Assembly: GCA_012800195.1 (NCBI GenBank) | Contig: JAAZJU010000018.1 | Span: forward strand, 1-36,526 | Source of the DNA: Clostridia bacterium | GTDB lineage: Bacteria; Bacillota; Peptococcia; Peptococcales; BICA1-8 | Direction: 5' to 3' | Length of the DNA stretch: 36,526 nt | Part shown: piece by piece, positions 1 to 36,526 of the stretch | How positions within the stretch are numbered: position 1 is the first letter of the stretch | How the letters are laid out: the number at the start of each line of letters is the position of its first letter | Made by a program: the position numbers and the translations under genes | Notes under the pieces: model-generated | The model's database searches: none | Seen by the model: only the letters and a program-made list of their open reading frames with translations | Told to the model about the DNA's origin: nothing

Positions 1-1545
1 GGGCCTGCTTTAAACTTAACAGTAGTTGATCAATATGATGATAGTAGTACAAAAAGATATTTTACTACCCTTAATGAACCTAAAATAGAAAAAGTTGAAT
101 CTAAAGATGTGGCTACCATCAATCTAAGAATGAAGGTTGCAGATGATGCTCCTGTTAAGAATTATAAAGTTAAATTTAATGTTAATTATGATGTTGTCAG
201 TTCAGGGATGATGCAACAAAGAACCACCTATACAGATGTTCAGATTCCTGTGACCTATGGTTCCCTTGATCCTAAATTTACCATTAAAAATGTGCAATTT
301 GATCCTAAGGTACCAGATTTAAATAAACCTTTTACCGCCACTATCTTCTTTGAAAATATCAGCAAATCTCATGCTGGTGATATTAGTGTGGCTTTAGAAG
401 GGGGAACCAGTGCTGAAAACAGGAATTTCTGGGTTTTAGACCTGACCAATACTAAGCATCTCCTCAATGTAAAAGGTGAACAAACCAGAATGGTAACTTA
501 TCAGTTAGAAGCCGAAGAGGGGCGCAAGGGAAATGAGGTTAAAATCACCTTTACTTATACTTCTGGCGGAGAAGAAAAAACCCAATCGGAAATAATTAAC
601 CTACCTTTATCTAGAGAAGGCTTAGGTGGTAGTGGTAACAAACCCCGGGTAATTATTAGTAAATACACCTTATCTCCTGCAAAAATCTTAGCAGGAAATA
701 CAGTGTTACTTAGACTAGATATTGAAAATACCAGTGATAAGACCATACATAATGCTCGAATTTCTATAGTAGATGTGGAATCCGGTGATGCCATAGTTGA
801 TACAGTTTTCTCTCCCGTTAATAGTAGTAATACTTTTTACATTGAAAAAATTCCAGGAAAATCTATTCATACTCATGAAGTTGCATTATATGTAGATCCT
901 AATGCTCAGGCTAAAACCTATAATGTACCTATAGAGATTAGGTATGAATATGAAGGATCTGATACAGAGCTAGAAGTTAGAGAACGGGTCAACATCCCAG
1001 TAACTCAGGAAAGTAAATTAGAGATATTATCCGTAGAGGTACCTCCAATGGCCATGATTGGGCAGCCGGTGCCTATAGCAGCTGAATATGTCAATGTGGG
1101 TAAAGTGGCCCTTACTAACTTTAGGGTAACCATGGAAGGGGATTTCCATAAGGAAAATGCCACTTACTATGTAGGCAATTTTGAAACAGGGATGAGTGAT
1201 TATTACCAAGCTTTAGTAATACCCCAAGAGGAAGGGGAACTCCAAGGGGCAGTGGTCTTTAGCTATATAGATAATAATAATCAAGAGGTTAGAATAGAAG
1301 AGCCCTTTACTCTAATGGTAGAGGGAGCACCGGAAATGCCTGATATGGAGATGGGACCAGATGGTATGCCTTTAGGACCTGATGGAATGCCTATGAGGCC
1401 AGAAGGATCTCAAGGTGGTTTTCTAAGTAAATTAAAGGGCAATTGGTTAGTTGTTCTTTTAGGTCTGGCTTTAATTGGTCAAGGAATATTTATTTGGCGT
1501 TTAAAACGCAAGATAAACGCGAATGGGGAATTTTTCGATGCATAA
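1..1545 (+). CDS. Envelope/cell-surface protein with repeated Ig-like (CARDB / COG1361-type) modules and a C-terminal membrane anchor; 5' end cut by the window edge
   Basis: Frame 1 is open from nt 1 (no stop before the first ATG at 109), so the ORF enters from upstream. It has repeated beta-rich ~100-aa modules, a Met/Pro-rich linker (MPDMEMGPDGMPLGPDGMPMRPEG), then a hydrophobic helix WLVVLLGLALIGQGIFIW followed by RLKRK. Its stop overlaps the start of the next gene. Confidence 0.6.
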   Translation, partial: GPALNLTVVDQYDDSSTKRYFTTLNEPKIEKVESKDVATINLRMKVADDAPVKNYKVKFNVNYDVVSSGMMQQRTTYTDVQIPVTYGSLDPKFTIKNVQFDPKVPDLNKPFTATIFFENISKSHAGDISVALEGGTSAENRNFWVLDLTNTKHLLNVKGEQTRMVTYQLEAEEGRKGNEVKITFTYTSGGEEKTQSEIINLPLSREGLGGSGNKPRVIISKYTLSPAKILAGNTVLLRLDIENTSDKTIHNARISIVDVESGDAIVDTVFSPVNSSNTFYIEKIPGKSIHTHEVALYVDPNAQAKTYNVPIEIRYEYEGSDTELEVRERVNIPVTQESKLEILSVEVPPMAMIGQPVPIAAEYVNVGKVALTNFRVTMEGDFHKENATYYVGNFETGMSDYYQALVIPQEEGELQGAVVFSYIDNNNQEVRIEEPFTLMVEGAPEMPDMEMGPDGMPLGPDGMPMRPEGSQGGFLSKLKGNWLVVLLGLALIGQGIFIWRLKRKINANGEFFDA

Positions 1546-2905
1546 GTCGGATATTATTAAAATGGCCCATAAAAATCTGTGGCGCCGTAAGGTAAGAACA
1601 TTTTTAACAGTTTTAGGAGTTCTAATTGGTACCACCTCTATTATTGTCATGATTTCTCTGGGTATTGGTTTAACGGAAACCTCTAAGAAAACCATGGAAC
1701 AATGGGGGAGTCTAAATTTAATAGAAATCTATTCTGGAATGCGTTGGGATAATGAGGGGAACCCCATAGGTCAATCTAATCCTTTAAACGATGAGGCTGT
1801 GCAAACATTTAAAACTATGCCAGGAGTAGTTGGTGTCTCCCCGGGCTATAATATCGGGGGTATGGCTAAGTGGGGTAGAAAGGAAGGACATTTACAAATA
1901 GTTGGTTTAGACGCTAGCCAAATGCCCAACATGGAATTTAAAATAGGCGAAGGGCGCCTTTTGAATGCAGAGGATAGATTTAATATCGTGGTAGGTAGAG
2001 AAGTGGGACAGCAATTTTGGGACCCCAAGGAGATGGAGCGAATGGGTGAGCATTTCTACATGGGACCAAGTGATGGTGAAAACAATCCTACTTTAGAAAT
2101 GCTTAATCAACGGGTTTCCGTAGATATGTATAATCGAAATGGTCAAAAAAGAACCTATAACTTCACTGTGGTGGGAATATTAAGTGAAGAAAATAGGGAT
2201 AAATCCTGGCAAAGCTATGCTCCTATTGGAGAGATAAAACGGATTAAAGAGTTTATGAATGCTGGTCCCCAAGGGGGTAACCAGGGGGGCCGAGGAGGAG
2301 TGACTGTTCCCGGGGGGAGATCTCGTAATAATGAGGGACCTGATCCTAATGATTATGACTTTATTTGGGTGCGGACCAATGATGTTAGTATTACCAAAGA
2401 ACTGTCTAAAGAAATCAGGGACATGGGTTACCAAGCCTGGGCTATGGCGGATAATTTAGAAGGTATCGAAGAACAGGCTAAAGTTATGCAGGCTATTTTA
2501 GGGGGCATAGGAGGCATAACCCTTCTGGTAGCGGCTTTGGGAATAATCAATACCATGATTATGTCCATTTATGAGCGAACTAGGGAAATAGGAATAATGA
2601 AGGTAATTGGCGCTTCTTTCTTTGATATTCGTCTTTTGTTTTTGACTGAAGCAGGACTGATTGGTTTATTTGGGGGCGTTATTGGTTTGGCTTTTAGTTA
2701 CGGAGCCTCCTGGGTTATCAATCATTTTGGAGCAAGTTATATTGGTGGAGGAATGATGGGTCAAGAAGTTACTATTTCTCTTATTCCCCCATGGCTAGCA
2801 ATCTTTGCTCTAATCTTCTCCATCCTAATTGGGGTAGTGGCAGGTATTTATCCTGCTAATAGAGCAGTAAAATTAAGTCCTATTAGTGCTATAAGAAACG
2901 AATAA
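1538..2905 (+). CDS. ABC transporter permease, MacB/FtsX family
   Basis: N-terminal TM helix (RTFLTVLGVLIGTTSIIVMISLG), a large extracytoplasmic domain, and a C-terminal FtsX-type TM bundle (MKVIGASFFDIRLLFLTEAGLIGLFGG...). The ATG at 1538 overlaps the upstream stop (ATGCATAA) and follows GGGGAA. The ORF-track start at 1523 has no RBS. Confidence 0.85.
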   Translation: MHKSDIIKMAHKNLWRRKVRTFLTVLGVLIGTTSIIVMISLGIGLTETSKKTMEQWGSLNLIEIYSGMRWDNEGNPIGQSNPLNDEAVQTFKTMPGVVGVSPGYNIGGMAKWGRKEGHLQIVGLDASQMPNMEFKIGEGRLLNAEDRFNIVVGREVGQQFWDPKEMERMGEHFYMGPSDGENNPTLEMLNQRVSVDMYNRNGQKRTYNFTVVGILSEENRDKSWQSYAPIGEIKRIKEFMNAGPQGGNQGGRGGVTVPGGRSRNNEGPDPNDYDFIWVRTNDVSITKELSKEIRDMGYQAWAMADNLEGIEEQAKVMQAILGGIGGITLLVAALGIINTMIMSIYERTREIGIMKVIGASFFDIRLLFLTEAGLIGLFGGVIGLAFSYGASWVINHFGASYIGGGMMGQEVTISLIPPWLAIFALIFSILIGVVAGIYPANRAVKLSPISAIRNE

Positions 2906-2911
2906 GTTTAA

Positions 2912-2950
2912 AACTAACCAAAGCTTAGAGCTATGGTTAGTTTTTTATTT
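2912..2950 (+). terminator. Rho-independent terminator after the FtsX permease gene
   Basis: AACTAACCA / TGGTTAGTT stem followed by a T-run. Confidence 0.8.
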
Positions 2951-2996
2951 TGGGCTTTAGGGTATCTTGGACAAGAGAGTAGAATATATTAGAGTA

Positions 2997-3024
2997 TTGA
3001 CAAGCTTATTTTAATGGATATGAT
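2997..3024 (+). promoter_or_regulatory. Sigma-A-type promoter candidate for the glcDEF-like operon
   Basis: TTGACA (2997-3002), 16-nt spacer, TATGAT (3019-3024). Confidence 0.45.
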
Positions 3025-3075
3025 AAAATGAAATAATAAATTGCCCTATTGGTATTCCGTAAAGAGGTGAATAGA

Positions 3076-4509
3076 TTGATAAATCAAAGGGTTATTCAGG
3101 ACCTGAGCAAAGTGGTTGGAAAAGATAATATAATCAAGAGTAAAATTGCTTTAGCTAGCTATTCTTTTGATTCTTCTCCCTATAAGGGTCATCCTGGGGT
3201 GGTAGTATTTCCCACCACCACGGAGATGGTCGCACAAATTATGAAAATTGCTAATAAATACAATGTGCCAGTTTTACCCCGGGGGGCAGGGACCTCCTTA
3301 AGCGGCGGGACCATTGCACCTCCAGGTTCGATAGTTATTTCTCTGACTAAAATGAATAAGATTTTGGAGGTAAATCCTCAAGGAAAGTATGCTTTAGTTG
3401 AAGGGGGAGCTACTAATAAAGCTATCCAATTGGCAGCCCAACCCTACGGTTTAATGTTTGCCCCAGATCCGGGCAGTCAAAATGTGGCCACTATTGGTGG
3501 AAATATTGCCGCCAATGCTGGGGGGATGCGGGGTGTCAAATACGGATCCACCAAAGACAATCTTTTGGGGCTAGAAATTGTCCTGCCTTCAGGGGAAGTT
3601 ATTACTACAGGTGGGCTCAATTCAGATATTGAAGGAAATATTGATTTAACCTATTTATTCTGTGGCTCTGAGGGAACCTTTGGCATTGTCACTAAAGCTT
3701 GGGTAAGCCTCACTCCCATTTATAGTGACATTATGACCATGACTGCTACCTTTCCCAGCTTAGAGGATGCTGGGTCCTGTGTAGCAGAAATAATTGCCCA
3801 AGGGGTCATTCCTACTGCCATGGAAATTATGGATAATATAGTCATTGTTGCTTTAGAAGAGTATATGCAGATGGGTCTTGATAAAACTGCAGAAGCCCTT
3901 CTTCTGATTGAAATAGACGGCTTCTCCTCCGAGGTTCAAGCTCAAGGAGAAAAAATAATTAAAGCATTGGAAAACAATAAGGCCAATAATTACCAAATTG
4001 CTAAAAATGTAGAGGATAGACAAGAATTATGGCGGGGTAGAAGATCCGTTAATGGAGCCCTGGGGAAAATCAGACCAGGCATGTTAGTTCATGATATTGT
4101 TGTTCCTAGGGACAGACTAGCCTTTATGTTAAAAAAGGTAGCTGAAATAGCGAAAAAATATAATATAATTATCGGCCAGGTTGCCCATGCTGGAGATGGT
4201 AATAGCCATCCAAGTCTACTCTATGATCATAGAAACTCAGAGGAATTAGAAAGAGTAGAAAAAGCTGGGGAGGAAATAATCAAAGAAGCCCTTGCCCAGG
4301 GAGGAGTAATTACTGGAGAGCATGGTATTGGGATTGAAAAAATAAAATATATGAATCTAGCCTTTACTCCGGCCAGTTTGCTCTATATGGCTAAGGTTAA
4401 AGAAGCTTTTGACCCGGACAATCTGACCAACCCCGGTAAAAAATTACCACCAGAATTACAGGGACAAGGAGGGGATAAACTTGGAGAACAAAAACTTAGA
4501 GCTAATTAA
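3076..4509 (+). CDS. glcD: FAD-linked oxidase, glycolate oxidase subunit GlcD / D-lactate dehydrogenase-like
   Basis: FAD-binding PCMH-type domain (VFPTTTEMVAQIMKIANKYNVPVLPRGAGTSLSGG) and a C-terminal GEHGIGIEK motif. It is the first of three overlapping genes, followed by GlcE- and GlcF-like partners. The TTG at 3076 follows AGAGGTG; the ORF-track start at 3049 lacks an RBS. Confidence 0.8.
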   Translation: MINQRVIQDLSKVVGKDNIIKSKIALASYSFDSSPYKGHPGVVVFPTTTEMVAQIMKIANKYNVPVLPRGAGTSLSGGTIAPPGSIVISLTKMNKILEVNPQGKYALVEGGATNKAIQLAAQPYGLMFAPDPGSQNVATIGGNIAANAGGMRGVKYGSTKDNLLGLEIVLPSGEVITTGGLNSDIEGNIDLTYLFCGSEGTFGIVTKAWVSLTPIYSDIMTMTATFPSLEDAGSCVAEIIAQGVIPTAMEIMDNIVIVALEEYMQMGLDKTAEALLLIEIDGFSSEVQAQGEKIIKALENNKANNYQIAKNVEDRQELWRGRRSVNGALGKIRPGMLVHDIVVPRDRLAFMLKKVAEIAKKYNIIIGQVAHAGDGNSHPSLLYDHRNSEELERVEKAGEEIIKEALAQGGVITGEHGIGIEKIKYMNLAFTPASLLYMAKVKEAFDPDNLTNPGKKLPPELQGQGGDKLGEQKLRAN

Positions 4510-5623
4510 GGATATAGTTGGAGCGGAAAATATTGATTCCCAGGGTATAGTCTATCCCCTTACTGTGGAACAGGTAGTTAGAATTGTGAAATTGGCTAAT
4601 CAGGCTGGTTTCCCCCTTTATCCCATGGGGCAGGGATTAAAGTTTCAGTCTTTTATACCCAAAGTGGATAAAGGAATAATAGTCTCCTTAAAAAAGCTAA
4701 ATAAGATTATAGAATACCGTCCTGATAATATGAGTATTGAGGTGGAGGCAGGTATTACCACTGGTGAACTTTTAGAAAAATTAGCTCCTGATAATATTTT
4801 CTATCCCATTGATATTGATAATTTAAACTCCACCTTAGGGGGCCAGATAGCGGCTAATTACTACGGAAGAAAAAAGTATATGTATAAAAGTAGTCGTTTT
4901 CAGGTCTTAGGATTAGAGTTTGTTTCCCCTCAAGGGGAGATAATCAGAGTTGGGGGAAGAACAGTAAAAAATGTTAGTGGTTATGATATTAGTCAAATGT
5001 TAGTCGGGTCTTGGGGAGCTTTTGGGATAATCACCAAAATAACCCTTCGAGTTAGACCTAGGCCAGAAAAGAATCTAATGTTAAAACTAACTATTGATAA
5101 TCTTCAGGAATTAACGGACATCGCTGGTAAGATACTGGAGGAGAGAATGAGCTTAGCCTCCTTGACCTTTGAGCACCGAGAAAACAAATTTAACTTATAT
5201 TTGGAGCTAGAAGGGTTTCAAGATACAGTGGAACTACAAGGAAAAAGACTAAAGGAGCAATACCCTTTTATAGATGCTCCTTCTCTGACTCCGCAACAAC
5301 AATTAAGGGCTAAAATTTCGGTACCCCTAACTAATTATTTAAACTTGTTATTGGAACTAGAGAAGATAGTTGCAGATAATCTTGATTTCCATGGGAATAT
5401 TACCAATGGAATTGTAGAACTGGATTTACCTGAGGACAGGATTGAGGAAATAAAAGGAAGGGTGGATAAATTACAAGGGGCATTGGTTTTCGATAGAAAA
5501 ATAATTGTGGGACAGGGTAATGACCCCAACTATCGTAGGATTTTAGAGAATATTAAAAAACAGGTTGACCCCAATAATATCCTCTTCCCAGAAATCCTCC
5601 TTAAAGGAGTAGAAATATTATGA
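4481..5623 (+). CDS. glcE: FAD-binding oxidase subunit, GlcE-like
   Basis: Divergent FAD-binding PCMH domain without the catalytic C-terminal motif, positioned between GlcD- and GlcF-like genes. The TTG start lies 7 nt after GGAGG and overlaps the glcD end by 29 nt. Confidence 0.7.
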   Translation: MENKNLELIKDIVGAENIDSQGIVYPLTVEQVVRIVKLANQAGFPLYPMGQGLKFQSFIPKVDKGIIVSLKKLNKIIEYRPDNMSIEVEAGITTGELLEKLAPDNIFYPIDIDNLNSTLGGQIAANYYGRKKYMYKSSRFQVLGLEFVSPQGEIIRVGGRTVKNVSGYDISQMLVGSWGAFGIITKITLRVRPRPEKNLMLKLTIDNLQELTDIAGKILEERMSLASLTFEHRENKFNLYLELEGFQDTVELQGKRLKEQYPFIDAPSLTPQQQLRAKISVPLTNYLNLLLELEKIVADNLDFHGNITNGIVELDLPEDRIEEIKGRVDKLQGALVFDRKIIVGQGNDPNYRRILENIKKQVDPNNILFPEILLKGVEIL

Positions 5624-6873
5624 ATAAAGAAGAAGTATTGAAAAAAATTTTAAATTGTAATAAATGTGGCTTATGCCAAGAGGTTTGCCCCACTTATAAG
5701 ATTTCTGGTCATGAATTTGCAGTGGCTAGAGGTAGACTGAGATTAATTCGGATGGCCTTAGAAGGCGAACTGGATTTAAATGGGGAACCAGAATTGGAGG
5801 AATTCGTTAATGAGTGCCTTTTATGTAAAGCCTGTGAAGTGAATTGTCCTTCTTTTGTCCCCGTCTCTCAAATTATCTCAGAGATCAGGGAAAACTACAC
5901 TCAAGTTAAAGGCTTACCCCTAACTAAAAGGTTAATGTATTGGGGGGTATTCTCAAAAAACAAGAACTTAAATTTGATAAGAAAGATGGCTTTAATCTAT
6001 CAAGGCACGGGAGCCAATAGGATAGTAAAGGGTGTTAAATTTCTTAAAAAATCTCCCCTCAATTTACTTCCTAAATTAACCAAAAAAAGTGTCCGGGAGC
6101 AATTGCCAGAAATTTTAAAAGAAATAGCTAATCCTAAACATAGAGTTGCTTATTTCTTGGGCTGTTCAGTTAATAATTTTTTTAGTGAAATTGGTGTTGC
6201 GAGCATTAAGGTTCTCCAGGAAAACAATTGTCAAGTGGTAATCCCTGAGGTTAGTTGTTGTGGGGCTCCCCATAAAAGTGCAGGGGATAGGGAGGAAACC
6301 ATCCGTTTAGCTAAAATAAATTTGAGGGCTTTTAAGGACCTTGATGTGGAAGCTATTGTAGTAGATTGTTCTACTTGTGGTTCGGTGTTAATGGAGTATG
6401 CTGAAATTCTCAAGGATGACCAGGAATATGGAGAACTTGCCCAAAACATAGCTAATTTAATTACGGATATAAGTGCGTATTTAGTAAAAATAGATTTTAG
6501 AAAACCCGAAGGACAACTTCCCCTAGTTCGGGTTACCTATCATGACCCTTGTCATGGAATTAGATCCTTAAAGGTGCAAAAAGAACCACGAAAAATCTTA
6601 GAAGCAATACCTGGAGTAAAACTGGTGGAGATGAGGGATGCAGCTTCTTGTTGCGGTGGAGCAGGATCCTATAGTATCTTCCAGGCTAAGACCTCCAAAA
6701 AAGTTTTAAAAGAAAAAATGGCAAATTATCAGGAAACAGAGGCAGATATTTTAGCCACTTCCTGTCCAGCCTGCACTATGCAATTAGGTTATGGTATCGA
6801 GTTAGCAAATTTATCAGGGGTAGTTAAGCATCCTGTGGAGCTTTTAGCCCAAGCCTATGAAAAAGAAAAGTAA
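5620..6873 (+). CDS. glcF: Fe-S subunit with two 4Fe-4S motifs and two Cys-rich (CCG) domains, GlcF-like
   Basis: Ferredoxin-type motifs CNKCGLCQEVCP and CLLCKACEVNCP, plus downstream CCG motifs (VSCCGAP, ASCCGGAG). ATGA start/stop overlap with glcE. Confidence 0.8.
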   Translation: MNKEEVLKKILNCNKCGLCQEVCPTYKISGHEFAVARGRLRLIRMALEGELDLNGEPELEEFVNECLLCKACEVNCPSFVPVSQIISEIRENYTQVKGLPLTKRLMYWGVFSKNKNLNLIRKMALIYQGTGANRIVKGVKFLKKSPLNLLPKLTKKSVREQLPEILKEIANPKHRVAYFLGCSVNNFFSEIGVASIKVLQENNCQVVIPEVSCCGAPHKSAGDREETIRLAKINLRAFKDLDVEAIVVDCSTCGSVLMEYAEILKDDQEYGELAQNIANLITDISAYLVKIDFRKPEGQLPLVRVTYHDPCHGIRSLKVQKEPRKILEAIPGVKLVEMRDAASCCGGAGSYSIFQAKTSKKVLKEKMANYQETEADILATSCPACTMQLGYGIELANLSGVVKHPVELLAQAYEKEK

Positions 6874-6932
6874 AATAATTTTTAAAGAAAGTGGCAGACT
6901 AAGTGTAAACATCCCAAAGGAGGTTTACAGCG

Positions 6933-7139
6933 GTGGTTAAACAGGGAAAAAAGGAAACAGAGGCCAAAATAAAAGGCCAAGTTTTTGTTTCAACTGAAGA
7001 GGGTTCTGCAACTTGGAAAAGTTTAGATGGAGAGGGGCTTACTGCTAAATATGAGAAAGGACCCACTGAATATACCAAAGTTTTCGAGGAGCTCCTTGGA
7101 GTAGGGAACCTAGTCTTAAATTTATGTGTAATGAGGTAG
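6933..7139 (+). CDS. Hypothetical 68-aa protein
   Basis: GTG start 8 nt after AAAGGAGG. No terminator separates it from glcF. Its 3' end overlaps the next small ORF by 16 nt. Confidence 0.5.
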   Translation: MVKQGKKETEAKIKGQVFVSTEEGSATWKSLDGEGLTAKYEKGPTEYTKVFEELLGVGNLVLNLCVMR

Positions 7140-7291
7140 GGGTTAATGAGGATCAGTTAATTCAAGGAATTTCCCAAAACAAATCCGATAAAGAAATGGC
7201 TGAAGAAATGGGTGTTCCAGAAAGAACAATTCAAGGCTTAAGAAAGCGCTTTATGACCCATGGAATAGCCTCTATTGAAGGCCAAGATTAA
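7124..7291 (+). CDS. Hypothetical 55-aa helix-turn-helix peptide (sigma region-4 / LuxR-like), or the C-terminal part of a frameshifted gene
   Basis: My own translation: MCNEGVNEDQLIQGISQNKSDKEMAEEMGVPERTIQGLRKRFMTHGIASIEGQD. It is below the ORF-track size cut-off. There is no RBS of its own; the ATG lies inside the end of the 6933 ORF in the -1 frame. A hairpin follows at 7314-7334. Confidence 0.35.
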   Translation: MCNEVGVNEDQLIQGISQNKSDKEMAEEMGVPERTIQGLRKRFMTHGIASIEGQD

Positions 7292-7313
7292 AGAAAACCA
7301 GATCAAATATTTT

Positions 7314-7340
7314 GGAGCAGGCTAGACCTGCTCCTTTAAA
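7314..7340 (+). terminator. Hairpin, possible terminator after the small HTH ORF
   Basis: GGAGCAGG ctaga CCTGCTCC followed by TTTAAATT, which is a weak U-tract. Confidence 0.45.
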
Positions 7341-7353
7341 TTGGGAAAAAATA

Positions 7354-7382
7354 TTGAAATCCTTTTTAAATAGGGGGATAAT
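7354..7382 (+). promoter_or_regulatory. Sigma-A-type promoter candidate
   Basis: TTGAAA (7354-7359), 17-nt spacer, GATAAT (7377-7382). It lies 40 nt upstream of the 7423 start. Confidence 0.45.
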
Positions 7383-7422
7383 AGGGTAAGCATAATTGAA
7401 GAACAATATAAGGTGGGATTCT

Positions 7423-8076
7423 ATGTATAAAACTTACAAAAAAGTTATAGATTTTTCACTATCAACTAAAAACCTACCTCTCAGTTTGTTTAATTCGCAA
7501 GGTTTTTTTTGGTTGACCTCCGCTATTTCTTTTGCCTTTGCTACGGAGGAACTGAGAAAATGTCTTAATAAAATGACTAAATTTAGTAAAGTTGAAGTGG
7601 ATCCTTGGGATAGTAAACAATTAGTAGCTCTATTTAAGGACAGTCTCAAAAGGGGAGAGGTTTCTCCTGAGATTGAGAAAATAGCCCAAAAGGCTAGTAT
7701 GCATAATCTTAAGATTTTAGCAGGCTTTTCTCAAAAATACTGTAGTATTTTTGACATAGAGGGTAGCATTGTGCTGGGCAAAACCTTCTTTGCCCATTGG
7801 TTAATATATAAAATAATTGAGTTAGAATGGCAACAGGTTCTCGATAGAGAAGAGGTTCAAGAGAATTATTTATTACTGGATGCTTTTATTGAGGAAAGTA
7901 AAGATCTAGAAGAATTAGAGGAAAAATACTTATCCGGTCAGGAACTTTCCTTAGATGAAAGGCTTTATTTGCGGGGACATTGGGAACGGATAAATGTATT
8001 TTGGTCTAAGGTTTATCAAGATCTGAAGTTATTAAAGGGAGGCTGGATTTCTTTTAAACCTCCTTACCGACAGTAG
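7423..8076 (+). CDS. Hypothetical protein (217 aa), no recognisable domain
   Basis: The ATG at 7423 lies 6 nt after AGGTGGG. A sigma-A-like promoter sits at 7354-7382. The ORF-track TTG start at 7396 has no RBS. Confidence 0.55.
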   Translation: MYKTYKKVIDFSLSTKNLPLSLFNSQGFFWLTSAISFAFATEELRKCLNKMTKFSKVEVDPWDSKQLVALFKDSLKRGEVSPEIEKIAQKASMHNLKILAGFSQKYCSIFDIEGSIVLGKTFFAHWLIYKIIELEWQQVLDREEVQENYLLLDAFIEESKDLEELEEKYLSGQELSLDERLYLRGHWERINVFWSKVYQDLKLLKGGWISFKPPYRQ

Positions 8077-8180
8077 GAAATAGAGGTTTAATTTGGCAAC
8101 TTAAGTACCCCCTTAAAGTTGTGGCAAGAGCGAATTCTTTAATTGATGACATCAAGAATATGCAAAAGGAGGAATCATCA

Positions 8181-9137
8181 ATGAAAAGAATGCTTAATTT
8201 AACACTGGTAACTTTTTTCTTAGTTGCCTTATCCATGACAGCTTGGGCAGCTGTCCAAGGAGAAGCTGACTTAGAATGGCAAATGCTTGATTTAGTTAAT
8301 CAAGAAAGGGCCAAGGCTGGAGTTGCCCCTTTACAAATGGATAGTAAGTTAGTGGAAATTGCTAGACTAAAGTCTCAGGATATGATTGATAAAAATTACT
8401 TTGCCCATACTTCCCCTACTTATGGTGACCCCTTCCAAATGATGAGAAGCTTTGGGGTTACATATACAACTGCTGGGGAAAATCTAGCCGGAAATCCCAG
8501 TTTAACAGGAGCTCATACATCCTTAATGAATTCTCCTGGACATAGGGCGAATATCTTAAACCCTGATTTTACTCATATAGGTATTGGGGTTGTGAAAGGT
8601 GGTAAATATGGGATGATGATTACCCAACTATTTACCAAGCCTACCGGAACTACCACTCCAGCAGAACGACCAAGTAGTCCACAACCAGAACAACCTAAAG
8701 AACAACCCAAACCAGAGGAACCAAAACAACCTGAAGAATCCAAACAGCCTGAAAAGCCAAAAAAACCTGCAGAGCCCAAGGAAACCAATAAGAATATAGA
8801 AGTTTACTTTAAAAATAAAAAAGTGCTTTTCCCCGATATTAAGCCCTTTATAAAGAATGACAGAGTTCTAATTCCTATTAGATTTCTTTCTGAAGACATG
8901 GGATATGAGGTAGAGTGGGACAGTAAAGAACAAAAAGTAAGTATCCAAAATGGCGCAAAAAAAATCGCCTTAAGGATAAATAACCGGATAGTACAAGTTG
9001 ATAATTATTCCCTACAAGCTGATAGTGCACCAATTTTATATAATAATAGAACAATGGTGCCCTTAAGATTAGTCCTTGAAACCTTTAATTCTAATGTAAC
9101 CTGGGTTCCAAGCCTGCAACAGGTGCATATCCAATAA
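8181..9137 (+). CDS. Secreted CAP/SCP (YkwD-like) domain protein with a Pro/Glu/Lys-rich linker and a copper-amine-oxidase-N-terminal-like stalk domain
   Basis: Signal peptide MKRMLNLTLVTFFLVALSMTAWA after the AAAGGAGG RBS. CAP-domain motifs (GENLA, HRANILNPDFTHIGIG). Linker PEQPKEQPKPEEPKQPEESKQPEKPKKPAEPKE. C-terminal domain with NDRVLIPIRFLSEDMGYEVEWD and NNRTMVPLRLV. Confidence 0.75.
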   Translation: MKRMLNLTLVTFFLVALSMTAWAAVQGEADLEWQMLDLVNQERAKAGVAPLQMDSKLVEIARLKSQDMIDKNYFAHTSPTYGDPFQMMRSFGVTYTTAGENLAGNPSLTGAHTSLMNSPGHRANILNPDFTHIGIGVVKGGKYGMMITQLFTKPTGTTTPAERPSSPQPEQPKEQPKPEEPKQPEESKQPEKPKKPAEPKETNKNIEVYFKNKKVLFPDIKPFIKNDRVLIPIRFLSEDMGYEVEWDSKEQKVSIQNGAKKIALRINNRIVQVDNYSLQADSAPILYNNRTMVPLRLVLETFNSNVTWVPSLQQVHIQ

Positions 9138-9150
9138 AGAAAATATACGT

Positions 9151-9183
9151 GCCCCTTAGTTAAGAACTAAGGGGCTTTTTTTT
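9151..9183 (+). terminator. Rho-independent terminator after the CAP-domain gene
   Basis: GCCCCTTAGTT aag AACTAAGGGGC followed by T8. Confidence 0.9.
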
Positions 9184-9272
9184 CTAAAACAAAGGGTTTT
9201 AATGTTTTTTATAGAAACTAAATATATAAGGAAAAGTATCTAACTCTGGTAGCAAGGAGGGGGGCGTGTAGG

Positions 9273-10013
9273 TTGGCTCAACCCAATTTAGAAACATTGG
9301 TTTTGGAATATAAAAAAAATGAGTCTGAGGAAAAACTAAATGAAATCTTAGTGGCCATTGAACCTTTGATAAAATACTGGTGCCAAAGTCAATGTTATAT
9401 TCCCTGGGAAAGGGAAGACTTGCTTCAGGTGGCTAGGATTGCAGTGCTAGGAGCCTTAGAAAGATTTGATCCAGAAAAAGGGATTAAGTTTAAAACTTTT
9501 GCCTATAAAACAGTGACAGGTAAGATATTAAATTATTTCCGGGACAGTACTTGGAAGGTAAGTATCCCAAGAAAATATAGAGAAATGAGTACCCATATTG
9601 CTGATACGGAAAGAAATATTTACCAAAAAACTGGTAAAGCACCTGATATTACAGAGATAGCTGCCACTTTAGGTGTAGATAAAGAAGAAATTCAAAATGC
9701 TCAAGAGGCCAAAAGAATTGCTCGAACCTCTTCCCTTTCAGAAGTTTTAGATGGAGAAGAAAATAAAACAGAAATGGGACATTTTATTGGACAAGAGGAT
9801 GGGGAACTGCAATTCATCGAGTTTAAACAGGATCTTGTGAATGCTTTAGCTCATTTGGATGAGAGGCAACGCCAGGTTATATATTTGCGCTTTTTCCAAG
9901 ACTTAACTCAGAGTAAGGTGGCCCAAGCTTTGGGAGTTTCTCAAATGCAAGTTTCCCGTTTAGAAAGGATGGCTTTAAATTCCTTAAAAAAACACCTAGC
10001 TCTTTCTCAATAA
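9273..10013 (+). CDS. RNA polymerase sigma factor, group 3, SigB/SigF/SigG-like
   Basis: Region 2 (DLLQVARIAVLGALERFDPEKGIKFKTFAYKTVTGKILNYFRD...W.VSIPR), region 3, and region 4 (LTQSKVAQALGVSQMQVSRLERMAL). TTG start after AAGGAGGGGGG. Confidence 0.85.
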   Translation: MAQPNLETLVLEYKKNESEEKLNEILVAIEPLIKYWCQSQCYIPWEREDLLQVARIAVLGALERFDPEKGIKFKTFAYKTVTGKILNYFRDSTWKVSIPRKYREMSTHIADTERNIYQKTGKAPDITEIAATLGVDKEEIQNAQEAKRIARTSSLSEVLDGEENKTEMGHFIGQEDGELQFIEFKQDLVNALAHLDERQRQVIYLRFFQDLTQSKVAQALGVSQMQVSRLERMALNSLKKHLALSQ

Positions 10014-10084
10014 GGGTTTTATTAAGACTGCATTAAATTGATAATCTGGAAAGCTTAAGCTACACTGAATAAGACAAAATATAG

Positions 10085-10116
10085 GTTTATCCTTTGAACT
10101 AGGATGGGCTTTTTTT
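10085..10116 (+). terminator. Probable terminator after the sigma factor gene
   Basis: GTTTATCCT / AGGATGGGC stem (includes G-U pairs) followed by T7. Confidence 0.5.
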
Positions 10117-10253
10117 ATCCGTTGGTAATTTTTTCGTCCAATTTGCTTTATCGAGATTAAAAGATTTTAAAATGGAAATACTGATAATAGAGGCATAACC
10201 CCAACTACGCAAGGCATATAAGTCCCCTTCTAAATTTAGATGGGGACTTATTG

Positions 10254-10397
10254 CTAGCTCTCCTTATTTGTTTTTTGATAGATCTCCTGGCAACTTGGAC
10301 AATAATAAATTTGATAAGTTTTATTAGAGAGACTATCATAGTCTGATTTTTCTTGTAAACTTACACCACAAGAGATACATAGGGGATAAAGAACCAT
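10254..10397 (-). CDS. Hypothetical 47-aa zinc-ribbon-like micro-protein (CxxC...CxxC)
   Basis: My own translation: MVLYPLCISCGVSLQEKSDYDSLSNKTYQIYYCPSCQEIYQKTNKES. GGGAG lies 9 nt upstream of the ATG. A long hairpin (10218-10251) starts 3 nt after the stop. Confidence 0.4.
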   Translation of the reverse strand: MVLYPLCISCGVSLQEKSDYDSLSNKTYQIYYCPSCQEIYQKTNKES

Positions 10398-10510
10398 TAT
10401 TATTACTCCCAAATCAAGTCTTCTTTAAAGACTAGCTTTATCTTTAAATTTAATTTAATACATTTTTTAAAAAGAAAAACCTCTTAGATTAGAATAAGGT
10501 TTATTTCCTA

Positions 10511-10546
10511 CGAATAACAAAAGTCCCGAGTTATTTATTCTCGGGG
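10511..10546 (-). terminator. Rho-independent terminator of the 53-aa minus-strand ORF
   Basis: On the minus strand: CCCGAG aataaataa CTCGGG followed by ACTTTTGTTATT. The stop codon lies in the loop. Confidence 0.6.
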
Positions 10547-10692
10547 CTTTTGATCTCACCAGATTTTTTGGGGAAATAGTTGCTAAAGGCAATAGGGTCA
10601 GCTACCTCAAGAGGAGTTTTTCCTAAGGTCTTCAATAAAGAATATTTTTCACCTAAACTTGTTTTCTTGAGCCATTCTTTTTTATGAGCCAT
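10531..10692 (-). CDS. Hypothetical 53-aa basic protein
   Basis: My own translation: MAHKKEWLKKTSLGEKYSLLKTLGKTPLEVADPIAFSNYFPKKSGEIKSPENK. Strong RBS (AAGGAGGTG) 5 nt before the ATG. The stop sits in the loop of a terminator hairpin followed by a T-rich tract. Confidence 0.55.
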   Translation of the reverse strand: MAHKKEWLKKTSLGEKYSLLKTLGKTPLEVADPIAFSNYFPKKSGEIKSPENK

Positions 10693-10814
10693 AAGACACC
10701 TCCTTAGTTCTAGTTTGTATTTTTCGAATATTTTTAAACTAATAAAAATTTGGAATTTAAAAGGATATACTTGATCGTAAACGAATTAAGAATAAGAAAG
10801 GAGGGTTAAGGTAG

Positions 10815-11930
10815 ATGGTTTGGATAAGCATCTTAATTATCTTTTTAATTGTGTTAGCTGCTATCTATATAGTTTTTTATATTAATAGAAAAATGTTATT
10901 AAAGGACATTACTGGTCTATTAAATAAAGGGTTTAAGCTGTTAAATGAAAGCCATAACTTCTCCCAAGAAAATGCCTTTATTCTCGATAATGAATGTCAG
11001 GAAATTAAAAAATTTATTCTTAAAATTAAAAATTTGTTAGCAAAACCACCGAATAATAATGAATTAGAAAATTTTTACCAAAGAGGGCAAGAATTATATG
11101 AGGAACTAGAAACAAAAGTTAAAGAAAAGAGGGGCAATTTCTCTGTTTTCATAGATTTTAAGGAAAATCTACCCTACTTACTTGTCAATATTCAAAATAA
11201 GATCCAAGAAATTATGCAAAGAGGTGAAAAACTAATTTGGGAGAATGAAGATCTAGAGGATGAAATAAGGGAAAAAGTTAATCAACAGCTCTTAGCTATG
11301 GAAGAACTAATAAATGAATATAAAACTCTTGATAAAGCCAACTTTAATAATTTTAATTTTTATATTTTAGAGGATTTGGATCAGGACTATCGCCAAAAGA
11401 TGGAGGATGGAAATAATTTCTTGAGAGAAATTGCTTTTTTCTATAAGGAATTCAAGATTTTTTTAGAGAACCTCTCAAGAAAATCCAATTTTTACATAAG
11501 CCTTGAAGAAAACGATGAAGAAAAAAGAGGTAAAAAGCGGCTGAAAGAAATTTTAGTTTCTTATAAAACCTATAAGGATGCTTCTCCAGGCAAAGCTTAT
11601 GACCGACAATTTACGGTGGCCAAAAAAAGAATTGTAACTACCCAGACAATTACTTTGAAATTTCTAATAGATGATTATAGTTTTTCATGGGAGCAAGACT
11701 TAACCGATGAGGAATTTGCAGAGATGTTTAGCGAACTTAATATTCCTTTTACGGAGAAAAAGGATGAGGATGGTTTGCCACTGGAGATAGAAAGAGTAAA
11801 ACAGAATATCCCCATTGGTCTTAAAAGGGCTCGAGCCTTTGAAATTGAGTATGGTATACCTTTCTTCCAACAATTAAATATTTACCAGCTAGCGGAGGAA
11901 CTTTTAAAAAGCACGCCCAAAGTTGTATAA
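10815..11930 (+). CDS. Membrane-anchored coiled-coil protein, function unknown
   Basis: RBS AAAGGAGGG. N-terminal TM helix (VWISILIIFLIVLAAIYIVFYI) followed by about 340 aa of charged, heptad-like sequence. Confidence 0.6.
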   Translation: MVWISILIIFLIVLAAIYIVFYINRKMLLKDITGLLNKGFKLLNESHNFSQENAFILDNECQEIKKFILKIKNLLAKPPNNNELENFYQRGQELYEELETKVKEKRGNFSVFIDFKENLPYLLVNIQNKIQEIMQRGEKLIWENEDLEDEIREKVNQQLLAMEELINEYKTLDKANFNNFNFYILEDLDQDYRQKMEDGNNFLREIAFFYKEFKIFLENLSRKSNFYISLEENDEEKRGKKRLKEILVSYKTYKDASPGKAYDRQFTVAKKRIVTTQTITLKFLIDDYSFSWEQDLTDEEFAEMFSELNIPFTEKKDEDGLPLEIERVKQNIPIGLKRARAFEIEYGIPFFQQLNIYQLAEELLKSTPKVV

Positions 11931-11970
11931 CTAAGGCTCCTTTGATACATGCTACCAGAGAGGTGATATT

Positions 11971-12234
11971 ATGGGCCAAGTACAGGGCTATGTAGATAAA
12001 AATAATTTTAATTTAGACAATATTAGCGGCAGATTAAAAACCTTAGGTTATGAAATTAAGGGACAGAATTTTATTAAAAATGGGCAGATAGAGTCTGTTC
12101 TTAATGAATTGGTACCCCTTGTGGAAGAACAGGGAGTCAATGTTTTCGAAGATTTATATCTGGAGGAATATATACCTTCTGGAGAAATTGTGGCCAAATA
12201 CCAAAAAGGGAAAGTAGAGAGAAAAGAAAATTAA
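11971..12234 (+). CDS. Hypothetical 87-aa protein
   Basis: The ATG follows AGAGAGGTG. It lies 40 nt downstream of the coiled-coil gene with no terminator between them. Confidence 0.5.
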   Translation: MGQVQGYVDKNNFNLDNISGRLKTLGYEIKGQNFIKNGQIESVLNELVPLVEEQGVNVFEDLYLEEYIPSGEIVAKYQKGKVERKEN

Positions 12235-12238
12235 CATA

Positions 12239-12268
12239 TTGACAGTTGTTTTGTCAAAAGGGTATAAT
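12239..12268 (+). promoter_or_regulatory. Sigma-A-type promoter of the pyrP leader
   Basis: TTGACA (12239-12244), 18-nt spacer, TATAAT (12263-12268). Confidence 0.6.
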
Positions 12269-12293
12269 TAAAAAAACACATAGAAGACCTTCT

Positions 12294-12410
12294 ACCTTTA
12301 AATTGGTCCCGTGAGGCCAAAAAGGCGAATAGGCTAGGTATAGGCTTATTGTATAGCTGGAATTATAATACCTCCTTATTGTGCTGAAACTCACGGTAAG
12401 GGGGTTTTTT
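12294..12410 (+). promoter_or_regulatory. PyrR-type transcription attenuator (binding loop, antiterminator and terminator)
   Basis: The stem-loop CCTTTaaattGGTCCCGTGAGGCCaaAAAGG carries UCCCGUGAGG, close to the Bacillus PyrR-box core UCCAGAGAGG. CCGTGAG (12309-12315) can alternatively pair with CTCACGG (12390-12396). That segment is the 3' half of a terminator: CCTCCTTATTGTG / CACGGTAAGGGGG plus T6 (12371-12410). Confidence 0.7.
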
Positions 12411-12437
12411 ATGTGGAAAATTAAGGAGGCTATCAAT

Positions 12438-13742
12438 ATGGGAAAACATAAGAATTTATTAACATCAGGACTACTTTCATTTCAACATGTCTTAGCCATG
12501 TTTGGGGCTACCGTACTAGTACCCTATATAACAGGTTTAAACCCTTCAATTGCATTGTTGGGAGCAGGGGGAGGTACATTAATTTTCCACTTAGTTACAG
12601 GGGGGCAAGTACCAGCTTTCCTAGGTTCATCTTTTGCTTTCTTATCCGGGATTTTAGTGGTTAAGGAACTATTCGGAATGGAGTATGCTACGGGTTCCTT
12701 TATTGCTGTAGGTGCAGTATATTTTATCATGGCAGCAGTGGCCTACTTCATCGGTGCAGAGAAGATAAGAAAAGTTTTTCCGCCAATTGTTACTGGACCC
12801 ATTATAATGGTCATCGGTTTAATTCTTGCTCCAGTTGCAGTTGATATGGCATCAACAAATTGGACTGTGGCTATCATTACCATCTTAACGATTGCTCTTA
12901 CAGGGATTATAGCCAAGGGTTTTGTGCGAATGATACCAATTATAGTTGGGATTATAGTGGGTTATATCTCTGCAATAGCTTTAAATCTTGTAGATTTTAC
13001 TCCAGTTTTAGAAGCCAGCTGGTTTTATAGCTTTGAAGATTTTACAGGTATGATGATTGCTCCTAAATTTTCCTTAGATGCTATGAAAATCATCTTACCT
13101 ATCGCCCTAGTTACTATTATTGAACATATTGGGGATATAACCACTAATGGTGCTGTAGTAAAAAAAGATTTCTTTAAATCACCTGGACTGCACCGAACTC
13201 TAATGGGGGATGGTCTAGCCTCTGTCTTTGCTGGACTAATCGGCGCACCAGCCAATACTACTTATGGGGAAAACACAGGTGTTCTAGCAGTAACTAAGAA
13301 CTATAATCCTGCTTTAATCAGAGGAGCTGCGGTTATCGCCATTTTACTAAGTTTGGTTGGCAAATTTGGAGCTCTTATACAAACCATCCCTCAAGGGGTT
13401 ATGGGTGGAGTAAGTTTTGTATTATTCGGTATGATTGCTAGTATTGGAGTGAGAACCCTAGTAGAGTCTCAACCTGATTTAGGGGATATGCGTAATAGTA
13501 TAGTAGTTTTTACTATCTTAATAGTAGGAATAGTGTCTCTGCAAGGGGAAGGTAATCCAGCTAGCATAGCCCTTACTGAATATGCTTCCTTGTCAGGGTT
13601 AAGTTTAGCGGCTATCATTGGGGTCACTCTTAATGCGCTAGTAAATATTATCATGCCTTACCTATTGAGAGGAAGGGAAACCGAGGAACAGATTGAGGAA
13701 AAACATAGTCCAGGTCAACTGGCTATGGAAAAAGCTAAATAA
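12438..13742 (+). CDS. pyrP: Uracil permease (NCS2 family)
   Basis: UraA/PyrP N-terminal signature LSFQHVLAMFGATVLVP and a polytopic membrane protein. The ATG at 12438 follows AAGGAGG. It is preceded by a PyrR-type attenuator. The ORF-track start at 12381 lies inside the attenuator terminator. Confidence 0.85.
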   Translation: MGKHKNLLTSGLLSFQHVLAMFGATVLVPYITGLNPSIALLGAGGGTLIFHLVTGGQVPAFLGSSFAFLSGILVVKELFGMEYATGSFIAVGAVYFIMAAVAYFIGAEKIRKVFPPIVTGPIIMVIGLILAPVAVDMASTNWTVAIITILTIALTGIIAKGFVRMIPIIVGIIVGYISAIALNLVDFTPVLEASWFYSFEDFTGMMIAPKFSLDAMKIILPIALVTIIEHIGDITTNGAVVKKDFFKSPGLHRTLMGDGLASVFAGLIGAPANTTYGENTGVLAVTKNYNPALIRGAAVIAILLSLVGKFGALIQTIPQGVMGGVSFVLFGMIASIGVRTLVESQPDLGDMRNSIVVFTILIVGIVSLQGEGNPASIALTEYASLSGLSLAAIIGVTLNALVNIIMPYLLRGRETEEQIEEKHSPGQLAMEKAK

Positions 13743-13744
13743 AT

Positions 13745-13779
13745 AAGTCGGTGCGCAAGCACCGACTTTCCTCTTTTTT
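13745..13779 (+). terminator. Rho-independent terminator after pyrP
   Basis: AAGTCGGTGC gcaa GCACCGACTT followed by TCCTCTTTTTT. Confidence 0.9.
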
Positions 13780-13824
13780 ATGGAATAGGTATAATTATCT
13801 AAAAAGGTTCATGAAAGGAAAGAA

Positions 13825-14721
13825 GTGAAAATGAAAGAAGTCAAGATAAAATCATATGCAAAAGTGAACCTAGTGTTAGATTGTCTTTATAAAAGACCCG
13901 ATGGATATCATGAAGTAGAAATGATAATGCAAACTATTAATTTATTTGATAAAATAAATATCAAACCATATAAGGAAATAAATGTAAGAACGGACCACCC
14001 TTTGGTTCCTAACGATCAGAGAAATCTAGCTTACCAAGCTGCCCTTTTGGTACAGAAAAAATATCCAGAAATTAAAGGGGTGGAAATAAATATTGAGAAG
14101 TTTATTCCTGTAGAAGCTGGCTTAGCTGGGGGGAGTAGTAATGCTGCCAGTGTTATTCTGGGAATGAATAAGCTTTTTGGGCTATCCATGACTCAAGGGG
14201 AAATGTTAGAGATGGCTGCTAAGCTAGGCTCGGATGTACCCTTCTTTCTAACCAGTCCTACTGCCTTAGCTCAGGGCAGAGGGGAAAAACTTACTCAGCT
14301 AAAGGATTGTCCCCTATTATGGTTAGTTTTAGTAAAGCCGCCATTTGGGGTAAAGACATCAGAAGTATATCAAAATCTGAATTTAATACATAGGAAAAGT
14401 CAAACTAACATTAAAAAATACATTAAAGCCTTAGAAGAAGGAGACAAAGATTATCTTACTAAGATGCTTTATAATATTCTAGAAACTAGTACTTTAAAAC
14501 TTTATCCTGAGGTGTACCATTTGAAAGAAAGATTAAAGAAAATGGGTGCTAAAAATGTCCTAATGTCTGGCAGTGGACCTACAGTATTTGCCCTTTTTTC
14601 TTCCCAAGAAGAGGCCCAAAATTTTAGTTTAAAAATTAAAGAGGAAGCTCTACAGGTATTTTTAGCTTGTACAATAGATGGAAAACTTTATAAAGAGAGG
14701 ATTGAGGAGAATGCCATATAG
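13825..14721 (+). CDS. ispE: 4-diphosphocytidyl-2-C-methyl-D-erythritol kinase
   Basis: GHMP-kinase motif (PVEAGLAGGSSNAA) and the IspE N-terminus pattern (YAKVNL.L). The start could be GTG 13825 or ATG 13831. Confidence 0.9.
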   Translation: MKMKEVKIKSYAKVNLVLDCLYKRPDGYHEVEMIMQTINLFDKINIKPYKEINVRTDHPLVPNDQRNLAYQAALLVQKKYPEIKGVEINIEKFIPVEAGLAGGSSNAASVILGMNKLFGLSMTQGEMLEMAAKLGSDVPFFLTSPTALAQGRGEKLTQLKDCPLLWLVLVKPPFGVKTSEVYQNLNLIHRKSQTNIKKYIKALEEGDKDYLTKMLYNILETSTLKLYPEVYHLKERLKKMGAKNVLMSGSGPTVFALFSSQEEAQNFSLKIKEEALQVFLACTIDGKLYKERIEENAI

Positions 14722-15412
14722 TAAAAGATTGTTCCCGGTAAAATTAGATGGTTACAAGCCCTTAAGAGAAATAGTTTTTGAAACCATCAGAATGGCAATT
14801 ATTAATCAGGTTCTAAGACCTGGGGAAAGATTAATGGAAACACAACTAGCTGATGAATTGGGCGTTAGCAGAACCCCTGTGAGAGAGGCTATTAGAAAAT
14901 TAGAATTGGAAGGTTTAGTGGTGATGGTACCTCGGCGGGGAGCCTATGTTGCAGGTATTTCCATACGAGATATTCATGAGGTATTTCAGGTTAGAGGTGC
15001 CTTAGAAGCCTTGGCCGCATCCTTAGCTGCTGAGAGAATTACTGCTGAGGAATTAGAGGAGATGGAGAGACAATTAGTTAAAGAAGCGGAAGAAACAGAA
15101 GCAAACAATTTAAAATCAATTGTTCAAATAGATACCACTTTTCATGACATAATGTACAAAGCTTCTCGCAATCAAAAATTAATGCAAATGATAAATAATC
15201 TCCAAGAACAACTCCAAAGATTCCGTTCTGCTTCTTTAGCTAGACCTGGCAGAAGCAGAACTGCTTTGGAAGAACACAAAAAAATCGTAGAAGCTATAGC
15301 AGCAAGAGACACAAAATTAGCTGAGCAATTGGCTCTGGAACATATAGAGAATGCTGAAAATGCTATGATCCTTTCTTTGGAACAACAGGGGATTTATTAT
15401 AAAAATGAATAG
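14711..15412 (+). CDS. GntR-family transcriptional regulator with FadR-type (FCD) C-terminal domain
   Basis: Winged HTH (LRPGERLMETQLADELGVSRTPVREAIRKLELEGLV) plus an all-helical FCD domain. The ATG at 14711 overlaps the ispE end. Confidence 0.85.
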   Translation: MPYSKRLFPVKLDGYKPLREIVFETIRMAIINQVLRPGERLMETQLADELGVSRTPVREAIRKLELEGLVVMVPRRGAYVAGISIRDIHEVFQVRGALEALAASLAAERITAEELEEMERQLVKEAEETEANNLKSIVQIDTTFHDIMYKASRNQKLMQMINNLQEQLQRFRSASLARPGRSRTALEEHKKIVEAIAARDTKLAEQLALEHIENAENAMILSLEQQGIYYKNE

Positions 15413-15441
15413 TTCACTAGAAAATGAAAGGGGGCTTTCGT

Positions 15442-16203
15442 TTGATTTCAGCAATTATATTGGCTGGCAGTGACAATGACGGTTCTTTAAAGGAATGTAG
15501 TGATGCCACCAGTGAGGCCCTGATAAAAATAGGGGATAAGACAATGGTGGAGTATGTTATCAATGCTTTGGAAGAGGCTAAAGAAATACAAAAGATTGTC
15601 ATTGTAGGGCCTAAAGAAGATCTAGATAAGTTATATCATGATAGGCCTCATATTATTACTGTGGAAAGTGGAAATAGTATAATTAACAGTCTGCTTCAAG
15701 GTATCAATAGTCTGAAAGAGGATTTTGCGAAGCAGGTCTTAGTTGTTACTGCAGATATTCCCTTAATAACGGGGCAAATTATAGATGACTTTCTTGGGCT
15801 ATGTAGAAACAAAAAGAGGGATGTAATTTACCCCATAGTATCTAAGGAACAGAATGAAAAAAAATTCCCTGGAGTGAAAAGAACCTATGCCAAACTAAAA
15901 GAAGGGGTCTTTACGGGAGGAAATATCTTTATAGTTAATCCAAATATTGTAGCCCAATGTGCCACTTTCGCTGAAAAAATAATTGCTTTAAGAAAAAGCC
16001 CTTTTAAATTAGTTGAATTTATCGGATTAAGCTATGTTTTAAAATATATTTTTGGTAGATTATCGATTACTGATGCAGAAAAAAGAGTATCCGAATTGCT
16101 GGGTATCCAAGTGGAAGCTGTCATTGTTCCCTACCCAGAAATAGGGGTGGATGTTGACAAACCCAGTGATTTAGATTTGGCAACCAAGATCTTAAGCATA
16201 TGA
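15442..16203 (+). CDS. Nucleotidyltransferase (MobA-like NTP-transferase fold)
   Basis: N-terminus ISAIILAGSDNDG..., VIVGP, and the VVTADIPL motif. The TTG at 15442 lies 7 nt after AAAGGGGG; the ORF-track ATG at 15424 has no RBS. Confidence 0.65.
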   Translation: MISAIILAGSDNDGSLKECSDATSEALIKIGDKTMVEYVINALEEAKEIQKIVIVGPKEDLDKLYHDRPHIITVESGNSIINSLLQGINSLKEDFAKQVLVVTADIPLITGQIIDDFLGLCRNKKRDVIYPIVSKEQNEKKFPGVKRTYAKLKEGVFTGGNIFIVNPNIVAQCATFAEKIIALRKSPFKLVEFIGLSYVLKYIFGRLSITDAEKRVSELLGIQVEAVIVPYPEIGVDVDKPSDLDLATKILSI

Positions 16204-16208
16204 AATAA

Positions 16209-16230
16209 GGGGGCACTAGGTGCCCTTTTT
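16209..16230 (+). terminator. Rho-independent terminator after the NTP-transferase gene
   Basis: GGGCAC tag GTGCCC followed by T5. Confidence 0.8.
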
Positions 16231-16385
16231 CATTTTTAGCTTTATAGCTATTAGCAAAATAAAGGAATCTTAATAAAAGTGTAGAAATAAGTGAATAATT
16301 TATTTATAAAGCACAAAAATATTCGAATTAAAATATTCAATGGGATATTGGCATATCTCTTATCCTTAGTAATTGAGGTGTAAAT

Positions 16386-17207
16386 ATGGAAAAATGGCGT
16401 AGAAGTGAACGGATGGTCGCTATGACTAAGTTTTTATTGGAAAACCCCCGTCAGTTATTTACCCTGGGATATTTTTCGGAATTATTTCATTCAGCTAAAT
16501 CAAGCATTAGTGAGGACTTAACTATTATTAGGGAAACCCTCCAGGCTATGGGGGAGGGCACTCTAGAAACAATTCCCGGTGCAGCTGGGGGAGTAAAATA
16601 TATTCCTATTAGTAACCCAGAAAAGGAAAGCGAATTTCTAGATAATTTATCTCAAAGATTAGCTGATCCCCAACGTATATTACCGGGTGGCTATCTTTAT
16701 ATGACTGATATTATTTATGATTCCAATATTATAGCTAAGTTAGGCAACATATTTTTTACCAGATTTATTCAACATGAACCTGACTATATAGTAACGGTGG
16801 AAACCAAAGGTATTCCTTTAGCCTTGATGACAGCCAAGGCCTTTAATAAACCTTTAGTTATCATTAGGGCCGATAGTAGAGTAACGGAGGGTTCTGCCTT
16901 AAGTATCAACTATGTTTCTGGTTCCAGTAAAAAAATAGGTACCATGTCTCTAGCCAGAAGAGCCTTACCCACGGATTCTAAGGTAATTATTATTGATGAC
17001 TTTATGAAAGCGGGTGGGACAGCTAGAGGAATGGTAGATTTAATGAAAGAGTTTAAGGCTGAAGTTTTAGGGATAGGCGTTTTAATGGATACCTTAGAGC
17101 CCCAGGAAAAGTTAATTGATAATTATTTAGGTCTATTGGAATTGGTTGAATTGGACGAAAAAAACAAAAGAGTGATTATTAGAAAAAAAGTTGAAAATCA
17201 TGTATAA
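16386..17207 (+). CDS. purR: Purine operon repressor PurR
   Basis: N-terminus W/FRRSER...L.ENP...F...SAKSSISEDLTIIRE...PGAAGGVKYIP matches the Bacillus PurR pattern. C-terminal PRT-type domain (VIIIDDFMKAGGTA). Conserved position upstream of spoVG. Confidence 0.9.
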   Translation: MEKWRRSERMVAMTKFLLENPRQLFTLGYFSELFHSAKSSISEDLTIIRETLQAMGEGTLETIPGAAGGVKYIPISNPEKESEFLDNLSQRLADPQRILPGGYLYMTDIIYDSNIIAKLGNIFFTRFIQHEPDYIVTVETKGIPLALMTAKAFNKPLVIIRADSRVTEGSALSINYVSGSSKKIGTMSLARRALPTDSKVIIIDDFMKAGGTARGMVDLMKEFKAEVLGIGVLMDTLEPQEKLIDNYLGLLELVELDEKNKRVIIRKKVENHV

Positions 17208-17241
17208 AATTTCTTAAAGTTGGGAAATTTTTTAGATAAAA

Positions 17242-17269
17242 GAAGGAATTACCATTTCGTTGCCGAAAT
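17242..17269 (+). promoter_or_regulatory. Sigma-H-like promoter candidate for spoVG
   Basis: GAAGGAAT (fits RnAGGwWW), 12-nt spacer, GCCGAAA (RnnGAAT with one mismatch). spoVG is a classic sigma-H target in Bacillus. Confidence 0.5.
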
Positions 17270-17314
17270 AGGATTTATATTAATTTTTAGCATAAAGGGA
17301 AGGTGGTGACTAGA

Positions 17315-17569
17315 ATGAATATTACAGATGTACGGATTAGGAAGATTAATATGGACGGTAGAATGAAGGCCATTGTGTCTGTTACCTTTGATGATGCCTT
17401 CGTAGTACATGATGTTAAAGTAGTTGAAGGTCAAAACGGTTTATTTGTAGCAATGCCCAGTAGAAAAATGCCTGATGGTGAATTTAGGGACATAGCTCAT
17501 CCGATTTCCTCCAGTGCTAGGGAGGTTATTCAAAGTGCTGTATTAAAAGCATATGAAGAAGCAATATAA
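17315..17569 (+). CDS. spoVG: Septation/sporulation regulator SpoVG
   Basis: [51 protein letters not shown] is the canonical SpoVG sequence. The ATG lies 6 nt after AAGGTGGTG. Confidence 0.95.
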
Positions 17570-17598
17570 TTGCACTGGAAATTAAAGAATATATGCTT

Positions 17599-17630
17599 AA
17601 GGGGGAGCTAAAGTGAGGCTCCTTTTTTTT
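17599..17630 (+). terminator. Probable terminator after spoVG
   Basis: GGGGGAGC taaagtga GGCTCC followed by T8. Confidence 0.65.
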
Positions 17631-17749
17631 GTTCCATAATTCCTCCAAAATAAAAAGTCCCGCATTGATGGATTTTGTACTTTATGATATAAATATAATG
17701 GTTAATTAGTTCCAAGCGAGCCAGAAGTCTATAGAGGGGGAACTTACTT

Positions 17750-19108
17750 ATGAATGGTGCGATAATCTTGGCTGCCGGTCAAGGAACCCGCATGAAATCT
17801 AAACTTCCTAAAGTTTTGCATAAAATAGCTGGAGAGGCCATGCTTAACCATGTTTTAAATGCATTAGATGAAGCCCAAATAGAACAAAAAATTATAGTAC
17901 TAGGCCATCAAGCTGAGAGAATAGAAGAAGACCTACCAAAAGGGATAGAAATAGCTTACCAAAGGGAACAACTAGGGACAGGGCATGCAGTAATGCAAGC
18001 TAGAGAAATAATTGCTGAAAAAGTGGAAAATGTTTTGGTAGTTTGTGGAGATACTCCTTTATTAAAAGGGGCAACTCTAGCTGGTTTACTCAACAATCAT
18101 GTTAGGGAAAAATGGGCAGTGACTGTTTTGACAGGAATTGTTGAGGATGCTACTGGTTATGGTAGAATTATTCGTGACCGTGAAGGGGTCAAGGCTATCG
18201 TAGAAGAAAAGGATGCCACTTTAGAGGAAAAACAAATCAAAGAAATTAATACAGGAGCATACTGTTTCAATAAAGATTTCTTAGTAAAAGCTTTAAGTAA
18301 ACTGACCACCGATAATTCCCAAGGGGAGTATTATTTGACGGATTTAATCAAAATTGCAGTTTCTGAGGGAAAAGCTGTAGGGGCTTATGTCTTAGAAGAT
18401 TTTAATGAAGCCCTGGGAATAAATAATCGTCTCCAATTAGCCCAGGCAGATAGGGAATTCCGAAAGAGAATTCTAGAGAATTTGATGTTAGAGGGAGTAA
18501 CAATCCTTAGTCCAGAAACTACTTATATAGATGCTCAAGTGACAATTGGGCAAGATACTATTATCCACCCTTTTACCTACCTAGAAGGTAAAACCATAAT
18601 TGGTCAAGACTGTATTCTAGGACCTCATACCAGAATTATTGATAGTAAAATTGGTAATAAAGTACAGGTAGAAAATTCGGTAATAAAAGAAAGTACAGTA
18701 GATGATGACACCAATATTGGTCCCTTTGCCTATCTAAGACCGGGCTCAGTCTTAGGTAAAAAAGTTAAAATTGGTGATTTCGTAGAGATTAAGAAATCAG
18801 TTATTGGAGATGGCAGTAAAGTTCCTCATTTATCTTATGTAGGTGATGCCCAAGTAGGTAAGGGTGTAAATATTGGTTGTGGTACCATTACCTGCAACTA
18901 TGATGGAGAAAAGAAATATACTACAATAATTCAAGATAAAGCCTTTATTGGCAGTAATACAAACCTAGTAGCTCCTGTTATTGTGGAAGAAGGGGCCTAT
19001 ATCGGGGCAGGGTCCACAATAACTAAGGATGTGCCTAAGGGATCCTTAGCTATTGCTAGGGGCAAACAAATCAATATACCTAACTGGAATAAAGAGGAAA
19101 AGGATTAA
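17750..19108 (+). CDS. glmU: Bifunctional UDP-N-acetylglucosamine pyrophosphorylase / glucosamine-1-phosphate N-acetyltransferase
   Basis: N-terminus ILAAGQGTRMKSKLPKVLH and C-terminal left-handed beta-helix hexapeptide repeats. Syntenic with spoVG and prs. Confidence 0.95.
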   Translation: MNGAIILAAGQGTRMKSKLPKVLHKIAGEAMLNHVLNALDEAQIEQKIIVLGHQAERIEEDLPKGIEIAYQREQLGTGHAVMQAREIIAEKVENVLVVCGDTPLLKGATLAGLLNNHVREKWAVTVLTGIVEDATGYGRIIRDREGVKAIVEEKDATLEEKQIKEINTGAYCFNKDFLVKALSKLTTDNSQGEYYLTDLIKIAVSEGKAVGAYVLEDFNEALGINNRLQLAQADREFRKRILENLMLEGVTILSPETTYIDAQVTIGQDTIIHPFTYLEGKTIIGQDCILGPHTRIIDSKIGNKVQVENSVIKESTVDDDTNIGPFAYLRPGSVLGKKVKIGDFVEIKKSVIGDGSKVPHLSYVGDAQVGKGVNIGCGTITCNYDGEKKYTTIIQDKAFIGSNTNLVAPVIVEEGAYIGAGSTITKDVPKGSLAIARGKQINIPNWNKEEKD

Positions 19109-19248
19109 TTTAGAAACCTTCGGGTATCTTCTCTTACCCTTAGTGGGGGCAATTCACCTTATTCGGAGCTTGGCGTCACTTAGCCCCCCATTTGCGGGAG
19201 TATAAGTGTGCTAAAATATAGCAAAAATTTTTTGGGGGGAATATAAAT

Positions 19249-20196
19249 ATGGATAGAAGATTTAAAAGTTTAAAGATATTTACTGGTAACTCAAATCCTA
19301 TTTTAGCTCAAGAGATAGCTGAGTATCTGGGAATAGAGCTAGGGAAATGTAAAGTAGACCGTTTTAGTGATGGTGAAATATTTTTAACTGTGGATGAAAG
19401 CGTTCGAGGTGCCGACGTCTTTATCATCCAATCCACCTCAACTCCTGTTAATGATAATCTAATGGAGTTATTAATTATGATTGACGCCATGCGTCGGGCC
19501 TCAGCTAAGAGGATAACTGCTGTTCTACCTTATTATGGCTATGCTAGACAGGATAGAAAAGCTAGAGCTCGTGACCCTATTACTGCAAAATTAGTCGCCA
19601 ATTTAATAATCCAAGCTGGTGCCAGAAGGGTTTTAACTATGGACCTTCATGCTGGACAAATTCAGGGTTTCTTTGATATTCCTGTGGACCATTTATTAGG
19701 GGTGCCTATTTTAGCGGAATACTATTTAAATAAAAAATTAGATGATGTGGTGGTAGTTTCGCCAGATATGGGCGGTGTAACTAGGGCCCGGAATTTAGCA
19801 GAAAGAATTGGCGCTCCTCTAGCTATAATTGATAAAAGAAGACCTATGCCCAATGTTTCCGAGGTTATGAATCTTATTGGGGATGTTAAAGGTAAAAATG
19901 TGATTATGACTGATGACATTATCGATACTGCAGGGACCATTGTAAGTGGAGCCCAAGCTTTAAAGGATTTTGGGGCTAAGGATGTTTATGCTTGCTGTAC
20001 TCATGCTGTCTTATCTGGTCCAGCCTTTGAAAGAATAAAAAATTCCCCAATTACGGAATTGGTAACTACTAATACTATTTCCACCACTAATAAACCAGAG
20101 ATGGACAAGTTAAAGGTTTTATCAGTGGCTCCGATTATGGGAGAAGCTATCCTGAGGATCCATGAAGATTTATCAGTAAGTAAGCTATTTGATTAA
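19249..20196 (+). CDS. prs: Ribose-phosphate pyrophosphokinase
   Basis: Motifs [10 protein letters not shown] and [11 protein letters not shown], plus the PRPP-binding loop [13 protein letters not shown]. Confidence 0.95.
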
Positions 20197-20241
20197 AATG
20201 CCTTGTTTTTGCTATACTAGTAAAAAAAGGAGGTATTTTTT

Positions 20242-20859
20242 GTGAAACAAATTATTTTAGAAGTATCTAAACGAGAGACCAAACTAAGTAGAGGAAAATT
20301 AAATGCCCTGCGCAAGGAAGGTCTTTTACCAGGGATTATTTATGGTAGAGAAGTTGAACCTATTCCCTTTACAGCTGACAAGAGGGATCTAATAAAAATA
20401 ATTGGTGAACATGGGGCTAACGCAATTATAACTGTTAAAGTAGATAGCGGTAAGCCTATTCAAACTATGATTAAGGAAGTGCAAAAACATCCAATTTCCG
20501 GTCTTGAGTGGCATTTGGATCTGGGGCAAATTTCCATGACTGAAGTTGTGCGTGCTTCTGTTCCTATAGTATTTGAAGGAGAACCCAAAGGAGTGGCCCA
20601 AGGGGGCTTTGTCCAATATGGCGATACCACTGTTGAGGTTGAATGCTTACCAATGGAATTACCTCAGAATATTTCCATAGATATTTCTGAAATGGAAATT
20701 GGTGATAGGATTGTGGTAGGAGACTTAAAATTAAGTGGTGACATTACTATTCTTAGCGAAGCCGAACAGGTTTTAATTAGTGTTGTTGCTCCTACTCTGG
20801 AAGAAACAGATGAAAGTGAAGCAACTGGAGAAGTTTCTGAAGCTACTACAGAAGAGTAA
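20242..20859 (+). CDS. ctc: 50S ribosomal protein L25 / general stress protein Ctc
   Basis: L25 N-domain (R...GKLNALRKEGLLPGIIYG), Ctc-type C-domain and an acidic tail. GTG start after AAAGGAGG. Located between prs and pth. Confidence 0.9.
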   Translation: MKQIILEVSKRETKLSRGKLNALRKEGLLPGIIYGREVEPIPFTADKRDLIKIIGEHGANAIITVKVDSGKPIQTMIKEVQKHPISGLEWHLDLGQISMTEVVRASVPIVFEGEPKGVAQGGFVQYGDTTVEVECLPMELPQNISIDISEMEIGDRIVVGDLKLSGDITILSEAEQVLISVVAPTLEETDESEATGEVSEATTEE

Positions 20860-20890
20860 AATATAAATTTAATTAAAAGTATAGCAACAT

Positions 20891-20945
20891 TACTCCCACT
20901 AGCTAGGGACATGTTAAAGGTGTCCCTATTCAAATAGTGGGAGTA
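20891..20945 (+). other. 55-nt two-tier hairpin in the ctc-pth spacer, with no U-tract
   Basis: Outer stem TACTCCCACTA (20891-20901) / TAGTGGGAGTA (20935-20945), 11 perfect bp. Inner stem TAGGGACA (20904-20911) / TGTCCCTA (20921-20928), 8 perfect bp. Confidence 0.7.
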
Positions 20946-20975
20946 TTAGTAATGGGCTATTTAGGGAGGTAAGAG

Positions 20976-21545
20976 ATGTTCTTAATTATTGGTTTGGGAA
21001 ATCCAGGTCAGAAATATAAAGATACTAGACATAATGTAGGTTTTAAGGTTATCGATAAAATAGCCCAAAACTTAAATATTGAGGTGGATAAAAAGGAACA
21101 TCAAGGCTTGGTGCAAAGTACTTTTTGGCATGGGGAAAAAATCCTCTTAGTTAAACCTCAAACCTATATGAACTTAAGCGGTCAAACTGTGGGAGAATTA
21201 ATCAATTATTACCATGACCAAATTGATGACCTCTTGGTTATCCATGATGACTTGGATTTACCAGTGGGACAATTAAGATTTAAGAAAGATGGAGGTACTG
21301 GGGGGCATAATGGTCTGAAATCAATAGTAGAACATCTCAATTCTCAGGATTTTAACCGTTTAAAAATTGGCATTGGTCACCCTCAGGGTTCTATGGATGT
21401 TAAAAATTATGTTCTTACCTCTTTCTCTGAGGAAGAAAGACAATCCCTAGAAGAAACCATAGATAGAGCCACTGAAGCAGTTAAAACTTGGATGTTAGAA
21501 GGTATTGATAAAGCCATGAATGAATTTAACAGAAAAAGGGGCTGA
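20976..21545 (+). CDS. pth: Peptidyl-tRNA hydrolase
   Basis: MFLIIGLGNPGQKYKDTRHNVGF and GGHNGLKS motifs. RBS GGGAGG. Confidence 0.95.
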   Translation: MFLIIGLGNPGQKYKDTRHNVGFKVIDKIAQNLNIEVDKKEHQGLVQSTFWHGEKILLVKPQTYMNLSGQTVGELINYYHDQIDDLLVIHDDLDLPVGQLRFKKDGGTGGHNGLKSIVEHLNSQDFNRLKIGIGHPQGSMDVKNYVLTSFSEEERQSLEETIDRATEAVKTWMLEGIDKAMNEFNRKRG

Positions 21546-21619
21546 ATTTCTTTTTCTCGAATAGGATAGAAGAGATGGGCCATCCTAAAGTTAAGAACAG
21601 CTAGTTATAGGAGAAGAAT

Positions 21620-22006
21620 ATGTTAGCCATAATTGCTGGAACCTTGGCGGCTTTAGGAGCCTGGGGTCTTAATTGTTTATTGGTCAAACGCTGGGGCGAT
21701 AGGGCAGTTTCAGTTTTGGTTCCAGTGGTTGAGGAAGTGTTGAAAACTCTATTGGCCTTTTCTTTTAATAGTCTTATTATCCTTAGTCATTTTACCTTTG
21801 GGATAATCGAGGCTATTTGGGATATTAAGACCTGTGAGAGGGGCTTAAAACCAGGGCTAATAGGTATTATCACCCATATTGGTTTTGGTTTGATAACTAT
21901 TTTAGTTTGGGAATTAACGGGCTTCTTAAGTCTAGCCATTCTGGCCAGTATTCTTGCCCATATAACTTGGAACAGTATCATCATCAAGAAAGCTAACAAA
22001 ATTTAA
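21620..22006 (+). CDS. Small polytopic membrane protein (128 aa) with EExxK and HxxxN motifs
   Basis: Four hydrophobic segments. VVEEVLK lies in the second and AHITWN in the last. RBS AGGAGAAG. Confidence 0.5.
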   Translation: MLAIIAGTLAALGAWGLNCLLVKRWGDRAVSVLVPVVEEVLKTLLAFSFNSLIILSHFTFGIIEAIWDIKTCERGLKPGLIGIITHIGFGLITILVWELTGFLSLAILASILAHITWNSIIIKKANKI

Positions 22007-22078
22007 AATTTAAATGTTTTTAGTGGGGGTCTTTAAGGATGTCCACTTTGTGTCATTGGAGAGATTAAGGAGGTCAGC

Positions 22079-25000
22079 ATGCAGGTACCACCAATTATAA
22101 AAACCCTCAGTAAAGCTTCTGATATTAGCTTAATTTTAAAGGCCATTAGAGAAAAACCAGAAAATCTAATTTATGGATTAACTGGCGTTCAAAAGACCAT
22201 CCTAGCGGCCCTAATCGCCGATAACCAAGAGAAGAATATGCTAATTATTTGCGATGGCTCTAAAAGGGCTAAGGAGATTTGGCAAGACCTGAATTTTTTA
22301 TTGCCTAAAGGGGAAGTTTTATATTTCCCAGCTTTAGAGATAATTCCCTATGAAGTTTTGGCTCAAAGCCCAGAAATTCAAAGGCAAAGACTACAAGTAA
22401 TGGCCAATTTAGCCCAAGGGAAAAGGACCATTGTTATTTGTTCTATAGAGGCCTTAGGTAAAAAATTAATTCCACCAGAAATTTTTAGCCAGAGTATTCG
22501 GAATCTAAAGGTAGGCAATATCCTTAATTTAGAGGAATTTATAAAATATCTTTTAGATTTTGGTTATGAAAGGGTGGAGCAGGTCGATAGCCCCGGACAG
22601 TTTAGCCTACGGGGTGGTATAGTAGATATTTTTTCTGTACTGTACGATCAACCCATAAGGATTGAACTCTTTGATGATGAAATAGATTCTCTGCGTTTTT
22701 TTGATATAGAAACCCAGAGGTCTTTAGATAAGGTTCAGGAGGTAAATCTAGTTGCAGCCAGGGAATTTTTCCTCCAAGAGGAAGCCTTAAAAAGAGGAGT
22801 AGCCAATATAGAAGAAGAGTTTCAGATTCAAAAACAAAGATTAGAGAAGAAGAATCGGGCTGCTTTAGAAAGGTTAACTAATAAATTTAATGAAATCATA
22901 GAAAGGGTTAAAAACGGCCTCTATTTTTCTGGTCTAGATCAAATGCAACCTTATTTTTATCCACAGCAGGCTTTGCTTCAAGATTTCTTCCCTGAGGATA
23001 GTGTTTTTATCTTAGATGAACCTTTAAGAATAAATGAAACGGCATTGCATCTAGAAAAGGAAAGGCAAGAAAGTTTCAAGGATTTATTGGTAGCAGGTAG
23101 TCTTTTGCCAGGGCAGAACCAATACTTTTCTGAATTATCAGAAATATCAAAGGCCATGGAAAAGGGGAAAAGAGTCTATTTATCTCTCTTGCCGAAAAAA
23201 GGTATGAGTGGTTCTGTAGAAAACATGTTTGGTTTAGAAACCAAATCCTTACCACCCTTTTTTAGTAAAATTAGGTTTCTAGCTGATGAAATTAAAGAAT
23301 GGAAAAGGAAAAAATATGCGATTGTAGTTTTAGTCACCTCTTCTAGCAAAGGAGAAAGATTAAAACAAGCCCTCTTTGACTGTGGGGTAGAAGCTGTACA
23401 GGTTGGAGAGGATTATAACCCCCAATTTGGGCAGGTTCAAATAGCTTCTGGCAATTTAAGCTCTGGGGCGGAGTTTGTTAAAGCCAAAACAGTGATAGTC
23501 ACCGAGAATGAAATCTTTCAACAGACCACTAAACGCCAACCTAGAAAGATGTTCCATGAGGATGGCCAAAGAATTTCTAGGCTAGAGGAATTACAAGTAG
23601 GATCCTATGTAGTTCATAGTAGTCATGGGATAGGTCGTTATTTAGGAGTAGAAAAGTTACAGGTCGGTGATATCGAAAAGGATTATTTAGTAATTAAATA
23701 TGCTGGGGAAGACAAGCTATATGTCCCCACTGAACAAGTGAATCTGTTGCAGAGATATATAGGCCATGAGGGAACGGTACCTAAGGTTCATAAACTGGGA
23801 GGAACAGAATGGCACAGGGTTAAAACTAAGGCCAGTTCTTCGGTTAAAAAGTTAGCAGAAGGACTTTTAGAACTATACGCTAAAAGGCAGAGTTATCCTG
23901 GCTTTGCGTTTAGTCCTGACGATAATTGGATGAGGGAGTTTGAGGATCTCTTTCCTTATACAGAAACCCCTGATCAGTTAAAAGCAATAGAAGAAGTAAA
24001 AAGGGATATGGAAAAGTCTATACCTATGGATAGGCTTATTTGTGGTGATGTGGGTTATGGTAAAACAGAGGTTGCTATTCGCGCAGCCTTTAAAGCTGTT
24101 AATGATGGTAAGCAGGTTGCTCTTTTGGTACCCACCACAGTATTAGCTCAACAGCATTTTAATACTTTTAGAGAAAGATTTAATAATTATCCCGTGACCA
24201 TTGATGTTTTAAGTCGTTTTAGGAGTAGCAAAGAACAAAAAAACATCATTGACAAGGTCAAAAGTGGTGCTATCGATATTATCATAGGTACTCATCGTCT
24301 ATTGTCAAAAGATATTGTTTTTAAAGATTTGGGGCTTTTAATAGTGGACGAGGAACAACGCTTTGGAGTCAACCATAAGGAAAAACTAAAAAGACTAAAA
24401 TCTCAAGTGGATGTCTTAACTCTCTCGGCTACTCCCATCCCCAGGACCCTTAATATGTCACTAGTAGGTATTAGGGATATGAGTGTTATTGAAACTCCTC
24501 CCGAGGACCGTTATCCTATTCAGACATATGTGGTGGAACATAGTCCTAATTTAATTAAGGATGCTATTCGTAGGGAATTAGGCAGGGGTGGCCAGGTTTT
24601 TTATGTCCATAATAGAGTTGAAGATATAGACAAAATTGCTGAAGAGGTGAGGTCTTTAGTTCCTGAAGCTAGAGTTGCTACTGCCCATGGTCAAATGAAG
24701 GAGACTTATCTAGAAAATATAATGCTACAGTTTATGGAGCAAGAAATAGATGTCTTAATCTGTACCACCATAATTGAAACAGGCTTGGATATCTCTAACG
24801 CCAATACTTTAATCATCAATGAAGCTGATAGATTAGGCCTTTCTCAGCTTTACCAATTAAGGGGACGGGTAGGGAGGACTAATCGGGTGGCTTATGCCTA
24901 TCTTACCTATAAAAAAGAGAAAACTCTCTCGGCTATAGCAGAAAAAAGACTACATGCTATTAAAGAATTTACGGAACTAGGCTCAGGCTTCAAAATTGCT

Positions 25001-25603
25001 ATGCGAGATTTGGAGATAAGGGGGGCGGGTAATTTATTAGGGCCTGAACAACATGGACAGATTTCTGCTGTAGGTTTTGATATGTATTGCAAAATGTTAG
25101 AAGAAGCCGTTCAAGAATTAAAAGGTATTGCCAAACCAGAGGAAATAACTATTGAAATAGATCTAAAGGTTAGTGCTTTTATTGATAATAAATATATTTC
25201 AGACCATGGAACTAAGTTGGATCTATATCAGCGGATACGTTTGGCTAAGAATATGGAGCAGGTTGATGATATCGAGGATGAGCTGGTGGATCGTTTTGGT
25301 GATATTCCTTTAGAAACTTATAATCTCTTGAAAATAGCTAGATTAAAGGTCCTGGCTTTGAATTCCAGAATAAACGGCATTGAACAAAAGGGACAAATGA
25401 TTACTTTAAGTTTTTATCAGGACCCAGGGCTAACGGGCTCTCAATTAATGGATTTAGCTCAGCGGTTTAGGAGAAGACTTAGTTTTTCTGCTGATAAAAA
25501 CTTAAAAATTAAAATAAATATTGCCCGGTTGGGACAAGAGGATATTTTTAAATTATTAGAAAGGATTTTAAAGGAAATATCCACCCTTGTATCCCAGAAG
25601 TAA
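22079..25603 (+). CDS. mfd: Transcription-repair coupling factor
   Basis: 1174 aa with a UvrB-homology N-region, an RNAP-interacting CarD-like domain (GSYVVHSSHGIGRYLG), superfamily-2 helicase motifs (GDVGYGKTEVA, DEEQRFG, TATPIPRT) and a TRG motif. Confidence 0.95.
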   Translation: MQVPPIIKTLSKASDISLILKAIREKPENLIYGLTGVQKTILAALIADNQEKNMLIICDGSKRAKEIWQDLNFLLPKGEVLYFPALEIIPYEVLAQSPEIQRQRLQVMANLAQGKRTIVICSIEALGKKLIPPEIFSQSIRNLKVGNILNLEEFIKYLLDFGYERVEQVDSPGQFSLRGGIVDIFSVLYDQPIRIELFDDEIDSLRFFDIETQRSLDKVQEVNLVAAREFFLQEEALKRGVANIEEEFQIQKQRLEKKNRAALERLTNKFNEIIERVKNGLYFSGLDQMQPYFYPQQALLQDFFPEDSVFILDEPLRINETALHLEKERQESFKDLLVAGSLLPGQNQYFSELSEISKAMEKGKRVYLSLLPKKGMSGSVENMFGLETKSLPPFFSKIRFLADEIKEWKRKKYAIVVLVTSSSKGERLKQALFDCGVEAVQVGEDYNPQFGQVQIASGNLSSGAEFVKAKTVIVTENEIFQQTTKRQPRKMFHEDGQRISRLEELQVGSYVVHSSHGIGRYLGVEKLQVGDIEKDYLVIKYAGEDKLYVPTEQVNLLQRYIGHEGTVPKVHKLGGTEWHRVKTKASSSVKKLAEGLLELYAKRQSYPGFAFSPDDNWMREFEDLFPYTETPDQLKAIEEVKRDMEKSIPMDRLICGDVGYGKTEVAIRAAFKAVNDGKQVALLVPTTVLAQQHFNTFRERFNNYPVTIDVLSRFRSSKEQKNIIDKVKSGAIDIIIGTHRLLSKDIVFKDLGLLIVDEEQRFGVNHKEKLKRLKSQVDVLTLSATPIPRTLNMSLVGIRDMSVIETPPEDRYPIQTYVVEHSPNLIKDAIRRELGRGGQVFYVHNRVEDIDKIAEEVRSLVPEARVATAHGQMKETYLENIMLQFMEQEIDVLICTTIIETGLDISNANTLIINEADRLGLSQLYQLRGRVGRTNRVAYAYLTYKKEKTLSAIAEKRLHAIKEFTELGSGFKIAMRDLEIRGAGNLLGPEQHGQISAVGFDMYCKMLEEAVQELKGIAKPEEITIEIDLKVSAFIDNKYISDHGTKLDLYQRIRLAKNMEQVDDIEDELVDRFGDIPLETYNLLKIARLKVLALNSRINGIEQKGQMITLSFYQDPGLTGSQLMDLAQRFRRRLSFSADKNLKIKINIARLGQEDIFKLLERILKEISTLVSQK

Positions 25604-25616
25604 ACTTTGTTATAAT
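25587..25616 (+). promoter_or_regulatory. Extended -10 sigma-A-type promoter candidate for prsA, overlapping the mfd 3' end
   Basis: TTGTAT, 18-nt spacer ending in TGT, then TATAAT (25611-25616). Confidence 0.5.
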
Positions 25617-25683
25617 GGGATAGTCGTTACTTAAGCCACTTAAGTGACTAAAACAATCTGTTGGAAACAAGGGAGGAAAATGA

Positions 25684-26700
25684 ATGGCTAGAAAAGTTTT
25701 GATTTTTACTCTAATAGCCATCTTAGCTATATCCTTAGTTGGTTGTAGTAAAGGTGACAATAGTGAAGTTGTGGCAATTGTAAATGGTGAAAATATTACT
25801 AGAGGTCAGTTAGATAAAAGAGTGGAGCAAACCGCTGCCATGAATGGTTTTGATTTAAGCAATCCCCAAATGGCCCCTTATCTTGAGATTTTTGAATTGC
25901 AAGTTTTAGATAGTTTAGTTGACGAAGTATTGCTAAAACAAGAGGCAGAAAAATTGAATATCAAGGTTACTAAGGAAGAGGTAGACCAAGAGATCGACCT
26001 TTATAAGAGTCAATTCAGCTCTGAAAAGGAATATAAGGAATACTTTAACAAATATCTTAAAATGAGTGACCAAGATATCAGAGACATCTTAGGTAATCAA
26101 GTGTTATTCAATGTCCTGTTTGATGAAATTACCAAGGATATAACTTCTCCCCAAGTTGATTTAAAAGAATACTACAATGAAAATAAAGAACAGTTTTATG
26201 AGCCAGAACAGGTAAAAGCTAGACATATTTTATTAGAGACGAAAGAGGAAGCCGAGGCTATAATTAAGCAAATAGTAGAAGAAGATAAAGACATGGCAGA
26301 ATTGGCTGTTCTAAAATCTACAGATCCCTCAGCCAAAGTCAATGAAGGTGATTTGGGATACTTTACCAGAGGAAGGATGGTAGAACCCTTTGAAGAAGCT
26401 GCCTTTGCTATGGAAATTGGTGAAGTTAGCACTGAGCCCGTAGAGACTATTCACGGATTTCATGTGATTCGGGTGGAAGATAAGAAAGAAGCTAAACAAC
26501 TCACCTTCGAAGAAATTAAAGATGAATTAGAAGAAAATTTAATCTATGAAGCCAAGAACCAAAAATTTTATGAATATATGTTTGATTTGAGGGAAGAAGC
26601 AGAAATAATAAATAAATTAGAAGAAGAATTTAATGCCAAACAGCAAGAAGAAAGTACTCAAGAAGAGGTTCCTGAAGGGGAAGAAAATCAAGAAGAATAA
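25684..26700 (+). CDS. prsA: Lipoprotein peptidyl-prolyl isomerase, PrsA/parvulin type
   Basis: Lipobox LAISLVGC|S, a SurA-like N-domain, a parvulin core (ARHILL..., GDLGYFTRGRMVEPFEEAAF, HGFHVIRV) and an acidic tail. Confidence 0.8.
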   Translation: MARKVLIFTLIAILAISLVGCSKGDNSEVVAIVNGENITRGQLDKRVEQTAAMNGFDLSNPQMAPYLEIFELQVLDSLVDEVLLKQEAEKLNIKVTKEEVDQEIDLYKSQFSSEKEYKEYFNKYLKMSDQDIRDILGNQVLFNVLFDEITKDITSPQVDLKEYYNENKEQFYEPEQVKARHILLETKEEAEAIIKQIVEEDKDMAELAVLKSTDPSAKVNEGDLGYFTRGRMVEPFEEAAFAMEIGEVSTEPVETIHGFHVIRVEDKKEAKQLTFEEIKDELEENLIYEAKNQKFYEYMFDLREEAEIINKLEEEFNAKQQEESTQEEVPEGEENQEE

Positions 26701-26722
26701 TTAAAAGCTAGGTGCAATCAAG

Positions 26723-26755
26723 GCTCCCAGAACTAAGATTTCTGGGAGCTTTTTT
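26723..26755 (+). terminator. Rho-independent terminator after prsA
   Basis: GCTCCCAGAA ctaagat TTCTGGGAGC followed by T6. Confidence 0.9.
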
Positions 26756-26756
26756 A

Positions 26757-26860
26757 TACTGTAAAAATTTATATTACTTTAGAATTTTATAAAGTGGCTA
26801 AGAAATATATTACCGAAATGCCTACTTTAAGGGAAGCGAAAGATACGGTCCTTATTGTGG
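26757..26860 (+). repeat. Copy A of a ~100-nt non-coding element, upstream of spoVT
   Basis: In an ungapped alignment at offset 5197 to copy B, 72 of 94 positions are identical (hand count over 26757-26850). Conserved blocks: TACTGTA, AATTTATAT, AACTTT, AAAGTGGCTAAG, GAAATGC, TAAGGGAA, CGAA, TTGTG. Confidence 0.8.
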
Positions 26861-27050
26861 TGGGGATATTTGAAAGCAAAAAAGAAATGCATATTTTAGA
26901 AGAAAATACAGATACTTGAACTAGAGGGCACAGTTAACTTTTCAATTTGTACCATGGGAAATAAATGAATAATTAAATAGCTGGGGCTATATACTATCAC
27001 TGAAAGAGTTCACTTGCCCATCGTACCCATAAAGGAGGGACATAAATTAA

Positions 27051-27614
27051 ATGAAGGCAACAGGAATCGTAAGGCGTATTGATGATTTAGGACGAGTAGT
27101 TATCCCGAAAGAAATCCGCAGAACCCTACGTATCCGTGAAGGAGATCCCTTAGAAATATTTGTAGATAGGGAAGGAGAAGTAATACTGAAAAAGTATTCC
27201 CCCATTGGAGAATTAGGGGAGTTTGCTCAAGAGTATGCTGATTCCTTACATGAGGCTATTGGACATATTGCCTGTATTGTCGATAGAGACCACATTATTG
27301 CAGTAGCTGGTGGTCCTAAGAGAGAGTATCTCAACAAATCCATTGGCACAGCAGTTGAAAAGGTGATGGAAGAAAGAAGAGCTATCACCATCAATGAACC
27401 AGAAAATCATCCTTATTGTAAGGGGAATGATGGCGATAATGTCGGTATAGAATGTCAATTTACTTCAGAGGTTATAGCCCCAATTGTAGCCGAAGGTGAT
27501 CCCATTGGTGCAGTAATTATCGCCACCAAGGAACCCAATGTGAAGATGACCAATCTAGAACTAAAATTAGCCGAAACTGCAGCAGCCTTCCTAGCAAAAC
27601 AAATGGAACAATAG
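27051..27614 (+). CDS. spoVT: Stage V sporulation regulator SpoVT (AbrB-type N-domain plus GAF-like C-domain)
   Basis: MKATGIVRRIDDLGRVVIPKEIRRTLRIREGDPLEIF is the canonical SpoVT/AbrB swapped-hairpin domain. Syntenic position after mfd. Confidence 0.95.
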   Translation: MKATGIVRRIDDLGRVVIPKEIRRTLRIREGDPLEIFVDREGEVILKKYSPIGELGEFAQEYADSLHEAIGHIACIVDRDHIIAVAGGPKREYLNKSIGTAVEKVMEERRAITINEPENHPYCKGNDGDNVGIECQFTSEVIAPIVAEGDPIGAVIIATKEPNVKMTNLELKLAETAAAFLAKQMEQ

Positions 27615-27622
27615 AGGTAGGT

Positions 27623-27652
27623 GGTGGTGAGATGAACACCACCCTTTTTTTA
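27623..27652 (+). terminator. Rho-independent terminator after spoVT
   Basis: GGTGGTG agatgaa CACCACC followed by CTTTTTTT. Confidence 0.85.
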
Positions 27653-27757
27653 TTTTATTTTTGCTATCTAGGAAATAGTAAGCTAAGATAGTAAAAGAAC
27701 GAGAATTCATTATTTCATGAACGCGTGAGCGCGACTAGAGAAAGAGGAGTAGGGTAA

Positions 27758-29365
27758 GTGGAGTATAAATCATCTTTTGTAAAAGGAGCATTAATATTAA
27801 GTTTAGCAGGGATAATTAGTAAGATTCTAGGTGCTCTTTATAGGATTCCCTTTGCTAGAATTGTGGGAGATGAAGGGGTAGGGCTTTATCAGATGGCTTA
27901 TCCCTTTTATCTGATTATTTTAGCAGTTAGTACGGCAGGCATACCTTTAGCCATCTCTAAGCTAGTGGCAGAGCGATATTATAAAGAGGATTTCCAAGGT
28001 ATCCAAAGAGTTTTTGGTACTTCCATGGCCATGCTCCTAATGATAGGGGCCATAGCTTCTTTAACTTTGTATCTGGGTGCTGATTTTATTGCCAGCAATA
28101 TCTTGCAGGACCCCAGAGCAGCCTTAAGTCTTAAGGCCATTGCCCCTGCAATTTTATTAACCTCGGCTATGGCCACCCTGCGAGGGTATTTTCAGGGCTT
28201 TCAGACCATGACTCCCACAGCTCTCTCTCAGATTATAGAGCAATTGGTCAGGGTGACCACTGTTTTTGTTGGAGCCTTTTACTTATTACCCTGGGGTGTT
28301 GAATATGCAGCAGCTGGAGCCATCTTTGGGACAGCTACTGGGGGCTTAGCGGGATTATTATTACTGATCTTCATTTATTTATGGAGAAAATCTAAATATA
28401 AAAATGAATTTAAGAATAGTCCAAGTAAACCGTTAGAAAGTTATCCTAGCCTAGCAAAGCAAATAATCTATTTAGCAATCCCCATTTCCATAGGGGGGCT
28501 AGTTTTACCCTTAATGCAGACTATGGATGCCCTGTTGGTGCCCTTTAGTTTGCAGACGGCAGGGTTTTCCTTTGATGAGGCTACAAGTCTTTATGGCCAA
28601 TTATCTGGTATGGCTGGTGCACTTATCAATTTACCTTTTATAATTACCACTGCTTTGGCAGCTAGCCTAGTTCCAGCTATTACAGAATCTTTAGCGGCCG
28701 GGAAATTTAACAATATTAAATATCAATTTTCCTCTGCCTTAAGGCTGGCTTTAATTATTGTAGTTCCTGCTTCTGTAGGCCTCTGGGTATTAGCGGAGCC
28801 CATTTGTGAGCTTCTTTATGATTTACCTGAGGCGGGGATTCCTTTAGCTTGGTTAGCACCAACAGTATTAATTGTAGGATTGTATCAAACATCTACAGGA
28901 ACCTTACAGGGGCTTAATAAACCCATCATTCCAGTGACTAGCCTGTTTTTGGGGGCCTTGGTTAAGGGTATTTTGACCTTTACCCTAACAGCCCTAACTC
29001 CCCTAGGAATAAAGGGAGCTGCTCTTGCTACAGTTATCGGGTTTCTGGTGGCTACCTTTAAAAATATTTATTCCTTGACTAAAATCTTAGGCAGGCAATG
29101 GTTTAAGTTTCAGGATCATTTATTAAAGCCCTTAGTAGCGGTAGGGGTAATGGCTTTTGGGGTATTATTCAGTTATAAACAGCTAATGGCCGTGGGGATT
29201 AGAAATAGTTTTAGTACCCTACTAGCAATAGCCCTAGGTGGCTTTATTTACTTTTTTGTTCTTTTATTAATTGGAGGTATTACGGGTCAAGATATAGAGA
29301 AAGTTCCTAAATTAGGCCTGAAAATAACTAAGTTTTTAAGGAAGATTAAGTTAGTGAGGGATTAA
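27758..29365 (+). CDS. MOP-superfamily flippase, SpoVB / YabM-like (polysaccharide or lipid II flippase family)
   Basis: About 14 TM segments. N-terminus FVKGALILSLAGIISKILGALYRIPFARIVGDEGVGLYQMAYP is typical of SpoVB/MurJ-like proteins. It occupies the position of B. subtilis yabM, after spoVT. Confidence 0.8.
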   Translation: MEYKSSFVKGALILSLAGIISKILGALYRIPFARIVGDEGVGLYQMAYPFYLIILAVSTAGIPLAISKLVAERYYKEDFQGIQRVFGTSMAMLLMIGAIASLTLYLGADFIASNILQDPRAALSLKAIAPAILLTSAMATLRGYFQGFQTMTPTALSQIIEQLVRVTTVFVGAFYLLPWGVEYAAAGAIFGTATGGLAGLLLLIFIYLWRKSKYKNEFKNSPSKPLESYPSLAKQIIYLAIPISIGGLVLPLMQTMDALLVPFSLQTAGFSFDEATSLYGQLSGMAGALINLPFIITTALAASLVPAITESLAAGKFNNIKYQFSSALRLALIIVVPASVGLWVLAEPICELLYDLPEAGIPLAWLAPTVLIVGLYQTSTGTLQGLNKPIIPVTSLFLGALVKGILTFTLTALTPLGIKGAALATVIGFLVATFKNIYSLTKILGRQWFKFQDHLLKPLVAVGVMAFGVLFSYKQLMAVGIRNSFSTLLAIALGGFIYFFVLLLIGGITGQDIEKVPKLGLKITKFLRKIKLVRD

Positions 29366-29366
29366 G

Positions 29367-30854
29367 ATGGGTAAAATTACAGTTCTGGGCTTAGGACCAG
29401 GCTCAGACAAGGATATTAGTGTTAGGGTGCTAGAAAAACTCAAGGGTTCAACCAATACTTATCTTCGCACCAAGGAGCATCCAGTGGTAGAGAATTTTTC
29501 GGCCTGGGGCATTCAGTTTAAAAGTTTAGATCACTATTATAATCAATATGAAAATTTCCAAGATGTGTACCGAGCTATTGTAGAACATTTAATCCAGGAG
29601 GCTCTAAAGGGAAAAGAAATTATTTATGCTGTTCCGGGAAGCCCCTTGGTAGCAGAGTCAACTACTACTCTTCTTAGGGAAAGGAGTCTAGAAGAAGGAA
29701 TTGAGCTGGAAATTTTTCCAGCCCTAAGTTTTCTAGATGTTATTTACCCTTTAATTAAAGTGGATCCAACCCAGGGCTTACAGATTTTAGATGCTATGGA
29801 TCTTAAAGTTGAGCAGATCAACAGTAATAACGGATTATTAATTTGCCAGGTTTATAACCGACTTCTTGCTTCTGATTTAAAACTGGATCTAATGGAACAT
29901 TATTCTGACGATCATATGATAAAGGTCATTAGAGGAGCGGGTATCGAAGATTTGGAAAAGATTGAAGAACTACCTCTTTATCAATTGGACCATTTGGAGT
30001 GGTTAGATCATTTAACCTCTGTCTATGTACCGCCCCAAATCAAGATAAATCCCCGTGAAGATTCAGTAAGTAATTGTCAATTTCCCTTAGATCCTTTAAC
30101 TGAGGTTATGGACAAGCTTTTAGCACCGGGAGGATGTCCTTGGGATAGAAAACAAGACCATCACTCTCTAAAAAGATATTTAATAGAAGAATGTTATGAA
30201 GTAATCGAAGCTATTGATAATCAGGATATGCATAATCTTTGTGAGGAATTGGGAGACTTACTATTGCAAGTGGTTTTTCACGGAAAACTGGCCGAAGAAA
30301 AGGGAAATTTTGATTTAAATCAGGTAATTCAGGGAGTTACCGAGAAGATGATTAGACGCCATCCCCATGTTTTTGGAGATATTACTGTTTCTGGTTCTAC
30401 AGAAGTATTAAAAAACTGGGAAATGATTAAAGCCCAGGAAAAGGGTAATACTGTAGAAAAGGGAATTTTAGATAACATTCCAAGGGGATTACCTGCTTTA
30501 ATGCAAGCCTTAAAGATTCAGGAAAAGGCGGCTCAGGTTGGTTTCGATTGGCCGGATATTCAGGGACCATGGGACAAAGTCTATGAAGAAATAAGGGAAC
30601 TTAAAGGAGCAATTGAGAAGCAGGAACAGGATAAGATTAATGCAGAATTCGGGGATGTCCTTTTTGCTTTAGTAAATCTAGCTCGTTTTTTAAGAATAGT
30701 CCCCGAAGAGGCACTGCTTACTACAATTAGGAAGTTTAGATCTAGATTTTCCTTTATTGAAAAGCAAGTGAAAAGAACAGAGCAAGAACTTAAGGACATG
30801 TCTTTAGAGGAACTTGACTATTGGTGGGATCTAGCTAAAAGAGAAGAAACATGA
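29367..30854 (+). CDS. mazG: Tetrapyrrole-methylase-like / MazG nucleoside triphosphate pyrophosphohydrolase fusion (YabN-type)
   Basis: N-terminal methylase-like fold (ITVLGLGPGS), then two MazG repeats (EECYEVIEAI...ELGDLLLQVVFH and EFGDVLFALVNLAR). Confidence 0.9.
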   Translation: MGKITVLGLGPGSDKDISVRVLEKLKGSTNTYLRTKEHPVVENFSAWGIQFKSLDHYYNQYENFQDVYRAIVEHLIQEALKGKEIIYAVPGSPLVAESTTTLLRERSLEEGIELEIFPALSFLDVIYPLIKVDPTQGLQILDAMDLKVEQINSNNGLLICQVYNRLLASDLKLDLMEHYSDDHMIKVIRGAGIEDLEKIEELPLYQLDHLEWLDHLTSVYVPPQIKINPREDSVSNCQFPLDPLTEVMDKLLAPGGCPWDRKQDHHSLKRYLIEECYEVIEAIDNQDMHNLCEELGDLLLQVVFHGKLAEEKGNFDLNQVIQGVTEKMIRRHPHVFGDITVSGSTEVLKNWEMIKAQEKGNTVEKGILDNIPRGLPALMQALKIQEKAAQVGFDWPDIQGPWDKVYEEIRELKGAIEKQEQDKINAEFGDVLFALVNLARFLRIVPEEALLTTIRKFRSRFSFIEKQVKRTEQELKDMSLEELDYWWDLAKREET

Positions 30855-30958
30855 AATTATTTTTGGTTATTGGTATTTTTTGCAGGAAAATCCATATCTG
30901 AGGACGAATATTGGTGAACATGTTATTTATTTTTTATAATACATAGGAGGGATTTGTT

Positions 30959-31237
30959 TTGAACAAAACCGAATTAGTAAGTAGTGTTGCTGAAAAATCC
31001 GAATTAACTAAAAAGGATGCCGAAAAAGCCGTTAGTGCTGTATTTGCTAGCATAGAAGAAGCTTTAGCTAAAGGTGAAAAGGTTCAATTAGTAGGTTTTG
31101 GTACTTTTGAAGTAAGAGAAAGAAAAGCTCGTACTGGCCGTAATCCACAAACAGGAGAAGAAATCCAAATTCCTGCAGCCAAAGTGCCTGCTTTCAAAGC
31201 TGGTAAAGCTTTAAAAGAAGCTGTAGAAGGCAAATAA
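30959..31237 (+). CDS. hup: DNA-binding protein HU
   Basis: MNKTELV...[39 protein letters not shown] is the canonical HU sequence. TTG start 8 nt after GGAGGG. Confidence 0.95.
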
Positions 31238-31251
31238 ATAATAATTAAAAG

Positions 31252-31278
31252 ATCAGGTTCAATTGAGCCTGATTTTTT
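31252..31278 (+). terminator. Rho-independent terminator after hup
   Basis: ATCAGGTTC aatt GAGCCTGAT followed by T5. Confidence 0.9.
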
Positions 31279-31326
31279 GTACTATGATACTCTGGAAAGA
31301 TGAAAGAAGTAAATGGAGGATAGGCA

Positions 31327-31572
31327 ATGCGTTTAGATAAATTTTTAAAGGTTTCCCGCTTAATTAAGAGACGAACAGTGGCCAAAGAGGTTTGTGATGG
31401 TGGGAAAGTAAAAATAAACGGCACTACAGCTAAGGCTGGTAGTGTGGTCAAAGTTGGAGATGTGATAGAAATAACCTTTGGCGAGAAAGTAATTAAAGCC
31501 AAAATATTAGAAGTAGCGGATAATGTACCTGCTGCTAAAGCCCGGGAAATGTATGAATTATTATCTGAGTGA
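31327..31572 (+). CDS. yabO: S4-domain RNA-binding protein YabO
   Basis: MRLDKFLKVSRLIKRRTVAKEVCDGGKVKINGTTAKAG is an S4 domain. Syntenic with yabN/hup upstream. Confidence 0.85.
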   Translation: MRLDKFLKVSRLIKRRTVAKEVCDGGKVKINGTTAKAGSVVKVGDVIEITFGEKVIKAKILEVADNVPAAKAREMYELLSE

Positions 31573-31609
31573 GTTAGTTAGTTAGTGTGTAAGTGTGTAA
31601 GTGTGTAAG
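31573..31609 (+). repeat. Two short tandem repeats abutting the yabO stop: (GTTA)x3 then (TGTGTAAG)x3
   Basis: gttagttagttag spans 31573-31585. tgtgtaag occurs at 31586, 31594 and 31602. Confidence 0.9.
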
Positions 31610-31615
31610 AGTTTT

Positions 31616-31713
31616 GGTCTAGCTCAATGGTCGGCATTACGTCTCCTACGTCTAGCTTTTTGGTCTGCATTATGTCTAATCTGTCTAGCTTAGGGGTCAG
31701 CATGTAAGCTTAA
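31616..31713 (+). repeat. Left arm of the repeat array: three 33-nt units
   Basis: TCTAGCT at 31618, 31651 and 31684. GGTCNGCAT at 31629, 31662 and 31695. Same orientation as the array at 36269 onward. Confidence 0.75.
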
Positions 31714-31873
31714 ATGCTGACATACAGAATAACCAGAAAGCAGTAATGCTGTCAATCAGATTAGCTTATTAGACGTCATGCTGACGTGCAGAGTATCTCT
31801 TGAGCCGTAATGCTGACATGCAGAAAAACTTATTAGCCGTGATGCCGTCATAAAGAATGACATAGAAGTTTAA
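31714..31873 (-). repeat. Right arm of the repeat array: five 32-nt units in the opposite orientation
   Basis: ATGCYG at 31714, 31746, 31778, 31810 and 31842, an exact 32-nt period. Minus-strand consensus CTGCATGTCAGCATTACGGCTNANAAGNNATT. The arms meet at the palindrome GTCAGCATgTAAGCTTAaATGCTGAC (31696-31721). Confidence 0.85.
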
Positions 31874-31953
31874 AAACGCGCCCGCGGAATAACGGCTTCG
31901 CTGACTACAAGAATTGCTTATAAGATAACATGAATATTTCCCCCCTCTTATTC

Positions 31954-32057
31954 TACTGTAGGAATTTATATAACTTTGCAATTATGCAAAGTGGCTAAGG
32001 AATACAGTACTGAAATGCGCACTATAAGGGAAACGAATAATGTGCGCATTTCTTGTG
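31954..32057 (+). repeat. Copy B of the same non-coding element, immediately upstream of spoIID
   Basis: Aligned to copy A as described there. Copy B also contains a perfect 11-bp hairpin, GAAATGCGCAC (32012-32022) / GTGCGCATTTC (32042-32052). Confidence 0.8.
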
Positions 32058-32094
32058 ATACTAAAGGTATAAACAATTTAAAGGGGGAATTTTT

Positions 32095-33030
32095 ATGGGA
32101 AAAAGCAAGGGAAGGCTAATAATATTTATCGCGTTGATTCTAATTTTAATTGTGGCCTGTACTCCTCAAAAAAGACCTGAGCAAAAAGAACCTACTGACC
32201 AAGAGCCAACAATTAGTTTATATGTTGCGGAAACAGGAGAAACCAAAGAGATAGCTCTAGAAGAATATTTATATGGGGTAGTTGCTGCTGAAATGGATCC
32301 TAAGTGGCCCAGGGAAGCCTTAGCTGCTCAGGCTATTATTGCTAGAACCTTTACATTAGTTAAGATTGAAGAGGGTGGAGTGCCAGCGAGAGGTACCGAT
32401 GCTTCAACGGATATAGAAGAATTTCAAGCCTATAATCCAGACAGAATAAATGATAATGTAGTGAAGGCCGTGGATAGTACTAGAGGAGAAGTGGCTCGTT
32501 ACCAGGGGAAATTGATTAAAACCTGGTTTCATGCGGATGCTGGTGGCAAGACAGCAACTGCTGAAGAAGGCTTAGGCTATACCCAGTCTCCCACACCCTT
32601 TATTCAGGTAGTAGATGATCCAGGTATAAATATTACGGTGAAGGAAAATAAAAATTGGCAAGTAAGCTTCCCTATTGCTCAAGTTGCTAAGGCTGTTCAA
32701 GAGGTTACAGGACAAAATCCCGGCAACTTTACTTCTGCAGAAATAACAGAAAAAGGTCCTTCAGGACGGGCTACCAAAATCAGGTTTGGCCAAACTGAGG
32801 TGAGTGGTCCTGCTCTAAGACTTGCCTTAGGTAGTACAGAAATGCGATCAACTCTTTTAACTAGTCTTAGCGTCCAAGGCGGCAAGGTTGTGATGACAGG
32901 TAAAGGCTTTGGTCATGGAGTAGGAATGAGCCAGTGGGGAGCCAGAGCTCTAGCGGAAAAAGGTAAATCTCCAGAAGAGATTGTTCAATACTTTTTCAAA
33001 GATGTAGAAATAGTCAAAGAGTATAAATGA
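32095..33030 (+). CDS. spoIID: Stage II sporulation protein D (SpoIID/LytB-domain lytic transglycosylase)
   Basis: Motifs AQAIIARTF, WFHADAGGKT and GHGVGMSQWGA. N-terminal hydrophobic anchor with a lipobox-like LILIVAC. RBS AAGGGGGA. Confidence 0.9.
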   Translation: MGKSKGRLIIFIALILILIVACTPQKRPEQKEPTDQEPTISLYVAETGETKEIALEEYLYGVVAAEMDPKWPREALAAQAIIARTFTLVKIEEGGVPARGTDASTDIEEFQAYNPDRINDNVVKAVDSTRGEVARYQGKLIKTWFHADAGGKTATAEEGLGYTQSPTPFIQVVDDPGINITVKENKNWQVSFPIAQVAKAVQEVTGQNPGNFTSAEITEKGPSGRATKIRFGQTEVSGPALRLALGSTEMRSTLLTSLSVQGGKVVMTGKGFGHGVGMSQWGARALAEKGKSPEEIVQYFFKDVEIVKEYK

Positions 33031-33034
33031 TTCT

Positions 33035-33060
33035 AAAGTCCCTTTCCAGGGACTTTTTTT
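33035..33060 (+). terminator. Rho-independent terminator after spoIID
   Basis: AAAGTCCC tttcca GGGACTTT followed by T4+. Confidence 0.9.
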
Positions 33061-33127
33061 AGTACTGAAAACTTTAAAAAAAGCATATAACTTAGCAAGG
33101 ACTAGAGTGAAGGAGGTAAGTATAAGC

Positions 33128-33412
33128 ATGGAGGTCAAAACAGGAGGAAGTAATCTTAACCTAATTAATAGAGAAAGATTCGAGGCATCAGCAGTTAACA
33201 ATGTAATATCCTATGATGATACAGAAATATTAATGGAAACCAAATTAGGGCTCTTAGATATTAAAGGAGAGGGTATGCACATTACGACCCTTAATCTAGA
33301 ACAGGGGAAAATAGTGGTGGATGGATATATACACAGGATTGAGTATGTGGAAGACAAAGGTGCCAAAATGAAAAACAAAGGAAAAAACATTATTTCTAAG
33401 CTTTTACGCTAG
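33128..33412 (+). CDS. yabP: Sporulation protein YabP
   Basis: YabP pattern (L.L.NRE....GV..V.S.DD.EI.LET..G.L.I.GE.L.I..L.LE.G.....G.I..I.Y). The ATG at 33128 follows AGGAGG. Immediately upstream of yabQ. Confidence 0.85.
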   Translation: MEVKTGGSNLNLINRERFEASAVNNVISYDDTEILMETKLGLLDIKGEGMHITTLNLEQGKIVVDGYIHRIEYVEDKGAKMKNKGKNIISKLLR

Positions 33413-33423
33413 GTAAGGATACT

Positions 33424-33948
33424 ATGCAATCAGTATATCAGCAGGCCGTAAGTTTAGTGATAACCATTGGCATTGGTTTTCTTGTGGGCATAATTTATGA
33501 TATTTACCGAGTAACAAGAGGGCTCTGGCAACCGAAAAAATTGGGCACTTTTATTGGCGATCTTTTCTTCTGGGTGATAATTACCATCATGGTCTTTACT
33601 CTGCTCTTGTTAGGCAATTGGGGAGAGGTAAGAGTTTATGTTTTCTTAGGCTTAGCCCTAGGTTTTCTAATGTATATTAAATATTGCAGCCTAAAAGGGC
33701 AGAGGATTATCAGTAAAATCTTTTTTGGCATCTATAAGACGATAAAATTTCTTTGGAAGGTTGTTACTTGGCCCTTTGCTCTTATTTATAAAATTATTTT
33801 AGTGCCTTTAGGTTTGATAGCTACTGGATTTTACACTCTGGGGCGATTTATAAAAAAAATAATGGCAAAAATAAAAGGCAAATTCAAAGGGGCAATTGAA
33901 AAAATGTTGGCTCTCTTAAAAAGAAAAGGGCCCAAGGATCAAGACTAA
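33424..33948 (+). CDS. yabQ: Spore cortex biosynthesis protein YabQ
   Basis: N-terminal TM segments with GFLVGIIYDIYRV and DLFFWV motifs. Follows yabP by 11 nt. The C-terminal extension is basic. Confidence 0.8.
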   Translation: MQSVYQQAVSLVITIGIGFLVGIIYDIYRVTRGLWQPKKLGTFIGDLFFWVIITIMVFTLLLLGNWGEVRVYVFLGLALGFLMYIKYCSLKGQRIISKIFFGIYKTIKFLWKVVTWPFALIYKIILVPLGLIATGFYTLGRFIKKIMAKIKGKFKGAIEKMLALLKRKGPKDQD

Positions 33949-33966
33949 GATTTTCATGAGGAGTGG

Positions 33967-33997
33967 GTCGGTCTAAGGGACTGACTTTCTCTTTTTT
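33967..33997 (+). terminator. Probable terminator after yabQ
   Basis: GTCGGTC taagg GACTGAC followed by TTTCTCTTTTTT. Confidence 0.7.
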
Positions 33998-34046
33998 AAA
34001 AATAATGGTTTTTTTAGGCAGGAGTTTTTCTATTTAGCTAGAACTA

Positions 34047-34108
34047 TGTGGATAAGTAATAATATTGTAGACAAATTGTCCACACATTGTGGATAACCCT
34101 GTGGATGA
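34047..34108. promoter_or_regulatory. Cluster of four DnaA boxes
   Basis: TGTGGATAA (34047-34055, perfect), TTGTCCACA (34076-34084, one mismatch to TTATCCACA), TGTGGATAA (34088-34096, perfect) and TGTGGATGA (34100-34108, one mismatch). Boxes 2 and 3 form a convergent pair separated by 3 nt. Confidence 0.75.
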
Positions 34109-34132
34109 ACTACCAGAAAATGGTGAAACTTT

Positions 34133-34351
34133 ATGAAGATGGAAATACGAGGTGTGGAAAAGCTGAGTTTTAGAGAAAGACAAGTGGTGGCCCTCAAAGA
34201 AACTGGTAATTCCAATGAAACTATAGCTAAAAAATTAGGCTTAAGTCCCAGTACGGTGGCAACTTTATATAATAGGGCCAGAGGAAAGGGTTATGAAGTA
34301 GTTATTGTTGTTCCTGGAGCTGTCTTAGGTTTGGTGGAGGATGATGAATAA
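34133..34351 (+). CDS. Single-domain LuxR/GerE-type helix-turn-helix protein (72 aa)
   Basis: LSFRERQVVALKETGNSNETIAKKLGLSPSTVATLYNRARGKG follows the GerE/LuxR pattern (L[ST].RE..V...........IA..L..S..TV). Weak RBS (GGTGA) 6 nt upstream. Its TAA stop shares one base with the divIC ATG (TAATG). Confidence 0.6.
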   Translation: MKMEIRGVEKLSFRERQVVALKETGNSNETIAKKLGLSPSTVATLYNRARGKGYEVVIVVPGAVLGLVEDDE

Positions 34352-34677
34352 TGGATCGAAGAGAAAAGCCTAAGAGAAGAACTAGAAAAAGCAAGGGCAA
34401 AATGATAGGGCGGAAATTAATGACCCTGATTTTAGGGAGCCTAATTTTCTATTTAGCCTTTAATTTTGGACAAGGCTTTTATCAAATACACCAATTGAAA
34501 AAAGAGCTCTCCGCTTTAGAGCAAGAGTATACTGAACTTCAAGAGATTAACAATGAACTATTGAATGAAGTGGAATACTTACATAGCCCCGAAGCTATAG
34601 AAAAAATAGCCCGAGAAAAGCTAGGTTTAATTAAGGAGGGAGAAATTGTCATCATGCGGGCTAGAGAAGCCGATTAA
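34351..34677 (+). CDS. divIC: Septum formation initiator DivIC/FtsB family
   Basis: Basic N-tail, a single TM (LMTLILGSLIFYLAFNF), a coiled coil, and the conserved C-end IEKIAREKLGLIKEGEIV. Confidence 0.85.
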   Translation: MDRREKPKRRTRKSKGKMIGRKLMTLILGSLIFYLAFNFGQGFYQIHQLKKELSALEQEYTELQEINNELLNEVEYLHSPEAIEKIAREKLGLIKEGEIVIMRAREAD

Positions 34678-34683
34678 TAATTC

Positions 34684-34711
34684 TTGACTTTGGTCTTGGG
34701 GGAGATATAAT
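34684..34711 (+). promoter_or_regulatory. Sigma-A-type promoter candidate for yabR
   Basis: TTGACT (34684-34689), 16-nt spacer, TATAAT (34706-34711). Confidence 0.55.
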
Positions 34712-34773
34712 TATAATATGCATGGTCTGAATATCATGAATACAATGTTAAATAGGGGAGGATTTTTTACGGA

Positions 34774-35133
34774 ATGTCCATTGCAAAAGGGCAAATTGTA
34801 GAAGGTGTTGTAACCGGTATTACTAATTTTGGAGCTTTTATTGAATTACCAGGAGGTATAACAGGCTTAGTTCATATTTCTGAAGTGGCGGATACCTATG
34901 TAAAAGATGTTAATGATTTTCTCAAGGATCGGGATAAGGTAAAGGTTAAAGTAATCAATATTGATGATAAAGGAAAAATAGGCTTATCCATTCGGCAAGC
35001 TAAGGTTAAACCTAAAAAGCCTGATATATCTTTTGAAGATAAACTTTCCAAATTCATTAAAGATAGTGAGGAAAAATTAGCTTTCCTCAAAAAGAATACA
35101 GAACAAAAAAGAAGAAGAAACAGTAGATCCTAG
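34774..35133 (+). CDS. yabR: S1-domain RNA-binding protein YabR
   Basis: G.IVEG.VTGITNFGAFIELPGGITGLVHISEVAD.YVKDV is an S1 domain, with a basic tail. Syntenic after divIC. Confidence 0.85.
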   Translation: MSIAKGQIVEGVVTGITNFGAFIELPGGITGLVHISEVADTYVKDVNDFLKDRDKVKVKVINIDDKGKIGLSIRQAKVKPKKPDISFEDKLSKFIKDSEEKLAFLKKNTEQKRRRNSRS

Positions 35134-35158
35134 CACCCAGTTTGGGTGCTCTTTTATT
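35132..35158 (+). terminator. Rho-independent terminator after yabR
   Basis: AGCACCCA gtt TGGGTGCT followed by CTTTTATT. Confidence 0.85.
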
Positions 35159-35179
35159 CTTTTTAGGGGGGTGTGGCCT

Positions 35180-36061
35180 ATGCGGATTGGAGCAATAGAT
35201 ATGGGGACCAATAGCACCAGGCTCTTAATTGCTGATTATTCTTACCAAGGAGTGCAAGAAATATATAAGGATCTTCGTACTACTCGCATTGGTGAGGGAA
35301 TGGAGAAATTCCGGGAAATAAAACCCCAGGTCTTACAGCGAACTATTGATTGTTTACAGGAATACCAGAGAAAATGTGCTCTATATCAAGTTGAAACCAT
35401 TCGCACCGTAGCTACCAGTGCAGTAAGGGATGCTAGCAATAAAGTGTGGGTTCTAGAACAAATTAAAGAAAAGACTGGACTGACTGTTCAGGTTTTAACA
35501 GGAACAGAAGAAGCCAAGCTTAGTTATCTGGGAGCTACTGGTGGAGAAGGTGTTGAAGGCCTTCCCAAGATGGTTGTGGATATAGGCGGGGGAAGCACCG
35601 AGCTAATTTATCCCACTCCTGAAGGAATTGAGTTTAAAAGTGTAAATTTGGGGGCTGTGCGCTTAAAGGAAAATAAAGATTTGAAACCCAGAGTTCAGGA
35701 AATCCTAAAGCAATTGATTACTTCCCAATTTCCCAGTAATTTTACCTTAATCGGTGTGGGGGGCACAATTACTACCTTAGCGGCTATCAAGCTAGAATTA
35801 GAGACTTACGATGGGGAGCAAGTGGAAGGTTTTAAATTAACCTCTCCAGAGATAAGTCAAATATATAATCAACTAATTACTATGTCCTTAGCCCAAAGAA
35901 AAAATCTTAAAGGCTTGCAACCAGAAAGGGCAGACATTATAACCTATGGCACCCTGATTTTAAAAGAACTATTACGTATGTTGGATAAAGATGAAATCAC
36001 AGTCAGTGAAAAAGATATTTTGCAAGGTATAATAATAACCACTGCAAAAGGGGAAAGCTAA
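35180..36061 (+). CDS. Ppx/GppA-family phosphatase (exopolyphosphatase-like, N-terminal ASKHA domains only)
   Basis: MRIGAIDMGTNSTRLLIAD, ATSAVRDA.N and VDIGGGSTEL motifs. The ATG at 35180 lies 8 nt after GGGGGG. Confidence 0.85.
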   Translation: MRIGAIDMGTNSTRLLIADYSYQGVQEIYKDLRTTRIGEGMEKFREIKPQVLQRTIDCLQEYQRKCALYQVETIRTVATSAVRDASNKVWVLEQIKEKTGLTVQVLTGTEEAKLSYLGATGGEGVEGLPKMVVDIGGGSTELIYPTPEGIEFKSVNLGAVRLKENKDLKPRVQEILKQLITSQFPSNFTLIGVGGTITTLAAIKLELETYDGEQVEGFKLTSPEISQIYNQLITMSLAQRKNLKGLQPERADIITYGTLILKELLRMLDKDEITVSEKDILQGIIITTAKGES

Positions 36062-36085
36062 CCTTAAAAAGAGGAGGTTAGTTAA

Positions 36086-36253
36086 ATGGTATTAGAATCT
36101 AGACCTGATAATACTGAACAAAGCTATAAGTGCAGTGAATGCGGCCTGATGTTTTCCAAAAATAAAGAAGACAGTCTGGAATGTCCCTTCTGCCACCATC
36201 TCTGCCAAAAGGGAGAGTGTGAGGTAGTAGGAAGTTCCAACGAAGGCTACTGA
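36086..36253 (+). CDS. Hypothetical 55-aa Cys-rich zinc-ribbon micro-protein
   Basis: My own translation: MVLESRPDNTEQSYKCSECGLMFSKNKEDSLECPFCHHLCQKGECEVVGSSNEGY. Strong RBS (GAGGAGG) 8 nt upstream, 24 nt after the ppx stop. Confidence 0.55.
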   Translation: MVLESRPDNTEQSYKCSECGLMFSKNKEDSLECPFCHHLCQKGECEVVGSSNEGY

Positions 36254-36268
36254 TGCTCAAGGGCTAGC

Positions 36269-36526
36269 CTGCATGACAGCATTATGGCTCAAAGGATAAT
36301 CTACAGGTCGGCATTACGGCTTACAAGTAATTATGGATGTCTGCATTAGGCTAACGGGATATTCTGCATGTCAGCATGACGGCTTATAAGCAATTCTGGA
36401 TGACAGTGTGTAAGAAAACACAGTGTCATCGTGACACCGTGCCACTGTGCTACCGAAAACCGAGACATGTCTGACAAGGAATCTTGCTTGTTAGAAGCAT
36501 CTGACAGGCAATCTCTCTGGTTAGAA
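36269..36526 (+). repeat. Second array of the same 32-nt repeat family, running off the window edge
   Basis: Units start at 36269, 36301, 36333 and 36364 (31-32 nt each), followed by more degenerate units to 36526. The unit at 36269-36300 is 27/32 identical to the reverse complement of 31792-31823. Confidence 0.8.

Follow-up and report, generated by a model that had tools for sequence, protein, structure and literature searches.

The phased 32–33-nt repeats between yabO and spoIID (array 1) are probably one locus of a dispersed, non-coding, intergenic repeat family of mosaic, foldback-like architecture that is restricted to a single clade, and the asymmetric core of the repeat unit is probably a protein recognition site. 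In the window (the whole 36,526-nt stretch of DNA that was analysed) a second array of the same family (array 2) lies 4.4 kb from array 1, and the same arrays occupy many unrelated intergenic gaps in related genomes, so that the site is not specific to sporulation or to a centromere. The core is kept across genera and the spacers are homogenised within each species, a combination that argues for recognition by a protein acting in trans.

Array 1 and its surroundings comprise the following elements, given with strand and with the means by which each was recognised:

31327–31572, + strand: yabO-like gene with an S4 domain (open reading frame; PF01479 on an identical product)
31568–31609, + strand: short tandem repeats, about 4.8 copies of AGTT and about 3.2 copies of AGTGTGTA (TRF, sequence)
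31610–31715, + strand: left arm of array 1, a partial unit AGTTTTGGTCTAGC and then three 33-nt '+' units (repeat finding, core matching, nhmmer profile)
31696–31721, no strand: near-perfect 26-bp palindrome GTCAGCATgTAAGCTTAaATGCTGAC (13 + 13-nt arms, 92% complementary, gapless)
31714–31873, - strand: right arm of array 1, five 32-nt units of the CTGCATG-head subtype (TRF, repeat finding, core matching, nhmmer profile)
31877–31888, no strand: GC-rich GCGCCCGCGG element at the distal edge of array 1 (sequence comparison with metagenome contigs)
32095–33030, + strand: spoIID, the downstream gene (open reading frame; PF08486, SpoIID)

The upstream limit of the repeat mosaic is the yabO stop codon (31570–31572), and the block of short tandem repeats sits between that codon and the first unit of array 1; AGTGTGTAAG, from these short repeats, is found again at 36405 beside array 2. 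Array 1 itself is a convergent pair with three units on the left and five on the right, and its arms belong to different subtypes, the left units (TTTTGG-head subtype) carrying a GTCTAGCTTTTTGG head and the right units a CTGCATG head. The 33-nt copies of the left arm begin at 31617, 31650 and 31683 by repeat finding and together span 31617–31715, with cores at 31630, 31663 and 31696, while phasing of the right arm is exact (31714, 31746, 31778 and 31810 by repeat finding, and 31842 for the fifth unit from the sequence); TRF delimits a 33-nt array at 31617–31703 and a 32-nt array at 31713–31845. The palindrome is the junction of the last '+' core with the first '-' core. This layout of three 33-nt units, a 26-bp palindrome and five inverted 32-nt units is the one given in the initial annotation, every coordinate of which is reproduced by TRF, repeat finding and the sequence. 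Equally borne out is its remark that no terminator separates yabO from the array, as no intrinsic-terminator-like site was found in 31573–32094, and the palindrome has no T run on its 3' side where an intrinsic terminator (a GC-rich hairpin and a U tract) would carry one. The region had been thought GC-rich as well; its GC content is in fact higher than that of the adjoining 200-nt windows (0.40–0.42 vs 0.34–0.385), but the enrichment is modest only. Beyond the right arm, the GCGCCCGCGG element has one additional 8-nt copy in metagenome contigs of the same organism, and the spoIID promoter region (~31930–32090) lies between array 1 and spoIID.

Array 2 occupies the end of the window, together with a small gene and a further repeat-rich segment:

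36086–36253, + strand: small Cys-rich open reading frame of 55 aa (gene call on L001/L003; sequence)
36255–36400, + strand: array 2, same family, a partial unit GCTCAAGGGCTAGC and then four 31–32-nt '+' units (TRF, sequence, core matching, nhmmer profile)
36400–36526, no strand: centre-like segment GACAGTGTGTAAG...CACAGTGTCATC and then 30-nt CATCTGACAGGCAATCTC..GGTTAGAA units (TRF, sequence)

Array 2 begins 1 nt past the stop codon of the 55-aa reading frame and shows a dimeric higher-order period of 63 nt; the 30-nt CATCTGACAGGCAATCTC..GGTTAGAA units that come after it resemble diverged '-' units, and this stretch continues past the end of the window. The consensus unit proposed in the initial annotation fits array 2 (36255–36400), which that annotation omits, better than it fits array 1. 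Allowing up to 3 mismatches, the window has 12 matches to the 15-nt core GTCAGCATTACGGCT vs 0.41 expected (maximum 3 in 100 shuffles), and 10 of the 12 lie in two clusters. An nhmmer profile of the unit likewise finds three '+' and five '-' units at 31628–31855, four '+' units at 36269–36394, and no others in the window. No tRNA or tmRNA was found. The window organism is also represented by six metagenome contigs that carry an identical yabO product and are near-identical to the window; four of the six stop in the repeat-rich stretch just past array 2, and contigs of an 89%-identical relative end at arrays in the same way. Since assemblers break at multi-copy repeats, the repeat family explains the assembly breaks of the window organism at two places in this region.

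The unit of 32–33 nt consists of an asymmetric conserved core, CTGCATG-WCRGCATKAYGGCT or the same with a TTTTGGG head replacing CTGCATG, and a species-specific spacer of ~11 nt, which reads TTTTGGGTTATA in UBA3933-like strains, AAAATGCAAAT in BICA1-8 and TACAAGTAATT in the window. The two heads often alternate, giving higher-order periods of 63–65 nt. The positions G-N-C-N-GCAT-N-ACG-N-CT are kept in all four species groups, a conservation that is partly ascertained because the units were collected by core match. Units stand in direct tandem runs of 2–6 copies with at most one orientation switch per locus, and about half of the loci consist of two facing runs with a short centre. The core measures 15–21 nt and is degenerate (61–80% identity between units), with spacers of ~11–17 nt. 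CRISPR was rejected on these dimensions, as it has near-identical repeats of at least 23 nt and unique spacers of ~26–72 nt. Centromere-like parS and RacA ram sites, which are few, palindromic, 14–16 bp long, clustered around oriC and bound by ParB or RacA, were rejected because the core is asymmetric and the arrays on many contigs stand beside housekeeping genes of diverse kinds. The size, degeneracy and asymmetry of the units sustain the earlier statement that the array resembles neither CRISPR nor parS nor DnaA boxes. The units do not encode a peptide repeat, as had been concluded from a period that is not a multiple of three: the 32-nt period shifts the reading frame, TAA, TAG and TGA all occur within units, and there is no Shine-Dalgarno motif.

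The dyad GTCA-N3-TGAC, from which the initial annotation had proposed a dimeric binding site, is present where it was reported (ACGTCATGCTGACGT at 31773–31787), but it is not a feature of the family. It occurs in 14 of 180 distinct units (8%) and in 2 of the 15 window units, it hinges on three variable positions, and its two halves co-occur as if they varied independently (odds ratio 0.73, p = 0.46), with no enrichment. The conserved core therefore appears to be free of selected twofold symmetry, and the dimeric site falls away. A promoter-like ATGACA-N16-18-TATACT is visible inside units and was judged species-dependent and probably due to chance. A C-rich antisense composition like that of Rho rut sites, from our own count, holds for UBA3933-like units and not for window units, and was dropped.

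The 32-mers are accompanied by other short tandem repeats, namely (GGTTAA)n, (ACTAGYC)n, (AGTGGGCG)n and (TTATCCGTGT)n, by small GC hairpins and by a GATGCATC hairpin module. The 32-mers keep no fixed order with respect to the hexamer, heptamer, octamer and decamer modules, and they are set among heptamer arrays that run in the sense orientation directly before start codons.

To follow the family beyond the window, the degenerate 21-mer CTRCAKGWCRGCATKAYGGCT was searched against a collection of one genome per species (185,579 species), for which about 17 chance matches are expected by our own arithmetic estimate. The scan returned 32 stretches, 15 from Peptococcaceae bacterium UBA3933, four from Peptococcaceae bacterium BICA1-8, one from Clostridia AS01afH2WH_13 and 12 from unrelated taxa. 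Phased arrays are confined to 20 of the 32, all in the three related MAGs; 11 of the 12 unrelated stretches hold isolated cores and the remaining one (L037) a two-core cluster that is taken as chance. The same search of metagenomes gave 43 stretches, ~28 of them with arrays, mostly from UBA3933-like strains in bioreactor metagenomes. The window organism itself is not among the loci recovered by these scans; judged by SpoIID, the named organisms nearest to it are BICA1-8 (73%) and Clostridiaceae bacterium BRH_c20a (70%). Neither viral contigs (0 matches to the repeat pattern) nor plasmids (no match) carry the repeat, and a phage or plasmid origin was rejected on that ground. The family is thus extragenic, present in high copy number and clade-specific, characteristics that it has in common with REP/BIME elements. 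A literature search on the MAG names, the clade and the core sequence returned nothing relevant on these repeats, and the family is apparently undescribed in these uncultured Peptococcaceae-like Clostridia.

Placement of the arrays follows gene ends. Among 59 arrays in 47 loci none lies within a long open reading frame, the two-core cluster of L037 in an unrelated genome excepted. After removal of duplicates 43 non-redundant runs are left, of which 25 begin between -13 and +89 nt from the stop of a co-oriented open reading frame (at least 90 aa); both window runs likewise start behind the stops of short co-oriented genes, bringing the number to ~27 (of ~40 assessable, 43 in all), and the other runs are mostly the distal arms of convergent two-orientation arrays. 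At most junctions the run begins 0–26 nt past the stop codon, at many of them with a first partial unit GCTTTTGGG... that starts 1–5 nt past the stop, and at some a GGTTAA module provides the stop codon itself. Two-orientation arrays are convergent ('+' then '-') at ~11 distinct loci, the window included, and divergent at none. Some half of the runs stand alone, and these solo runs adjoin stops, not starts, almost without exception. The upstream genes are unrelated housekeeping genes (Tex, transketolase, GerA, ArgG, hydrogenase, LytR, AtpC, CggR, iPGM, NuoL-like, Asd, UvrB, GlmM, uvrA and others), and arrays also occupy the intra-operon gaps cggR|gapA, pgm|eno and uvrB|uvrA; at cggR|gapA and uvrB|uvrA the whole stretch between stop codon and RBS is taken up by repeat modules. 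Array orientation, gene strand and GC skew co-vary in these contigs, so that transcription-linked and replication-linked polarity are inseparable.

In relatives of the window organism the yabO–spoIID synteny is conserved, and in four related contigs from distinct sources the gap holds palindromic mosaics of other unit subtypes. The 89%-identical relative has ACACTG-type '-' units there and its contig ends inside the gap, BICA1-8 has GATGCATC modules, and two other related contigs have GTGTCACCGTGCC-type units with a shared CTGCATGTC head. Two more distant relatives have a gap of 69 nt or one without such repeats. Close strains have equal unit numbers, which indicates that the arrays are not hypervariable, and a VNTR-like hypervariability was rejected accordingly. 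The variant of array 1 in one metagenome contig (L004) shows conversion-like changes by which neighbouring units are more alike, and two further loci (L028 and L065) agree exactly as far as a unit core and differ completely beyond it, a break that suggests recombination on comparison of the sequences, misassembly being possible as well.

The positions of runs relative to stop codons raise the possibility of a polar signal at gene 3' ends, in which a clade-specific protein would read repeated asymmetric sites along the direction of expression, either in nascent RNA or in the DNA; such sites might act as factor-dependent terminators or insulators, as a block to antisense transcription or in protection of mRNA 3' ends, and the convergent pairs would be bidirectional versions. 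Runs that lie mostly 0–26 nt past the stop and are always co-oriented with the gene, the restriction of pairs to the convergent arrangement, the conservation of the core across genera and the recurrence of a mosaic in the yabO–spoIID gap of several related genera all speak for this reading. So does the depletion of intrinsic terminators: where the gap behind a gene measures at least 120 nt, it contains a terminator-like site at any position after 6 of 25 array-followed genes vs 88 of 160 others (p = 0.0048), and in the window spoIID, yabQ and yabR have terminators and yabO and the small open reading frame have none. Counting only sites within 110 nt of the stop gives 1 of 25 vs 55 of 160 (p = 0.0017), a measure biased by construction because the array itself takes up that space. 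The depletion fits arrays that stand in for terminators as well as arrays that favour intra-operon gaps. However, arrays lie inside the conserved operons cggR|gapA and pgm|eno, where termination would harm; at two junctions the array begins only after a canonical terminator and would thus rarely be transcribed; and the 89%-identical relative lacks array 2 and has in its place octamer repeats and what is by sequence an ordinary terminator-like GC hairpin with a T run. On this balance a polar signal is possible, though rather unlikely.

A wider version of the same thought takes in the neighbouring modules. The arrays and the ordered hexamer, heptamer, octamer and decamer repeats might together make up a clade-wide cis-signal system for gene ends, in which the 32-mers would be read by a dedicated protein at 3' ends, letting sense transcription pass, insulating against antisense transcription and read-through or protecting 3' ends, and partly replacing intrinsic terminators, while sense heptamers would mark the 5' side by the RBS. 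We regard this as speculative and unlikely.

The REP/BIME-like cluster proposed in the initial annotation is apt in so far as the family is dispersed and extragenic. An ordinary REP/BIME family mobilised by a RAYT (an IS200/IS605-like Y1 transposase) would account for high-copy, clade-specific repeats in 3' flanks and between cistrons that form inverted clusters, and the core contains TTAC, the IS608 target tetranucleotide. Enterobacterial and pseudomonad REP/BIME/REPIN-RAYT elements are similarly dispersed, with inverted members able to form hairpins; they are bound by IHF, gyrase and Pol I and affect mRNA 3' ends. Here, however, the unit is not an imperfect palindrome of 20–40 nt able to form a stem-loop, as in REP (it has a 4-bp dyad in 8% of cases, and direct arrays fold no better than shuffles), it has no GTAG-type head, and its copies stand in direct 32-nt tandem (e.g. 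+++++) instead of alternating, with a single orientation switch and co-orientation with the upstream gene. A Y1 (IS200/IS605) profile built from five transposases gave no match at E <= 10 among 3246 stop-to-stop translated segments from 790 kb of array flanks, a search whose sensitivity for distant RAYTs is limited. Of the two signs by which the initial annotation would have recognised an ordinary REP family, units scattered beside unrelated housekeeping genes are therefore seen, but an accompanying RAYT or Y1 gene in these 790 kb is not. Mobilisation by a RAYT is very unlikely, and REP/BIME is only loosely right as an analogy for this family and not as a membership. Traces of mobility were looked for at the array boundaries: 19 junctions share no consistent flanking motif, neither a target-site duplication nor a usable empty site can be defined, and L082 is without array 2 with boundaries that are not alignable. 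Neither a transposase nor any other gene associated with the arrays was found. The inverted arms do have a fixed outward polarity, as in MITE/foldback-type elements, in all of the ~11 two-orientation loci.

A centromere-like or polar-anchoring scaffold specific to the origin-proximal sporulation region had been suggested by a 32-nt period of about three helical turns, and to this can be added the presence of two arrays within 5 kb and a gene content that makes the window origin-proximal (mfd, spoVT, yabN, yabO, yabP, yabQ, divIC). Such a scaffold is now highly improbable. The same arrays follow atpC, uvrA, uvrB, cggR, pgm, glmM, asd, argG, nuoL-like and hydrogenase genes on many contigs, the site is asymmetric and its dyad is not a family feature, and placement tracks stop codons, not chromosome position; the reading is largely refuted by this dispersal.

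A repetitive structured RNA (an sRNA or a cis-regulatory element) made from the array deserves hardly any credence. In its favour, UBA3933-like convergent arrays form hairpins of great length (z = -8.6 and -9.95 against shuffles) and array 1 folds as DNA with z = -3.4. Against it, array 1 as RNA has z = -1.2, direct array 2 has z = +0.66, the arm mismatches in aligned hairpins number 55 of G.U type, 54 of A.C type and 150 others, and no Rfam 15 family matches the window at gathering threshold. The lack of a bias of G.U over A.C indicates that pairing stems from the inversion of similar units and not from selection at the RNA level. At E <= 1 the only Rfam match in 31300–32150 is a chance RT-3 match inside yabO (15 bits vs a threshold of 40.5).

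Other known repeats resemble the family in part. The MIRUs attributed to Supply and colleagues (1997) are reportedly mycobacterial intergenic tandem units of 46–101 bp with small open reading frames that overlap neighbouring stop and start codons. They share with the present family tandem units of tens of nt at tens of intergenic loci, often in operons, abutting the upstream stop and co-oriented with the flanking genes; unlike them, the present units have no small reading frames (frame shift, stop codons, no RBS), and half of the loci are inverted pairs. Foldback (FB) elements of Drosophila have long inverted arms of tandem 10–31-bp repeats, variable in length, about a short centre. Arms of tandem short repeats with outer ends of fixed polarity are common to both and would explain the convergent-only arrangement; however, FB elements belong to eukaryotes and the comparison implies no homology, many loci here are one-armed, and mobility of the present family is putative. 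BOX elements of Streptococcus pneumoniae and NIMEs of Neisseria are mosaic intergenic elements, BOX in the fixed order A-Bn-C. The likeness lies in an internal module that is tandemly repeated a variable number of times between complementary outer modules; the modules are unrelated in sequence, and module order varies in the present family. For the heptamers around the 32-mers, the STRR of heterocystous cyanobacteria offer a comparison, being intergenic heptamer direct repeats. The nearest published parallel is provided by TAACTGA heptamer repeats of Beggiatoaceae, Cyanobacteria and Bacteroidetes, which lie upstream of start codons and at which contigs break (PMC4679880, where 'Firmicutes' has 0 occurrences). 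Placement and contig breaks are alike, but the likeness of TAACTGA and STRR repeats covers the neighbouring heptamers (ACTAGYC) and not the 32-nt units, and the heptamer sequences differ.

In the preferred account, that of a mosaic, foldback-like repeat family, the asymmetric core would be recognised by a protein acting in trans, whether a transposase or recombinase working on non-autonomous elements or a host DNA- or RNA-binding protein. Unequal recombination and gene conversion would alter the arrays, and selection would restrict them to the 'safe' stretch that separates a stop codon from the following promoter or RBS. The basic entity may be an inverted-arm element with a fixed outward-facing end, and such an element would alone account for the co-orientation with upstream genes as well as for the convergent-only rule. 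Solo runs at stops are not predicted by a simple 'truncated foldback' model, and this leaves room for a real polar function. At the yabO–spoIID locus a likely side effect would be that transcription reading through from yabO runs into a long, imperfect inverted repeat before it reaches the spoIID promoter.

For the array itself these results remove the tempting reading as a sporulation centromere. The family as a whole is unusual among bacterial dispersed repeats in its asymmetric core, direct 32-nt phasing, gene-oriented placement at stop codons and convergent-only inverted pairs, and repeat modules make up entire intercistronic gaps between stop codon and RBS. For the binning and scaffolding of these MAGs the 21-nt core is a handy marker. 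Should the polarity be due to a protein that reads gene ends, the arrays would represent a new punctuation of transcription units; if they are foldback-like mobile elements, they would be a rare bacterial case of foldback architecture.

The distal edge and two units of array 1, the convergent array of 32-33-nt repeats in the yabO-spoIID gap, vary within the organism. Comparison of the metagenome contig L004 (10290-10345) with window 31617-31680 shows strain differences in units 1 and 2 (CAA to TTT and T to G) that leave these two units more similar to each other than they are in the window; from their sequence, the changes look like gene conversion inside the array. At the distal edge (window 31877-31888) the window reads GCGCCCGCGG, and this organism's metagenome contigs (L001-L006, about 10555-10575) instead read GCGCCCGCGCGCCCGCGG, a copy-number difference of 8 nt. 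The yabO-side edge also carries short repeats:

Window 31568-31609, directly 3' of the yabO stop codon: microsatellites (AGTT)~4.8 and (AGTGTGTA)~3.2.

AGTGTGTAAG from these microsatellites occurs a second time at ~36405, the end of array 2. Elsewhere in the family, two close strains (L028:1960-2200 and L065:1-230) are identical across the upstream gene and two units and then diverge completely, beginning inside a unit core, a point that could be a mosaic recombination breakpoint or a MAG misassembly.

In relatives, GAATATT-N16-GATACTAA lies ~45 nt upstream of the spoIID RBS and is sigma-E-like in appearance. The spacing in the window, from GAATATT (31932-31938) to GATACTAA (32057-32064), is ~120 nt compared with N16 in relatives, and the inserted segment between the two elements contains:

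Window about 32016-32048: hairpin GCGCAC-N21-GTGCGC.
Window 32035-32041: a second GAATAAT, 15 nt upstream of GATACTAA.

Two convergent arrays (L051:7000-7060 and L039:7488-7550) have a GTCATTGAACGT motif common to their centres, which stands in opposite orientations although the polarity of the array arms is unchanged.

Period-7 arrays were also found before start codons, and 16 of the 24 are (ACTAGTC / ACTAGCC / ACCAGCC)n in sense orientation, at most 80 nt upstream of the start codon at family loci, including:

L042:4838-4870, heptamer array.
L015:6168-6192, heptamer array.
L028:2131-2181, heptamer array.

TAACTGA heptamers in Beggiatoaceae, Cyanobacteria and Bacteroidetes are similarly placed (PMC4679880, a paper from which Firmicutes are absent).

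Further repeat types follow array 2 (window 36400-36526; L001:15080-15354), namely 30-nt CATCTGACAGGCAATCTCTCTGGTTAGAA units and ~33-nt CATCGTG(G/A)CAC... units; four of the six metagenome contigs end within these repeats, and the next gene is probably spoIIE, by synteny with the relative L082. In the UBA3933 assembly, N runs directly adjoin the arrays (scaffolds L021, L025, L032, L034 and L035), and the number of units is therefore probably under-represented in the published MAG. A different 31-nt tandem repeat, TTAAGCCGATGGGCTAAACAGGATGTCAGTT, is present in three copies 3' of hbs in a BRH_c20a-like contig (L084:9076-9167); because this repeat is distinct, several families of ~30-nt repeats coexist in the clade.

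Follow-up and report, generated by a model that had tools for sequence, protein, structure and literature searches.

Conserved DnaA boxes within a phased repeat array upstream of a small HTH gene and divIC in Firmicutes

Does a dense cluster of DnaA boxes in front of a core divisome gene mark a promoter that answers to the replication initiator? The question is raised by a contig from a Clostridia bacterium (the window, by which we mean the whole stretch of 36,526 nt that was analyzed), in which an earlier note had pointed to such a cluster at positions 34047-34108, upstream of a gene for a small helix-turn-helix protein (mini-HTH) and of divIC, and had suggested a link from replication to division or sporulation. 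Using comparisons with orthologous loci, a structure model and RNA contigs from metatranscriptomes, we favor on balance the reading that the cluster is a conserved cis-regulatory operator, located between a SigH-type promoter and the ribosome-binding site of an HTH-divIC-yabR unit, which DnaA would bind and regulate in box-bearing species.

The box cluster, its transcription unit and its promoter

The gene order of the window, as scanned with Pfam, is prs, L25, pth, an unassigned 128-aa ORF, mfd, PPIase, spoVT, MOP flippase, mazG/yabN, HU, an S4 protein, a spoIID-like gene, yabP, yabQ, the box cluster, the 72-aa HTH, DivIC, a yabR-like S1 gene and Ppx/GppA. Neither dnaA nor oriC was found in the 36.5-kb window. 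The window sequence is also present in biogas and anaerobic-digester metagenomes. The features of the region are the following:

33965..33997, + strand: terminator-like hairpin and T run after yabQ (shfA), with a 10-pair stem at 33965-33987 and a T-rich tail
34020..34026, + strand: SigH-type -35 element AGGAGTT, its AGGA invariant in close relatives
34038..34044, + strand: SigH-type -10 element CTAGAAC, with GAA at 34041-34043
34047..34055, - strand: perfect DnaA box, + strand sequence TGTGGATAA, between the -10 element and the predicted start
34055..34065, + strand: degenerate array unit aGTAATAATAT, in 11-nt phase with the later units, read directly from the sequence
34066..34074, - strand: TGTAGACAA, a two-mismatch DnaA box and at the same time an array unit
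34076..34084, + strand: TTGTCCACA, a one-mismatch DnaA box, convergent with the box at 34088
34088..34096, - strand: perfect DnaA box TGTGGATAA, the conserved anchor site
34100..34108, - strand: TGTGGATGA, a one-mismatch DnaA box, 12 nt past the 34088 anchor
34122..34126, + strand: ribosome-binding site GGTGA of the HTH gene, TGGTG being invariant in close relatives
34133..34351, + strand: mini-HTH gene, 72 aa, with a LuxR/GerE / sigma region 4-type core, from an uncharacterized family
34351..34677, + strand: divIC (FtsB/DivIC-family divisome protein), its start overlapping the HTH stop codon
34774..35133, + strand: yabR-like S1-domain gene, sharing RNA contigs with HTH and divIC
35132..35150, + strand: terminator-like hairpin closing the unit; the 3' ends of the RNA contigs fall at 35103-35139

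We defined a cluster as at least three matches to TTATCCACA with at most one mismatch in ~100 bp, beyond chance expectation. By this definition the window contains one, as its densest 62 nt hold four boxes compared to a maximum of two in 300 dinucleotide-preserving shuffles. The two perfect and two one-mismatch boxes described in the earlier note were all recovered, together with the convergent pair, in which the 34076 box (+) faces the 34088 box (-), and the single other perfect box of the window, which lies at 22957-22965 inside the Mfd/TRCF ORF (22079-25603). The location given for the cluster, between the yabQ terminator and the HTH start, was likewise correct, with the hairpin at 33965-33987 and its T run followed by the mini-HTH gene from 34133. 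Over the whole window, boxes with at most one mismatch numbered 19 versus 10.6-11.1 expected. A further one-mismatch box at 34153-34161 falls within the HTH coding sequence on conserved G-V-E-K codons and is probably incidental.

The 34047 box is absent from close relatives, and the window carries a 3-nt TGT insertion at this point; judged against those relatives, the box is specific to the window's lineage and arose through the 3-nt insertion. Among the closest relatives, the invariant blocks are TTGTCCACA, TGTGGAT.A and CTG.GGAT.A, and the position corresponding to 34100-34108 reads TGGGGATAA.

The hairpin after yabQ sets the downstream unit apart from the sporulation genes. Single RNA contigs from four metatranscriptomes, beginning at 34072, 34075, 34079 or 34148 and running to 35103-35120, span HTH, divIC and yabR, and a fifth metatranscriptome yielded an RNA contig beginning at 34075; all of these are steady-state assemblies made without strand information or 5'-end chemistry, and their ends are imprecise. 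No RNA contig was found for yabP-yabQ in runs X25-X29, and none crosses the post-yabQ hairpin there. Because the RNA contigs begin where they do and none covers yabP-yabQ in those five runs, we conclude that HTH-divIC-yabR is transcribed separately, from a start upstream of 34072. The earlier treatment of HTH and DivIC as a unit is supported both by this shared transcript and by the loci examined in other genomes, where a DivIC-like protein lies behind the HTH: 55 loci have a tblastn match to DivIC, and in 24 of the 25 others the HTH is succeeded by an ORF encoding a transmembrane (TM) segment plus coiled coil. In run X30, one low-depth RNA contig lies within yabQ.

Mapped SigH promoters of C. 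difficile consist of AAGGAwwT, a spacer, and TGTAGAAT or GTCGAAT, with the start site 9-11 nt further on (PMC7438776 Table 3). As SigH-type we counted a -35 element AGGAwwT, a -10 element (G/A)TAGAAT or TCGAAT and a gap of 17-18 nt from AGGA to GAA. On this basis AGGAGTT-N-CTAGAAC in the window, with its 17-nt gap, has the sequence of a SigH promoter, and AGGA-N17-GAA recurs at a fixed place upstream of the boxes in 62 of 81 loci compared to a background of 0.15 per 220 nt. By its sequence, then, the conserved promoter of the HTH-divIC unit is the SigH-type AGGA-N17-GAA at 34020-34043. Transferring the 9-11 nt distance from C. difficile, we predict a SigH start site at ~34053-34055, inside the 34047 box. 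The observed RNA contig starts (34072-34079) are displaced from the predicted one by 17-26 nt in the downstream direction, as could happen if transcript ends were lost during assembly.

The earlier note had named TAGACA (34068)-18-GATAAC (34092) as the sole plausible promoter in the spacer. We dropped this candidate: it would place the start at ~34104, yet RNA contigs from four runs begin upstream of this, at 34072-34079, and it differs from the conserved motif.

One clade, mostly labeled Sulfobacillus, has a SigA-type promoter, (G)TGAC-N17-TATAAT, in place of the SigH type, and several of its loci carry a DnaA box in the promoter spacer plus a second perfect box ~20 nt before the start codon. 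In the window, the boxes at 34047-34108 overlap or adjoin the promoter and start region of the unit, as marked by the SigH-type motif and the RNA contig starts, and in each promoter arrangement examined they sit either inside the promoter core or on its downstream side. Because they cover the leader from the start (+1) as far as the ribosome-binding site, this geometry argues for repression by DnaA rather than activation of the sda kind, which the example chosen in the earlier note had implied.

Conservation of the boxes and of the 11-nt phased array

Relatives of the mini-HTH are encoded in 510 species genomes of a GTDB-based collection, and 80 loci were retrieved. In the 250 nt preceding the HTH start codon, we observed 123 boxes with at most one mismatch over the 80 loci compared to 5.7 ± 2.3 in dinucleotide shuffles (maximum 13), and 49 perfect boxes compared to 0.27. 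At least one box was present in 56 of the 80 loci, at least two in 38 and a perfect box in 38. Box density reached 5.6 per kb upstream of HTH versus 0.32 per kb in the rest of the same loci, and a control spacer (divIC 3' end / yabR upstream) contained one box in total over the 80 loci. Independent metagenome contigs, scanned at 20 loci that were all at most 80% identical, gave boxes in 16 of 19 loci and densities of 8.3 versus 0.34 boxes per kb. A further contig (P0001, 94% identity) begins 8 nt before the gene, which precludes leader footprinting.

The top 8-mer found de novo, TGTGGATA, was present in 68% of loci versus 0.6% of background segments. Boxes are kept in genomes of 37-73% G+C, in Sulfobacillus, Desulforudis, Thermincola, Syntrophomonas and Peptococcaceae, with a biased orientation (91 versus 32), and their placement relative to promoter and ribosome-binding site is fixed across distant genomes, whatever the upstream genes. 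Conservation in orthologous yabQ-divIC spacers had been set as the test by which the earlier proposal could fail, and the boxes proved to be conserved there. Taken as sequence, the cluster has the hallmarks of a DnaA-controlled promoter.

These boxes form part of a larger periodic array. Across the leaders, TGT follows TGT at 11 nt in 169 pairs, at 22 nt in 118 and at 33 nt in 71, compared to 2-3 pairs at 10 or 12 nt (background 0.015 per segment). Each leader has 3-7 units with the consensus tTGTA(c/g)(a/t)nAnn, and at least three TGT at exact 11-nt steps occur upstream of HTH in 66 of 80 loci; no such array was found elsewhere in the 455 kb of loci or in the 36.5-kb window. The window's own units start at 34055, 34066, 34077, 34088 and 34100, in steps of 11, 11, 11 and 12 nt. 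The TGT at 34077 lies inside TTGTCCACA and in phase with the array, and we attribute the conserved G of this box to TGT phasing rather than to DnaA. Tandem Repeats Finder reported no repeat, because the units are too divergent and the periodicity is visible solely as TGT spacing across species. Known sites of WalR (TGTWAH-N5-TGTWAH), PhoP, TnrA and SpoIIID were set aside after an informal comparison, in which their consensuses misfit the unit profile at discriminating positions.

Units within one mismatch of the DnaA consensus are concentrated near the gene, being the last unit in 41 cases and the second to last in 19. Directly ahead of the first perfect box, one or two units are best read as inverted TTGTNCACA, with a mean of 2.3-2.9 mismatches, and the distal units are off the DnaA consensus at 4-5 of 9 positions in either reading (mean 4.3-4.9). 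At least 36 of 320 in-phase units are perfect boxes; by our own arithmetic, the profile of the non-box units would yield TGTGGATAA at ~1.5e-4 per unit. By position and mismatch profile, the DnaA-like units form a class of their own on the side of the array next to the gene, and the convergent box pair is itself conserved across species.

Twelve loci contain no consensus DnaA box. In all of them a TGTA array is present, its end 18 nt ahead of the start codon, and most keep the SigH-type promoter. Reading these loci as paralogues that lack divIC proved wrong: behind each HTH, usually with overlapping stop and start codons, comes a divergent protein 106-198 aa long (mostly ~146-154 aa) that has a TM segment plus coiled coil, and the one that was scanned (from locus L051) matched Pfam DivIC at E = 7.7e-5. 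Because ~30% of species, one whole lineage included, keep the operon and the array without consensus boxes, DnaA control is not essential to the unit. The box-free lineage also keeps the array together with an unchanged HTH recognition helix, which suggests that the array is older or more general than the DnaA boxes.

What else might read the array? More than 1196 database proteins match the mini-HTH, with 70-94% identity among the best 120 listed, and no curated NCBIfam family reaches its cut-off for this protein. Pfam assigned GerE at E = 1.3e-8 over 35 of 57 positions, and also Sigma70_r4_2. The structure model (pLDDT 91) has three helices flanked by two beta strands and superposes at ~1 Å on NarL, VpsT, GerE and sigma region 4 domains, with Foldseek E values of just 0.05-0.3; a beta strand replaces the fourth LuxR-type helix. 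The model itself is confident and points to a LuxR-like DNA-binding core. The recognition helix is near-invariant and hardly differs whether or not a lineage carries TGTGGATAA units, and this HTH gene was found in no lineages other than those concerned. Given that they persist in a lineage without consensus boxes, the TGTA units are probably read by a second binder, which is most plausibly the mini-HTH itself, acting as an autoregulator that shares the operator, because its modeled fold is a DNA-binding one and the array is unique to its own leader.

Alternative readings and a proposed mechanism

One alternative is that DnaA plays no part, and that the whole array is an operator of the mini-HTH or another dedicated regulator alone, bound by head-to-tail monomers per 11 bp, with the likeness to DnaA boxes incidental. 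Such an operator would explain why the 11-nt array is also present in the 12 loci without consensus boxes, why it is confined to this leader and why the gene directly behind it encodes a confident DNA-binding HTH fold; the TTGT that opens nearly every unit would, in addition, account for the conserved G of TTGTCCACA. It leaves unexplained an exact 9/9 DnaA consensus that occurs 49 times versus 0.27 expected, the separation of the consensus boxes as a unit class without flank conservation, and the extra box that Sulfobacillus loci hold outside the array, in the spacer of a SigA-type promoter. Moreover, since lineages that lack TGTGGATAA units have essentially the same recognition helix, the HTH does not depend on that motif, and we consider a purely HTH-bound array unlikely.

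Alternatively, the cluster may be mainly a DnaA sink comparable to the DBCs of B. subtilis or datA of E. coli, with adjacent genes little affected. Several strong boxes are closely spaced here, and the mfd-spoVT-yabPQ neighborhood is presumably origin-proximal in B. subtilis, both of which would suit titration. Titration alone, however, does not require a fixed box geometry relative to the promoter and the ribosome-binding site, and the cluster is small (2-5 boxes). From B. subtilis the indications are divided: six extra-oriC clusters jointly influence initiation timing, but DBCs with a major role were not found according to the same review (PMC5295017). Overall, we regard a sink as decidedly improbable.

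A third reading takes the repeats for Spo0A 0A-boxes (TGTCGAA) or reiterated SigH -10-like elements, which would put the sporulation master regulator in control instead of DnaA. The first unit is TGTAGAA or TGTCGAA in many loci (for example, L029, L031, L042 and L044), and at B. subtilis oriC 0A boxes look similar to DnaA boxes and overlap them (PMC5295017). Nonetheless, TGTAGAA/TGTCGAA is the normal SigH -10, which explains the first unit; the majority of units read TGTAC or TGTCC, off the TGTCGAA consensus at the C and G positions; and TGTCGAA has zero occurrences in the 36.5-kb window. At abrB, tandem 0A boxes have a spacing of 10 nt, compared to the 11-nt period here, and we give control by Spo0A very little credence.

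Scarcely any probability attaches to an RNA-level element, in which UGUA repeats or an UUGUCCACA/UGUGGAUAA hairpin would be bound by an RNA-binding protein or mask the ribosome-binding site, for while the transcript includes most of the array, a 9-bp hairpin can arise from the convergent pair and the operon encodes an S1-domain protein, the leader folds no better than shuffles (z = -1.38), Rfam gave no family match (whole window at gathering threshold, spacer at E up to 10), the inverted pair is missing, or has non-compensating arms, in many loci, and the exact 11-nt helical phasing and exact DnaA consensus indicate recognition of duplex DNA.

We therefore return to an operator read by DnaA. 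As we infer the mechanism, DnaA, probably in the form of DnaA-ATP, would occupy TTGTCCACA, TGTGGATAA, TGTGGATGA and the start-site box when free initiator is high, with the 11-bp spacing favoring cooperative binding at the boxes. Bound DnaA would then block initiation or early elongation and repress the unit, resulting in less SigH-driven DivIC and regulator. Division at the stationary-phase or sporulation transition would in this way be tied to replication status, and a boost of DivIC in stationary phase or at sporulation onset would be gated by initiator availability. The mini-HTH, for its part, may bind the distal TGTA-type units as an autoregulator, sharing or competing for the same phased operator.

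A bolder scheme, to which we assign a small but real chance, is a two-input checkpoint. Here DnaA-ATP would nucleate on the consensus boxes directly ahead of the ribosome-binding site, spread along the array to the SigH promoter and shut off mini-HTH and DivIC, whose translation would be coupled, and the mini-HTH would compete or cooperate on the TTGTA units, possibly at oriC too. If true, this would be a dedicated replication-to-division checkpoint in non-Bacillus spore-forming Firmicutes, from which, to our knowledge, Sda is absent, with septation timed against initiation.

Whichever scheme applies, the site is a sharply defined and deeply conserved target, with perfect boxes across classes of Firmicutes. 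The boxes front a core divisome gene and an uncharacterized regulator behind a transition-phase promoter, so that a replication-to-division link can be put to a direct test in anaerobic spore-formers. The locus also points to a widespread small HTH protein, itself uncharacterized, that is coupled to DivIC across the loci examined and has relatives in 510 species genomes.

Comparison with known systems

In the literature, we found no paper joining DnaA boxes with divIC. Promoter control through DnaA boxes is itself a known theme; the new variations on it are the operon targeted, its SigH context and an 11-bp phased array embedded in the promoter. At the DnaA-controlled promoters of B. subtilis (dnaA, sda, ywlC, yydA, trmE and others), near-consensus TTATCCACA boxes are likewise clustered at the promoter and kept in orthologous regions. 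In contrast to those promoters, the target here is mini-HTH-divIC-yabR, the promoter is SigH-type, the boxes run from +1 to the ribosome-binding site within an 11-bp array, and DnaA binding is predicted. B. subtilis has eight direct DnaA operons, and divIC is neither in one of these nor among the DnaA ChIP targets of a review in which ftsL, whose promoter DnaA binds, is a reported target (PMC8203912). By analogy, ftsL, which encodes a partner of DivIC, can be taken as a precedent for a replication-to-division link via DnaA.

As in the Sda checkpoint, the DnaA boxes would, in our proposal, make a choice about development or division at sporulation onset depend on replication status. Sda, however, inhibits a kinase and is activated by DnaA through boxes lying upstream, whereas the geometry at this locus predicts repression of a divisome operon, and the proteins are non-homologous. 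For the mini-HTH, the closer parallel is MraZ, a small DNA-binding protein encoded by the first gene of the dcw (mraZ-rsmH-ftsL) operon and preceded by phased direct repeats in its own promoter or leader. Here, too, a small protein predicted to bind DNA heads an operon with a bitopic divisome gene, behind phased repeats, and MraZ may serve as a model for HTH autoregulation. The folds are unrelated, the one here being a LuxR/sigma-4-type HTH, the repeat motif is different and binding by the HTH is predicted.

Shared use of one stretch of DNA has a precedent at B. subtilis oriC, where Spo0A and DnaA recognize related TGT-type motifs (TGTCGAA and TGTGNATAA, respectively) in overlapping boxes (PMC5295017), as would be expected of a shared or competitive operator. 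The second motif at our locus differs, being TTGTA(C/G)(A/T)nA and not a 0A box, and it is found in a promoter leader, not an origin.

Finally, the phasing resembles that of E. coli oriC, where low-affinity DnaA-ATP arrays, with 9-mers 2 bp apart, weak sites beside strong ones and opposite orientations, guide cooperative binding (Rozgaja et al. 2011, as summarized in PMC6727663). Adjacent 9-mers 2 bp apart are also found in the array described here (169 TGT pairs at 11 nt), which has in common with the oriC arrays its 11-bp period, strong boxes beside progressively weaker units and a convergent arrangement. Unlike them, it is a promoter/leader site, its distal units are too far off consensus to call DnaA sites confidently, and in one lineage (12 loci) it persists without a strong anchor box. 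The locus would thus be a case of oriC-style 11-bp site phasing used at a promoter.

The HTH-DivIC pair and its upstream neighbourhood

Relatives of the 72-aa HTH protein, encoded in the window with DivIC in the unit at 34133-34677, are found in 510 species genomes, and the family, which is very conserved and uncharacterised, is covered by no NCBIfam model. In nearly every locus (the window and the orthologous loci L001-L100), the HTH stop codon and the start of the gene for a DivIC-like bitopic protein overlap. Because of this recurrent overlap, the sequences suggest translational coupling of the two genes and a functional pair.

Gene order downstream (HTH-divIC-yabR-ppx) is retained in L001, L002, L005, L007, L011, L017, L020 and others, and neither yabP nor yabQ lies within 3 kb upstream of HTH in these loci; in L001, amino-acid ABC transporter genes occupy that position instead. 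In four Desulfotruncus- and Desulfocucumis-like loci (L019, L047, L063 and L067), yabQ ends 1.1-1.4 kb upstream of HTH; an inserted gene or other additional DNA thus separates the two (about -1450 to -1080 upstream of HTH). These loci have no consensus DnaA box near HTH, or a single weak match. The promoter, the array of phased TGT units in the leader and the boxes accompany the HTH gene, not yabQ.

Promoter, array and boxes across lineages

No consensus DnaA box was found in a 12-locus lineage with a longer and divergent DivIC, mostly about 146-154 aa (L026, L029, L042, L043, L051, L052, L054, L059, L060, L061, L069 and L076). Most of this lineage retains the SigH-type promoter, and all of its members carry a TGTA array of four to five units whose end lies exactly 18 nt upstream of the start codon. 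After the longer DivIC, L051 encodes the fructose-1,6-bisphosphatase GlpX.

A clade mostly labelled Sulfobacillus (L023, L046, L073, L074 and L080; also L038 and L068) has a SigA-type promoter, (G)TGAC-N17-TATAAT, in place of the SigH-type one, in the region between about -105 and -75 relative to the start of HTH. In five loci of this clade, a DnaA box (TGTGGATAA, TGTGGATAT or TGGGGATAT) falls within the promoter spacer, and six phased units then take up the whole leader.

Array units can also be self-complementary. In the Thermincola locus L013 (2918-2963), three to four TTGTACACA units with palindromic TGTACA cores stand in tandem and are periodic on the opposite strand too, and self-complementary units such as TTGTACAA and TGTGCACA are frequent in other loci; this symmetry might reflect binding by a dimer.

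Further features of the window

21620-22006: 128-aa ORF between pth and mfd
34120-34173: short out-of-frame ORF (ATG at 34120, 17 codons) overlapping the ribosome-binding site and HTH gene start
34153-34161: DnaA box with one mismatch, TGTGGAAAA, within the HTH coding sequence on conserved G-V-E-K codons
34684-34711: near-consensus SigA-type promoter, TTGACT-16-TATAAT (11/12), between divIC and the S1/yabR gene

A Pfam scan of the 128-aa ORF gave no hit with an E-value of 1e-5 or below. An intragenic one-mismatch box recurs at +20 in four other loci (L010, L020, L040 and L069), and the match in the window is thus probably a by-product of the HTH protein sequence. Close relatives keep the ATGGTG of the short ORF, conservation that may reflect only the GGTG ribosome-binding site.

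Contig depth in the metatranscriptome run X30 climbs from 4.4 to 11.4 at ~34692. Given this rise and the SigA-type motif, yabR may have a promoter of its own in addition; longer RNA contigs join yabR to HTH-divIC.
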